A stretch of 64,000 nt of DNA from Mayamaea pseudoterrestris (GCA_027923505.1 BROI01000001.1:2914001-2978000), one strand, 5' to 3'; positions 1-64,000 are shown, counted from the first letter of the stretch. Numbers and translations are program-made. Notes: generated by a model not told the origin, from the sequence alone.

Positions 1-655
1 GTGATAACGATATGATAGTGGTTGGACCGCCATTTATCATTAAATTATGGTGCTCAGTTTGGCTTACGAATATTTTGTGGCAACCTTTACGTAACGAAAT
101 CCAGCGGTAAACGCTCCTACAACGATAATTATGAAACATTGAATACAACTCTAATTTGCAGATACATGTAGTTGAAAAGATCTGTTCTGAGTTTGATTTG
201 TAAACCTTCATGTTAGCGATGACTTCCCGAATCGTCTCTTCTTTGCGCCTATGATCGTATGACGTCCGAAATATTATCTTTCTTAAACTCTTGCCAGTTG
301 CAATCAGGAAAGAAGAGCTCCATAACCGGTATGCTAGCTGCCACAACAGGAAGTTGCTGTAGCGTTACAAGGAACGATGATCTACTTATGATGTCAGGGT
401 ATGCCTGCATCCGCAAAAGAGCAAGCAAGAACGTTACTCCATACTCAATAGAGCCTCGGGAGCTTTCCCGGACAACTTATAGGTGCAGTAGTGCACGACT
501 GAACGTTGTGCTACCCTGTCAGCCGAGTTGCGGTACGATATGAATCTGAGGTCCGATCGGATTGTGTGCATGGATTCATCGGACAACATAAATGACACGA
601 CGAACAGGCTTCATGCTTATCATCCAACATCATTTGTATCCACTTATCCTATACA

Positions 656-1660
656 ATAAAGATTGTAGCCATCTGTGCCACCGTAGCGTTCGCCCTCGGG
701 TTCTTTTGTGCTTCGATTAATGCTGCAGATGACGACTTTATCCTTGGAGCGTATCTGCCAGACTATCGAGACTACATTCAGGTCAATCACTCTGCACCAT
801 TCTTGACAGATCTTTACCTGTTCAGTGCAGCCCCTGCCGATATTATGGGAGACAAACAACTTGATGACTGTTGCCTTAATGAGAATCATTACAGAACTGC
901 TCGGCATGCGCGAGCGTTCAAGGCGGAGCAACAAGGTCAAGACAGCAGGAATTTGCGACTCTGGTTGACAGTCGGTGGAGCTGGACGATCAGACCATTTC
1001 TTGCACGACCTTGATGGTCTTGTTGAGTCAATTTACAGGGTAATTAAAAGAGAGGAACTGCATGGCGTTTCCCTAGATTGCGAGAGCTTTTCGCATGAGG
1101 ACGACTATTCTACCTACCAACTTTGGATAACGAGAGCAGCGAACGAACTCAAGGCCAACGGCGTTTCCGTGACAGTGACATTACACGTAGGTCAATACCT
1201 TTCTAAAGATGCGTATGCGGCCGTTGATCAACTGCATCTCATGGCATACGACATGCACGGTGCTTATCACGCTGACATTATGGCCGTTAGTGCGGCGGTC
1301 GACAAGCTCATCGAGTCGGGCTGTGCAGCTAGCAAAATTATTGTCGGAGTCCCGGCGTACGCACGACACTCAAGGAGGCCAGGCGACGTCAAGTCATTTG
1401 CTGAAATCATTGACGAAATTGAGCGCTCGCAGTCTCGCGACAAGTTTGAAGACGCTGGTTACTGGAAGGGATACCGCGGTGAGTCGACTTTTACGGTCAA
1501 GACCAAGGTCGCTTGGGCAAGAAAAAGAGAGCTTGGAGGAATTTTCTTTTGGGAGCTTGGTCAGGATAAGCAGCACCCGACGGCACCGGGAGGTCTGCTA
1601 TTGGAAGCTGCAGCGACGGCAGTCAAGGAAACAATGCCTTTATCGTCGGATGAACTGTAA
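656..1660 (+). CDS. GH18 chitinase-like secreted protein; the frame extends upstream of the track's TTG start and the signal peptide begins at ATA 656
   Basis: The frame is open from 596. From 656 it reads (I)KIVAICATVAFALGFFCASINA-ADDDFILGAYLPDYR. GH18 motifs present: LTVGG, HGVSLDCE (DxE kept), LHLMAYD, KIIVGVPAY, LGGIFFWELGQD. Confidence 0.8.
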   Translation: MKIVAICATVAFALGFFCASINAADDDFILGAYLPDYRDYIQVNHSAPFLTDLYLFSAAPADIMGDKQLDDCCLNENHYRTARHARAFKAEQQGQDSRNLRLWLTVGGAGRSDHFLHDLDGLVESIYRVIKREELHGVSLDCESFSHEDDYSTYQLWITRAANELKANGVSVTVTLHVGQYLSKDAYAAVDQLHLMAYDMHGAYHADIMAVSAAVDKLIESGCAASKIIVGVPAYARHSRRPGDVKSFAEIIDEIERSQSRDKFEDAGYWKGYRGESTFTVKTKVAWARKRELGGIFFWELGQDKQHPTAPGGLLLEAAATAVKETMPLSSDEL

Positions 1661-1783
1661 ACACTAATTATAAATGATTTCAATTAAACATCAATGTAAC
1701 GTGAATGAATACTGTATGCATACCGGTAGCTAATTTTGGAACCAGACAGTGGCCGCTTTGTGCAAATACTGGCAAACTTGAGC

Positions 1784-2869
1784 TCAAACAACTGCCGACT
1801 GAGTTTTACCCTTTACGACTTTAGTGTCTCCAGGATGTTCGTTGGTCGTAACATTGACCATGTAATATCCATCTGCTTCGTCCTCATTCGCTTCGACAAG
1901 GTGTTCGGCTGCGCCCTCCTCCGATTCCAACACTTCGTAGGAAGTGACAAGCATTGTTATAAAGCTCACATTGGTTGGTGCCTTGGTCCAGCCCAACTTC
2001 CATGCCCCAACGCAATAGATGAATGCCATGAGTGCTTCCATGACACCGTAAAAGAACGGTACACCCATTGCTGCGGCGCGATCGTCACCTTGGAACATGG
2101 ATATAGCTACACTTGAAGCAATTCCAATGTTTTGGTAGGACACTTCAATCGCCATTGCCACTCGCTCTGGCTTGACGAGCCTGAGCAGAATACCAACTGC
2201 CGTCGCCGCCAGAAGACTGCCACTGGACGGAATGATAATCGCCCAGTAAAAGGAGGCCTCGCGATGCCAGATTCGTGCGTCTTCATCTGCATTTGCAATG
2301 AAGAAGGAAATGACAACCAAGATTGCTCCAGCAGCATTTCCAATGCGGTTTGCTAAAATCTTGACAAAGTGGTTCTGACGTGCACCATCGGATCCAAAGT
2401 GATGCGATACGAATAATCCAGCTGCAATGGCCAGGATGACAACAATAAGCGCCATAATGAGTGAGCCCCAGTCAATCATGGCGTCAACATTGTCATCTTG
2501 GTAGCAGTATCTCGCATAAACAAGCAGGTTAATCGGAAGAATGACTGCTGACAAAATTGTTGATATGGCAGTCATGGTGACCGAGAGTGCCAAGTCGGCG
2601 TTGAATAGACTGCACCACCAGTTGGAGTAACTTCCTCCTGGACTCGATGTGACGACGAGCAATGCCAACCCGGTCGGATAGTCCAAACGAAAACCCAAGA
2701 CACATATGAAACCCAGTAGCGGTATCAGAAAGAACTGTAGTGCCAGCCCACTTAGAATCGCTCGTCGATTTTGTAGTTGCGTCTGAAAGTGTTTATAGTT
2801 GACGGTGGCACTCATGCCGAAAATTAGAAGGAAGAGCAGAATCTGGCTGAGAATTTCGATCCATCTCAT
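1784..2869 (-). CDS. Bile acid:sodium symporter (BASS/SLC10) family transporter
   Basis: Multiple TM helices. Motifs LIFGMSATV, QFFLIPLLGF, SSPGGSYSNWW, ADLALSVTMT, AIEVSYQN. Confidence 0.9.
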   Translation of the reverse strand: MRWIEILSQILLFLLIFGMSATVNYKHFQTQLQNRRAILSGLALQFFLIPLLGFICVLGFRLDYPTGLALLVVTSSPGGSYSNWWCSLFNADLALSVTMTAISTILSAVILPINLLVYARYCYQDDNVDAMIDWGSLIMALIVVILAIAAGLFVSHHFGSDGARQNHFVKILANRIGNAAGAILVVISFFIANADEDARIWHREASFYWAIIIPSSGSLLAATAVGILLRLVKPERVAMAIEVSYQNIGIASSVAISMFQGDDRAAAMGVPFFYGVMEALMAFIYCVGAWKLGWTKAPTNVSFITMLVTSYEVLESEEGAAEHLVEANEDEADGYYMVNVTTNEHPGDTKVVKGKTQSAVV

Positions 2870-3123
2870 GGTATTGAGTCTCTTCTTCTGCGCAGTATAA
2901 GTTTACTACTTCTTCAAGCAGAATTGATTGGAATGGGGGGTGCTTGGTCCCAGTAGAGGCAAGCAATGGAGCTGCTTGAGGGACCAAAGCGATGATGGCA
3001 ATAAAAATGCGTTGGAACGGTTGGGTCGTGATCTGTGTCGTTTCACAGTGAATCACGAGCGGTACTCATCTGTCTTACCGTTATTGGAAGGCTGCTTTCC
3101 GTCGTCAATCTGCGCCATTCACC

Positions 3124-3981
3124 ATGGCCGATCAATCTTCATCGAGCAGTGCCAAAGAGTCAAGCAAGACTCTGTCAAAAGCGTCGCTATATGCCCCACT
3201 TTCTGCTTACAGCCATGATGATCCAGCTTTATTTGTTCGCACCAAGAAACCATCCACTTCGACGCAGGAAAGTTCCCTATTCGATTTCTTAGGCAAGGTC
3301 AGCCATGACTATCATCGCAACGGCAGCCTCGCTACCAGTAAAAACTCGGCTAATCGGCCATCTGCTGTCAACGAACTTAAGGATAAACTACATCAGCGAG
3401 CGCTCACGCTCGTCACCGGAGGAATTAATCCGAGCAAGAAGCAAGGATTGGCAGTGAAGAATGCGACTTCTGCAGCAAATAGGAGAAGGCGGAAACGCAA
3501 AGTTTTGATTGCATGCAATCGGAAAGATGAAGTCAAAGGTATGAATGCTCTGTCATCAGAAATGAAGCAACGACAATCGAAGTTTTTGCAGCAGCTGAAC
3601 TTTCAATGGAACAATCATGTTCGCCGGCTTGTACGTTGCCAAAACGACGATGGGACCATATTAGAGGCTGATTTACTTTCAAAACGAATATTCATTGTTG
3701 CAAAACATATAGAGTGGATTGGAGCGCAGGTGCTGGTCCAAGAGTGTTTATCCCATCCAGCGTGGGTTGGAAGGCAAGGAATACTTGTTTCGTCAACAAC
3801 TCAGACATGGAAGATTATAGTGACGAAGTGCATGGACGACCAAACGGTGCGCTTTAATGTTCTTGCCATTCCAAAGAAAGCTTCGTTGCTGACTGTCGAG
3901 TTTTCGTTCGCAAATGGCACGGACAATAGCATTACGGACGCTCGAATTTATATCCAATTGAGAGATGGAATCGTCAAGTAA
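3124..3981 (+). CDS. POP4: RNase P/MRP subunit p29 (POP4/Rpp29)-like
   Basis: C-terminal EWIGAQVLVQEC..PAWVGRQGILVSST..IPKKAS pattern, preceded by LNFQWNNHV and a basic RRRRKRK stretch. Confidence 0.6.
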   Translation: MADQSSSSSAKESSKTLSKASLYAPLSAYSHDDPALFVRTKKPSTSTQESSLFDFLGKVSHDYHRNGSLATSKNSANRPSAVNELKDKLHQRALTLVTGGINPSKKQGLAVKNATSAANRRRRKRKVLIACNRKDEVKGMNALSSEMKQRQSKFLQQLNFQWNNHVRRLVRCQNDDGTILEADLLSKRIFIVAKHIEWIGAQVLVQECLSHPAWVGRQGILVSSTTQTWKIIVTKCMDDQTVRFNVLAIPKKASLLTVEFSFANGTDNSITDARIYIQLRDGIVK

Positions 3982-4084
3982 TACACTGCTCTAATACCAA
4001 TCTTAACGAACTATACTATGACTGCTACTTTAATATCTCCAAAGCATCAAGTTGATATGGTTCTTAGTACGAATAAATCTGCGC

Positions 4085-4396
4085 TTAGTACTGGTGACCA
4101 GCCGCTGCGGACTTAGCACCCAACTCGAAATGCTTGGTTCGCTTCAAACACAGTTGCTTCTTCGCCTTACATTTCTTGCATTCTAAACGCAGCACAACCT
4201 TTCTTGTGGTCTTGGCCTTCTTGTGAAAGACTGGCTTGGTTTGTCCACCAAATCCCATTTGCTTGGAATCGTACCGGCGCTTGCCTTGAGCAAAATTCGA
4301 TGCCTTGCCGGCCTTGTATTGAGTGACCTTGTGGAGTTCATGCTTCTTGCACTTGCCAGCGCAGTAGGTCTTGCGCTCCTTTGGGACGTTTACCAT
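4085..4396 (-). CDS. RPL36A: 60S ribosomal protein eL42 (L36a/L44)
   Basis: [46 protein letters not shown]. Confidence 0.98.
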
Positions 4397-4825
4397 GATT
4401 TACGACAATAGATGGAGAATCTAAATGGACAATGAGAAAGCAAAGACATGAGAGACTTTATCCTCCTTCAATACTAAAGCCACGGTCTCCTAGGCGATGA
4501 TAGCCACGATATCTGCTCGTGAGTCCATGTCTTAATCGTACAAGGCGAACGCACCAGTAAATTGACACTATCAGACCAATTCAAACGAAGGATAGAGTGC
4601 TCCGACAACCGCCATTGCGAGCGACGCCATGCAGTCAGTTTTAGTAGAGCGGTAACTTGCCGATTGCCAATCGCAGGTCAGACCGGCACTGAAAAGACAT
4701 TTTTTCAGTCGATTCACGACTTTTGCGGCCGAGCGGAGAAAACCTGCCACAAAACAGACGCTGCAACTATAGTCACATGATTTCGCCTTTCTCTGTTGTA
4801 TACTGAAAACTACTTGTCAATTTTC

Positions 4826-6650
4826 ATGACAATCCTGGAGCGTCGCCGACGCGTTCAGGAAAGATCTACTTCTTGCAAGAAACCACGAGAGCTCCTGCTG
4901 AACCATCATCCTTCGCGGAGCACGCAGTTTTCTGTTACGTCGAGTCAGTCCAAGCAAAAGGTCTCGTCACTATTGCAATCACTGCAGTACAAGAACAGAC
5001 GGAACCGACAGATGGAGAAACCTCGCCCAGATGTCATTGTCATGCGAGCAATTCGAGAGACGGTGCGAGAGCTCTTGCGTGAGCAGCCGACAATTTCGCT
5101 TCACAATATGGCAAATGCGCTTGCGGCGAATGAATACATTTTTGAACTTTACTCCATGCCCTTAATGGATCGAGATGTATATCAGACATGCCAGCCAAAC
5201 TCGGGCGCCTATAGTATGATGCAAAGCTTGGCGGCATCTTTGAAAAGCAAACTTTCCATATTCTCCAACGACACGACCAGTGACCGAAACGAAAAGCAAA
5301 ATAGCTTGGACCGAAAGTATCAGCTGACAAATGCATTTTCGAAATTGCGGAACACAACAGGATCGGCGTCTACAATTATGATTCGAAGTTGGGAGGATGC
5401 TAAGGCGCACTTGGCGACAGTCTTTGACCTCGGTTCGCTTGGGCCAGAAACCAGTGAAGAGCCAAACGAGAGTGACCGTGTTGTACATAAGTACGACAGG
5501 GCTCTTCGCGACATTTCTCGCGAAAGTCTATTAGAAAAGCCAATCGGCATGACTCCGTCGCAGTTGCGCTTTCAAGAAATGGCAAAGCTCGGTCAAGTTC
5601 CAAAGGCGATTTCGGAGCCGTTGCAGCAACAAATTGAAGCCGCTTATCAAAAACGAGAGGAATTAGAAAATGCAAGACTTGACAAACTTCGCGCGATTGA
5701 GGAAGAAACTAAACGAAAGGAGCAAGAAGCAGAAGCCAAGAAGCGGGCGGCGGAGCTCATGCGACAGATGACAACGCAGGAGCAAGATCTTGTCAAAAAG
5801 GCCTTGTATGGCATTGGACCTAACACGGAAGTTATTGCAAAGATTGGGTCTGATACATGTCAGCGCGGCTCGATTCAGCGATTGCAGCCAGGAGAATGGC
5901 TCAACGATGAAGTTATTCATTACTTTCTGATTATGTTGTCTCTTCGCGATGAACAGCTGGTTAACGAAGGAAAACGCTCGCGACGAAGCCATTTCTTTAA
6001 ATCATACTTCATGACAAAGCTTATGAATGATGGCGACTCGGAAAAGGACGGCATGTACGAGTACAAGAACGTCAAAAGGTGGTCGAAGAACGTTCCTGGT
6101 AAGTTTTATCTTCTCGCGCCATTTGTTTTGCCGCCCTTCGCGAGTATCATTACCTACAGACGCCCGCCCTCTTCACGCCAGGCAAGGATATATTCAATCT
6201 TGACAAAATATTCTTTCCTGTGAACGTTGGTCGCACGCATTGGGTTGTTGCCGTTGCCTTTATGCAGCAGAAGCGAATACAGTTCTTCGACTCCTTCGGC
6301 GATTCGGGGTATGACTGGATGGAAGCCGTTTTTCGGTACATTAAAGACGAGCACATGGATAAGAATAAAAGTCCATTGCCGGACGAGGAAGAATGGGAGC
6401 TTGTCCCTTGTGTAAGAGGCACTCCACGTCAGCTGAATGGTAAGCCAGAATGCTGTCGTTTTCCTTTATTTATGGAGCCTCCGTTCTCACTTATTTCCTT
6501 TGATTCGTAGGCTACGACTGCGGCGTCTTTACGTGCATGTTCTGCGACTTCCTTTCCAAAGACTGTCCGCTCGTATTCAGTCAGGATCACATAACGCAGT
6601 GCCGTGAACGAATCTGTCTGTCAATATTGAACGGACGAGCCATCCTCTAG
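4826..6650 (+). CDS. Ulp1/SENP SUMO protease (peptidase C48); 3 exons, introns 6099-6181 and 6440-6510
   Basis: WLNDEVI motif. The spliced product restores the catalytic H (VNVGRTHW), D (FFDS) and Q/C (QLNGYDCG). GTAAG..AG intron ends. Start codon uncertain. Confidence 0.9.
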
Positions 6651-6777
6651 TGCATTCGCCATGGAGTGAGAGAGGTACATTTGTACAAAAAGTGAAATAC
6701 CGTATTGAAGCTAATTGTAAAAAATAAAAATAAAATTATCGAGCTGTGCACACATACATATCTTTACGCAACACTTA

Positions 6778-7570
6778 TCATTCGTCGCTCGTTGGCAGAT
6801 CCAGCTCCATTTTGCCGTAAACAACAGCAACATCCGGCAGCAAATCCAGAAGACTAAGAACATTATCATCTAGCCTGTCTTGACTACTAGTATGCATGGC
6901 GCAAAGCTGCTTCCATACGCCCTTGAACAAATTTACGGCAACGGAAGCTGCCTTTTCGCCAGTGACAACCTTTTCGGGATCCATCCGGACTGCAACTGAT
7001 TCCAAACGCATCATGTCCCCGCCTGTCCATTCCACAATCCCTAAATCTTTCTTTTCGCTGCTGTCCCTTTTATCGGCAGAGTCTTTCGGAAGGTGCACCT
7101 GCAAACGAATCTGCCGGTATCCTCCTTCGGCGCACTGCAAGCACTCATCCAACTCCTGCACCAGCGCCAATAGTCCCCAAGGACGTGATTGTCCGGGAAG
7201 GAACATGTAGCCTTGAAACCACTCGGATTCAACATCATGCAACAACCAAACGACGCGGCCTTTGAATGATTTATTAGTTGAGGATGCAGTCGTAAGGTCG
7301 GGTTGCTGAAAGGAAACGGATATCTTGCGGCGGCAGGACGGATCAGTGCAGTCAATGCAGTCGCCATCATCGGCAGCGTTATCAATCGGATTACTGGAGT
7401 AAGGCCCCTTTAAGTTCCTGTCTACGCGAAGGCGCTTGCGACGTATCTGAGTCCATCCAAGTTCCAGTGGTGGTGCGGTTTCAGAATTGCTTGACGGCAT
7501 CGCGACCGTCTCGTTGGCGGCTGCGTCCATCTTGACGGCCACGGTTGCATCTTTGGCTTTGTCAGTCATA
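6778..7570 (-). CDS. Hypothetical protein
   Basis: ~260-codon ORF with ATG near 7570, filling the gap between genes. No recognisable motif. Confidence 0.6.
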
Positions 7571-7785
7571 TTAGACAAAATTGCTTGAACAAGTCAAAGT
7601 TACTTGGTTGGGATGGGAATGTGCACAATGTGCACAAGAAGGAAAGTCGAGAGATGGGGCGAAACCTCAATGAGCATGTCGCAGCGTTGATGGATATTCG
7701 ATAACAACGATTGCCATTGTACGTAAGTCTCATCTCACTTTACTCCTAAAACCACATCAAGTGTATGGAAAAATGCAATCAAACG

Positions 7786-9021
7786 TTATGTCGCAATCTT
7801 TGATGGTATGACTTTGTGACTCGAGACAAAAATGGGTCGCCCTTCCTTGCCAAAGAGGTTTACGACGTTGAGAATATCCAGAACCGAGTTTTCCTCCTCC
7901 AGACAACTTGCGGCGCCACACGCCAGTCCGAATGAAAAAGCAGTCATCATGGCTCGAGCAGCTGGCCGTTCATTTCCCGCCAACAATCTTTGAACCTCCT
8001 GCGGCAGACATGGAGGTTTCATGCCCGCCGTATCCGTCAAATGCTTCCAAGCAGCCAGTGTTCCAGCGGCCACGGCGTCACCAGCCCCGACAGGATACAA
8101 TTGCGGACTTGCATCTCGCGTGGTTGAGTCAGGCTTGAGCGTCTCGACCCATTGTCCCCATTTGGAACCAAATGACTTGTCGTCATCCGTGGACTGCAAA
8201 CGCGCTACTGGCACCTTGAAGACACGAAACTCGTCGTCGGATCCCACGGGTAAAGCAATAAAGTATGCATCATGGGATCCGTCGGTAATTGCAATGGCGT
8301 TTAAAGCATGATAGTTGTAAATTTTCATAAAAGCGGTAATGGCTTGAAGAAGCTCTTCCATGGCAATGCCGCCAGCTTCACTCGTTGCCTTGGTAACTTG
8401 AGCTAATCGACAAAGTTCTGACGCATTGCATTTCAGCATGACGGGCCCTTTATCTGGTTTGGCAGCAATAGTTTCCAATAGTCCCCGCAGCCCAACGACC
8501 GAATCAATGACGCATAGCGTCTTTCGATCGGCAACAGTTTGGTATATTTGGGCGTAAAGGTCATCTGGACAACCAGGAGGCATGGAACCCATGATGCAAA
8601 GCGCGTCAGCAGTTTGTCCTATCAATTTTTCTTGCAGTTCTCGTAATTCGTTCTCTTGGATGACTGGACTTGGTTCTACAAGCTCAGTTGTACAATCGCG
8701 AGCGACAATGGATGTGCAGGTTCGCATAATGCTAGCCGGACGAACAGTCAACCGCATTCCGTCTTCGCCCAGTAGATCTTGTAGCATATGGTACACGACA
8801 TCACCTTCTGCTCCTGTTCCCACGAATTGTGCTAATTGGACATGTCCTTGGAACTTTAGGCAATTCAGGGCAACGGCAACATCTTGTCCTTTCCCTCCTA
8901 GTCCAATCTGCACCCGTTCAGCTCGGTGGACATCACCAGGGACAAGCGAGTCGCTTGGCGACAAGATAAATCGCTTTTGCAGGGCTCCATTGAGGCCCAC
9001 AACAATTGTGGCGCGCGACAT
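7786..9021 (-). CDS. PfkB-family carbohydrate kinase (1-phosphofructokinase/tagatose-6-P kinase-like)
   Basis: Likely start MSRATIVVGLNGALQK. Motifs GGKGQDVA, MGSMPPG, LKCNASEL, and anion-hole motif PVGAGDA. Confidence 0.85.
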   Translation of the reverse strand: MSRATIVVGLNGALQKRFILSPSDSLVPGDVHRAERVQIGLGGKGQDVAVALNCLKFQGHVQLAQFVGTGAEGDVVYHMLQDLLGEDGMRLTVRPASIMRTCTSIVARDCTTELVEPSPVIQENELRELQEKLIGQTADALCIMGSMPPGCPDDLYAQIYQTVADRKTLCVIDSVVGLRGLLETIAAKPDKGPVMLKCNASELCRLAQVTKATSEAGGIAMEELLQAITAFMKIYNYHALNAIAITDGSHDAYFIALPVGSDDEFRVFKVPVARLQSTDDDKSFGSKWGQWVETLKPDSTTRDASPQLYPVGAGDAVAAGTLAAWKHLTDTAGMKPPCLPQEVQRLLAGNERPAARAMMTAFSFGLACGAASCLEEENSVLDILNVVNLFGKEGRPIFVSSHKVIPSKIAT

Positions 9022-9373
9022 GATCTTCATGAGCAGGTATAAACAATAGAGATACGTTGATGACCAACGAACTGTCTGATGCAAAGAACAAAAGTGTGGG
9101 CGTCGAGAAGCGACGTCGTGTCGCAGCAGTATAGAACAATGTCGTATAGGTTTCAGTTTACGCACGATTGACTTCGCGCGCACGAAAGCGCGCGTCACAT
9201 TTCGGATTCTTCGTCCTCCCACCCATCACCATCGGCTCTGATTCATCGTCGTACAAACTTCTCACATGAAGTCAACGTATACTCATCCCTCCTATAGAAT
9301 ATATACGCCGGCTGTTGCTCCTCTTCAATTTTCTGCTTGTGTGTTATTCATGTTTCGCTCCGAAAGATATCAA

Positions 9374-10786
9374 ATGATCCGTCTTGGCGCACTGACGTTC
9401 GCCTTGCTTCATGTCAAGTCTCTATCCTTCCAACCGATTCGAATGAGCCAGTTGCAGCCTCTGGGGTGGCAAGGATCGTCTAGCCACTTGTACTCCGTTC
9501 CTGTGCCGACCATGACCTTTAGTTCCGTTGGAGACGACGATGAAGACAATGTCAGATTTTCGTCATTTAGTCCATCGAATTCGCCGACTTCCTATCTTCC
9601 CGATGCTGCACATCTTCCTCCGCGCACGAAGGACCTACTCACGCAACTATCGAAAAGCTACATTTACAGCACGCGTCAACGGCCTGTTACGCTAGAGCAA
9701 GTTCTTCAAGTTATTGAAGCCGAGCACTTTCCTATCGATGTACCAATAGTGTTGGGAAGTCGTACGATTGATGTCAAGCAGACGGGGGAAGATGTCGATG
9801 AATCCGTGGCAGAAATCTTTTCGCTGGCCGCCATGTATGCTTTGCCTAAAGAGGTAACTTTACATTTATTGGATAGCTGCATCCTTGGAGCGGAACAAGG
9901 CGATGCCAAGTCTGAGTTGCAGCGTTGCCGCGACATTTACGCCGACAAGGGATGGAGCGCCGTATCATTTCCAAAAGGCTTGGCATTACAAATTATCAAG
10001 AAGTACGAACCGCGTCAGCAGTCAAAGAAGAAAAGGATTGATCCATTCTATTTGCTTCGTAGACAGAAGCGCCGAGTCGAGCAAGCAAGTCAAGCTATAC
10101 TCCGGGCGTCCACGACGATCCCTCCAAAGAAGCGTCTCGAAAGTCGCCAGGATTTTTATCGAACCATGGAGGAGGAACTCTTTGACGCCAAGTCTGGGTC
10201 GCGCTTTATGGTTGATAGTAACAAGAACTTGTTTTTTCCAGGGCATAGTGTTGGAGATTCCATGCGTCGAGGATTTCGCAAGGTGACGCGCACGATGGAC
10301 AAGCAATATGCTCGACTCAAAGGCTCCGGCCGTGCCGGAATCGTGTCATACTGCTTCCTGAATCTTGTCTTTTACACTGTCGGCGTCGTCTGGCAGTGGC
10401 AGAGATTCGCAACGCCCGTGAACCCTTTACACGCACCCAGTGTGAGTACTGTATTGCTCAAAAAGTTTGCCAAAGTATTCGGGTCGCTCTACGTGGCATC
10501 ACAATTTACCAAGCTACCCAAGGTTGTGGCGGCAGTTGCGCTCACACCAGTCGCTCAGCGTATAGTGAATTCGACAAAGAAAAACTTTCGAGTGTCAGAG
10601 ACCGTTGCAACAGTCATGCTTGTCGGAATGCAGTATGTTGTTTGGCTGGGCATCGTCATGATACCCATCCTTTCGGAGTATTCCAGTCTGCGACGCTTAG
10701 TTGAATTGGAAAAACTGGTTGATATTCGGCAGGTAGCGCCAGCATTCTATACCGTGGCGAGAATGGGGTTGCTGCAGGAGTGCTAG
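9374..10786 (+). CDS. Probable plastid-targeted protein with a HopJ-like domain and a C-terminal DUF1279-like membrane domain
   Basis: Signal peptide MIRLGALTFALLHVKSLSF followed by a Ser-rich transit region. TLEQVLQVIE..AEIFSLA..LPKEVTL..KGWSAVSF resembles HopJ. GRAGIVSY..LN..ASQFTKLPK..AVALTP resembles the plant/algal DUF1279-type membrane domain. Confidence 0.55.
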   Translation: MIRLGALTFALLHVKSLSFQPIRMSQLQPLGWQGSSSHLYSVPVPTMTFSSVGDDDEDNVRFSSFSPSNSPTSYLPDAAHLPPRTKDLLTQLSKSYIYSTRQRPVTLEQVLQVIEAEHFPIDVPIVLGSRTIDVKQTGEDVDESVAEIFSLAAMYALPKEVTLHLLDSCILGAEQGDAKSELQRCRDIYADKGWSAVSFPKGLALQIIKKYEPRQQSKKKRIDPFYLLRRQKRRVEQASQAILRASTTIPPKKRLESRQDFYRTMEEELFDAKSGSRFMVDSNKNLFFPGHSVGDSMRRGFRKVTRTMDKQYARLKGSGRAGIVSYCFLNLVFYTVGVVWQWQRFATPVNPLHAPSVSTVLLKKFAKVFGSLYVASQFTKLPKVVAAVALTPVAQRIVNSTKKNFRVSETVATVMLVGMQYVVWLGIVMIPILSEYSSLRRLVELEKLVDIRQVAPAFYTVARMGLLQEC

Positions 10787-11158
10787 AGATTTTCGAAAGT
10801 TTTCGATGCTGCGAAAGTTCGATCATCGGTATCGTTTTATGCAATCCTGGAAATTTCCCCGATGGCACTGGATGGCGCCGTCGGCTCGCAAACGTCCGTT
10901 TCAGTGAAGATATGTGTGTGCACCTACACTTCATTCAAAATGGACACGTGCAATAGAACCAAAGACGGAGTCGGATCAATTGATTTGCTAAGCAAAAGTC
11001 TGTTGGAAATCAAAGAAGCTGTTACAATCCGAGGCAAGCCCTACTTAACCGCGCCAGTTTGCATTGCAACGGTCTATGATTAGCTACTTAAAAGCTTGAA
11101 ACGAGATTGATCTCTTTCTGGGAGACAAACACTTGAAATGTATGTCGCTGAATGCAGC

Positions 11159-13316
11159 ATGAGGGTCGTGTTGAAGTTCTTTCCTTTATGTTTCGGCGCT
11201 GTCATGGCGCGGAGACAACTTTTCGATCTGTCCACGGTTGCGCGGAAAGACCGAGTCCAACAGTCTAAAACATCGCCGCGTATGGAGATATCGGAGTCGG
11301 CCGGATCTATTTCGCCATGCCCCGACAAGGTTTTTGACATTGACTTGTTTGTCACTCGTACGCATGGGTGCATGCATGAGGGGTTTGAAGGTATGTTCTA
11401 CGTCCCGGCTCAGGATAATTACGACGACATATGACAAACCTCTCACTTCTCTAGGCACTGCAGCATCAAGTATGGACTTAAGTTTGAGCATGTCGGTGAT
11501 TATGAGTATGAGCATGGACTCGCTGATAAGCATGAGCATGGACTTGGGCGGAGGCAATTCACGTAATCACAACGGGCATCATCCCACCCAATCTTCATCG
11601 GGCCGGCGACCACATTCGTTTGTAAAGCGAGTTCAAACTCAAGGTCCAAGTCATTCGTGGGGAAAAAATGATGCAACCTCATACCCAAAGTCAAAGGATG
11701 GTCCAACAGCGGCATTGGTTCAAGAGTCGCTTTTACCATCCTCGACGTTGCCTGGAACGGGGGATGACAATTATGATCCGCCGCCGTCCTTATCCCGTAC
11801 GTCTGCCATTCCTGATGTAGGACCCGTCGTCCTTGTGCCATCTGTCGCTTCGCCTGATGTTAATCCTGTGCACTCAATGGTATGGACGCCATCAAAATCT
11901 AGCGACGTCCCAAGGTCAATGTCACACTCTCCAAATGTTTTTACTAAATCTACGATCAAACCGACTTATACCAGAGCGCCCATTATTCGATCGCAGTCAT
12001 ATCCTGCAGTTTTATTTACTTCGCAGCCCAGTGTTAGACCAATGCCGAACCAACATACACCAGTATATACTGGATATCCGTTAACACACGGCCCAATGTC
12101 TCCGCCGAATACTAAGCAACCAGGTGGAGGAGCCGGCACTAATGATGCTGCTGCTGCGTCGCCAAGTGGCGCTGTGTACCGGTCGAGCGGTGCGCCTCAG
12201 TCCCTTGCTGATCCGCTGGCTTCGCTTACATATTCTCCAAGTTCGTCGTTTCCGCAACAATGTCAGACGATCAATGGCGTTTACGGCTCGCTTGACGGTG
12301 TTTGCGTCGGCGTTGTTTTTGGCTATGCACTTGAGACTATTTCCATCGGGGACGATGAGCTCTTGTATGAGGTTATGCCAACCCTGGAAGTCGCATTTAA
12401 CGATTTTCTATTACCTTTTCTGGATCCAGACCATTGCCAACTAAACACACGTCAACTGTCACATATTGATGAACGCCATTTGCTGGCTGTTATCGGCATC
12501 AGTAGCCACCCTGATGACTTAAGAGTCGAGCCATGCTCTCAAAAGATGAATGTTGGCAACAACTGCAGCGTCTTTCGCGGGGAGCTCAGTCTCTACATGG
12601 TCGGCTTTGCTGCAACCTCTGCAGTCGTTGTGGAAACGAAGAAACATTTAATCGTTGGTTTCAACGTTGGTGCGTTTGACAGTGCTGACGCTCGCATTGT
12701 CCGAGTGTCGTACGTCGATTTGGCTCAGGGCGAAGGATCGACCAACCCCATCGAAAGTCAGGAGGAACCGCCGACTCAAGCGGAAGGGAAGTCGCGTCTT
12801 GCGCTTATTAGTGTTTTGACAGTGTTTGCAGTTTTGGCGTTGCTTGTATTTGGTGCTACTATTGCGTATCGCCACAACGCCGAAGAGTCAAGCCAACGTC
12901 GACAGTTTGAAGCAATGCTGGATGATGCTGATGATGATGTGAATCACATGGTAGACACCGGTGAAGTGGGTATTCCGGAGCAAATTGCTCTTCAGGCAGT
13001 CATGGAAGAAGAGCATGCGTTGGACGACTCGGACGCAGAACTGGGCAGCGATCGAATGGAGGAGCGTCAACCTTATATAACCGAAGTGAGTAGTTTGTAT
13101 CTTGAGAAACAAGCCGACGGCGAGCTTGTCGTCAAGACGACTTGCCCAACCACTTCGAATTTTAGCGAAAGCGAAGATCCCATGGAATGCATCTCTCCTA
13201 GTGATTCTTCCGTTTATATGGAAGACCAGGATAACGTGCAATGTGTTAAAGACCACTTGCTGCATAGTCTCGCCAGCGATCAAGATTCGCAGATGTCGAC
13301 GCAATTTCGCCTCTAG
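11159..13316 (+). CDS. Type I membrane protein (signal peptide, SMSM motif, Ser/Pro/Thr-rich region, Cys-containing domain with RXL, TM, acidic tail); intron 11391-11454
   Basis: A GTATGT..CTAG intron joins MRVVLKFFPLCFGAVMA.. in phase to the long ORF. Contains SMSVIMSMSMDSLISMSM, TRQL..RHLLAVIGISSHPDD, and TM LALISVLTVFAVLALLVFGATIAY. Confidence 0.8.
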
Positions 13317-13562
13317 CGACAAGGCTCTAAACACACGGACAAACGAATTGAAACAAGCAGTATTCTTTTGCAATTAAGTTTTTGTATAGATTATAGTATT
13401 TATTATTCTTTGTACTTTGCAGAGCGAATGCTTGTTGAGTATGCGTATCATACTAGAATACGACAAATCGACGTCATTATCGAACATATAGTTGGTGGGT
13501 GCTGGCGACCCCGAAGAGAATGTATGTTCTCTTGTCAACATTATTTCATATAGAATGTTTGC

Positions 13563-14126
13563 TTACAGAGTTTCAGCATCTGCACTCTGGCCCATCGATT
13601 GCGAATTGCTGTCGGCATTTTCCGCCACACGGCGTCGACCAAGGAAGAGCGCGGATGCGATCAAAACGGTACCTCCAACAGCGACTGCGACGCTTGGACC
13701 TGCTCCAAATCCTCCGGTGTTGGCTGATGTGCTGCCCTCGGCCGGTGGAGCTTCCGACGATTGATCGACTGGTTCGAATGTCGGAGCCAAGATTGAGCCC
13801 GGCGACGGAGCTGGCTCCTCGACGAGGCCTTCGGATGCTGTTGGTGCAGGTGTAAACGCTGGACATATTCAAAGAAGACACGTTAGTAAGATAACTTATC
13901 TAAATGTGTGCGCAGTTACAAAATAAAGTATGAATCGTTTCATGAATCAGCATGAATGAAGCAGCTGACCGCACGTACCACTCGGAGGACTGTCAACATT
14001 GAGCTCATCGGGAGGAGTCCAGTGATTGTTGACTTCTTCCACATTCACTGGGCTAGTGACCTGTCCTTGCACGGCTGTAGCAAGCAGCGAGCTGACGGCG
14101 AAAAGCATGGTGAAAGAGACCTTCAT
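13563..14126 (-). CDS. Small (147 aa) type I membrane protein with a Pro/Ser/Thr-rich ectodomain; intron 13978-13859
   Basis: Exon 1 MKVSFTMLFAVSSLLATAVQG-QVTSP.. is missing from the ORF track. GTACGT..CAG intron in phase. Exon 2 has TPAPT..APTFEP, TM VAVAVGGTVLIASALFLG, then RRR. Confidence 0.8.
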
Positions 14127-14350
14127 AGTGACGAGGTGGGTGGCGATTTTGTGAAGCCATGAATGGGGCTGACTCGTAACGATGTGCGAAAGATACCAAT
14201 TTAGAAATCCAGGCTCGCCCGGCGCGATCCATTGTCACGTCATTCATTCGTTCCACAAGCGTCTCATCGGTTCTGAAAGTTTGGCTCGTGAGATTTCACT
14301 TACACCATGGAGGGTTTCTGCTGCAGATGAATGAGGTTGCAACATGACCC

Positions 14351-16072
14351 ATGTCCTTCATTCTACTGCGATCAAGATGGTTGCTCACTGTAGTTGCAGC
14401 ATGCTGTCTGATCCTATCGCAAATTGCAATCAGAACGTCCAGCAGCACGCAACGTAATTACCGGTATATTCCCACCGACGCTGAAATCGTTCTCGAGGAA
14501 GTTGCGCATCATCAAGGGCAGCGACGAGAAAGCCAACATCTACTTAATGGACGAATTGATTCAAACTTCATTTTCAATGACGACGCTCATTGCCCATTTC
14601 GCGATTCAACTATTTACCGAAAAGTATTCGTTTATCCCAACTTGGGTGATGCTCACTGGATGGGTGACATTTTGTCGGATTATGGTCACGCCATGAGCAA
14701 CCAATTACCCTCGCCAACCGTATGGCCATGGCTCTATTATGACGTGCAAGCAAGGGCGAATACGACGAGTCACTACGATGTTAATGGACAGCATGTGCAA
14801 TACACGACCGAGCTTTTGGTGCGAGAGCTACTCACAAATCCAAACTCTTGCCTTCGAACCTACGATCCAGAGCAAGCAACTCTGTTTTATGTTCCATACT
14901 TACCATCCATGGAGTTTCATCAAGCCAGCAAGACTGCGCTAGACTATTCAACGTCAATGTATGGGCAGGCCATCTTGGACATAGTGCAGGAAGGGAACCA
15001 CTCGGCGTGGGAACGATACTTTGGACTGACTTCCAAATACTGGCGACGACGCAACGGAAGCGACCACATTCTAGTCTTCTCCGAGCCATTCCATGGACTG
15101 CTGCACACGCGCAACAAGCGGGGACATTATCATTACATACGGACGCAGCAACAAACGGCCGCGCCCATTGTGATTAGCGTTGAGCTTAGCACCAGTTTTG
15201 TAAATGAGTATCCAGAATGTGCACGAAAGAACATTTTAATGCCATACCCCAATACGGACGGACGAATCTTCAATGGATTGTTTCAGCGAGAGGCCACTGC
15301 CATGTCCAACATTATACAACAAAATCTAACGGCGAGCCATCATATTGGAACCGAGTCACACCTGCACTTACCGGAAATGTCCGAGACCAGGATGAATAGT
15401 AACCGCCCCGCCTCCATATTCTATTCAGGCGGTAATCACGGGACTTGCACATCAGTTCGTCGGAATCTGGAGAAGGAAGTTTATCACTGTTCAAAGTCCT
15501 TTCAAGTGTATCACAAGCACATGACGCGTCGACCTCATCACGGCATGTGGTTGTCCACCTTTTGCCCAACACCGGGCGGAGACTCTCCCAGTGCCAAGCG
15601 CATGTTTGATGCCGTCATTATGGGCTGCATACCTGTCGTCATGTCGCACGACTTTGTTTGGCCATTCAGTACCGAGTTTGATATCAGAGAGGACCTCAAT
15701 CCCTTGGGCTTCTCTGTGAGACTAAATGCGGCCGACTTTGAAACCAAACTTGTAAACTACAAGACATGTCAACCCATTAACAAGTCTCGACCCGCCGGTA
15801 TTCTCGATCAACTTAAGCAGTTACCAGAAGCGGAGGTTAAACGTTGGCAGGTTGGTCTTGCGAAAGCTGCCGACTTGTATTCTTGGTATAAGCGCGACGA
15901 CCGCCTTGTACAGAATCCTTTACAAGCGAGTGTGCTCCCGACAGGCGGAGCCGCGCATCGATTGGTGCGCGAGCTGGAACTACGGGCAGGTGGTGTTCGA
16001 TGGCCGGCTTGCCAGCGCGAATATGCTGCTAACCCGTGGACGAAGAATTCGAACAAGAAATTCAAGTGCTGA
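14351..16072 (+). CDS. Exostosin-family (GT47) glycosyltransferase, type II membrane
   Basis: N-terminal TM anchor. Motifs RTYDPEQATLFYVPY, WRRRNGSDHILV, STFCPTPGGDSPSAKRMFDAVIMGCIPV. Confidence 0.93.
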   Translation: MSFILLRSRWLLTVVAACCLILSQIAIRTSSSTQRNYRYIPTDAEIVLEEVAHHQGQRRESQHLLNGRIDSNFIFNDDAHCPFRDSTIYRKVFVYPNLGDAHWMGDILSDYGHAMSNQLPSPTVWPWLYYDVQARANTTSHYDVNGQHVQYTTELLVRELLTNPNSCLRTYDPEQATLFYVPYLPSMEFHQASKTALDYSTSMYGQAILDIVQEGNHSAWERYFGLTSKYWRRRNGSDHILVFSEPFHGLLHTRNKRGHYHYIRTQQQTAAPIVISVELSTSFVNEYPECARKNILMPYPNTDGRIFNGLFQREATAMSNIIQQNLTASHHIGTESHLHLPEMSETRMNSNRPASIFYSGGNHGTCTSVRRNLEKEVYHCSKSFQVYHKHMTRRPHHGMWLSTFCPTPGGDSPSAKRMFDAVIMGCIPVVMSHDFVWPFSTEFDIREDLNPLGFSVRLNAADFETKLVNYKTCQPINKSRPAGILDQLKQLPEAEVKRWQVGLAKAADLYSWYKRDDRLVQNPLQASVLPTGGAAHRLVRELELRAGGVRWPACQREYAANPWTKNSNKKFKC

Positions 16073-16347
16073 TCCAACATGCCGGTGACTGAGCAGATTC
16101 CGCACTCGCTACATGTATTTTGAGGTGTATCGGTTTGTAAAAGAACGAAAAGGCTTTGACAGTTCAGTGGAGTTGCGGTGCTGCAAGTTCCACGAAGAAA
16201 TTTGTCAATTGACAGTACACTATGATATCGGTGCGTATACGTTGTAAATGGCAGCAACGTCCAAGGCTTGATTTAACCCATGTTGTAAAGTTAGGCAATC
16301 GCAACCTTGTACAGATAAAACAAGATAAATATGCTAGCAATTTACTG

Positions 16348-17352
16348 TTAATACCCATATTCCAATTTGGTAATACGGAATTTGGCAGTTCCGCTAATCG
16401 AAATGTACGGTTCAATGTCGCTCGAAAGCTCCTTGACTTCGGCCTTTGCTTCTGCCACCAACCTGCCATCCATGTACCATCCGGCTCCGCGATTAGCGCA
16501 GCGTATCACCGGATTGACACTGCTCGGCAGGGGAACGCTGCGTCGGTCAAACTCGCGGTAGTTATTGCTGGCAAGAATCTCCGATGTTTCCGTGTTGAGG
16601 ACAATGAAGGAAGCCCGAAACTGAAAGTTATCATTGTCCGAGTTCTCCAAGTTGTATTCCTGCCAACCAATCTCAATGCTCTTGCAATCATTGGGGAAGA
16701 TCTGTACCTCGAATGATTGAACTTTGCGACTGTTTGATAGGCCTCGTTGGAGGACGTAGCTATAATCTTCACCTGCATGATCAATCATCGTGCTATATGA
16801 TTCTGAGACCATGTGAAGTTTTTCATCGCCAGGATCGTAACGGTGCAAGTGGAAGGGATAGAGATATCCCGACATGTTCATCGAGTCGACCATACGAAAA
16901 AATCGTTTCTGCTTCTCAGGATCGCTAAAGGTTGGAGGGGACGGACGAATTTCTGCATCGCGAGGTAGTGCTCTATTTACGTCGCGCAGATGCTCGACGA
17001 GTTCCGTGAAGAGAATGGGACTCTCGTCGAGAAAGAATCGGCCATTCGAATCTCGAGGCAGAACCTTATCGCGATCGCCACTAAACATGATCTTCAACTG
17101 CCCCGGCACGAATGTGAGCGTCTTTCGCATCACATCCAGATTCCGTCCACCGACATTCAAAGAGATTACATCATTGGGAGATGGCACCTCAAACTGATTG
17201 CGGCCGCCAGCTGTTGTCGGCGACTGCAGAGCGGCCGATCCACCATTCTCCATGAGCTTCAACGTTTTGTAGTCGCGTTTCAAAGACTCGTTGTCGTCCT
17301 TCACACCTTGCACCTCATCCAGAATGCGCTTGAGAGTCTCTCTATCGCTCAT
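16348..17352 (-). CDS. BTB/POZ (KCTD/T1-type) domain protein
   Basis: VISLNVGG..RKTLT..MFSG..PRDSNGRFFLDESPILF. N-terminal coiled coil and beta-rich C-terminus. Confidence 0.85.
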   Translation of the reverse strand: MSDRETLKRILDEVQGVKDDNESLKRDYKTLKLMENGGSAALQSPTTAGGRNQFEVPSPNDVISLNVGGRNLDVMRKTLTFVPGQLKIMFSGDRDKVLPRDSNGRFFLDESPILFTELVEHLRDVNRALPRDAEIRPSPPTFSDPEKQKRFFRMVDSMNMSGYLYPFHLHRYDPGDEKLHMVSESYSTMIDHAGEDYSYVLQRGLSNSRKVQSFEVQIFPNDCKSIEIGWQEYNLENSDNDNFQFRASFIVLNTETSEILASNNYREFDRRSVPLPSSVNPVIRCANRGAGWYMDGRLVAEAKAEVKELSSDIEPYISISGTAKFRITKLEYGY

Positions 17353-17767
17353 TGTCTCAAGAGTCTAAACTTCTTGGAGTATACTGCAAGTTGAACAGCA
17401 CCTTTTGGGCAGACCAGAAACTTTTTGGCAGCGATAGCGTTGTGTGGTCCATAAGTGGCTGGCGCAACTCGATGTTTGGGCCGAAGGGCTGTTCAAATGG
17501 GGATTCCAGTCATGTCTTGATATCAGTCGTTGGTTAATTATGTCATGAATACAATGATGATATAGACGTAAAAGTGCAGTAATAGTGAATACTGCATATT
17601 GCATTGTCGCGCATGGAACGAACAATGACTGCTTGGACAGCCTGAGTACCGGTAAGATTCAGACACAGCAGGAAACGCTCGAGCAACAAGATCCACTCGT
17701 CACCATGAGCACCAGCAGCCCTCAAAGCTAAACTTACTACGAGCAGTTGCAGCGCGGCCAGAGAAAC

Positions 17768-20404
17768 ATGACTTCTACTTTTAATGACAACTCTGCGCTT
17801 GAAAATGAGCAGCAACCAATGAAAACGCAATCGATTCTGAGCGAAAAGGTTTCTCGAGCATTGCAAGTTCGCACCGATACGCCTGCCATGGCGGCTGCGT
17901 TGGAAGCGCTCGGGCAGATACAGTCGACTGGACCAACGTCAGGAACATTCTCGTCGTCGAAACAAGTATCGTCTACTGCAGTTGTTGATTCGCGCACAGT
18001 CCGAGCCGCCATGGAGCAGGATGCCTTGGCGCAAGCTTTGCAGCTCCAGTCTCAGGTGAAAGGCTTGGTTCAAGCAGTTCGTGACGTTCGCGAGCAAATC
18101 TCTGAAACGGCCAATTTTGCACGGCAGGTATCGAAAGCCATTCAAGCAAATGTCATTGTTGACGAAAACAGTAACAGTGGTATTGTTGGGATGGTGAAGC
18201 GAAATGATGAAGTATTTAATGAAACGACGTCGGAGGAGTTAGTCTCATCGGATAGCACAATCGTTTCGGCTATGAATGCCGTGCCAATGACGACGGCACT
18301 TCAGGAGCAATTACTTGCCGGTCGTCTTCACGAGGCTTTTGTTCATCGCGATGCGGCAAAGCAGCGAGTGGAAGCCGTGCATGCATTTTTTGATCGCTTT
18401 GATTTGTCGCCACAAGAAGCACGACTCTTGGAGCAGTATTCCTTTGAAGATGTTTCACTGAATTTGGATGAGGACGAGACTCTCATGCACTCAGGTTCGG
18501 ACAGTGATAGCATGCCAGCCAATGGAGTTGCGTTCCTACGGGCACTCGAGCGCCTGCGTAGGGTTCGTCGTGCGTTGACGGAGACGTTTGGGAGTCCTCG
18601 CGACATTTCAATGGCAACCACATCTAACACCGGTAACTCGATGCAAAAGGATGGTTTGGCGCCTTCGTCGGCATTGCGCATGATGGAGCGGTTGGCGCAG
18701 ACGCAGGAGCGAGCATATGAGCGACTGTACCACTGGTTGCAATCGTATTTGCATCTTTCACACCAGTCGGCTCCAACGTCGTCGAGCGCCATGCAGCAAC
18801 AGCAACTCCCAAACTCCACCGCCGCCGAAGGGCTTGAGGAAGCTATTCAGCATCCTTTCGTTCAACTTGCTCTGCACACACTCCGCCACGTGCCCGCCTT
18901 CTACACGCATACTCTCGAGTTGATTGCAAGCAGTCGTCGGACGGAGCAAACAAAGCGTTTTCTCTTGGCGCTCACCACGACGAATAGTGGACTGGCAACG
19001 GCTCCGCTTGAACTTAAAAGTCAATCACAAGACCCGGTCGGGTACACGGCAGATCTGTTGGCGTGGGCGTTTTCTGCATTCAGTGTTGAAGCCGATGTAG
19101 CCAAGGGATTATTTCGTAGACATGCTCGAGGTAGTGGTTTGACGCATGGAAGTGATGGTGTGAACGAGTTAAACGATGAGAGTCATAATTCGTCTCGTCG
19201 CGAAGACAGTGTGGAGGACGAAGACGACACGTTTCGTGGCGACGATGATGGTATGTTTAGCAGTATTGACAAGCCCATGACGGCGCAGGATATGCTGGCC
19301 ATGAGCATGAGTGGACTAGCACGCCCTCTCAAATCGCGCATTATGCAAGTCATTGCTCGACTTGCTCGTCGTCCCGATCAAGATGGCAATGAAGACAATG
19401 ATGAAGATGACGACGGGCATGATGGTTTGGATGACTTTGAAGAAGAAGGAAGGGTTCAGCGCAATCGAGTAGCTCACTTGTACGAGCTTTGTGGACTGCT
19501 TCTCTTTTATACTAGTGTCATGGAAACGACGATTAACAAGCTGCAGCTGCATGGAAGTGAGGCGTCAACAGCTGTTACAAAGGAAGATGAGGGGGGAAAT
19601 TCGGATAGTCGTGGCGCCGAACAAAACCCACTCCTGACGAGTCTCGTTGAGTGTTTTGCGGAAGCCACAAAAGCTTACGAGGCGACCGTTCGTGTGTACG
19701 CTGCAGTGATGGGCCAGTTGTCAGCGAGCACTGGGGAGTCTGAGTCAGCCTTGACACATCTGCTTCTTGTCAAAATTGCGCAGGTGCGACAACAATCTCC
19801 AGGCTTTGCCAAAGATGTGGAATGCCCTGAGGCGTATGCCGACATTCTATTGATTGACTGGGTGACACATATTCTGATTCAAGCCGCCATTGCCAGTTGC
19901 AGGACTTTGGATGATGCCGTCACGCTTCAACAGTCAGTGGCAGCATCGAAACAGGCAGGCATGAAAATCGTGGCTGCGGAGCAACTTGATGAAGCTATAG
20001 AAGCAAAGGAGGTTGTTTTGATTCAGCAGCTGGTAGCGCAAGAGTCGAATAAAGTCTTGGACCTCTGCGGACTAGGGCAAGTGACGGCTAATTTAATGCT
20101 TTGGCAAGAAGTGCAGGGCGGTGGAACGCAAATGGTCGCGTATCCCGGTCTTTCGCCGCAAGAGGTGGAAGCGGGCTTGAAAGAGTTTTATGCGTCACTG
20201 TACTCGCCACCGATTCCTTCATTAGAGACCACGGTTAAGGATCCTGTACTTCGAAAAAATGCACGATCCAAAATCGCAGAAAGCGTGTGCGAAACTTATG
20301 AGAGACTTTACGAAGCTATTTCATCTCCGGCCCACGGAGGGTATGACGACACTTCCTTCCTCGGCCATACTCCTGACCAAGTTCGGACGCTAATCATGCA
20401 TTAA
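17768..20404 (+). CDS. COG6: Conserved oligomeric Golgi complex subunit 6
   Basis: QERAYERLYHW, PLEL..DPVGYTADLLAW, LARPLKSRI, C-terminal HTPDQVRTL. Confidence 0.8.
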   Translation: MTSTFNDNSALENEQQPMKTQSILSEKVSRALQVRTDTPAMAAALEALGQIQSTGPTSGTFSSSKQVSSTAVVDSRTVRAAMEQDALAQALQLQSQVKGLVQAVRDVREQISETANFARQVSKAIQANVIVDENSNSGIVGMVKRNDEVFNETTSEELVSSDSTIVSAMNAVPMTTALQEQLLAGRLHEAFVHRDAAKQRVEAVHAFFDRFDLSPQEARLLEQYSFEDVSLNLDEDETLMHSGSDSDSMPANGVAFLRALERLRRVRRALTETFGSPRDISMATTSNTGNSMQKDGLAPSSALRMMERLAQTQERAYERLYHWLQSYLHLSHQSAPTSSSAMQQQQLPNSTAAEGLEEAIQHPFVQLALHTLRHVPAFYTHTLELIASSRRTEQTKRFLLALTTTNSGLATAPLELKSQSQDPVGYTADLLAWAFSAFSVEADVAKGLFRRHARGSGLTHGSDGVNELNDESHNSSRREDSVEDEDDTFRGDDDGMFSSIDKPMTAQDMLAMSMSGLARPLKSRIMQVIARLARRPDQDGNEDNDEDDDGHDGLDDFEEEGRVQRNRVAHLYELCGLLLFYTSVMETTINKLQLHGSEASTAVTKEDEGGNSDSRGAEQNPLLTSLVECFAEATKAYEATVRVYAAVMGQLSASTGESESALTHLLLVKIAQVRQQSPGFAKDVECPEAYADILLIDWVTHILIQAAIASCRTLDDAVTLQQSVAASKQAGMKIVAAEQLDEAIEAKEVVLIQQLVAQESNKVLDLCGLGQVTANLMLWQEVQGGGTQMVAYPGLSPQEVEAGLKEFYASLYSPPIPSLETTVKDPVLRKNARSKIAESVCETYERLYEAISSPAHGGYDDTSFLGHTPDQVRTLIMH

Positions 20405-20644
20405 ATAGTAGTCTTTTTAGTATTGGTTTACGTTAATTACATCTTGCGTTACGAAGCTAAGTCGTGCTCGTTGTGATGGCAACATTCAAATCAAAGATAC
20501 TGTAACGAAGCGACACGACATGCTTCTCGTGATTGTCGCATCATTCGTTCGACCGATATGACCACAGAGTGAGCTCCCTTCGTCTACGAGTATATTAAGC
20601 GTGCATATTTACAGTAACTTGAATCACAGATTGCTCTACTGCTA

Positions 20645-20965
20645 ATGGCTGCATCTCATGGACGAGAAGCGTTGCTTCAGTTGTACAAGCAGCTTTTGAG
20701 GTCCGCCGAAACATTTCCGTCCAAGAATCGTTTGAAAATTTACCAAGCAATTCGTGACGACTGGCGCGACAATAAACATATTGAGGGTGTTAAGCTACAA
20801 CAGCAATTATCAGTGGCTTATAAAGGTTTATCGCAGCTTCGGCAATTTGATGAGACGGAAATGACTGGCGGCCAGGTGGATTCTACGAATTGGAGCGTCA
20901 AGCTGGAACAGAACCCCATGCCAAAACCGGATGACTACGATGAACGAAAGAAGAAAAAGAAATAG
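20645..20965 (+). CDS. LYR-motif (Complex1_LYR) mitochondrial protein
   Basis: LQLYKQLLRSAETFP..IRDDWRDNK. Confidence 0.85.
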   Translation: MAASHGREALLQLYKQLLRSAETFPSKNRLKIYQAIRDDWRDNKHIEGVKLQQQLSVAYKGLSQLRQFDETEMTGGQVDSTNWSVKLEQNPMPKPDDYDERKKKKK

Positions 20966-21203
20966 TTTTGCTCACTTACTTAATAATGTTTCAAAGGACA
21001 AATTGGTCTCACATCGAAGGTTTTGTTGTCTGAATGGAGAAGGATTTCCAGTCCTTCGATCGCTCGTGCTTAACAATACTGAATACAAAATACAATCAAA
21101 GGAGCTATTTGCAATTAAAAACGTTTAAATATATATGTATGCTCGACGAACCGTTTCTCGCGGGCTCGAATCGAATGTTTCGCTGCTCTGGAGCAGCTAG
21201 TGT

Positions 21204-23705
21204 CTACGCTGCCACTTCACGCTCGAGGTCTATGTCCTCGTCAATATTGACACAAGCAGCGCCTTCCACTTCTGTAGCTCCACTTTCGACCAACTCTTCG
21301 TACCGCGTAACTGTCATCTCCGGACTCTTCAAAAGAATAGGCTTGCGCTCGCCTCGAACAGCAGGGGCGTCGACGTACACGGTATGGACATCAGGAAGTG
21401 ACGGCACAATGTATTGAGCATCCATGATGATATTGTCGGTAATAGAACGAAGGCCACGAGCGCCTGTACCACGAGAAAAAGCAGTTTTAGCAATCTCCTC
21501 CAGGCCGTCCTTCGTCACATGAAAATTGACGTCGTCCATGGCAAACAATCGAGTGTACTGCTTCATGATCGAGTTCTTCGGCACCGTTAAAATATCCACC
21601 AGGTTCTCGATATCCAAACCCTTGGTCGAAACAATGACAGGAAAGCGCCCGACAAATTCAGGAATTAAACCGTACTCGACAAGGTCTTTGGGAACAGCGT
21701 TGTCAAAATACCGGCCCTGCACCTTGTGATCGTCAACATTCTTTTTCATCTTGGCATTAAAGCCAATTGATGCAGCGTCCATGCGTCGATTGATGATTCT
21801 TTCAAGACCTGAAAAAGCTCCACCGCAAATGAACAGAATATTCGTCGTGTCGATCTGAAGAAAGTCGCCGCGTGGGTTCTTTCGGCCTGGTTCCTGCAAG
21901 TTACAAAGGGTTTCCATATGTGAAAATGTTGAGACACGTTCATGAAAGCCGTCACATCGACTATACATCCCAAAATCATAGTACCTTGGGAACGTTAACA
22001 GTGTTGCCTTCGACAATCTTGAGCAGGGCGTGTTGTACTCCTTCGCCAGAAACGTCGCGGCTAATGCTAACATTTCCTCCCGACTTCCTTATCTTGTCGC
22101 ACTCGTCGATGTAAACAATGCCGCGCTGACAACGCTCAATGTCTTGACCACTTTCGAGATAAAGCTTAAAAAGAATGCTTTCAACGTCTTCACCAACGTA
22201 GCCAGCTTGTGTCTGCAACAAGAAAAGCAAATGACAGCAATTAGCGATGCAGTTGACAAGCCGCCTGCGCACTACTCGACAAATCACATACCAAGCATGT
22301 AGCATCGGCGATTACGAGAGGAACGTCAATAATTTTGGCAAGAGTCTTGACAAGAAGCGTCTATTATAGAGAAACAGGGGTCAGCAGAGTGCAAAAGCCG
22401 GACGATAAATTTCACGAGATGCACACACATACCTTTCCGCTACCAGTCGGTCCAAGTAGAAGAATATTGCTCTTGTCAATCTCACATTCCTCAACGTCGC
22501 GAGCAAACGTTTCGTCACGAATGTTGTTGATGCTGTCAATATCTGGCGCCTCGCAAAATGGTTTCTTCGTGTCTATCTTTCCTTGCACCGTTCCAAAATT
22601 ACCAAGATTTAAATCTTGCAAGGTAGGACCATGACTTGAATGATGAGCCGGACCACCTGCCGCCACATAGTTAGCTTCTTCCAACTCTGCCTTGCGCATC
22701 TCCTCCATGGCCTGCTGCGACTCGGCGAGCGAAATTCGCTTGTAGTGGTTGTACACGCCAACCGAAAGGGCCACCTTTACTTCCTTTTGCCCAATGACAT
22801 AGTCGTTCAAATTTTTCATTATCTGTTGTGGCGTTGGCATCTTTTTCATCTCATATTCCGGGGTTCGCCGCGCGTCCTCTCGGGGAGCGGAAGCACCGCC
22901 ATGTTCCGCATCTTGCCCGGGCGCCTGTCGCGTCGTGTAGATTTTGGGGTCATTGTTATTGTTATTGCTGCCATGGCTATCTGGCATGTGACGCAACAAA
23001 AGCATTTGCGGGTCCGTCGTTGTCGTAGCATCTTGTCGGATGTGCGGAATCTTCACTCGCTCATCAAGAGAGTCATCATATGGATGACGCGAGCTTTCGT
23101 CGACCCCATGACCAAGAGTAAAAAATCCAGAGCAAGCCGCACAGTAAAATTGATTCTCCTGGAAATCCCCGTGTTGAAAGGTCATTTGCGTTCCGCATCT
23201 AGGGCCTGTGGGTATTTGCGCCGCAAGAAATTTAGGAAAGTTTCTACCAGTCTCGAGCCTTCTTCTCTCGATAAATTCACTTACATCGATGCCTTCCACT
23301 GCCTCCATCCCCGCCAGATTTTCGAGATATTGGCTTGCTACTCATTTCGTAGTCCGACGCTGTTGGTGGAGGATACGGCCTGGACGTTACATTTGATGGC
23401 GGCGGTCTTGATCCAGCCGCAGACATGAAAGTGCTGGATAGCTCTTCACTTGTTTCGTGGTGGCCATCGTCATCATCATAATCGTAGGCCAATGCCAAGG
23501 CTAGCTGGGGAGGCGCATTACGAATAGATTGGACATTTCGATAACTGCAGTCCAAGCCTTCGGCAGCACTGGACCAATGGCACTTCGGAATCTGCTGCCA
23601 CGAGGGACTGGCCGGAAAATTCAGATTTACACCAACACCCTTAAGCCAATGAGCTCCCTTGCGCTTGAAGCCAATGGCATGGCTTGACGTTGCCCGTAGC
23701 ATCAT
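21204..23705 (-). CDS. CLPX: Mitochondrial ClpX AAA+ unfoldase, 5 exons
   Basis: Splicing 23284-23206 restores the CPRC..CAAC zinc finger. Motifs YVIGQ, GPTGSGKT (split by an intron), [34 protein letters not shown]. Confidence 0.95.
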
Positions 23706-24189
23706 GTTGCACTTGTTCACGACTAGGAGAAGATTTTGCTTGTGACCAGCGATGACACGGCTCGTTCACAAGCGAGCGACCGAATCCATAAAACGAGGGA
23801 CGGAACATCGAGTGTCGTCATTCGCGCGCGATCCAATTTCTATGCCAAAGAGCGCATCCGCCACAAAATGCAGATCTTGTACACTTTAGCCTATAGCTCA
23901 TGCATTTCAGTCACGCAGAGTTTCGCCGACAGATGCGTTTTCGGGTTGCTTTCGACGTGTCACAACTACTCCCCTGCGTCGGCAATTGACGTCCGGTCCT
24001 TTCATCGTCTCACAATCGGCTCCGGCCGAGCGAAAGCTCGATCGATCCTATTCCTGACCTCTCCAAAACCCAATTACTTCCACCATGCCATCCTGGCTTT
24101 CACCTAAAGTTGGGACTGTCCCACAAGCAGGACAACCAAGCAGAAAAGATAGACGATCTAGAAAGGAAGCGTCAAAGAAGGGAATCACC

Positions 24190-25984
24190 ATGGAGGTAAG
24201 TCGGAAGCACACGTTGCTCGCCATCGTGGCGCGCTCGTTTCGTTAGCGAGGCGGTACTCAGGGTCATTCCTTCATCTTTACTTATGGCGTGATGACGTAT
24301 GTGCGAACTTGCGTTAAGTGATTATATGTCAATGGATGACTTTTGAGCTCCTGGATCCTCGGCCATGGGTGGTGGCTTGAGAGTAGCGAATGATTCGTGC
24401 CGTTGGCGGCGGTTCAACGACCGTGTAGGTCGTGCGGATTTGAAGAGTAGTATTTTACTCACCATGACGCGTCGATGTTTGTCAATGCAGGATTTAAAGA
24501 AGCAAACGGCGCTTCGACTTGCGCACGAGCAGAAGAAACGGCCGACGGAAGGATCGAAAGGGCCTTCTCCAACAGCTGCTGGTCCTACTCCTTCCATGCC
24601 TCCTTCATCCATGGTATATTCACCGCATCATCAAGGACCGCCGGCTCCGAATCACTACGACATGCCACACTCGAGCATACCGGGAATGGTGCCTCAAACT
24701 ACGTATGGCGTTGTTCCATTTGCGTCGCCTGGTCCGTCGATGCAAGGACCGCCAGTTGTGCCAGTAAACGTAGAATCGATGAGTAACTTCCAGAAACAGG
24801 GATCTGCTCAAGACCTGAGCAACTCAAAATTACCGCACGGTTTGACAGTGCAGGAATTGAAAGAGATGACCAAGGCTCGTCTTCAAGCGGAAGCATCCAA
24901 GGCGGAAGTCTCTTCGATGGAACGCCGTGAGCAGCCTCCAGCGATTAGTCCTCTTCCGATGCAACATCCTATTCATTCTTCACAGAGCCGATCAAGAACG
25001 CAGAGCCGTGATGGCTGGTCACAATGCTCGCGCGGGGATGCCGATGAATATAGTGTTTGTTCAACTACCTCAGACTTTCCGGGATCGGAGTCGGCATTTG
25101 GAGTTAGTGGTCCATCGCCCGCTCCTTCTCCATTTACACCGAATCGTGCTTATCTTGGATCGTATGGGTCAGTCGCTGGTGCCGGGTCACCTCTCCCGGA
25201 GATGGTTGCTTTCACGGGTTCGGGGTCGATGGCTTTTGGAGGAACGCCGGATTACTACAATGCCAATCGGCGTCGCGCACAGACCCTCTCTCCTCGTCAA
25301 GGATTATCTTATGTAGACGAGGAGCGACAAGTGTTACCAAGCCAACAGTTTCACGGTATGCCATCATTCGGCTCTCCAATGATCAATAGTCAATATTCAC
25401 AATTTTCTAACAATTCAAGCGTTGATTTAATCGGCGGACTACCGACAAGACCGAACATGCTTGGCACTGACAATCGGGCACGCACTTACTCATTGGACCC
25501 GACAAGCATCAGCGATCGGGCTGTAGGTAGCCCTGACTGGCTAGACAATCGTCCTCGCACGTCGTCAGCTGCCTCGCTGCCCGCCACGTCGCAGACTGCC
25601 GAGGAGTTTTTCATGATGGAACCTCCGCAGTTTCAGCGAAGCTCCTTCCATCGTCTATCGACTGAGATAGGTGTTTTGGATGAGGAACACGTCTCGCGTC
25701 CGTCGGTTACTGGGCTGGCCGATGTTTTCCGAAAGTCTCCACCGCCAGGTTTTGGGACTTCGACGACTGGGCGCGGAGCTGTCGATGCCTTGGGTTCGCA
25801 CAATAGCACAGTCCAATCAAGCAGCGCTGGTCTTGGCAATATGCCTTTTTATGGTGGCGGTGGTGATGTCAGGAGCCGTGCATCGACATGGGCTCCAGAC
25901 TCCATGTTTGGAACGTCGTCACCGTCCGGTGGCTTGGGTATGGAGGAGCTAGCTGCGATTCTCAAGCTGTCAGAAGCAGAATAG
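24190..25984 (+). CDS. Uncharacterised low-complexity protein; 6-nt first exon ATGGAG, intron 24196-24490
   Basis: caccATGGAG|GTAAGT..TGCAG|GAT gives MEDLKKQTALRLAHEQ. A similar helix recurs as LTVQELKEMTKARLQAE. The rest is Ser/Pro-rich with several RxRxxS/T motifs. Confidence 0.7.
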
Positions 25985-26443
25985 TTGTCTTGGGGGGCTT
26001 GCGTAATTAGAGTGAACCGGCTTGCGGATGCAAGTTTATGCATGGATGGTATTTTCACCGCGATGGTGATGACAACGCCTTGGACGTTGCGTGTATGTTT
26101 TTATTCTTTGGTTGAATGTGTGTTGGCAATGGCGAAGTATGTGCAGTACGCCAAGTATTGATTGAGGGAAGACCCTAAGATATGTTGATGTTGCAAGGTT
26201 TGCTGTGCTCGTTTATTGGGCTGTTTGTGCACAACGATAAATTATATGATAAATCTACATTTGATATAAACTGTGACTATGGATGTATAGCAGATCGAAT
26301 GGCGGTATAAAATTTCCCTACCGTCATGTGAATACAACCAACCGGTAGACATCGGTTTCCGCGACTGTATTTATAGTGTGGAGAAAAATGGTCCACCGTG
26401 GCTCTGATTCAACTATGTTTCAACGCCAGGTCGTTGTAATAAT

Positions 26444-28020
26444 CTATTCATGCTTCAATTTCGAAGACTCAGCTTCCTCCGCTTCCTTTAACTTCTTGGC
26501 CACCAGCTGACGGTTCTGCTCCTCCAACTCTTCTTCCTTCTTTTCGTTAGCAGCGTCAACTTTGCAAGCAAGTGCCCCGTACAGTTTCGTAAAGAGCGCG
26601 GCACGAGCACCCTTGTTCCAGTCACTGTTGAGCATGCTATAAATATTGCTGTCGCGACTGGACTCCTTGACAATCTTGTGCTTAAACAGCATGCCCTCCA
26701 CTGTAAAGCCCAGGCGTGTTGCCAGTTTGCGCTTGTGAACGTCTTGCGAGTCAATACAAATCTGTATGCGCCGGTAACCGTAGCCATACAGTCGATCCAT
26801 CATCAAAAAGATAGCCTCCAGTTGTTCGGGACATCCCTCAAAGGCCGCTTGCATCAACGGTGGCTCAATTTGTATAGTGAGATTCTTTGGGTCGTCATTC
26901 GTCAAGAGAAACGCACCCATCAAGCGATCTGTAACTGCATGCACAATAGCAAACGCGGCTTCGTTCGGCATGTGCTGAAAGACAAAAGACTTGGCCATTT
27001 CCTCGTCCGATTTGAATGGTCCTTCGGGCTGAAAACTCCAAACCTCTTCCGGATCAAATGCTTTGTTCTGCAATCCTGGTTCGCCCGAAGTAAGTGTATA
27101 CAGCTCCTTTAAGTGACGTGAATCATCAAGAGCTTCCAAGCGAACATATCGTCCAACAATATCAGCCGGGCGCGTTTTCCAAAGCTCCAAGTATTTGTCG
27201 TCCGTCTTGTGGTTGGCGCAGCAAATGGCTTCGTACATGCGGCCGTACGACCGACGGTACAAGTCACTGACATATGGACCGCAACCAGCAAACCCTCGAG
27301 CATAGGCTTCAAAACGCGACTCTGGTCTACCGGGCAACGTAGCGCCTGTGAATAACGAATTGGTAGTATGGATGAGATGATGGAAAAAGAATGACAGGCG
27401 TGCGTTACCTGTCCAACGATGTTGACTTTGCTGACTACCAGGCCACTTCAAGACCGACAAAGCGTAACATTCCAATCAAACTCACCTCCAGGCTTGTCCT
27501 GACATGTCCGATAGGCCTTGTAATAGTTCTCTTGATACATGGGCGGAATGTAATACTCAAAACCTTTCGACTCGTCGTGCTGCAAAAGGTCCTTTGCCGC
27601 AACCTTGCGATTCTCCGGCGCGACATTGGCCAGCATGGACATGAGCTTGGTAGATCCCTGCATGCGTTCGTGTCGGACGCAATTTTGCATCATGCGCTCG
27701 CGGGCATCCAGAAGCGTCTCCAACAAGAGGGGTCGTTGCGATCGAGCATCGTGAGGAGCGACAATAGTCGTCTCGCCAGTCTCAGCTTGCTGCTTAATGC
27801 GCTGAAAGGATCCACCCATGATCAACAGAGCAACGACAGCCGACACTGTCGAGACGAAAACTAAACATCCAAAGAGTATTCCGTAGCGCTGCGCCGTTGG
27901 CATGTCGGATAGCCCCATGGCTTCTAGCAAAGCATCAATGCTGCCAAACTTGGATGTGATTTCCACGAACGCGATTCGAAGCTTTTCAAAGTCATCCGTG
28001 TCTTTATTTGAGTATCCCAT
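26444..28020 (-). CDS. Membrane-anchored protein with a C-terminal GNAT (RimJ/RimL-type) acetyltransferase-like domain; intron 27485-27346
   Basis: MGYSNKD.. with TM YGILFGCLVFVSTVSAVVALLIMG. GTGAGT..CAG intron in phase. GNAT-like GRYVRLEAL, GYRRIQ..RKLATRLGFTVEG..SRDSNIYSMLNSDW. Confidence 0.8.
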
Positions 28021-28969
28021 TTTGGTAGTTTTCGTAGGTGTAGATGTAGATTGTCGAAGATGCACAGCAAGGCGATAGGATGGTTGATGAACGCAACGAT
28101 GGACGGCGCAGCGGCGGCTCGTCATTGTGGCCGGAACACGATAAAACGTGCACGCGCGTTTCGATGCGCGCCGGGCGGATCCGCGAAATGACGAGGGACG
28201 CGACAACTTGAAACGATCGATGAATGATGGACGTGTATAGAGAATAAGGAAGCGAACAACATCATTGTCGGCAGTCATATATTCATTGGCGTGAATGACC
28301 AGATTGAAAGCAAACGATCCGTGATCGGGTCTGATGATCAGCGATCTCGAATCTCGAAGGATGAGGAATTCAAGGTTAACCGTCCATGCTGCAATGTCTT
28401 ATGTCCATCGGAATTCCAACAACAACTGCCGTCGTCATCGGTGCCAGTGGCTAGCAATCGATAATCGCTGCCATGCAACATACAATGCGGATCTCGCAGC
28501 ATTGCTCATCGCGATCAACCATGAAGAGCTCAAACGCCAATATGGAGCACTGAGCAGTGCGGAGAAGATTGATGAAGCAATCTAAATGTTGAAGTTGGCA
28601 ACATGTTCAAATTAAAAACTACGGTAGTGGACGCGAAAAGATTAAAAGTTGAGCTAAGCACGTTGGTGCATGGTGACACGTTACGTGCGACCGTATGGCA
28701 TCGCCGCCGTGCTTCCGACGATGCCGCAGCTGCTACAATTAACTGAATAGCGCATAAATTGCTGGCGAATACGTAAACCCATGTGCTTTACGTGTAGCAT
28801 GCTCTGTTGCAGCAGGAGTCAGCGTAGATTCTCGCTTTCATAAGTTGCCTGCGAGATGCTACCAACCTGTCTTTTACGGTAAGCGAGAGGCGATAGCTGC
28901 GGTACATAGTTTCTTACTATTATATCTCAGAGTTATAAACTATCTGCCAACCATTCAGATGGCTCCTGT

Positions 28970-29676
28970 TCACCTTGATTTTGCGCCTCCTTGGAACATG
29001 CCTGTTTCCGCACCGGCATTTTTATACTTTGCTTTTCCAAACGAAATCGGCACATACTTGTGCTTGTACATGTGCATAATTTGTCGTTTCATCGTCATGA
29101 AGAAGAGAACAAAGAAGTAAAGAAGCAATATCGGCCAAAAGACTGGAACATCGAATATGGAAAAGAATGTCATGCCAATCGAAATTGCCGTCCCTCGCGC
29201 ACATGCCAGCCAGAATTTGAACTCGGGAAGGCGTCGCGTAAATGGCCGAAACTCTTCATTTGAAGTCGGCAGCGTAGGTCCATCGTTCACAGGGTCTTCC
29301 AGTGGGCTCAGAAACGCAATAAAATTATTTAGGAGGAAGATTCCTAGTCCATAGGCGACGATGAAATATCCTTGCACCAAGTAGATCCGGAGGAAGAAGA
29401 GAGCCAGCAATGTTCCAAACAGTGCCCATCGCGGCACAATATGAATTGTCGATTTGTCAAGCCAGTATTGAATGGCGCGTTGTACTGCGTGAATGTAAGA
29501 TAGATGATAGCAAAGAAGGAAATGAGAAATGAGACGACACGAGAGCAGCTGCATTGAACGTGACGATACAAATTGATCCTGCAGCCCCTGCGTTTCCAAT
29601 GCATCTACAGACACATACAATTAGCATTTGTTTGCGCTATGGACTGACGTCCTTCGTCGTCTGTGCCTTGCATCAT
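28970..29676 (-). CDS. RER1: ER retrieval protein RER1; one intron (~29618-29486)
   Basis: [13 protein letters not shown] [57 protein letters not shown]. First exon [11 protein letters not shown].. Confidence 0.95.
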
Positions 29677-29820
29677 GGTTGCTGCTAGCTATTAATAGCA
29701 AGAATGCCGTCGATGTTGGAAGCCTCTCGGGTGGCCAGCCACCAAACAATGTGTGCGACCAAACCATCGTGAAAACCCGTTCACAAGCTGTGTGCTCGCA
29801 TATCAAGGCTTATGCGTCTA

Positions 29821-30020
29821 TGACGCAGTTTTCACTGGCACTCGTTTTATACAATTGCCTGATGACGCAGTTCTCACTGGCACTTGTTTCGTACTATTGC
29901 CTTATGACGTAGTTTTCACTGGCACTCGTTTCGTTCTATTGCCTTGTGACGCAGTTCTCACTGGCACTCGTTTTGTACAATTGCCTTGTGACGTAGTTTT
30001 CACTGGCACTCGTTTCGTAC
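29821..30020. repeat. 42-bp minisatellite, ~4.8 copies
   Basis: Units start at 29821, 29863, 29905, 29947 and 29989. Consensus TGACG(C/T)AGTT(T/C)TCACTGGCACTCGTTT(C/T)GTAC(A/T)ATTGCCTT(G/A). Confidence 0.95.
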
Positions 30021-30231
30021 ATGCCGACCACGACCACCATGTCGACTCGACGAGCCTCCGCTTACGGCAAACAAAGGCTTCGTAGTGTACCTTTAACCTT
30101 TAACTCGACAATTGCTTGGCTCACCACATTGTTCACCAATTATTAATATACACCATGCAATTCCACTCTGTGCTTTTGCCTTTTCAGCTGCGTCAGCCCT
30201 TGTGATCGTCCTACGCTACTACTGATGGCTG

Positions 30232-30365
30232 ATGGCAACAGTCTCGGCGTTCCTTTCATTGCCTCGTCGTCGTCAACATTCGAAACCATCACTCCTTTAC
30301 AGTACAGCAACATACAATTAAGTATTTGTCGCTGGATGTTCTTGTTGCGTTGGTCGCGCCATCAG
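30232..30365 (+). pseudogene. Possible relic of a plastid-targeted NAD(P)-binding (Rossmann) protein
   Basis: Reads MATVSAF-LSLPRRRQHSKPSLLYSTATYN*VFVAGCSCCVGRAI: an SAF cleavage motif, a transit-like stretch and a decayed VFVAGxSxxVGR motif. In-frame TAA at 30319. Confidence 0.35.
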
Positions 30366-30488
30366 CTTCAAGCGTGGCTCCCAGGATAGAGTTGAGGAGA
30401 AAATGAGCTAACAAGCCACCATTGACCAGAGAGCCAGGGAGAGTCATTCCACTGCCCAATGATTGAGCCAAAATGTATGAGGCAATGG

Positions 30489-30490
<2 letters not shown>

Positions 30491-30519
<29 letters not shown>
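30491..30519. repeat. (CAG)n microsatellite, ~9 units
   Basis: agcagcagcagcagcagcagcagcagcag in an intergenic position. Confidence 0.9.
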
Positions 30520-30692
30520 TGTTTCATGTCTCTCGTTACAGCAGAGTCACAAGTAAGAGGCTAGGAAGTGCCTCAGATTAGCAAGCATGTCCCCTTATAT
30601 CTAGGACGAGTTGCGGAATAAATAGAGAGACATACATTGCGAAAGAAGATAGTGTGCAACCTTTGTTTACACGTTTACGTGAACCTACTATT

Positions 30693-31539
30693 CTATGTAT
30701 CCGCTGGATCAGCGCCGACGGAAACAACACGAACTCCATCCTTGTCGACAATTTTGATGATAAAGTTCGGCTGGCTCAAAAGAAAGCGCTTGTGCAATGC
30801 CTTAATGCACTTGTTCATGATCTCCAGCGCATCATCGTACCCAAGTCCCTTAATGTAGTCTCGATCCATGATACTAAGACAAAAGTAGGCCGCGTAACCT
30901 TGCGCATTGTACGAAACCTTCTGCAAGGCAGCGAGATGATCCATGAAATACAACTCTGCTTGCTTCTTGACAGTATCGTATCCGCCCAGCAAAACGTCAA
31001 CTTGGTATGGTCCTTTGCGAAGAGCCGTTGCAAGCGTGTTGCGGCAAAAATTGGCCTGCGCCTTGGTGGAGAGTTTCGTGCCGTCATTTTCGAGTTCGTA
31101 GAGGTTCAAGTTCTTCTCAATATACTCGGTAAAATTTACCAAATCGCAGTTTGGGCCAGAGACTCCCATCATGGTATGCGAAGTCAATTCCTTGATCTTG
31201 TCAATGTTGGTTTGGTAAAGAAGGATGGATCGTGCATTCGACTGGTCGCATGCAATGAGGACTGCGAATAAAGAGGAAATTTTGAGTTGAAAGATAAACT
31301 AACAGAGTATACTTTCAGTAGGTACGAAATGCGACAGAACTATCGGTAGAGCTTGTGCAAGGTTATTCGTAGCTCTTCACCCGCCGGCTCACGCAATCGA
31401 ACCAGCAATCAGCGTGCGATCTTCCGTAAATCCTCCGTAATTTTAACTCATGAAATTATGCCGCTACACTTGCAGAATCTTTAATCATAATATACATACC
31501 ACCCCCATCGTATTGAATTCCCAACACTGTATCAGACAT
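30693..31539 (-). CDS. PSMB2: 20S proteasome subunit beta type-2 (PRE1/beta4); intron 31499-31263
   Basis: Exon 1 MSDTVLGIQYDGG splices to VLIACDQSNARSIL. Motifs LRKGPYQVDVLLGGYD, AQGYAAYFCLSIMDR. Confidence 0.95.
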
Positions 31540-31779
31540 GGTAAGCGAGCTATTGATGTCAAAAGATACTGAGTTGCGTCAATAACAACAAGTGCATGTA
31601 GACCTTTTGCCATCGTCGAGCATCCATCCATCGCTTCCTCTGTTGTCGCACCAGGACCAAGAAACCGATGCGACTTCCAGTTAGCGCGCGATCTTTTTGG
31701 CGCATGCAGTTTTGAAACGAGATCCACGAATGTCACCAGTCGATCCACCAGTTGTTGATCAGCTTCTCTTTCATAAATA

Positions 31780-32999
31780 ATGCTTGCGCTGAGAAACCTA
31801 ACGCCTCGCACAATCCGAAAGCTTACATCTTCTTCTCGCTTCATCATGCACGTCGCTGCTCGACCATCTGATCTCGTTGGCAACACGCCGCTCCTTGACC
31901 TTGCTCCCATTTTGAAGCAGCATGGCATTGACGGTGATGACGCTCCCAAGCTCTACGGCAAGCTCGAGTCTCTCGGTCCCTGTAGCTCCGTCAAGGATCG
32001 TATTGGACGCAGCATGATTGATCAAGCTGAAAAGGATGGTTTGATTCGCCCGAACTACAGCACCCTCGTGGAGCCAACCAGTGGAAACACTGGCATTGCG
32101 CTTGCCTTTTTAGCGCGTGAACGAGGATATGGATGCATTCTTACCATGCCTGAGACCATGTCACTCGAAAGGCGCATGATGCTCTTAGCCTTGGGGGCTG
32201 AAGTAGTCCTTACACCGAAGGAGACGGCTGTGAGTGGAGCGATTGCCAAGGCACAGGAAATCTTGGCCGAGTTGGGCGACAAGGGGCACATGCTCAACCA
32301 GTTTGAAAATCCAGCCAACCCCAAAACTCATCGCGAAACGACTGGGCCGGAGATTTGGAGAGACACGGATGGAAAGATTGACTACTTCTTTAGTGGCGTG
32401 GGAACTGGCGGGACCGTCACTGGTGTTTCGCAATACATTAAAGGTTCGGAGGAGTTTAGCTTGCCGCCGCTCAACCCGAATCTTTATACGGTGGCGGTGG
32501 AGCCACAGGAGCAAATGCTGCTAACCGAAGCCAAGGGCGGAGAAAAAATTGGAGAGCAGGGTCCTCACAAGATTCAAGGAGTAAGGATGTCTCGGTGTTT
32601 TGTCTATTTCGACTTCCAATATATATGTCTAATCATTTGCTGCCTTTTGTATACCAGATGGGAGCCGGCATCGTTCCCAAGGTCATCAACCTTGATCTTG
32701 TCGACGAAGTAGTTCCATGCCATTCAGACCATGCCATGGATATGACTCGCGAACTCTGGCTCATGGGTCTTCCCACTGGAGTCTCGGCTGGAGCCATTGT
32801 ACATGCTGCCGTCGATGTTCTTAAGCGCCCTGAAGCCGCAGGAAAGACGGCTGTCTGTATTATTCCTTCCTTTGGCGAGCGTTACTTTTCGCATCCGGGC
32901 TTTAACACCATCCGCGAAACGGCTGAAAACCTCAAGAAGCAGCCTTTGCCCGAGCCTTGGGACAACCGAAAGTATGGATTTGACACCGAACGTGGGTAG
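31780..32999 (+). CDS. cysK: Cysteine synthase (O-acetylserine thiol-lyase) with a probable mitochondrial presequence; intron 32581-32657
   Basis: VGNTPL, SVKDR (PLP Lys), EPTSGNTG, GVGTGGT, spliced HKIQGMGAG, PSFGERY. Arg/Ser-rich N-terminus. Confidence 0.95.
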
Positions 33000-33275
33000 T
33001 TAGTCAACTATTTTTGCAACGTACGTTTTCAAAACGATGATTGTTAGTTGTTAACATACATAAGTACTACAATGTCCTACAATAGTATGATGTACACTGG
33101 TCAAAAGCTACAAGTACGAGTCCAGTCGGCATCATTGAGAAACGGTGCGACTGCGCGTTTCATTTCGCGCCGCGAGCCCCACGCGCGTTGGAAATCAGTT
33201 CCTCGACTTCGACGGATTGACAATGGCCATGGCATCCGGAACTGCTACTATCTTTATCCAAAACACGCACGAGAC

Positions 33276-34931
33276 ATGAAAGATCTTGCATCAAACCAGG
33301 ACGGCGGCTATGGAAGCGCTCTCACAGAAGCGACCGTCTCAGAGCGTTTCGAAACACGACAATTTGCGAGCAACCACTCAGAAAACGAAATCAGTGTCAT
33401 GGCGGAGGCTCATCATATGTTTGCATCCATCCAGCGCGAGGGTTCTTTAGAGCAGGTTGAGGAAGATCTGGTGGTGGGTTTGCTTAATGACGGTGAGCGA
33501 CGAAACTTGAGTCGATTGGCTCGAGAAGATTCGTCGCAACAGCAATACCCTTTTTTCCATTTCATGTTCCGTCGCATGCGATTCCTGGGCGACTATCTTG
33601 CCTATTTGACGCTGCTCGCCATGCTTCTTATAATACCGGTTGTCATGTATCGGGCTATTGAGAAGCAAAAATTTGACTTGGCAGCCTTTCACAGCGCAGA
33701 AATCATGACGCTTGGTACTGTCATCCTGTCGGCGAGGCTGGTGTATCTGCATCTTACGCACTGGTACATGCCATTGGTGCAACGATACGTCGTCCGGATA
33801 CTTTGGATGGTTCCAATATATTCGGTGCAGTCATATTTGAGCTTGCGATTCCACGAATCAAGAACCTACATTGACTGCATCCGCGACTTGTATGAGGCTT
33901 ACGTAATCGCAAGCTTTGTGTACTACTTAATACAGCTCTTGGGTGGAGAAGAAGCCCTGGTGCAGATTTTGTTACGAAAATCGGATACGGATCTTGGCAA
34001 GCATCCATGGCCGCTCGATCAGGTCTTATATCCGTGGGAGCTCGGAGAGGAATACATGTTGCAGTGCAAACACGGAGTTCTACAATATGTGGTCTTTAAA
34101 ATTATGGCAACGGTTGTTACATTTGTTTTCGAGAGCATGGGTCTTTATCATGAGGGCAAGTTTGACTGGAAGACTGCCTACCCATATTTGTGCTTTTTTC
34201 AAAACCTATCAGTCGCCTACGCAATCTACTCTCTGGTTCGCTTGTATCGTGCAGTCAAGGAGGAGCTGGAATATCCTGTAAACTGGCATCCACTTGGCAA
34301 GTTCCTATGTATCAAGGGGGTCATTTTCTTTACATGGTGGCAGGGCGTCATTATATTCTACCTTCGCGCTCATGGAATCATTGAAGACATGGGAAACTGG
34401 ACGTCCGCTGAGGTGGCGTATGGACTCATTGACTACTGCATCGTCATTGAGATGGTGGGCTTTGCAATTGCTCATAGTTATACGTTTACCTACAAGGAAT
34501 ATCTACCTGAGAATATAGCGCAGCATACGGGCGAAGAGATTGATGCAGGGGAGGATCTAGACGATGCGGAAACGAGAAGGGACCCCTCGACTACGTGGGA
34601 CCGGGTGGGATATCATCCGCCAGCGACATTGTCGTCTCCTATGGATTTTAAGGATGCCTTTTGGAGCTCCGCTATGCCGCGGGACATGCGACAAGACATT
34701 CAACGACTCAGGCAAGAAGCCATGACTGCAGTTCGAACACGAAACCCTGTTAGTATCAGCATGGCGGAAATGATTGCGAAGGTTAGTGGCGAAGTTGATG
34801 TTGAAAGTGACGATGGAGAGGAGTTGGACGACTCCCAACCTGTCGAACAAAGTGTCGCTTGCCAGGAGATTGATATTCACAGTGAACAAGGGACAGTGCA
34901 ACTCGTCGAACCCGAGTCGACTTTCGTTTAG
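33276..34931 (+). CDS. TMEM184/organic solute transporter alpha family protein
   Basis: QRYVVRILWMVPIYS, RDLYEAYVIASF, CKHGVLQY, KFLCIKGVIFFTWWQ, IEMVGFAIAH. Start uncertain. Confidence 0.92.
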   Translation: MKDLASNQDGGYGSALTEATVSERFETRQFASNHSENEISVMAEAHHMFASIQREGSLEQVEEDLVVGLLNDGERRNLSRLAREDSSQQQYPFFHFMFRRMRFLGDYLAYLTLLAMLLIIPVVMYRAIEKQKFDLAAFHSAEIMTLGTVILSARLVYLHLTHWYMPLVQRYVVRILWMVPIYSVQSYLSLRFHESRTYIDCIRDLYEAYVIASFVYYLIQLLGGEEALVQILLRKSDTDLGKHPWPLDQVLYPWELGEEYMLQCKHGVLQYVVFKIMATVVTFVFESMGLYHEGKFDWKTAYPYLCFFQNLSVAYAIYSLVRLYRAVKEELEYPVNWHPLGKFLCIKGVIFFTWWQGVIIFYLRAHGIIEDMGNWTSAEVAYGLIDYCIVIEMVGFAIAHSYTFTYKEYLPENIAQHTGEEIDAGEDLDDAETRRDPSTTWDRVGYHPPATLSSPMDFKDAFWSSAMPRDMRQDIQRLRQEAMTAVRTRNPVSISMAEMIAKVSGEVDVESDDGEELDDSQPVEQSVACQEIDIHSEQGTVQLVEPESTFV

Positions 34932-35582
34932 CGATTGTAATCGCCATCGTGATGAGCATCATGGGTATACCAGTCGCACTGGAACGATCGCGCGAGATTG
35001 AAAACGGGTGCACAGAGCGTGGGTGGTTGGAATGCAGGTTTCATTGCCGAAGTGATTATACTACATCATTCGGCCGCTAACCGATACCATGCGTTTGACG
35101 CTTTCCAAGAGCATGAGACGCCAGTCCTTATGAATAAGTATGCACATGATTACGCTGGCTTTTTTAAAGTGTGTTTGCGTCTGTTACGGTACACTCTGCC
35201 AACTTGTTACCTAGCAATGAAAGCATGTCATCCACCATCCGCTCTAGCGCTCCGTACCTCCTACTGTACCGTAATGACTGCGAGTGGTTGCATCTCCAAA
35301 TACCGGTACCGACTTAGTTAATGCAGAAGCCGTAATAAAACATGCTAGGCATCCAAGCATTAGGTTGAAATGGTAGCTGTTGTCGGTTATACTAATGTTG
35401 TCGGTTAGGAAACGGACTCAAATTTTCGAAAGAAAATTCGAGTGCCCGTCAGACACCAGGTCACACATCGCGCATCGTCCTCGTTCCAACGCCTTTCCAC
35501 TTTTTACTTTCGGCGCTCGCTGGCAGCATAAGCGCTCACCTCTTTGTATTGCTTGTGCCAAGCTCAACATTGATACTTCCAT

Positions 35583-36213
35583 ATGACTTTTGTGCAATGG
35601 ATGAAAAGACGTCGTGCTGCTATCGTCGAAGCATCGACGAATAATTCCAACCACGACGGCAAGAATTCGCCACGTCGTCGTTGCAGATTATTGAATCGAA
35701 CGGAAAGTATCGCATTAGATGAAACGCTGTCTTTGTCAACGACAACTGACGACGCTCAATGGCGAATAGGTGAGTGAAATGGGCTGATTAACAACATGGA
35801 CGCTTATTAAATTCTCAGTGTGTTGTTGTTTTTTTTCTACAGAGAACCTTTTACCCACTGGAGCGCCTCGATCGTCAGATTGGTGGGTGGAATTGACAGA
35901 AATGGAGAGGGACCAAGAGGAAGAAGCAAACGGTTTCAATGAAGGCGATGGTGATCAAGTTGGTCCCCAATTTCGCAACTGTGGGCTTGATATATGGAAC
36001 CAAGGCCGATCGGCATGGAGAGGCCATGACGAGGACCCTGTTACGGCAGATGGTCCTTCATTACTCTCGTCGTCAAAGCCCTATCTATCCATATCACAGA
36101 GGAGGGAACTTATGAGAGGCCTTGCCACTGGGCGAACTTACCAAATGAGACAGAGCGTCAGCCTGAAGGAAATTGTGCAAACATACAATATAATTTGGAA
36201 CGACGATCTATAG
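35583..36213 (+). CDS. Gag1-like clamp (DUF4050) domain protein; intron 35770-35842
   Basis: GTGAGT..CAG intron in phase. FRNCGLDIWNQGRSAW ... VSLKEIVQTYNIIW. Confidence 0.7.
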
Positions 36214-36287
36214 TAGCAGCCCTGATTTGATGGCAGTTTGCATAACATTACGCCTTAATCGTTCATATACATACACTCTGTATCTAT

Positions 36288-36939
36288 CTAGTGAGATTCG
36301 CGTATGTTCAAACCCACAACTCCAACAATAATGAGCGCAATGCACAGTAGCTTGACAGCGTCGTACGATTCTCCAAAGAAAAGCACACCAGCAGTGCTAA
36401 CAAGCACAGTGCCTAGAGCGGACCACAAGGCGTATGCTACACTGACGTCAATCTGTGATAATCCCACGTTGAAGCCTGCCACGCTTCATGGGAGACAACA
36501 GAATGATATAGTGAGATGAAAGGATAATTGAGGTGCAAGTCTCTTCGTAGTTGGCAACGTACCAAATGAGAAAGAGTATGCAGGATCCTGCAAACAACTG
36601 AGCGGATTGTGTATCAGATGCTCGTTTATTGAGTGTCGTCGCAGCTGCTTCGATCATGATGCTTACGACGAGCAATGCCCAGCACCTTGACTTGGAAGCT
36701 TTAATGTACGAAATCAAACCTCCACCTCGCATCGATAGATTTGTTCTGATAGTAGGCGAGCTTTGAGATAAGAATAATGATGTTTTGTAGGCTTCTGTTT
36801 CTTCGCCGTTTTGTATTACAGAGAGTGGACGTCTTTGTAATGACAAGGGAGACATCCTCTCATGCGATTCCGACATCGTCAGGAAGCAGAGCAAAAGCAG
36901 CCTCCTGACGCGTTTGCAATGATTTAGCGACTCGATCAT
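36288..36939 (-). CDS. Small multidrug resistance (SMR; EmrE/QacE-like) transporter with an N-terminal extension; intron 36562-36484
   Basis: WALLVVSIMIEAAAT (Glu14 equivalent), IDVSVAYALWSALG, FFGES..KLLCIALIIVGVVGLN. Start uncertain. Confidence 0.88.
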
Positions 36940-37424
36940 GCTATACTACCGGTATATAGTTACAAGCGTTAAGTCTTGTTGCTAAGTGCGGCCGGCCGTC
37001 AATCAAAATATGGGCGACGATCATGGTGGTGTTGTTCCTTGAACGCGCGTGACAGGTGAGAGAGTGGAGGGAATTTTAGTCGTGGTGTGACACGAAAGGC
37101 TGGCGCGCAACGCAGCCAATGCCAAGCGTCCGTGCTTTCGTCACCATGGAGGCTGACCCTGTGCTTGAACCATTTCAAATTGCCGAAGACAAGGTTTATT
37201 ATAATAAGCCTTTAGGCAACGGCTGTACTCTTTCTTGCAACGCTAGAAATTTCTCTGGTCGAACGAATCTGGCCTGATTGACGTCGCTTAACATCTTCAT
37301 TCGTACCTGCAGCCAAGGAAAGAAGGCCAATTAGCGCAAAGTGCACGACTGAAGCAATCTACGCCTGCATTCAATCCACATACACCAGCTACCGATACAT
37401 CGTTTTTTCATATTACTAAAAATT

Positions 37425-40400
37425 ATGCAGGCCGCCGATGACTCCATGGATGTGGATGATGGTTGCGAGGAGTACTATGACACGACGCAATTTCCGACCG
37501 ACGACGCTGCAGCAGCATTGACCATCCAGCTTAACAATTCCTTTGATGCATCAATGTTAAATAAACCCGAGTCGGAACAGAAGACACCAATGATCCGTCA
37601 GGTCGCGTCTTGGGATGCATCTAGGACCAGTCAGCAAGAATTGCCGTCGTCATATTCGGCCAAGAAGTTGGCGTCACGCCGTCCTCCAACCACAGTGATC
37701 AATACGAAGCTCACGCCTGCTTCTGTTAAACGACAGCGCACTGTACAGAGAAAGTCTCCAAGACACCGTAGCGACACTTTATTTTCGGATCAAGATCAAT
37801 GTGAAGAAGATTTAATCGTTCCGAAGAAGCGCGCTCCCAAGGACTCGCTCGGAACTCACACGACGGCAGCAAGTTCGACGCTTCTCGACGAAACGCTTGA
37901 TAGCGCAGATGATTCGTCATTGGCGACTGGCGCTGCATCAGCAGGGGCGCCTTTTCGATTCACGTCTTTCCCGGCGTCTCTTCCGCGGCTGTCGCAGCCA
38001 AGCAATGAGCAGTCGGCTCGCAAACGCATGTCTTTTGGCGGTTTATCGTTTCTCAACCAGCAGCCGCAGCATCTTTCTTCGTCTGCCGCTGATGAGTTCA
38101 CGAATAATACAAGCCTTTCAAGTGTTGGATACGAATCTGATCATTCGAATCAGCATGAGAGGCTTGGTGAGGAGGAAGACTCGAATTCCAGCTCCCTCCT
38201 TGGTACACCAGTCCTCAGAACGCGACTCAACTTCAACGCACTCCTCAGTCCACAATTCGCTCAAGGAAATGTAGCTGCAAAAGGACAGCATCAGCAGCTT
38301 TTAATGAAGGAATCACGCCATTGTAAAGGTACGAAGGTTTTAATTTGTCCGACTTCTTCCTTCATTAATGTATGTTTCCACTAAGATTAATCATATAATT
38401 CCGACACTTGGAGTACAGATCCGCTCCCGCCACTCATGGACGGCAGTGACAAGCAATACGAGAGCAACCGGGCAAGCATTTTTGCACGAACATTTCCTTT
38501 TCTCGCAAGCGCAAGCTCTAATCCCAATGAACGTCAACTCACCGCCGAGGAACAAGTCTGTAACTTTTCTAGTGCAAAGACTCCTTCTCGAGTGAGCAGC
38601 GACTCTCACTTTCGTTTAGAGAGTCGCCAACCAGGTACTCTTCGCGATGTTCAGTTGCATTTCCAGTTGGATGCAGCTCAGTGCAGTCCAATACCCGGCA
38701 TTCCCGAAGAAGATGGAGACTTGAGTAGGTCGCGCAATGACACCTCGCATGAATCATCGTCAACGTGGAAAAAGAGCGCACGGCCAATGCCAGACATGCA
38801 TGCTTTTGATACGGACGCCAATGCGTCACGAGATCACTCAACAGACGGTACACTGAGTTCGAATAACAGTCGAAGTAAGCAGCCTACTCTGCTTTGTCCG
38901 CCCACACCCGTCCGAACTCCAGCTTGGGCTCAGGAAGACGCCACTGCACGACCTGTGATTAAGAATGGTGGCCATATCAAGTTTGGCCGGACTAACAGCT
39001 TAGTTACGACAAAGGTTTTGGCAATGTGTGAGCCGCAAGTGTTGATTGGGCGGGCCTCGCTCGAAAACTCGTCAACTGTAATGGATGGCCAACGTCGGGA
39101 TATTCTTGCTCCGCCCATTGAACCAACTCATTCTGAAGACTCGGAGACGAAAACCATTGAGGGAGACAAGGATTGCTCCATGGAATATGATGAAAACGAA
39201 TGGTTACACGATGGGTCGTTACATGAAACGCGTTTGTCGATTGGTTCTCCGCCGGTGGTGCAGCAAACAAAGCGTCGGTCAGTTTTTCCACCGGAAAACT
39301 TGCCACCTGTTGTATCATTGGCGACCCACTTTGACGTGCAATCAACATTGGGAAGTGGAGCATTTGCCGACGTATATCGAGTCAGGTCAAAAGTGGACGG
39401 ATGCTTGTACGCAGTGAAACGAAACCGTCGACATTTTCGTGGGCGGCGTGATCGCGAGCGAGCATTGGCCGAAGTCAAGTGGATGCAGCGATTGCAAACA
39501 CCAGGTTTGCGGGAGGATGCGTCCAACATCGACTTTAGTCAATACATTTTATTCTTTTTTCAAGCGTGGCAAGAAGACTGTCACTTTTATGTTCAAACTG
39601 AGCTCTGTTGCAGGGATACCCTTGCGGATATTACCAACTCTCTTCGTTCGCAGTGGACGTTGGCAGAATCCAGATACCCCAGTCTTCGACGACTTGCTCC
39701 GCCTTCCAGCACTTCTGGCATGTCGCACGATTTTGAACTCTCGGATCTCGACGGTCGGTTGTTCCCGGAGAGCACCATTTGGAAGATTTGCCACGACGTC
39801 GGAGCAGGACTATCCCACATCCATTCGCATTCTCTCGTTCATTTTGACATCAAGCCATCTAACATTTTTTTGCTTGCTCATGGAAGACTCGGGGCCATTG
39901 CGAAGATTGGTGATTTTGGAATGGCTGGCGACATTGGTTCATCGGAAGACGGCCAGGAAGGAGATCAAAAGTACATGGCTGGCGAGGTTTTGGTTTCGGA
40001 TCGAAAGCATCCGAGTGCGGATATATTCAGTTTGGGTGTAATGATATATGAACTATCGGCCTTTCCGAGTTTCATACTTCCTGATGAAGGTTCTCGATGG
40101 CGCGATCTTCGCAGCGGCACTCTCAATCCTGGCGACATTCCTTCTTGCAGAAGCAAAGACCTAAAGATGCTATTAAAGTCGACACTGCAGTCTAATAAGG
40201 ATGATCGTCCGTCGGCGGACTCGATGTTGGCGCTCGAGCCAGTCTCTGCAGCTGGCAGTTCGTGTGATTACTTTTTACGAGATTACATTTACGACATTGA
40301 AGAATTTGACCGACAAGAGGAGGAACGTTTCTTTTACCGCCAAGAGGACAAAACACCTCGTACCCAGAAGCCTCAATTTCGGGCGTGTAGCCCATCTTTG

Positions 40401-40454
40401 AACTTCGTTCGCGACAATTTGATAACTTCGCCAGAAGCGGCAGCTCAAACATAG
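37425..40454 (+). CDS. WEE1: Wee1/Myt1-family protein kinase; intron 38329-38418
   Basis: LGSGAFADVY, YAVKR, HFDIKPSNIF, KIGDFG, and the Wee1-type EGDQKY. Long Ser/Thr-Pro regulatory N-terminus with CPPTPVRTP. Confidence 0.9.
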
Positions 40455-40814
40455 AGCGTTCTCACATAAATACATGATAATAAAATGTTGGCAGCGTCTT
40501 CTGCCGTAGAATTGCGCACTCGCGTCTGATACATATTACTGCATGCGAATTTGCGAAGGTGGCCATGGTTTCACTTAGATGCAACATTTGGTCCGCCACG
40601 ACAAACTGGCCAACGACTCATTTAATTGCCACACTATGAGTCGGATGAACTAGATACTACAAGTACAGGGATCAGAAGAAGCAGCAAAAATTGTAGGTGC
40701 AAATAGTACGCATACTGCTTTAATTGTTTTTGTTAAGCCGATGCAGCGCTAGCAGCTGATCAAGGTTGTTCATTGCGAAAGACACAGGACTTTTGTAACA
40801 CTATGCATAACCTG

Positions 40815-41351
40815 CTAGACCACCTCATGATCTGGAATTCCCTTGTCGTTGATCGTGTGCCATTCTCCATCTTTAGCTTTCAACAGTGTCAGTATAATCT
40901 TATCTTCCTTTACACGAAAAGAGACAGTGGTAATTTCGCCTGCCAACTTGGCAAAACTGAGAATCTGGGGTTCGTCAGGCTTGTAATTCTTCACTGTCAA
41001 GCACAAGGATGAGTCTGTAAAGTCCAACTCGATGTCACTGTCTGTGCATTTTTCGCCGACCCCTTGCAACATAATGTAGAGCTTCACTTTTTTGCCACCG
41101 TCAAGAAAGGCGTAGGATGTAATGTTACTCTTCGAGTATTCAAAAGACGACCTGGCAGTCACTCGATGTCCAACATGAGACTCGGATCGCGAAAGTAGTC
41201 GAGGCTCTTCCTTGCCGTCCCATTCGGGTCCAGTCGGCTTGTTGGCATGGGCAAAGTAGTAGGCGTTGGAGCCTTTGGCTAAAATGTTTTCCTCGAGCGC
41301 CGACTGTTTGATGGCGGACACTGTTTCTCCTTGCTGTTCCTCGGCCGCCAT
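40815..41351 (-). CDS. CS (p23/SGT1/calcyclin-binding-like) domain protein
   Basis: ITSYAFLDGGKKVKLYI..DFTDSSLCLTV..FRVKEDKIILTLLK..W. Confidence 0.75.
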   Translation of the reverse strand: MAAEEQQGETVSAIKQSALEENILAKGSNAYYFAHANKPTGPEWDGKEEPRLLSRSESHVGHRVTARSSFEYSKSNITSYAFLDGGKKVKLYIMLQGVGEKCTDSDIELDFTDSSLCLTVKNYKPDEPQILSFAKLAGEITTVSFRVKEDKIILTLLKAKDGEWHTINDKGIPDHEVV

Positions 41352-41704
41352 GAGTGAAACGACAAGAAGTTACTTTTATTTGGTTGAGTGAGAACCGCTA
41401 ACGCTTGTTACCTTTCGCTTTTTCGGTACTATGGTTTGCCAGCTGGAAGGTGGTGCGTCCACAATTTCGAGAGGCGCGCCATTGTCGCGGTCATCCCACT
41501 TCAAATGCATGTCGCACCACTTCTCGAAGTGAAGGCCAGACGAAGCCTGACCTGCACCGCACAACGATACGCCTCATCAATTCGATGATCCGTTTCCAAA
41601 CACGCACATCGAACTCATCGTTTCTAGTCTACGGTCGTCATCAACTTAAAACGAGCTGTACAAACATAATATAGAGAAAGAATAAGCTACTTTTCTAGTG
41701 CAGC

Positions 41705-43522
41705 ATGACGCTTACCGTTTCCTTGCTCGACTATGGCGCCGGCAATGTGCGATCCGTCCGCAACGCAATTCTTTCACAGGGAGTCAACTTGATCGACATT
41801 ACCGAGCCTTCGCAAATTCTGCAAGCTGATGCTATCATTTTCCCTGGAGTTGGAAGTTTTGGATCCGCCATGCGCGTGCTAAAAGACAAGGGCTTTGATG
41901 GTCCGCTGAGAGAATACTTGAAGGATCACAAGCGACCCTTTCTTGGCATCTGTCTCGGCATGCAAACACTCTTTGAGTCTTCTGATGAACAATACGAAGA
42001 CGGCCCTGATACAGATACTGCCATTCCTGGACTGGGTGTCATTCCTGGCAAGGTTGTTCGATTCGACTCAACCAAAATGGTGGTTCCACACATGGGATGG
42101 AACGGTCGGATTTTGCACCAATCTAGTCCAGTCATGCAGCACGTCGACAAGGATGACCAAACTTACTTTGTGCACTCTTACTATGCTCCCATTACTGAAC
42201 AAAATAAGGAATGGGTCTTGGCGAGCACAACTTACGGTGGACAAGAGTTTATCAGTGCCGTGCAGCGAGGTGCGGTGGTGGCGACACAGTTTCATCCGGA
42301 AAAGAGTGGATCAACTGGCCTGCGAGTCCTGCAGGGGTTTTTGGAGGTGAGTTTATGGTCGTGGCTTTTTGGAAACGAGGAAAAATTGAGTCTACGGTGC
42401 GACTACTCTATCTGCCATTATGCTGCAACATGTCAAGCTCATTCATCTGCTTTTGTGAAATAATAGGCTGTCGAAAATGGCACATTGGAGACAACGACTC
42501 AATTAAAAGTTGATCCATCCGCAGAGACGCAACTTGTCAAACGTATAGTTGTCGCTCTCGACGTTCGGACCAACGATCATGGCGACTTGGTCGTTACCAA
42601 GGGTGATCAGTACGATGTTCGCGAGAACCACAAGGAGGGTGTGCAAGAGGGTAGTCGCGGGGGCGTTCGAAATTTGGGCAAACCAGTTGGACTGGCGCGT
42701 CGGTACTATGAAGAAGGTGCGGATGAAATTGCGTTTTTAAACATTACCAGCTTTCGACAAGGCGTCGTCGAGGATATGCCCATGCTTCGCGTCTTGGAAG
42801 AAGCATCCCAAAACATTTTTGTTCCGCTGACGGTCGGTGGAGGCATTCGCGACTATACAGATGATGCTACAGGGCAAACATGGTCCGCTTTGGAGGTGGC
42901 TGCCGAATATTTTCGAGCTGGTGCCGACAAGGTGAGCCTAGGCAGCGATGCGGTCCATGCATCGGAAGCGTTCATCGCGTCAGGAAAAGTCAAGACTGGA
43001 AAAACGTCCATTGAAATGATCTCGCGAGTGTACGGTGCTCAGGCTGTAGTTATTTCTATTGACCCGAAGCGCGTTTATGTAAAATCGATGGATGATGTCA
43101 AAAATGAAAAGCACGTTGTCGTGGAACTGGAGAAGGACGAAGCGGGTCCGGATGGCGAGCGACTATGCTGGTACCAATGCACCGTGAAAGGTGGCAGAGA
43201 AGCGCGAGATATATGTGCCGTCACAGTGGCCAAAGCATCTGAAATGCTGGGTGCTGGAGAAATAATGCTAAATTGTATAGATATGGATGGGCAATGCAAA
43301 GGATACGACATTGCTTTGATGCGCGCTATTTCGGATGCTGTGACTATTCCTGTCATTGCCAGCAGTGGTGCAGGGCTACCAGAACATTTCTCACAAGTGT
43401 TCGAACGTACACGAGTTGAGGCTGCCTTAGCTGCTGGCATGTTTCATCGCAAAGAGGTTGAGATAGAAGCTGTAAAGGACCACATGCGGTCATGCGGCTT
43501 GCCGACACGTAAATATTCATGA
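41705..43522 (+). CDS. HIS7: Bifunctional imidazole glycerol phosphate synthase HisH-HisF; intron 42347-42466
   Basis: DYGAGN, PGVG, GICLGMQ, QFHPEKS in the glutaminase part. [34 protein letters not shown] in the cyclase part. Confidence 0.97.
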
Positions 43523-43789
43523 TCATAATTCTTTGCTACCAGTACTTTCTTCTATAATAACAGATATCTCTGCCCCTACTTTATGCTTTTGATTTTTTTT
43601 AACTTGACTGCGTCAGGCCTTTTCAATCCGAATGTATCATCCGATGTTTCTTGGCGAGCACATCTATAACGTCTGTGGCACACCTTAATAAATTAAGCAT
43701 TAAAGCTCATGATAAAACAAGACTTGATCTAATAAAATGGTTTTCTAGCAGCAAAAATTTCTATTCAGCGTCCACCACACTAAGCGAGC

Positions 43790-46483
43790 TTAGTCAGCAT
43801 CGCTAACAGGCTTCGAAGCCTGAGGACCTGGAAACGGTAAGCGCTGACCCTTGTTGGGGCCGTCGCTTACAAAGACGAGCGGTTTATATTCTTCGTCTTT
43901 TTCCATCAGCGCTGAATTCTCGAAACGTTTCAACATGGCCGCCTTGCCCTGAATGCGGGCGTACGTAACGTCGCAAATCTTGTCGCTATTGAAAATGCGC
44001 CAGTGTTTACCAAAGTACTGCCGATGAAAAGTGACTATGTCCTTGTAGTCGACAAAGTTAATAAAAGCATACCCTCTATTGCACCTGTTCTTGAAATCAA
44101 TCGGCAAATAGAAAAAGTCGATCACGCCAGGACCAAGACCGCTCTCATGGAACTCGTCTAACAGCATCTGTTGCGAGTATTTGTTGGGAATATTTCGCAC
44201 CATAAGCGACGTTCGCGTGTCAAGGTCATGCTCGACAGCCTCTAAGTCCAGCATCAAGTGTCTATTGTCACCGTCGTCCTTCATAGATCCATACGATCGG
44301 CTGGATCTTCCAGAATTGATGCTACCGTTGTCAGAAGTAACGACATGCGAGTAATATGGAGTCGCGGCGCTCCGACCGGCCTGGACAAACGACCCACTAT
44401 TCACGCTTTGAGCACCGCCAAAAGATCCAGCCTGTATGGGAAGAAGTTGCGTCGACTGCGTCAATAAGCCATTTGTGGCCTGCATAGGAATCGTAGCGAG
44501 GTAAAGCTGACCGTCGGGTCCCTGGACAATCTGCTGCGTCGGCTGCTGGGCAAGTGGCTGCAGATGTCGAGGATTAAACTGTTGACCACTACTCATCTGA
44601 CCAAACTGGTTTACCTGATTTTGCTGAGGCGCAACTTGGACAACTTGATAACGACCATCGGGACCCAGAACAATTTGCGGAGTTGGGTTAATGGCTTGCT
44701 GTTGAATGCCACCCATGCCCGTGCCGCCTCGTAAACTCATCGAAGAAGCTTCCTTGCCACCAGGGGTCCACTGGACATTTTGTCTCGCTGGCGGCTGACC
44801 TCCCTCGGGCTCTCTTGCAGTCGAGGGTCTATTAATCGACTGGCGCCAACGGCTGAGCAAAGTCAACAACTCGCGGCCTCTCTTCCGTTCGATAGGATTG
44901 CGAGCACCGACTTCGACCGTCACATCAAAGCCCCATGGCTGGGAGCTCTCAAGCTCCAACAACGCTTGCTTGGAGTCTTGAATATTTTGAAACTCCACTA
45001 TAAAAGACCCTGCGGGCTGAAATAGCACAGACCGAACGGCACCATACGTATTTAGTACGGAGATCATCCCATTCTGATCAACGTGATGGGGCAAGTTGGC
45101 GATAACTATCTGGCCTTCATCAAACTGACTCGAAGCATTAAGAGGAAGGCAATAACGCACAAGAACCTCCTCGTTACTCCTTTTCTGAAGCATTAGGCGC
45201 TGAAGTACCGCTTCCAACTCAACCGCAGCAAATTGAGCACTTCGTATATCATAGTACGATACAAAGTACACTCCTTGGTGAGAGAAGTCGGCCCGAAATG
45301 AATCAATGGCACCGTACGCGTCACATGCTTGGCGAACGTCCGACGAGTTGAGCCACGAAACGCGTAGTATAGCAAGAGTTCTGCTGGGAGTGTTTCGATC
45401 AAGATCCCAAAGAAAAGGACGAAGCTCGTACTCTGCTTGCCGCGAGGATATCTCAGTTCCAGCTGCCGACTCAGAAATGGATGAATTCGCAATCGAATGG
45501 TCGTCACCGCCTCTCGAACGAGCCTGAGGCTTGAATTCACGTGCATTCGGCGACCAAATATGACCACTCGCGTCATGTGACTGAAATGAATCCGTCTGCT
45601 GCGTTAAATTGAATCCCTGCAATTGACTGGACAATGTACCAGTCTGAAAATTATTTCTCGTATCGAGTCGCTGTGAAACAATGCCCGAAATGCCACCGAA
45701 ATTAGCCGTGCTGTCCGGCTCCATGACATGCATACCAATTCCATTACTTTTTTGCATACCATCCGAGAAGCTCGAGCCAACGACTCGCTGACTCGTATCC
45801 GTGCCGATGCGGCTACCAGTATGGCCATGGTTGTTAAAGGCTTCGCTTCCAACCTTACGCGACGGCGTTGCCAAAATGCTTAACAACCCAGACGAGTCAC
45901 CTCTTCTTAAATTCGATTCGTACAGAGTGGCTGGTGGCTGGCTTTTGTGACTGTCAGCGAATAGATCTGCCCTCGCTTCGTAGGAGCCAACAAGGCGGGT
46001 AGCGGCATGCCTTGTCTGACGATGAAAGTTCAAATCATCCTTAAACATGCCTGTGTCATCGCGCTCTCGCTCTCTCGTCGAGTCTTCCATGGAATCCGAA
46101 AGTCCCTTACCGAGCATGTCGGCAAGATTGCTAAAGCTGGCCATGCGTTCACCCGAAGCAGCAGTATTTCTTATCGCGGCATCGGATGATGAATTGTACA
46201 AGTGCTTGCTATTTCCGCCGCCAGTGCCCCACAAAAGATTTTCGGCCACTTTGTTTCTCTCCTCTGGCCCGGCAGCGAATCCTGGAGGAGGCGGCGCAGA
46301 AAGCGGTCGTTCATACTCCTCTTGGACCAGCTCTCCTGGCTGGAGGGGGACAGCTCCGAGTATGTGTCCTTCGTTATTGGATGCCTGCAGCGAGTCTCCG
46401 TTGCTTCCTGCGTCGCCTCCCCACAGAGGCTGATGATCGCCATTTCGCCCACTTCCCAGCGCAGCATTATCTGCTAGACTCAT
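43790..46483 (-). CDS. Mei2-like RNA-binding protein (3 RRMs)
   Basis: Two central RRMs (FVSYYDIRSA; FIVEF) and the Mei2-specific RRM3 RTSLMVRNIPNKY..DFFYLPIDFKNRCNRGYAFINF..YARIQG. Confidence 0.93.
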   Translation of the reverse strand: MSLADNAALGSGRNGDHQPLWGGDAGSNGDSLQASNNEGHILGAVPLQPGELVQEEYERPLSAPPPPGFAAGPEERNKVAENLLWGTGGGNSKHLYNSSSDAAIRNTAASGERMASFSNLADMLGKGLSDSMEDSTRERERDDTGMFKDDLNFHRQTRHAATRLVGSYEARADLFADSHKSQPPATLYESNLRRGDSSGLLSILATPSRKVGSEAFNNHGHTGSRIGTDTSQRVVGSSFSDGMQKSNGIGMHVMEPDSTANFGGISGIVSQRLDTRNNFQTGTLSSQLQGFNLTQQTDSFQSHDASGHIWSPNAREFKPQARSRGGDDHSIANSSISESAAGTEISSRQAEYELRPFLWDLDRNTPSRTLAILRVSWLNSSDVRQACDAYGAIDSFRADFSHQGVYFVSYYDIRSAQFAAVELEAVLQRLMLQKRSNEEVLVRYCLPLNASSQFDEGQIVIANLPHHVDQNGMISVLNTYGAVRSVLFQPAGSFIVEFQNIQDSKQALLELESSQPWGFDVTVEVGARNPIERKRGRELLTLLSRWRQSINRPSTAREPEGGQPPARQNVQWTPGGKEASSMSLRGGTGMGGIQQQAINPTPQIVLGPDGRYQVVQVAPQQNQVNQFGQMSSGQQFNPRHLQPLAQQPTQQIVQGPDGQLYLATIPMQATNGLLTQSTQLLPIQAGSFGGAQSVNSGSFVQAGRSAATPYYSHVVTSDNGSINSGRSSRSYGSMKDDGDNRHLMLDLEAVEHDLDTRTSLMVRNIPNKYSQQMLLDEFHESGLGPGVIDFFYLPIDFKNRCNRGYAFINFVDYKDIVTFHRQYFGKHWRIFNSDKICDVTYARIQGKAAMLKRFENSALMEKDEEYKPLVFVSDGPNKGQRLPFPGPQASKPVSDAD

Positions 46484-47020
46484 GTTGAAAATCTACAAAT
46501 ATCTATGAAACTAACCAAAAAGGCCTGCCGTAGATTGACGGAAAAGGGCGGAAGATTGTCCGATTCGAGTACTGATGCTTGCCGCGAAAATTGCACGAGA
46601 GTCAATGCTGTATTCGTCGGCTACATCCACCCGGGGTCAGTATGACGAGGATTTGGTCCAATTGAGGCGAAATCGCAGCGCTGGCACAGAAAACTAGTTC
46701 CGAGCAGCAACAATTGTAGTGGCTCCTGTTGATGCTTGGAGAAGTTTGTGATGGTTCCTGGAATCCGTGGGCGGCGCGCCACTAACGGCAGAGAGACAGG
46801 GTTGAGGTTTTATATTCAGTCCCGTGTACGGTTTCTTTCCACGAATAAACCTACTCTTTGTGTCATACATTAGTCATTCACGCTGATCATTTTTCTAGTC
46901 TTACCGGTACACCTATGACACCTTCGCGACGGCAGCTTCTGCAACTGCCTCACGACCAAAAATCGAATACGCTTATACTCTACAAGCGAGAGCAGTCTGC
47001 CTATTATTATAATTGCGTAC

Positions 47021-48103
47021 ATGTGCGGACGGGCTGCTCAAACTTATAGAGCCGCTGCTGCAGCAGCACATTCCTTCGGCGTCGACGATTCATGGATTGA
47101 GGAATTCATTCCTAGTAATGATCATGGCCATGCGCAATCATCAACGAGCAAGACAGATGTCACGCAGAGCGAGGAGTCTGTATTTGATAATTTTAACATG
47201 AGTCCTGGGATGGACGCGTTTGTTATTTCGAAAGCAGGCGATGGAAAGATCCAAGTTGATCGCAAAACATGGGGGCTCGTAACTCGAAAGGGTTCTCGAG
47301 CATCGCCAATTCCCATTGGGATGAATCTCCACTTTTCCAACCTAATGTTCAATGCTCGATCTGATACTCTATGGGAGAAACCCACTTTTGCAAAGCTTGC
47401 TGGTCAAGGCAAGTCTTGTCTCATTGCAGTTGACGGATTTTTCGAATGGAAGAGTCTTGTCAAGGGCACCAAAAAGCAACCTTATTTTGTGTTTAGGAAA
47501 CAATTAGAAGCTAATGATACCGAAAGTAAGCGGCGCCCATATTTGCTAATGGCTGGTCTTTGGACTAGTGTGTCGACGGGTCGTGACGGTGAGGACGACA
47601 AAGATGATTCGACACTCGATACCTTCACCATTCTAACCACTGATGTTTGCGAACCGCTTAAGTGGTTGCATACTCGCATGCCTCTTTGTATTTGGGACGA
47701 GAAACTGGCTCTTGATTGGCTCGAAAATCCTACAAGAAGTGTTCATCAGCGTCTAGAGCAGGCTTGTGTTGCTACACCTGAAGGCGCCTTTGACTGGCAT
47801 GCAGTGTCGCCCGAAATGTCGTCTCTCAAATTTCGATCTAGAGATGCTATGAAACCCATGCCTGCACCGACAAAAATTACTTCATTTTTTCAAAAAAAGA
47901 CGGACCTTACTGATAACAGCAAGTGCTCAAACACTGCGACGAACAATACGAAACACACCATGGGATCTCCTCCTATCGCGCCGTCACCTCCCAAAAAGCT
48001 GTGCACTAGTAGTTCTGCGGCTCCTTCGTCAACCGACTCGAAAGCTAAGCCATCAGTGAAGAAGGGTCCACTTGACTTTTTTGTGAAGAAGGAGTTTACG
48101 TGA
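47021..48103 (+). CDS. HMCES: SRAP-domain abasic-site processing protein (HMCES/YedK)
   Basis: N-terminal MCGR (catalytic Cys2), NMSPG, WGLV, FNARSD, DGFFEW, KQPYF, LHTRMP. Confidence 0.93.
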   Translation: MCGRAAQTYRAAAAAAHSFGVDDSWIEEFIPSNDHGHAQSSTSKTDVTQSEESVFDNFNMSPGMDAFVISKAGDGKIQVDRKTWGLVTRKGSRASPIPIGMNLHFSNLMFNARSDTLWEKPTFAKLAGQGKSCLIAVDGFFEWKSLVKGTKKQPYFVFRKQLEANDTESKRRPYLLMAGLWTSVSTGRDGEDDKDDSTLDTFTILTTDVCEPLKWLHTRMPLCIWDEKLALDWLENPTRSVHQRLEQACVATPEGAFDWHAVSPEMSSLKFRSRDAMKPMPAPTKITSFFQKKTDLTDNSKCSNTATNNTKHTMGSPPIAPSPPKKLCTSSSAAPSSTDSKAKPSVKKGPLDFFVKKEFT

Positions 48104-48270
48104 CGCATGCCGTCAGAGACTTTTACTGACGGAAGACTACGGAGTTGTGAAGTGACTACTTTAGCTTTTATATGCCACTTAATCATTAGCAAAACGAAAC
48201 ACTAGTACATGTAAGCGATGCAATACGATAGCGCCACGAGCAAGTTCGTTAATTCCGATATACCTTGTGA

Positions 48271-50335
48271 CTAGCAGGGGTATGTGTTCTCAGCCGAGAA
48301 TGTGTGATGTTGTCCTCCGTTAGACCATGACGAGGTAGCAGTTACTTGTGGCTTCTGTGCTTCCTCCGTCGGAATGGCCAACACGGCTGAGTGCATTGGT
48401 ATCTCATCAACTGGACATTTCGGCGGACCCATGGGTGTCTGAAGACTTGGTTTCAAACAGCGTTCGTGAAACATGTGGCCGCATGGACGGAGCTGCGTGT
48501 CGACATCTGGCTGCTGACAAATCGCGCAGACAGTCGATGTGGAAACCTTGACATGTCCGTCTGTTTCATTGTTTTCCGCAGAGTAGCCTGGCCGAGACTC
48601 AACTGGTTGTATCCCCGCGTATTGCGACGAAGCATGTTCGCTGGGGCCAACGGAAGATGATGCGTAAGAATAGATAAGCTCATGCGATTGTTCCAGGTGT
48701 TTATTCTGCTTAATAAACTCCTGTGAAAGCGTTCGCTGAATTTTTGGAGGCAAGTCGAGATCGGTAAGTCTTTCGCAGCTTCGACTGACAGCCAAAAGTC
48801 CACGAGCAGCGAGTGCATCATCATAATGACGCTTCAAATGGCCAGACTCATATTCCTCGTCCGCCGAATTCATTGGCGCAGGCTGCGGAGCCCCCGATGC
48901 TCCCGTATTAAAGTCCTTCTTGGGTGATGTATGAGTCGGAGATTCGTCTTCCAACGACAAGCCAATATCGCCTTCATCCTCCCCAGATTGCTTCATATTC
49001 TTGTCCTTCATCATTCCACCCATACCGCTAAGATTGTTCGAGCTGCGATCACCAAAAAATACCTCAAGAAAAGCATATGAATCATTCCGACCCATCGACT
49101 CCATACTCTTCACTTGTGCGAGATTGCCCATGCGATTGAAACTGCCCTTGCCAGCAACATCAGTGCCGGACAAGCTCGTAATGCTTTTGACCCCAGGAAT
49201 GGTGCCCAAATTGTTTAACGACGTAATGCTAGAAAAGTGTGGCCAGGAATTGAGCGTGGGAACGTTATTGCTAAGGTCTCGTTGAGAAGTTGCCTTCATT
49301 GGATGCTGGCCCGATGGCATGGGCGCCGACTGCGCAAATTGCTGTTGCTGTTGTTGCTGCTGCTGATGTTGCGCTGGCATTGGAGGTTGAGAAGCGACAC
49401 CACCTTGCTGTTGCTGAGGATCAGCCTTGCTGCGAGCCGATTCCGTGGCTTGTCGGACTAAATCTTGATCGCGAGCAAACAATTCCATGAGCACAGCGTG
49501 GCTATCAGTTTTATTCAGATTGACGTTAGACGAAAGCTGTGGCAACGTTCCAATAGAGTTGTTTGACGCCATGCTTCCATGCGATGTCGTCTGTGCATCC
49601 GGCTGCGAAATGTAGTATTGGTTCGTACTGCCGTCGTTGTACATTTGGTTTCCGTAGATATCCGTCTATAGAAAAGAATCAATCAAAAACAACACTTAGC
49701 ATAAGAATGAGGTATCAAAGCCCAATGCCCAGCATTTAATCGTACCTGTCCCGATTGACTCTGATTGTGCTCAACCGCCTGCTGATAGTGAACGCGCATA
49801 GCTTGCACCGAATGAGGATTGTCCATACTAGACTGAACTGAAGCACCACCCATATGCGGAATCATGAGGCCAGCACCCGACGTCGTCGTAAGCTTGCCCT
49901 GCTCAATTTGTTTCTTAAGCATCGGTTTCCATATTCGTCGGCGGGCATTCGTAAACCAATTCTTGAGCTGCTTCTTGTCAATTCCCGTCTTTTGCATAAG
50001 CATAGCCTGGTCTTGCGGCGTTGGATACGGATGCGTAAAATGCTCAGGCGAGAGCAGCCTGTATAAATAGTTCCAATTAGTCGTCCATGGAAACAATTCG
50101 AAATGTTACATCTACAATCAAATGTCGTCACGTACCAAGCCTTAAGCGTATTGACAGCGCCGGCGGGCAACTCTCTGCGTGATTTGCAGCGACCCTTTCC
50201 AGATCCGAGTTCCTCAGATCCATCATCGTCGTCATAATCCGCCATGGGCAGTTCTTCTTCTTGTTCGTCGTCTGAATGACCAGTTAATTTTCTTTCACGT
50301 AACGAGTACGATGGATGAACCGCCGATTGTAACAT
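48271..50335 (-). CDS. TALE-class homeodomain protein with a C-terminal RING finger; introns 50135-50059 and 49745-49666
   Basis: Spliced RRELPAGAVNTLKAWLLSPEHFTHPYPT..QLKNWFTNARRRIWKP. Both introns are GT..AG and in phase. C-terminal CAIC..RPCGHMFHERC..CPVD. Confidence 0.88.
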
Positions 50336-50917
50336 GTAGTACGTAGCAACGATGGAAGGAGGACGGATGGCGTCTGGTACAGTCTTTATCCCGCAATAGC
50401 AATTTACAATCTGTCAAGCAAGCAATATATATGGATTTTGGTTTTGAATAAAGTCTTGTCGACAGGCAAGATGGACTTGAAGCTCCTCGCGTTCGCGTCT
50501 GCTGTGAAGGAGAGGATGCCATCGTGTTGCTGCGGCTGTCGAGAGGCTAGGATAGGCCCAAATTGACACTTTCCGAATCCACGTCACTGCCACGTAGAAT
50601 TGATGGTGCTCCGTTTATGACTTTTCAATGACAGTATTCATGACCGTTGATTGCTCCAAAGGTGTTTTGTTGCATTCCGTCGTCCATCAATTCAAATCGG
50701 TGGTCGCCGCGCTGATTGATGCAAACGAATGGTGCATAACGGAGATCAGCAAATGAATGGTCTGAGAGAACGAAGTCGGCTCGACCATAGAATTTGGAAA
50801 ATGATTGATGTCTTCGAAACTTCGCTTACAACTCTGACAGCTTTTGATGCAACCTAACGAACTGATTCGCGAAGTACTGCAGAGAATAGATTGCATAAGG
50901 CTGTCTTGTTAAAAGTA

Positions 50918-51991
50918 ATGGACGTGGACGAACTTGCGGCCGAGTCGAGGCAAGCAGATGATGCGGTTGATGGCTCATCATTGATGGGTCGTAGGCGTGC
51001 TCAGTCTGTCACATCAGTCGCTAGTGTTGAAACCGTAATCGTGAAGGCGAAGCGAGCTGCATCATCTTTATGGATGCTGCTGCACTCGCAGGTAAGTCGT
51101 TTATGTCGGGAGTCATTTTTTGCACTTTATTACTCACGTACTCGAACCAGTCTAACACCTCACACTTTTAACAACGATCATCAACAGAATTGTGCAGGTA
51201 TTTCATGTCCTCATACTGGTTGCTATGAAGCAAAGCTACTCCAACTGCATATAAAAACTTGCGCTGCGGGAGGAAATTTTGATTGCCCAGCGAACCATCC
51301 CGGTTGCGATAAGGCTCGTAAGCTGCTTGCTCACTACCATCGTTGTCGTACGACGAGAGCGAGGCAGGTGGGACAAATGCCGAGTCGAAGGGATGCTGGA
51401 CAGCAGCAATGTTTGGTGTGCTCGCTTGTCGCCCGACAAGCACGAACAATGCTGGAACGCAATTCTGTTATCAGTCTGTCCGGTGGCGCAAGTTCCACAA
51501 AACTGACTACAAAACAGCATTCCTCGCCATCATCGTTTGATGTACCAACTAAAGTCATTGGGGAGCCGATAGGCTCGCCGAATTCGAGTGAAGAATTTAT
51601 GCCGCCGCCACCACCAAGACCTGCCCGCGCCTTACCAGCAATGGCAACCTTTGACAAAGTCGATTCAGGTTCAGCCGGCACGAAGCTAAGGCAGTTGTCT
51701 GCGGCTTTGTCTGATCCGTCCTTGGCGTGTCTTGCGCAAGATGAGTATGGCGGCAGCTTTGACAGTGCTATGAAGAATTACGGATACAAGTCGCAACCTT
51801 TGAACCTCGCTCGTGGTCGCGACAGATCTTTGTCGACGAGCAAAACTGTCTTAAAGAGCAAGCATGTTAGCGTTGGCACCGCAACTTCTGTTCGCCATCG
51901 TCGTCGGAGGAGCGCATCGGTAGGCTGCATTCCATGTGCTGGGTCGACGTCATGCAGTACAATTGAGGAGGAGGAACCGCTGATAGAGTAA
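50918..51991 (+). CDS. TAZ zinc-finger protein; probable intron 51092-51187
   Basis: LLHSQ|NC..CPHTGC..HIKTC..CP..PGC..LLAHYHRC..CLVC, the HCCC repeat pattern of zf-TAZ. Confidence 0.8.
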   Translation: MDVDELAAESRQADDAVDGSSLMGRRRAQSVTSVASVETVIVKAKRAASSLWMLLHSQVSRLCRESFFALYYSRTRTSLTPHTFNNDHQQNCAGISCPHTGCYEAKLLQLHIKTCAAGGNFDCPANHPGCDKARKLLAHYHRCRTTRARQVGQMPSRRDAGQQQCLVCSLVARQARTMLERNSVISLSGGASSTKLTTKQHSSPSSFDVPTKVIGEPIGSPNSSEEFMPPPPPRPARALPAMATFDKVDSGSAGTKLRQLSAALSDPSLACLAQDEYGGSFDSAMKNYGYKSQPLNLARGRDRSLSTSKTVLKSKHVSVGTATSVRHRRRRSASVGCIPCAGSTSCSTIEEEEPLIE

Positions 51992-52342
51992 CCACGAAGT
52001 ATTACTGCGATCGCCATTATTATAATGAATTTTGTTATATGCTACGGTATGGCCTTGCAATTATCTTTAGACCTATTATTGCGACGGAAGCTTAGCTTGG
52101 CTTACAGAAGTTAGATTAGCTTTCGGATGGACAATGTCGCAGCAACACTAGATGACGAAGAATTCCGATGACTTCTCGAAACATCACGAATCAATTCGTC
52201 GTTTTCGATCGTCTCAAGATCCCGAGGACGATGGAAGATCTTGACGCGAACCTGTTGGAAGATGTTGTAACTTCGAAGAAGCAGGCTGCATTCATAAAAA
52301 TCGCAACAGCTCAAGTTCGAAACATACCAATCAACTTTAAAA

Positions 52343-52921
52343 ATGATCATGCGTCTATCCACTCTCTGCATCCTCAGCATGTGCGCGGCGCAAACCCTCG
52401 CATTTGCAGGACGGCATGCTCCATTCGCTGTCGCCTCCCAGCAGCGTTCCACTGTGACCATGAGGGCCATGGATGGAGATGATCAAGGCATCTTGTCCAA
52501 GGCAGGTGATAAGATCCAAGATGGCTTTGACGCGACCAAGGAGAAAGTAAAGGCTGGCTTTGAGAAGACCAAGGATGTCGCTGCGTCGGCCTACGAAAAG
52601 ACGAAGGACTTTGTCACTCCCGATGACGGTGACGTTGATGAAGTCAAGAACAAGGCTAGAAACGCTAAGGACAATGTCGGAGACAAGCTCAACGAGGCGG
52701 GCAACAAAATCCAAGACGGATTCGAAACTGCGAAAGACAAGACCGCATCCGCCTTTGACAGCGCAAAAGACAAGGCTGGCAATGCCAAGGAAAGCGCCGA
52801 GTCTAATTTCGAAAAGTCAAAGCATGAGGCCAAGGACGGCCTTAACAAGGCTGGCGACAAAGCACAGTCTGCCGCAAGAGACACGAAAAACGCCGCCAAG
52901 GACAGCGTGGACAAGTTGTAA
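52343..52921 (+). CDS. LEA (group 3-like) hydrophilic repeat protein, probably plastid-targeted
   Basis: Signal peptide ending TLA-F plus a transit region. K/D/A-rich 11-mer-like repeats (DKIQDGFDATK, NKIQDGFETAK, DKTASAFDSAK). Confidence 0.8.
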   Translation: MIMRLSTLCILSMCAAQTLAFAGRHAPFAVASQQRSTVTMRAMDGDDQGILSKAGDKIQDGFDATKEKVKAGFEKTKDVAASAYEKTKDFVTPDDGDVDEVKNKARNAKDNVGDKLNEAGNKIQDGFETAKDKTASAFDSAKDKAGNAKESAESNFEKSKHEAKDGLNKAGDKAQSAARDTKNAAKDSVDKL

Positions 52922-53052
52922 GAATGCATCAACGCGTTGTAACCAATGGGCCGATATCTTAACACGAGAAGTCAATCAAGTCCCAGGTAGCTATTTCTGT
53001 CCTCTATTTTGCTAATTACATGACTAAATGCAGCTTGAACACTACTTTTAAA

Positions 53053-54030
53053 CTATGTCTGGTAGTGATGTTCGTGCGGCTCCAAAACAACGCCATCTTC
53101 AAACACTACTCTTCGAAAGTGAAAGTCTGGAGAGAGCGCGTCCCACCACTTAAACTCGCAAACAGTAGAAACTTTCTTGGCTTGCACGTAAAGCGTATCG
53201 CCCATGTCATTGACTCCGCCTTCCTCAATCATGTAGTCGTAAACCAGTGTTTGGACAAGCTGCTCCATTTCCTCCACCTCCAACACAATTTTGCACACTT
53301 TTTTGTCAATCATGGTTTTCTGGATCTCCGAAACCGTCACGCCTTGACCACCATTCATCTTTTGAACGCAGAAAATGATAAAGTTACGTAGTTCATCAAT
53401 AAATTCGTGGTCAAACTCCAAGTCGCTGTACCAGACACCACCCGTCAACTCTTTGGATGGCACCAAGTCAAACAACATGTATAGCTTTTTGGCTTTGGCA
53501 GTGACTGACTTGACTGGCTTGATGAGGCGTCGCTGTTCGAGTGTTTTGAAGATTTTGTTGAGGGCTTGCTGCTGAATGTTCGTTTGAAGTCGAACGTCTT
53601 TCGTCCAAAGCCCCATGTTACCCGCTCGTTCAATAACGCTGTATACCATTTTGGTATTGCGATCAAGTCCTTCGAATTTGGAGGCTTGCTCGGGTGCGAT
53701 GATTGTGTAGGACAATTCGCCAGTGGAGGGCATGACACTCATGTTCAGTCGATTCTCTTGGGTCAGTGCATTGATAATTGGAACGAGCTGCGGATACAAA
53801 CCTTCGCCGAAGACTTCTTTGAGTTCACCATTTGAAATGCCCAATTTGTATCGCTCGTCCGACAGAGTCTTGATGAAGCGTTCGCGAAGGTCTTGGGCGC
53901 TTTCCGCGGCGGCTGATCCAGTCGTTTGTCCGACCTCTACTTTGACGATGGCATGTCCATTACCGGTAGCTCGACTACGTTTCGCAGCAGGAACAACTGG
54001 TGTCGCAATTGCACGCTTTTTAGTTGCCAT
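53053..54030 (-). CDS. POLR3F: RNA polymerase III subunit RPC6/C34
   Basis: IERAGNMGLWTKD..KTLEQRRLIKPVKSV..KKLYMLFDLVPSKELTGGVWY..EFDHEFI. Confidence 0.93.
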   Translation of the reverse strand: MATKKRAIATPVVPAAKRSRATGNGHAIVKVEVGQTTGSAAAESAQDLRERFIKTLSDERYKLGISNGELKEVFGEGLYPQLVPIINALTQENRLNMSVMPSTGELSYTIIAPEQASKFEGLDRNTKMVYSVIERAGNMGLWTKDVRLQTNIQQQALNKIFKTLEQRRLIKPVKSVTAKAKKLYMLFDLVPSKELTGGVWYSDLEFDHEFIDELRNFIIFCVQKMNGGQGVTVSEIQKTMIDKKVCKIVLEVEEMEQLVQTLVYDYMIEEGGVNDMGDTLYVQAKKVSTVCEFKWWDALSPDFHFRRVVFEDGVVLEPHEHHYQT

Positions 54031-54235
54031 GACGAAGTTCAGATGATGCTGCTGCAGTTAACATTGTGATGGTCAAAGCATCGATGGTCGCAAATAATGT
54101 GAGGCGGAATGTCGGGAACCGGTGCGATGTCATGCTACATCGATTTCAACTTGCTTGCTCATCCTATCATACATAGCTTACTGCTAATCACATTCATTGC
54201 AAACCTGCTCAATCAAACTATTGTCTATAGCAGCA

Positions 54236-54893
54236 TTACTCCATGTTCTTTTTGTAGAAATCTACCAGAACTGTGCCAGTAGCGTTTCGTCCGTTGTCGG
54301 GCGTCGCAACGGACCAATCCGGATTGATTTCATACATTGGAGCGTCCTTTGGAAGGTCACCGTCCGGAAAGCACACGGACATGGGTAGCGGTGGGTTTCT
54401 CATAAATTTAGATCCACCTGGCATGACTGGAAGGCGATAGATATCGGGGTGCGAGTTGCTATATAGTTCGTCTTGTCCTTCCTGAAGGTGTCGCATAAAA
54501 CGAGCAAATAATGTGGATGAAATACATAAATGAGTGAGCACCTCGCGTTCAACTGTAAACGCCTATTCATCAATAACATAGAACTTACATGTAACAATCG
54601 CAAAGCAAGAGGAGGCGGCGCGCCTCGATGGGCATCGAATCGTTCTCGCAACTTGGTGGCTTCATCGTTGAAAATGTCTCGATCAACGGCCCAGCTTAGC
54701 AGCGTCTTGAGCGAATGTCGGTACAAGTGAGCAACCTGCAATGCAAGAAGAGTTTCTTGTTAGCAATAATCATGAGCAAGCTCTTTCAACTGGAGCGAGG
54801 ATCGTCATATTGCAAGTTTACCTGCTGATTGTGCGAGAGACTTGGTGACACTTGACGTGCCGTATCGGCAGCCGCCTGGAAAATGTTATTCAT
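54236..54893 (-). CDS. NDUFB9: Complex I subunit B22 (LYR family); exons 54893-54822, 54735-54589, 54481-54236
   Basis: VAHLYRHSLKTLLSWAVDR..LRERFD..HPDIY..PGGSKFMRN. All three exons are whole codons with GT..AG introns. Confidence 0.9.
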
Positions 54894-55127
54894 GTTTTGC
54901 GGGCGAACGAGACGCATGGTGCAAGAATATACAAGGTAAATACAAGGCGATGGAAGGATGATCAAGAAGAAGCAAAAGCCTTTCGATGCTCCAGTTGATG
55001 CTGGTTGATCGCGACCGCGACGAAACTGACGGACGCACGGGGTGCGATCGAGTTGAGGATTCCGGATTCCATCAACGCTGCGACGCTGCGCCGTTCGTCT
55101 CACTTTTTCGTTGCGCGCGTTTCGACC

Positions 55128-56138
55128 ATGGCCAACCTTCGCCGCTGCTTAGCTCCGGCTCTTGTCTCGATGCTCGCATCATCATGCGAGGCTTTCGTGT
55201 CGCTTAACAAGCCTACTATTCGCATGACGCGGGCGTCGTCGTCGTCGTCTCTTTACTCTACGGAAGAAACCGTGGCATTTTCAAAGTACCACGGCTTGGG
55301 AAACGATTTTATTCTCATTGACAATCGTCAGCAATCAGACCCGTCGCTATCACCGCAACAAGCCGCTCATATGTGTCATCGCAACTTTGGAGTTGGCGGC
55401 GATGGCGTCATTTTCGCCTTGAAGCCGCCTTCCGACCAATTTGACGTTGGCATGCGCATTTACAACTCGGATGGTTCAGAACCTGAGATGTGCGGCAATG
55501 GCATTCGTTGCTTAGGACAGTTTTTGAGAGATCTTGATCCGCAGACGAAAGGAACCACGACGACTTACAACATTCATACACTGGCTGGCTTGATTCGCCC
55601 CGTCATGAATGCCGACGATGAAACTATTACTGTTGACATGGGCGAGCCGATTCTATCGGCTGCCAAGGTGCCAACGACGCTTGCGGCGAATGCAAAGGAC
55701 GACTCGGTCGTTGAGCAAGAGTACGAATGTAATGGCAAGACTTGGAAAATATCTGCCGTAAGCATGGGTAATCCGCATGCGATTATTTTCGTGAATGATC
55801 TTGAACACGACTTTGACTTGCACAAGGACGGGCCAGCTTTAGAAAAAGCTGCAGTTTTTCCGGCCAAGACGAATGTAGAGTTTGTACAAGTCGTTTCGCC
55901 AAACCATTTGAAAATGAAGGTATGGGAGCGCGGCGCTGGACCAACGCTGGCTTGCGGAACTGGTGCATGCGCCTTGACGGTGGCTGCCATTCGCGCCGAC
56001 AAAATCCCTCGCGGCAATGGACCAGTGCGAGTGACGCTGCCCGGCGGAGACTTATTCATTGAATGGAAGGAGGAGGACAATCGAGTCTACATGTCGGGGC
56101 CTGCGACGTTTGCGTTTGAAGGCGAGGCGAGAATATAG
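55128..56138 (+). CDS. dapF: Diaminopimelate epimerase, plastid-targeted
   Basis: FSKYHGLGNDF, GVGGDG, EMCGNGIRC, SMGNPH, WERGAGPTLACGTGAC. Presequence ..SSCEA-FVS. Confidence 0.97.
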   Translation: MANLRRCLAPALVSMLASSCEAFVSLNKPTIRMTRASSSSSLYSTEETVAFSKYHGLGNDFILIDNRQQSDPSLSPQQAAHMCHRNFGVGGDGVIFALKPPSDQFDVGMRIYNSDGSEPEMCGNGIRCLGQFLRDLDPQTKGTTTTYNIHTLAGLIRPVMNADDETITVDMGEPILSAAKVPTTLAANAKDDSVVEQEYECNGKTWKISAVSMGNPHAIIFVNDLEHDFDLHKDGPALEKAAVFPAKTNVEFVQVVSPNHLKMKVWERGAGPTLACGTGACALTVAAIRADKIPRGNGPVRVTLPGGDLFIEWKEEDNRVYMSGPATFAFEGEARI

Positions 56139-56270
56139 AGGGCGCTGCTGACAATGCAGCGAGCGGTGGTTGCATTAACGAAAAGGTCGCTTGCTAGATT
56201 GACAGCCACGTACTTGTGTACATTAGGCTGCGTTGCATATATATTCGTTACATCTTTAATGGGCATCTGT

Positions 56271-56481
56271 ATGCGCGATGCGATTGCAGACCGAAGTGCG
56301 CCGGCGCCAACATCTACATGCTCCATCGTTTTTTCCTAACTGTAAATATGTACGATTTGCTATCGAATGCGCGATGCAATTGCAGACGGGCGTCCGCCAG
56401 CACCAACATCTACTTTTACTCTCACTAACGCTGTTGCGCTATATTCTGCGATTGCGGAGCGACCTCCGACACAACATCAAT
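56271..56481. repeat. Degenerate direct repeat (47 bp x2 plus a decayed third copy) between dapF and SIT
   Basis: 56271-56317 and 56367-56413 match at 40/47 positions. Partial copy TGCGATTGCGGA..CAACATC at ~56447-56481. Confidence 0.75.
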
Positions 56482-56621
56482 TCATCAAGGCCAAAGCGTC
56501 ATTGTTCTTTGTTCGCCCTAAGACTCTACACTAATAATCATCTGTAGTAATTATAAATATTTGCTTAATCAATTACGATTACACGGTTCCATATATGAGT
56601 GTTGCATATAGCGCCAACAAT

Positions 56622-59600
56622 TTACGGGGTGACTGGCTCGTCGACATCGGCGTCCGCCTCTTCGAGATCCAATTCGCCTTCCTTCTTGGCAGCAGCAGCG
56701 CGCTGTTCCGAAGTTCCGACAAAGACTTCATCAAGCTGGTAGCCAACAATGTCCTTGTGAATCAACGCAAGAAGCCATGCGGCGGAACAAACGCCAGTCG
56801 CCTCAAGCATGAGGCATAGACGGATGATCAAGTACACAATTGGATTCGAAAGGAACGCAACGGGGAATGATGAGGCAATGATGCGCCAAGCAAGTGATCC
56901 GACAATGGTTGTAATGACGGCTCCAAGCAATCCAGTGTTAAAAAAGTTTTGAAGCCCGTCGCTAACACCGAAAATGTTGCCATCTCCAACGACCACATTG
57001 AGGGTGGTTATGCGAGCAACAACAAACATGCAGACCGTAACACAAACTTGGCGGCCAATCAAAAAGGCTTGAAGATTGCGGCCAGTAAATGTCAATTGGC
57101 AAGTCTTGTAAGCCATGGCATGGTTCTTCAATTCCTCCTCTGGCAAGTTGACGACGGCAAACAGAGCAATCTGCATACCCTCCATCATACCGACAAAACA
57201 CATGAGTACAAAGAAGACAACAACAGAGACAGCTGATGGAACCCCGGCCCACATGGTAGTCTTCTGCTGGAACAGTGCTCCAAGTGTGACGGCAAACGAC
57301 AAGACCAAAATGACAACCGAAAACAAAACGCGAACCCAGAAAAACGTCTTTTGTACCGGCGAACGAGGAGGCTCGTTTGTCGCAATCGGCTGTCGCGAAA
57401 TCTTGGCGAAGAAGATCTGGACAAGGTAGACGGAATGCAGAAGACCCGAATACTCAATGAAAAGCGAGACATATGTTGTGAAAAGCATGAAGTAATTGTT
57501 GATGAAATCAAGCATGCAGTTGGCGGCGTTGACTTGAGCGGTGAGCTGGCCGAGCATGATGGTCATCAAAATCGTCGCCAATCCGGAGCCGACAAAGATC
57601 TGGAGCATTGCATCCGACAAACCCAGGACTTCGGTTCCAGGCAAGGCTGCAGCGCACATGTTAGTAACAAAGACAACTAACACGACGAGAAATTGTCGAC
57701 CGACGATGAAACGCTCCATGTTGTCTCCTTTGTGCGCAAGCTTGGTGTTCTTCAGGGCTCGTGGATGGCTTTCAGCGTAAAGCTCCTTGTCAATCGGCTG
57801 CAAGCCAACCAAGGCGCCTTGGCCTCCTTCCATCATGGCAAGCCAGCAAATGACGAAGAGCAAGAGGAAAAAGGCAACAAGCGGGTGCGACTGCGATGAG
57901 ATCTTGGTTTGCTCCGTGAAAATGGCAGCCAACACGACCATGACGGAAAACACAAGCAAGCCAAGCGAGTAGGCGTACTTGACAACAGTGACAGTAACAT
58001 CAATGTCCTTGTCGCGGCGGGTAACGGGAGCTTTGGTGTGACGAGGCGCATCCTCGAGGTAAACCTCGTCGGGTTGGAAACCGACCATCAACTTGTTCCA
58101 GCGACCAAGCACCCAGGCGGCAGAGCAAAGGCCACTTGCCTCGAGCAAGAGACACAGACGGATGATTAAGTAAATCATTGGATTCGAAAGGAAGGCAACC
58201 GGGAAGGACGAAGCAATGATACGCCAGGCCAATGAAGCAACAATCGTTGTGATGATAGCTCCAAGCAGGCCCGTGTTGAAGAAAGCCTGGACGCCGTCAC
58301 TCACTCCAAACATGTTTCCCTCGCCAATGACGACGTTCAGCGTTGTGATACGGGCGACAACAAACATGCACACAGTCACACAGATCTGGCGACCAATCAA
58401 GAAGGCTTGCAGGTTCTGGTCACGGAACGTGAGTTCGCAGTTAGTGTAGGCGATGGCATGGTTCTTCAGCTCTTCCTCTGGCATATTCACGACGGCAAAC
58501 AGAGCAATCTGCATGCCTTCCATCATTCCAACGAAGCACATCAGGATGATGAAGACAACAACAGAAACCGCTGGAGGAACGCCGTCCCACATGGTTGTCT
58601 TCTCTTGGAAGAGAGCGCCGAGTGTAACCGCGAAAGCAAATCCGAGGACGAGGCAAGACATGAGGACTCGTGCCCAGAAGAAGATGTTCTGAATGAATGT
58701 GCGAGGCTCTTCCTTGGATTCGATTGGCGTGCCGGTGACCTTGGAGAAGAAGAGCTGTACCAAGTACACTGAATGGACGAGTCCAGTCATCTCGATGAAC
58801 AAGGCAACGTAGGTCGTGAAAAGCATGAAATAGTTGTTGACAAAGTCGAGCATGCAATTGGCGGCATTTACTTGAGCAGTGAGCTGACCAATGTTGATGG
58901 CGATCAAGATCAAAGCGATTCCTGTTCCCAAGAAAATGTCGTTGACAGCCGACGGTAGTCCGAGTACTTGAGCTCCCGTGACGGACGACGCCATCATGTT
59001 GGAGACGAACACAACCAGGACAACCAAGAACTGACGACCAAGAATGAACCGTTCCATATTGTCGCCCTTGTGTGCGAGGGTGGTATTCTTGAGCGCCCGC
59101 GGATGGCTTTCAGCATACAAGGACTTGTCGACAGGCTGAAGACCGACCAAAGCTCCTTGACCTCCTTCCATCATGGCGAGCCAGCAAATTAAGAACCAAA
59201 AAATGAAGAAGGCAGCGATGGCGGGAATTCCCTTGCTGACTGCGCTTGACTGGCCGGTAAAGATTGCCGCCATTACCATGATCAGAGCAAAGGCCAACAG
59301 GCCGAGAGAGTAAAGGAACTTGAAGACTGTAACGAGGCGGTCAATGTCCTTGTCGCGACGGGTTACCGGCTCGGATCCATGCGGTTCGGCGCCTTCAAGA
59401 TGAACCTCGTCGGGCTGATAGTTGACAAGAGGCTTGTGGTAGCGCGCCAAGACCCACGACGCAGAGCACACTCCAGACTTTTCAAGCATCAAGCACAAGC
59501 GAATGATCAAGTAGACAAGCGGGTTGGACAAAAAGGCAACCGGAAACGAGGAAGCGACAATGCGCCAAGCGAGCGACCCGACAATGGTTGTGATAATGGC

Positions 59601-60932
59601 ACCAAGCAACCCTGTGTTGAAGAAGTTCTGCAATCCGTCACTGACTCCAAAGATATTGCCTTGCCCAACCGTCACATTGAGAGTAGTAATGCGGGCAACG
59701 ACAAACATGCAAACGGTGACGCAAATCTGGCGGCCAATCAAAAATGCTTGGAGATTTTGGTCGCGGAAGCAAAGCTGGCAAGTCTTGTGCGCCATGGCAT
59801 GGTTCTTTAGCTCCTCCTCAGGCAAGTTGACAACAGCAAACAAGGCAATCTGCATTCCTTCCATCATGCCGACAAAGCACATGAGCACGAAGAAAACGAC
59901 AACCGAGACGGCCGATGGCACTCCATTCCACATGGTCGTCTTCTCTTGAAACAAGGCAGCCAAGGTAACAGCAAACGCATAGCCCAAGACGGTCAAAGAG
60001 AGCAAGACGCGTCCCCAAAAGAGCAAGTTCATGGCGCCGCTTCGCGGAGGCTCGTTCGACTCGACTGGCTTGCCCGTCAGCTTGGCAAAAAACATTTGAA
60101 CCAGGTAAACCGAGTGCAAGAGACCAGACATTTCAATAAAGAGCGACACGTATGTGGTAAAGAGCATGAAGAAGTTGTTGATGAAATCAAGCATGCAATT
60201 CGCCGCGTTCACTTGCGCCGTGAGCTGTCCGAGCATAATCATGACGAGGATCAAGGCAACGCCCGAGTCAAGAAAGACCTTGGTGACTCCGCTTGGGAGG
60301 CCGAGCACTTCGGCGCCAGCAACTGAGGAAGCCATCATGTTGGAGATAAAGACAACCAAGACGACGAGGAACTGACGGCCAATGATAAAGCGCTCCATAT
60401 TGTCTCCCTTGTGAGCAAGCTGCGTGTTCTTGAGGGAGCGAGGGTGACTCTCCGCGTAAAGCGTTTTGTCGACAGGCTGGAGTCCAACCAAAGCTCCTTG
60501 TCCGCCTTCCATCATGGCCAACCAGCAGACGAGGAAGCAAAAGATGAAAAAGGCAGCGACTGGCGGAATTCCCATCGTCGACGTTCCAACCGTTTGCGAG
60601 CTGAACATGGCCGACAAAACAATGACGAGCGAAAAGACCAAGAGCCCCATCGAGTACAAGTACTTGAGCGACTCAATGCCCGATCCAATCACCGAGTGCG
60701 TTCCCTTGATCGAGTTCTTCTTGTCGCCATCCTTGCCTTCGCCTGGAAAGTGCTCAAGCTTGCCGTCAGCGTCGGCCTGCGGAAACACCTTGCCCTCGTG
60801 CAACACCTCCTCGGAAAGGTCGCCAACGCTCGCCTCGTCGTCGTCGGCACTTCCATGCGCTTTGAAAGGATTGTCCATGCCGAGGGCGGCGGCGTCCTCG
60901 ACGAAAATCATCTTTTCTTGATTCTCCGACAT
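56622..60932 (-). CDS. SIT: Triplicated silicon (silicic acid) transporter: three SIT units in one intronless ORF
   Basis: Three copies of the series EGGQ / GRQ / QxNAANCMLD / EGMQ / GRQ, at periods of 1344 and 1341 nt. ATG at 60932 (MSENQEK). Confidence 0.97.
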   Translation of the reverse strand: MSENQEKMIFVEDAAALGMDNPFKAHGSADDDEASVGDLSEEVLHEGKVFPQADADGKLEHFPGEGKDGDKKNSIKGTHSVIGSGIESLKYLYSMGLLVFSLVIVLSAMFSSQTVGTSTMGIPPVAAFFIFCFLVCWLAMMEGGQGALVGLQPVDKTLYAESHPRSLKNTQLAHKGDNMERFIIGRQFLVVLVVFISNMMASSVAGAEVLGLPSGVTKVFLDSGVALILVMIMLGQLTAQVNAANCMLDFINNFFMLFTTYVSLFIEMSGLLHSVYLVQMFFAKLTGKPVESNEPPRSGAMNLLFWGRVLLSLTVLGYAFAVTLAALFQEKTTMWNGVPSAVSVVVFFVLMCFVGMMEGMQIALFAVVNLPEEELKNHAMAHKTCQLCFRDQNLQAFLIGRQICVTVCMFVVARITTLNVTVGQGNIFGVSDGLQNFFNTGLLGAIITTIVGSLAWRIVASSFPVAFLSNPLVYLIIRLCLMLEKSGVCSASWVLARYHKPLVNYQPDEVHLEGAEPHGSEPVTRRDKDIDRLVTVFKFLYSLGLLAFALIMVMAAIFTGQSSAVSKGIPAIAAFFIFWFLICWLAMMEGGQGALVGLQPVDKSLYAESHPRALKNTTLAHKGDNMERFILGRQFLVVLVVFVSNMMASSVTGAQVLGLPSAVNDIFLGTGIALILIAINIGQLTAQVNAANCMLDFVNNYFMLFTTYVALFIEMTGLVHSVYLVQLFFSKVTGTPIESKEEPRTFIQNIFFWARVLMSCLVLGFAFAVTLGALFQEKTTMWDGVPPAVSVVVFIILMCFVGMMEGMQIALFAVVNMPEEELKNHAIAYTNCELTFRDQNLQAFLIGRQICVTVCMFVVARITTLNVVIGEGNMFGVSDGVQAFFNTGLLGAIITTIVASLAWRIIASSFPVAFLSNPMIYLIIRLCLLLEASGLCSAAWVLGRWNKLMVGFQPDEVYLEDAPRHTKAPVTRRDKDIDVTVTVVKYAYSLGLLVFSVMVVLAAIFTEQTKISSQSHPLVAFFLLLFVICWLAMMEGGQGALVGLQPIDKELYAESHPRALKNTKLAHKGDNMERFIVGRQFLVVLVVFVTNMCAAALPGTEVLGLSDAMLQIFVGSGLATILMTIMLGQLTAQVNAANCMLDFINNYFMLFTTYVSLFIEYSGLLHSVYLVQIFFAKISRQPIATNEPPRSPVQKTFFWVRVLFSVVILVLSFAVTLGALFQQKTTMWAGVPSAVSVVVFFVLMCFVGMMEGMQIALFAVVNLPEEELKNHAMAYKTCQLTFTGRNLQAFLIGRQVCVTVCMFVVARITTLNVVVGDGNIFGVSDGLQNFFNTGLLGAVITTIVGSLAWRIIASSFPVAFLSNPIVYLIIRLCLMLEATGVCSAAWLLALIHKDIVGYQLDEVFVGTSEQRAAAAKKEGELDLEEADADVDEPVTP

Positions 60933-62115
60933 GGTCAGAGTGAGTCTCCAGGTCAAGTCCTATTCGAATACCTTGGCGGAGAAAGTGAATTGACGAAAGT
61001 ATTTGCATGTGTGAGTCAATATGTATATCATGGCGCAGCACAACGCATCTGCTCGAGCCAATTCGTCATGTTCGTGGCGCGAGAACGACACCAAGACAAG
61101 TCTCATCCATTCCCTCTCGTGTCCTCGGGTGACTTTCGTGACGCAAGCCTCTCGGTCACGAGACGTTATCGGCTGCAAGGTTCTCGATAACGTCTTCATG
61201 GTCGTCCCATGGCACATTTACTCGACCGCAAACCGTCACTTACCTCCTGGATTGGATTAATGGACGACTACTCCAGCAGCGATGACATGGTCACCATAGT
61301 CGGAGGGATATCGTCGCTGATTTTCCCAAGGTTTGGTCCGTTTTTGGGCAGTTATCCAGGCCTAAGTGATAGCCAATTGGCGGCAGACGGGGGTCTCTCA
61401 CACGTTCCACAATTTAACCGGAAGGGGTATGTTACGGTTTATTTGGAACGCAAAGGAGTCCGGAGAAATTTTCCTTCACAAGACTGCACGCGCGCCCTTG
61501 CCGGCGATCGACGTTGGGGCGGAGTCGTCATTACCGGATAGACACGTCCACGCTGCGCGGCATCTTTTCTGCATCGCTGTTTTGACGAATCGATTGATCA
61601 AGCCGCAAGCGAAACACATCATCATGCATGTCGTCTAAAGTATCGACTACTTGTGAATCGGATAGTACATTGCATGATTGCAAGCCCATCAAGTGCTTTA
61701 GCCAGAATGAGTTCTTCTGATTGCCTGGCAACTTGGACACATTGACGCTAACCAAATGTCCCGCATTCTGTATGACGCAGTTCTGCCTCGTCCAGCTACG
61801 ATATTCCGATCATAGATATGCCTCGAGCTAAAGGCACTCTCGACTTTCATCTCGAGGAGCGATGTGAAACTTCTGCCGTACTATAGAGTATAATGAACAT
61901 TATTGTATACTGTATATACTGTACTGCTCGGTGGAAGGGACCGGAGAGCTAAAACTATCTACCTTGGAGCGAAGACGCCGTCCAATCGCAGTACAGCGCC
62001 AGATTAACCTTTAAAGGAAAAATTACAGTTGCTGCTGCTTCATAAATGCGGCTATACTTTCGTCGCTTGTCGCACCTCGTTTCGTAAAACTACTAGCTAT
62101 CAGTAAGTACAGTGA

Positions 62116-62703
62116 TTACGTTTCCTTCTGTAGCTTGCTCAATATATCATGGACCAAATTCTTCATGACTGGTTGGCCTCGACTCGTCTTTTGTTGTAAA
62201 AGTTCTGTTCGCTTTTTACGATGAGCCAGTGCGCGATGCCGCTCCTGTTCCTGCTTCTTTTGTTCCTTCTTGATGCGATCGGCATCTGCCTGCTTCTGTT
62301 CAGCTTTTGTTTTGGTGGATTCCTTGGCATGCTTCTTTGATGTGTCCTTTGTTACATTTGAAACGTTCGCTTCCTGGTCTACCTCCTTGTTGCTGTTATC
62401 TGCCTTGTTGTCCTCTTGTTCGTTGTTGTCTTCTGCTGCTGCTGCCGCCACGACACGTCGTCTCTTGGCTCCAGTCCCTGGTTCATAGCCATGCTTTTGC
62501 ATGACCTTTTTATACTGTCGAAGCTCCTTGGACGTATGTAGACGCTTCTTTTCCTTGCGCTTGCGAAATTCCTGGAGCGCCTTGACGGGGCCAGTCGTTT
62601 TGGTGGCGGAACTGCCTGTCAGCAGCGACGGCATTCTGCGGCGATGGTTGCTGGTGCTATCATTATTCCTGTTAGATGTTGTTGGACGTCGATTGTCGGA
62701 CAT
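62116..62703 (-). CDS. rRNA-processing (Fyv7/CCDC59-like) basic coiled-coil protein
   Basis: Lys/Arg-rich. C-terminal KTSRGQPVMKNLVHDILSKLQ. Confidence 0.7.
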   Translation of the reverse strand: MSDNRRPTTSNRNNDSTSNHRRRMPSLLTGSSATKTTGPVKALQEFRKRKEKKRLHTSKELRQYKKVMQKHGYEPGTGAKRRRVVAAAAAEDNNEQEDNKADNSNKEVDQEANVSNVTKDTSKKHAKESTKTKAEQKQADADRIKKEQKKQEQERHRALAHRKKRTELLQQKTSRGQPVMKNLVHDILSKLQKET

Positions 62704-63029
62704 GGTTACTATTTTCTCGTTAACGCCGACTGTCAGTTCCAACCACAGACAATCTGACGAGCAAAGAAATTGGAGGAGTGATGACTGCGAGAAAGCAGCG
62801 CTGATTGATCATGGTCAAGTCGAGGTTCGCAAAGCGTGACTGGTGACGAACGAAATTGGCGCGAACGGACGACGGACAGACGCTGTCGAGGAACGTGACG
62901 GCGAACGTTTCGATTTATTGCGCGCAGTGATAAGAGCAGCATCTAGCATCTACAAACCCATCTGCACCTCTATTGAACTTGTCTTGCCTTCGAGACTTGA
63001 CTTGGAAACGTTTTTTAACAAGCAGCATC

Positions 63030-64000
63030 ATGACGGCATCGAGTCCACTGTTCATTCTTTACGGCTCGGCGACTGGCAATGCGGAACACATTGCCAAGGA
63101 TCTTGCCTCGCAAGTTCCCGGATCAATTTGCTGTCCGATGGACGACTTTAAGAAGAAAGCCATGCCTACTTGGGAGACGAAACCTGCAGATGGAAGCAAG
63201 CATGCTGTATTGTTTCTCACGTCTACTACCGGAAATGGCGATGCACCTGAAAATGCAAGTCGCTTCGTTCGATTCTTGAAGCGCAAGACATCATCGCCAA
63301 CTACATTTGAGAATTGCGTCTATGCTGTACTGGCACTGGGAGACTCCAACTATGACAAATTTTGTCAGGCAGGAAAGGACGTAGATCGACGTGCTCACGA
63401 GTTGGGAGGAACGCGCGTTCGGCCATTGGCTTGCGCCGACGAAGGAACTGGGTTGGAGGATGTCGTTGAGCCATGGACGCATTCGATCCTGCAGGACATT
63501 TCAAATGCCCGACTGGGACGCAATATTGTTAATGAGGAAGGCATCAAAGAAATTACGAATGAGGTAAAGGAGAAGGAGGAAGAATTGAAACTTGCGAATG
63601 GCGATGTTAAAAAAGTATCGACTGAGAAAGCTGCTCCTCCGACTTTGCCCGATGCCAGCGCTGCACCTGTTACTCCCGACGCATCAGCAGGAGTCGCGAT
63701 TGTACGATCAATACTGAAACTAGACAACATTGACTCTCCTTTGGAGCCAGTCGACCCCAAACTTTTGCCTCCTCTCACAAGTAAGCTGAGCTCGTGCCAA
63801 CTGGTCCACCATCAGAATGGCGATGATGAATTGGTTACGCATCGAGACCGCAGTGCATCTTTGGCCGAGACCATGTCGTCTGGCAGCAGTGTCACGTTGC
63901 ATTACAATCTACAAAAGCCGTTTGCGTCGCGCGTACTAAAGGCCCGCTACTTGACAAAAACTCCTGTGGAGGCAGCTCAGCAAGCGGCCAGCCTGTCGGT
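63030..64000 (+). CDS. MTRR: Diflavin reductase, methionine synthase reductase-like (5' part; runs off the window and is not in the ORF track)
   Basis: MTASSPLFILYGSATGNAEHIA, STTGNGDAPENA, YAVLALGDSNYDKFC, ADEGTGLEDVVEPW. The frame appears open to the window end. Confidence 0.8.
   Translation, partial: MTASSPLFILYGSATGNAEHIAKDLASQVPGSICCPMDDFKKKAMPTWETKPADGSKHAVLFLTSTTGNGDAPENASRFVRFLKRKTSSPTTFENCVYAVLALGDSNYDKFCQAGKDVDRRAHELGGTRVRPLACADEGTGLEDVVEPWTHSILQDISNARLGRNIVNEEGIKEITNEVKEKEEELKLANGDVKKVSTEKAAPPTLPDASAAPVTPDASAGVAIVRSILKLDNIDSPLEPVDPKLLPPLTSKLSSCQLVHHQNGDDELVTHRDRSASLAETMSSGSSVTLHYNLQKPFASRVLKARYLTKTPVEAAQQAASLS

Follow-up and report, generated by a model that had tools for sequence, protein, structure and literature searches.

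The single silicon transporter (SIT), which has ten transmembrane (TM) segments, binds silicic acid 1:1 and needs both sodium and the glutamines of its GXQ motifs (PMC4912633), and it has been reported to form a tetramer natively (Curnow 2012, cited in excerpts of PMC5129515 and PMC5100055). Genes that carry several SIT units in one frame (multi-SITs) have also been described. According to excerpts of PMC6114903, SaSIT-TRI of Synedra acus subsp. radians (Fragilaria radians, AQN32704.1) and SuSIT1-3 (AXU00142-4) each hold three in-frame units, with CMLD and four GXQ motifs in each unit, and the published junction motifs of such proteins are YQXDXVYL (of the Y/F-QPDEVxL type) and DXDID. The excerpted text of PMC5129515 reports a 30-TM SIT in Pseudo-nitzschia multiseries, places every multi-domain SIT in clade B, counts six duplications or triplications that may have been separate events, and describes five clade B genes whose N-terminus or loop 5 is serine-rich, a feature that we do not treat as defining. 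Durkin et al. 2016 suggested that domain duplication and fusion shorten oligomer assembly (PMC5129515, in excerpt). Parmales carry 20-TM double SITs, their two units described as duplications within Triparma (PMC10328945, in excerpt), and the excerpted passages of PMC10700740 and PMC10888605 hold nothing on multi-SITs.

The window analyzed here, a stretch of 64,000 nucleotides from Mayamaea pseudoterrestris (GCA_027923505.1 BROI01000001.1:2914001-2978000), contains a gene of the published multi-SIT type and adds one member to a described and widespread class. Its open reading frame (ORF) runs on the minus strand from 60932 to 56622, encodes 1436 aa without introns or any N, and has its last codon as the sole stop. 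The features of the gene are as follows:

56622..60932, minus strand: triplicated silicon transporter, single-exon ORF, 1436 aa, about 157 kDa
60666..60932, minus strand: hydrophilic N-terminal extension, aa 1-89, not serine-rich
59397..60665, minus strand: SIT unit 1, aa 90-512 (EGGQ 142, GRQ 185, CMLD 246, EGMQ 358, GRQ 400)
59322..59420, minus strand: junction 1, aa 505-537, YQPDEVHL ... PVTRRDKDID, with DKDID at 59354-59340
58056..59321, minus strand: SIT unit 2, aa 538-959 (EGGQ 589, GRQ 632, CMLD 693, EGMQ 805, GRQ 847)
57981..58079, minus strand: junction 2, aa 952-984, FQPDEVYL ... PVTRRDKDID, with DKDID at 58013-57999
56718..57980, minus strand: SIT unit 3, aa 985-1405 (EGGQ 1035, GRQ 1078, CMLD 1139, EGMQ 1251, GRQ 1293)
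56622..56717, minus strand: short acidic C-terminal tail and stop, poorly conserved, without the RRDKDID linker

The Pfam family PF03842 (Silic_transp) matched three stretches of the protein with 1753 bits in total against a curated cut-off of 26.8, and the own-genome search listed the units separately within one open frame at 573-622 bits each. Unit starts at aa 90, 538 and 985 (window positions 60665, 59321 and 57980) give periods of 448 and 447 aa; head to tail, the units measure 448, 447 and 452 aa with no internal stop, compared with about 436-450 aa for units of the triplicate multi-SIT type. CMLD, EGGQ and EGMQ each occur three times in the protein and GRQ six times, with two EGXQ-GRQ pairs and CMLD in all three units in the order EGGQ, GRQ, CMLD, EGMQ, GRQ. 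A hydropathy scan (window 19, cut-off 1.6) found 28 hydrophobic segments (10+9+9), since units 2 and 3 each have a fifth segment too weak to reach the cut-off. The initial annotation had described one intronless ORF with three full SIT units at a period of about 448 aa, each with all four GXQ motifs and CMLD, and had proposed an HMM check with three full matches expected and a TM prediction. All of this was borne out, the TM count with the one weak segment missed twice.

The two halves of the SIT unit are themselves related (HHalign probability 99.8), and the N-terminal extension ranges from 41 to 304 aa across 63 multi-unit homologs, with low conservation. No solved relative was found by sequence (0 matches at E up to 1) or with a 51-row profile (0 matches at E up to 10); an Atlas search returned SIT clusters only (0.93), with no structure model of the protein. 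Kinship of the half-unit to CNNM/DUF21 was considered and not shown: the E value was 0.068 for one of six halves, CNNM HHalign probabilities of 0.4-2.9 did not exceed those of 20 shuffled controls (at most 1.6 vs 1.2 in the same run), and a literature search pairing silicon transporter with CNNM found no paper.

Compared with the Synedra proteins, the window protein is 66% identical to SaSIT-TRI (931/1406 aa) and 68% identical to SuSIT3 of Synedra ulna subsp. danica (Ulnaria danica), and it shares their three in-frame units, their CMLD and GXQ complement and their YQXDXVYL and DXDID junction motifs. Units A and B of the Synedra genes, however, are near-identical and group by gene, whereas window units 1 and 2 share 77% identity and cluster by position with units of other species, and Synedra has two or three multi-SIT genes where the window assembly has one triple. 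The genome of M. pseudoterrestris holds this triple SIT, one single SIT on contig C17, two singles on contig C18 and one fragment; the matches to the two C18 singles are split as by introns. The multi-domain SITs of clade B, such as P. multiseries 338018 with 30 TM, likewise consist of three concatenated domains (PMC5129515, in excerpt). Serine makes up at most 25% of any 20 aa of the window protein, below the over-30% threshold used for clade B, so that it has no serine-rich stretch, and the maximum is also 25% in SuSIT3 and in the triple of Nitzschia inconspicua. Each window unit matches single 10-TM SITs such as PtSIT1 (PMC4912633) in length and motifs, but the window protein is three such units in tandem with a conserved 33-aa junction. 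A like junction (...TRRDMDID...) is present in the Triparma double SIT P0095.

Searching proteins of 789-2513 aa for homologs yielded 105 matches, of which 46, counting the window protein, have three full units and 17 have two; the other 42 (partial, interrupted or single) were left out of these counts. The triples include those of Seminavis robusta, Nitzschia inconspicua, Fragilaria crotonensis, Ulnaria danica, Corethron and Proboscia alata. The architecture had been called rare rather than unprecedented. With 46 full triples among 105 long homologs it is not rare, and triple SIT chains are indeed already in print (PMC6114903 and PMC5129515, in excerpt). Multiplied SITs had also been ascribed to some pennate diatoms, which is correct as far as it goes, but they are also found in centric and multipolar diatoms and, as doubles, in Parmales.

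Unit trees were built with FastTree (233 units) and IQ-TREE (56 rows), and one-domain proteins with linker-like ends were dropped from them as likely fragments; a few of these, P0159 among them, could be genuine singles whose start resembles a linker. In both trees each window unit grouped with the same-position unit of other triples, and the window protein as a whole groups with the triples of S. robusta and N. inconspicua. Window unit 2 fell within a starred group of nine middle units including Seminavis (97/88), and unit 1 within a group of eleven first units including Seminavis and Nitzschia (93/71, not starred). Because the window units group by position with units of other triples, the triplication was inherited and is common to this and other diatoms. 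A recent triplication within the species was rejected by an AU test against the window units as one clade (p = 2e-54; 26 rows, quick tree, LG+G4). In a smaller quick tree, the first and middle units of Seminavis stood together and the third unit of P0004 stood beside its first, which leaves the deeper order unsettled and makes unit exchange possible. The window units fell among multi-SIT units that papers assign to clade B (Ulnaria, Corethron, Triparma) and apart from the own-genome C18 pair (100/100). By this company the window gene would belong to clade B, a paraphyletic group, in trees built without labelled A-E references.

The units of the window protein end in YQPDEVHL, FQPDEVYL and YQLDEVFV, and strict DXDID occurs at aa 527 and 974 only and is absent from the termini; a looser DADVD lies in the acidic tail at aa 1427, 29 residues after YQ vs 22 at the junctions. 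Among 109 homolog junctions, D.D[IV]D was found at 96 and a looser form at 105, and the spacing from YQ to DXDID was 22 in all 92 in which both patterns matched. Lys or Arg immediately precedes the motif at 102 of the 109, with Arg in 97% of 105 aligned, and the span from GRQ to GRQ across the junction was 229-238 aa in 105 of 105 cases. Across 51 triples, the last 25 linker residues had conservation of 0.75 and 0.73 without gaps, alongside 0.74, 0.73 and 0.75 for whole units by position, 0.57-0.62 for the loop between half-units, 0.45-0.53 for other loops and 0.44 and 0.38 for the tails. By these measures the linker is constrained as strongly as the transporter core, and the arginines ahead of DXDID are conserved to the same degree as the aspartates. 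A cut site would normally have no need for 25 conserved residues of fixed length, so we read the linker as structure: it resembles a folded element more than it does a flexible site for cleavage.

On balance, the gene encodes a triple SIT whose three complete units, each a predicted sodium/silicic-acid symporter, probably remain joined in one 157-kDa membrane chain. Since every unit keeps the transport motifs, the chain would have three transport sites. Lys and Arg are concentrated in the junction and in loops 2, 5 and 7, whereas loops 1, 3, 4, 6, 8 and 9 have few of them. The number of membrane crossings per unit may be ten, the published figure, or eight, which the Lys/Arg pattern would also allow; both numbers are even, so the units would share one orientation, and the linker would lie on the side of the N-terminus, likely the cytosol. 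We propose that the three units would be inserted the same way round with the basic linker on the cytosolic side, that the linker would be a folded element docking one unit onto the next, and that this docking may pre-assemble part of the transporter oligomer, with three transport sites gained per insertion event.

The initial annotation had offered a covalent chain of about 30 TM segments or a polyprotein precursor; these were the right alternatives, although both were already in print (PMC6114903 and PMC5129515, in excerpt). We lean to the covalent triple because the linker is conserved as the core is, its length is almost fixed and phytoplankton are without caspases (PMC8455989, in excerpt), a lack that weakens the published idea of a caspase cut. 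Several points count against a covalent chain. In S. acus, for which double and triple SIT genes are described, westerns detected a band of about 64 kDa but none at 94 or 152 kDa (cited in excerpts of PMC6114903); this is the only published result at the protein level, and it favors cutting. Three tied units also mismatch the tetramer of the single SIT, doubles exist with the same linker, and a conserved linker would also be expected of a cleavage signal.

The western result supports a polyprotein, in which cleavage within both linkers would divide the inserted 157-kDa chain into three ordinary SITs of about 58, 49 and 50 kDa, a reading that we consider a serious but less probable alternative. 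On this reading, the fusion would serve as a fixed 1:1:1 gene-dosage device. The presence of the motif at both window junctions and throughout the homolog junctions counted above is also what a polyprotein would predict, as is the basic residue directly ahead of it. Diatom metacaspases cleave after Arg or Lys (PMC8455989, in excerpt), which makes the conserved RR the better site if cutting occurs; cleavage of metacaspase type after the arginines of T-R-R-D-K-D-I-D would then be likelier than the printed caspase cut at Asp. Conservation of the whole linker and its fixed length, however, argue against a polyprotein. On gels, SITs appear 5-15 kDa lighter than they are, and PtSIT1 of full length can migrate at 30 kDa (PMC4912633), so the 64-kDa band is a poor fit to pieces of 49-58 kDa and gel size is a weak guide. 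In addition, the motif lies about 10 residues ahead of the first helix, and a similar stretch stands there uncut in unit 1.

The units of an uncut chain might instead be unequal, with one or two transporting and the rest acting as scaffold, sensor or trafficking aid. Position-specific identities are kept across lineages and not homogenised, and clade B SITs have been suggested for high silicic acid or inner membranes (PMC5129515, in excerpt), both of which would suit such a division of labor. We consider it improbable, as every known transport motif is present in all three units and mean conservation is alike by position.

The integrity of the gene was assessed from the divergence of its units and from public runs. 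Protein identity between units is 71-77% and DNA identity 67-69%, the longest exact DNA run common to the units is 26 nt, and between-unit pS is 0.76-0.81 (saturated) with pN of 0.16-0.19; low pN with saturated pS shows strong purifying selection on all three units. Because the units are 67-69% identical in DNA and silent sites are saturated, their duplication is old and is not an assembly collapse, which is further excluded by the single occurrence of the junction-1 DNA in the genome. Five public runs from two studies contain 85-88% of sampled words, and four of them (X1-X4), among which the source of the assembly may be, were compared by contigs; none of the runs listed is recorded as RNA, and X2 and X3 are of no recorded kind. 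Junction 1 was bridged by single contigs in X1, X3 and X4 and by two overlapping contigs in X2, junction 2 was covered by overlapping contig pieces, and no joints were listed at the unit junctions in the contigs of X1-X4. The collapse of three separate genes, which the initial annotation had named as refuting its claim, is therefore contradicted by both the divergence and the contigs. The X2 and X3 contigs span the ORF and thin out beside it, which we do not count as evidence of transcription. X2 also has a loose end at 59325, where unit 2 starts; its sequence does not occur in the window and aligns to contig C9, with a single mismatch, at a short inverted repeat. It was seen in one run only and is read as a library chimera.

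Among the single-letter ORF differences listed, 26 of 29 were silent and none gave a stop; the listing leaves out 19 weaker rows over the whole stretch. One larger difference affects unit 1:

60399..60417, no strand assigned: 19-nt tandem duplication, in the contigs of X1 and X4, from two studies; absent in X2 and X3

The duplication would cause a frameshift near codon 178 followed by a stop 49 codons on, and is possibly a null allele. As contigs keep a single path at a heterozygous site, a second allele, a strain difference or a shared error would all fit it. The frameshifted allele counts against the covalent-chain explanation and qualifies the earlier statement that none of the units looks degraded, which holds for the motifs (all kept in 3/3 units) but not for unit 1 in two of four runs. 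If confirmed, a null allele would offer a natural comparison to the intact gene. That the gene is three genes joined in assembly, or a pseudogene, is very hard to credit: the frameshifting duplication in two studies speaks for it, but that duplication is missing from X2 and X3, the units are too divergent for collapse, the junctions are covered without joints, and the same junctions stand in 45 other full triples from independent assemblies and transcriptomes.

The junction also bears on the origin of the family. YQPDxVxL, 22 residues and then an R-preceded DxDID are found at about nine in ten junctions, in pennates both raphid and araphid, in centrics and in Triparma. Because so wide a range of groups has this junction in common, it is possible, although doubtful, that all diatom and parmalean multi-SITs derive from one ancient fusion, not from six or more separate ones, and that the linker is a folded, oligomer-building latch. 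The unit trees suggest separate events, which later unit swapping and homogenisation would account for under a single fusion, and a literature search with little coverage of subscription journals found no paper arguing a single origin of multi-SITs. If a single ancient fusion were true, the window gene would be well suited to yielding the first structure of a SIT. Whether multi-SITs stay joined or are cut matters for the oligomeric state of SITs and for the way in which diatoms adjust their uptake of silicon.

Within every unit of the triple SIT (window 56622-60932), the distribution of Lys and Arg was alike in the two halves, with loops 2 and 7 being basic and loops 1 and 6 poor in these residues. 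Such a repeated pattern is easier to square with halves that run parallel than with the inverted 5+5 topology in the literature. There are also weak, unconfirmed sequence hints that the half-units resemble CNNM/DUF21.

Two CNNM-domain genes and further SIT genes lie elsewhere in the Mayamaea pseudoterrestris genome (G000):

C18, 390500-400499: two adjacent single-unit SITs (L011), N-terminal matches interrupted, CHCMLD
C17, 10518-11816: divergent single-unit SIT (L012), long branch in the tree
C10, 438636-439145: CNNM-domain gene (L013)
C8, 798523-799032: CNNM-domain gene (L014)

The CNNM-domain genes matched with equal score and equal length on separate contigs, which points either to a recent duplication or to two haplotypes left uncollapsed in the assembly. 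A degraded SIT fragment lies downstream of the L011 pair. In L012, CMLD, EGGQ and EGMQ are replaced by SMLD, EGGL and DGLQ, and for this reason transport may be altered or lost.

The triple SIT is flanked by four housekeeping genes, assigned by Pfam:

53053-54030, minus strand: RNA polymerase III Rpc34
55128-56138, plus strand: diaminopimelate epimerase
62116-62703, minus strand: rRNA-processing family protein
63030-64000, plus strand: flavodoxin-domain protein

Pfam revealed no silica-related cluster among its neighbours within the window. Separately, positions 52343-52921 (plus strand) encode a 192-aa protein with K/A/D-rich repeats that appears secreted or plastid-targeted; by eye we take it to be LEA-like, and Pfam gave only a sub-threshold apolipoprotein match.

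Contigs from two of four public sequencing runs compared (X1 and X4, from two studies) carry a tandem duplication of the 19 nt at window 60399-60417, which is not present in X2 and X3 contigs. The duplication would be predicted to cut off the protein in unit 1, and is possibly a null allele of this genome's sole triple SIT.

In unit trees, single SITs of Fistulifera and Amphora (P0172, P0182, P0201, P0217 and others) nest among the third units of triples, and further single SITs nest among first units. Given these placements, some single SITs may be triples that lost units.
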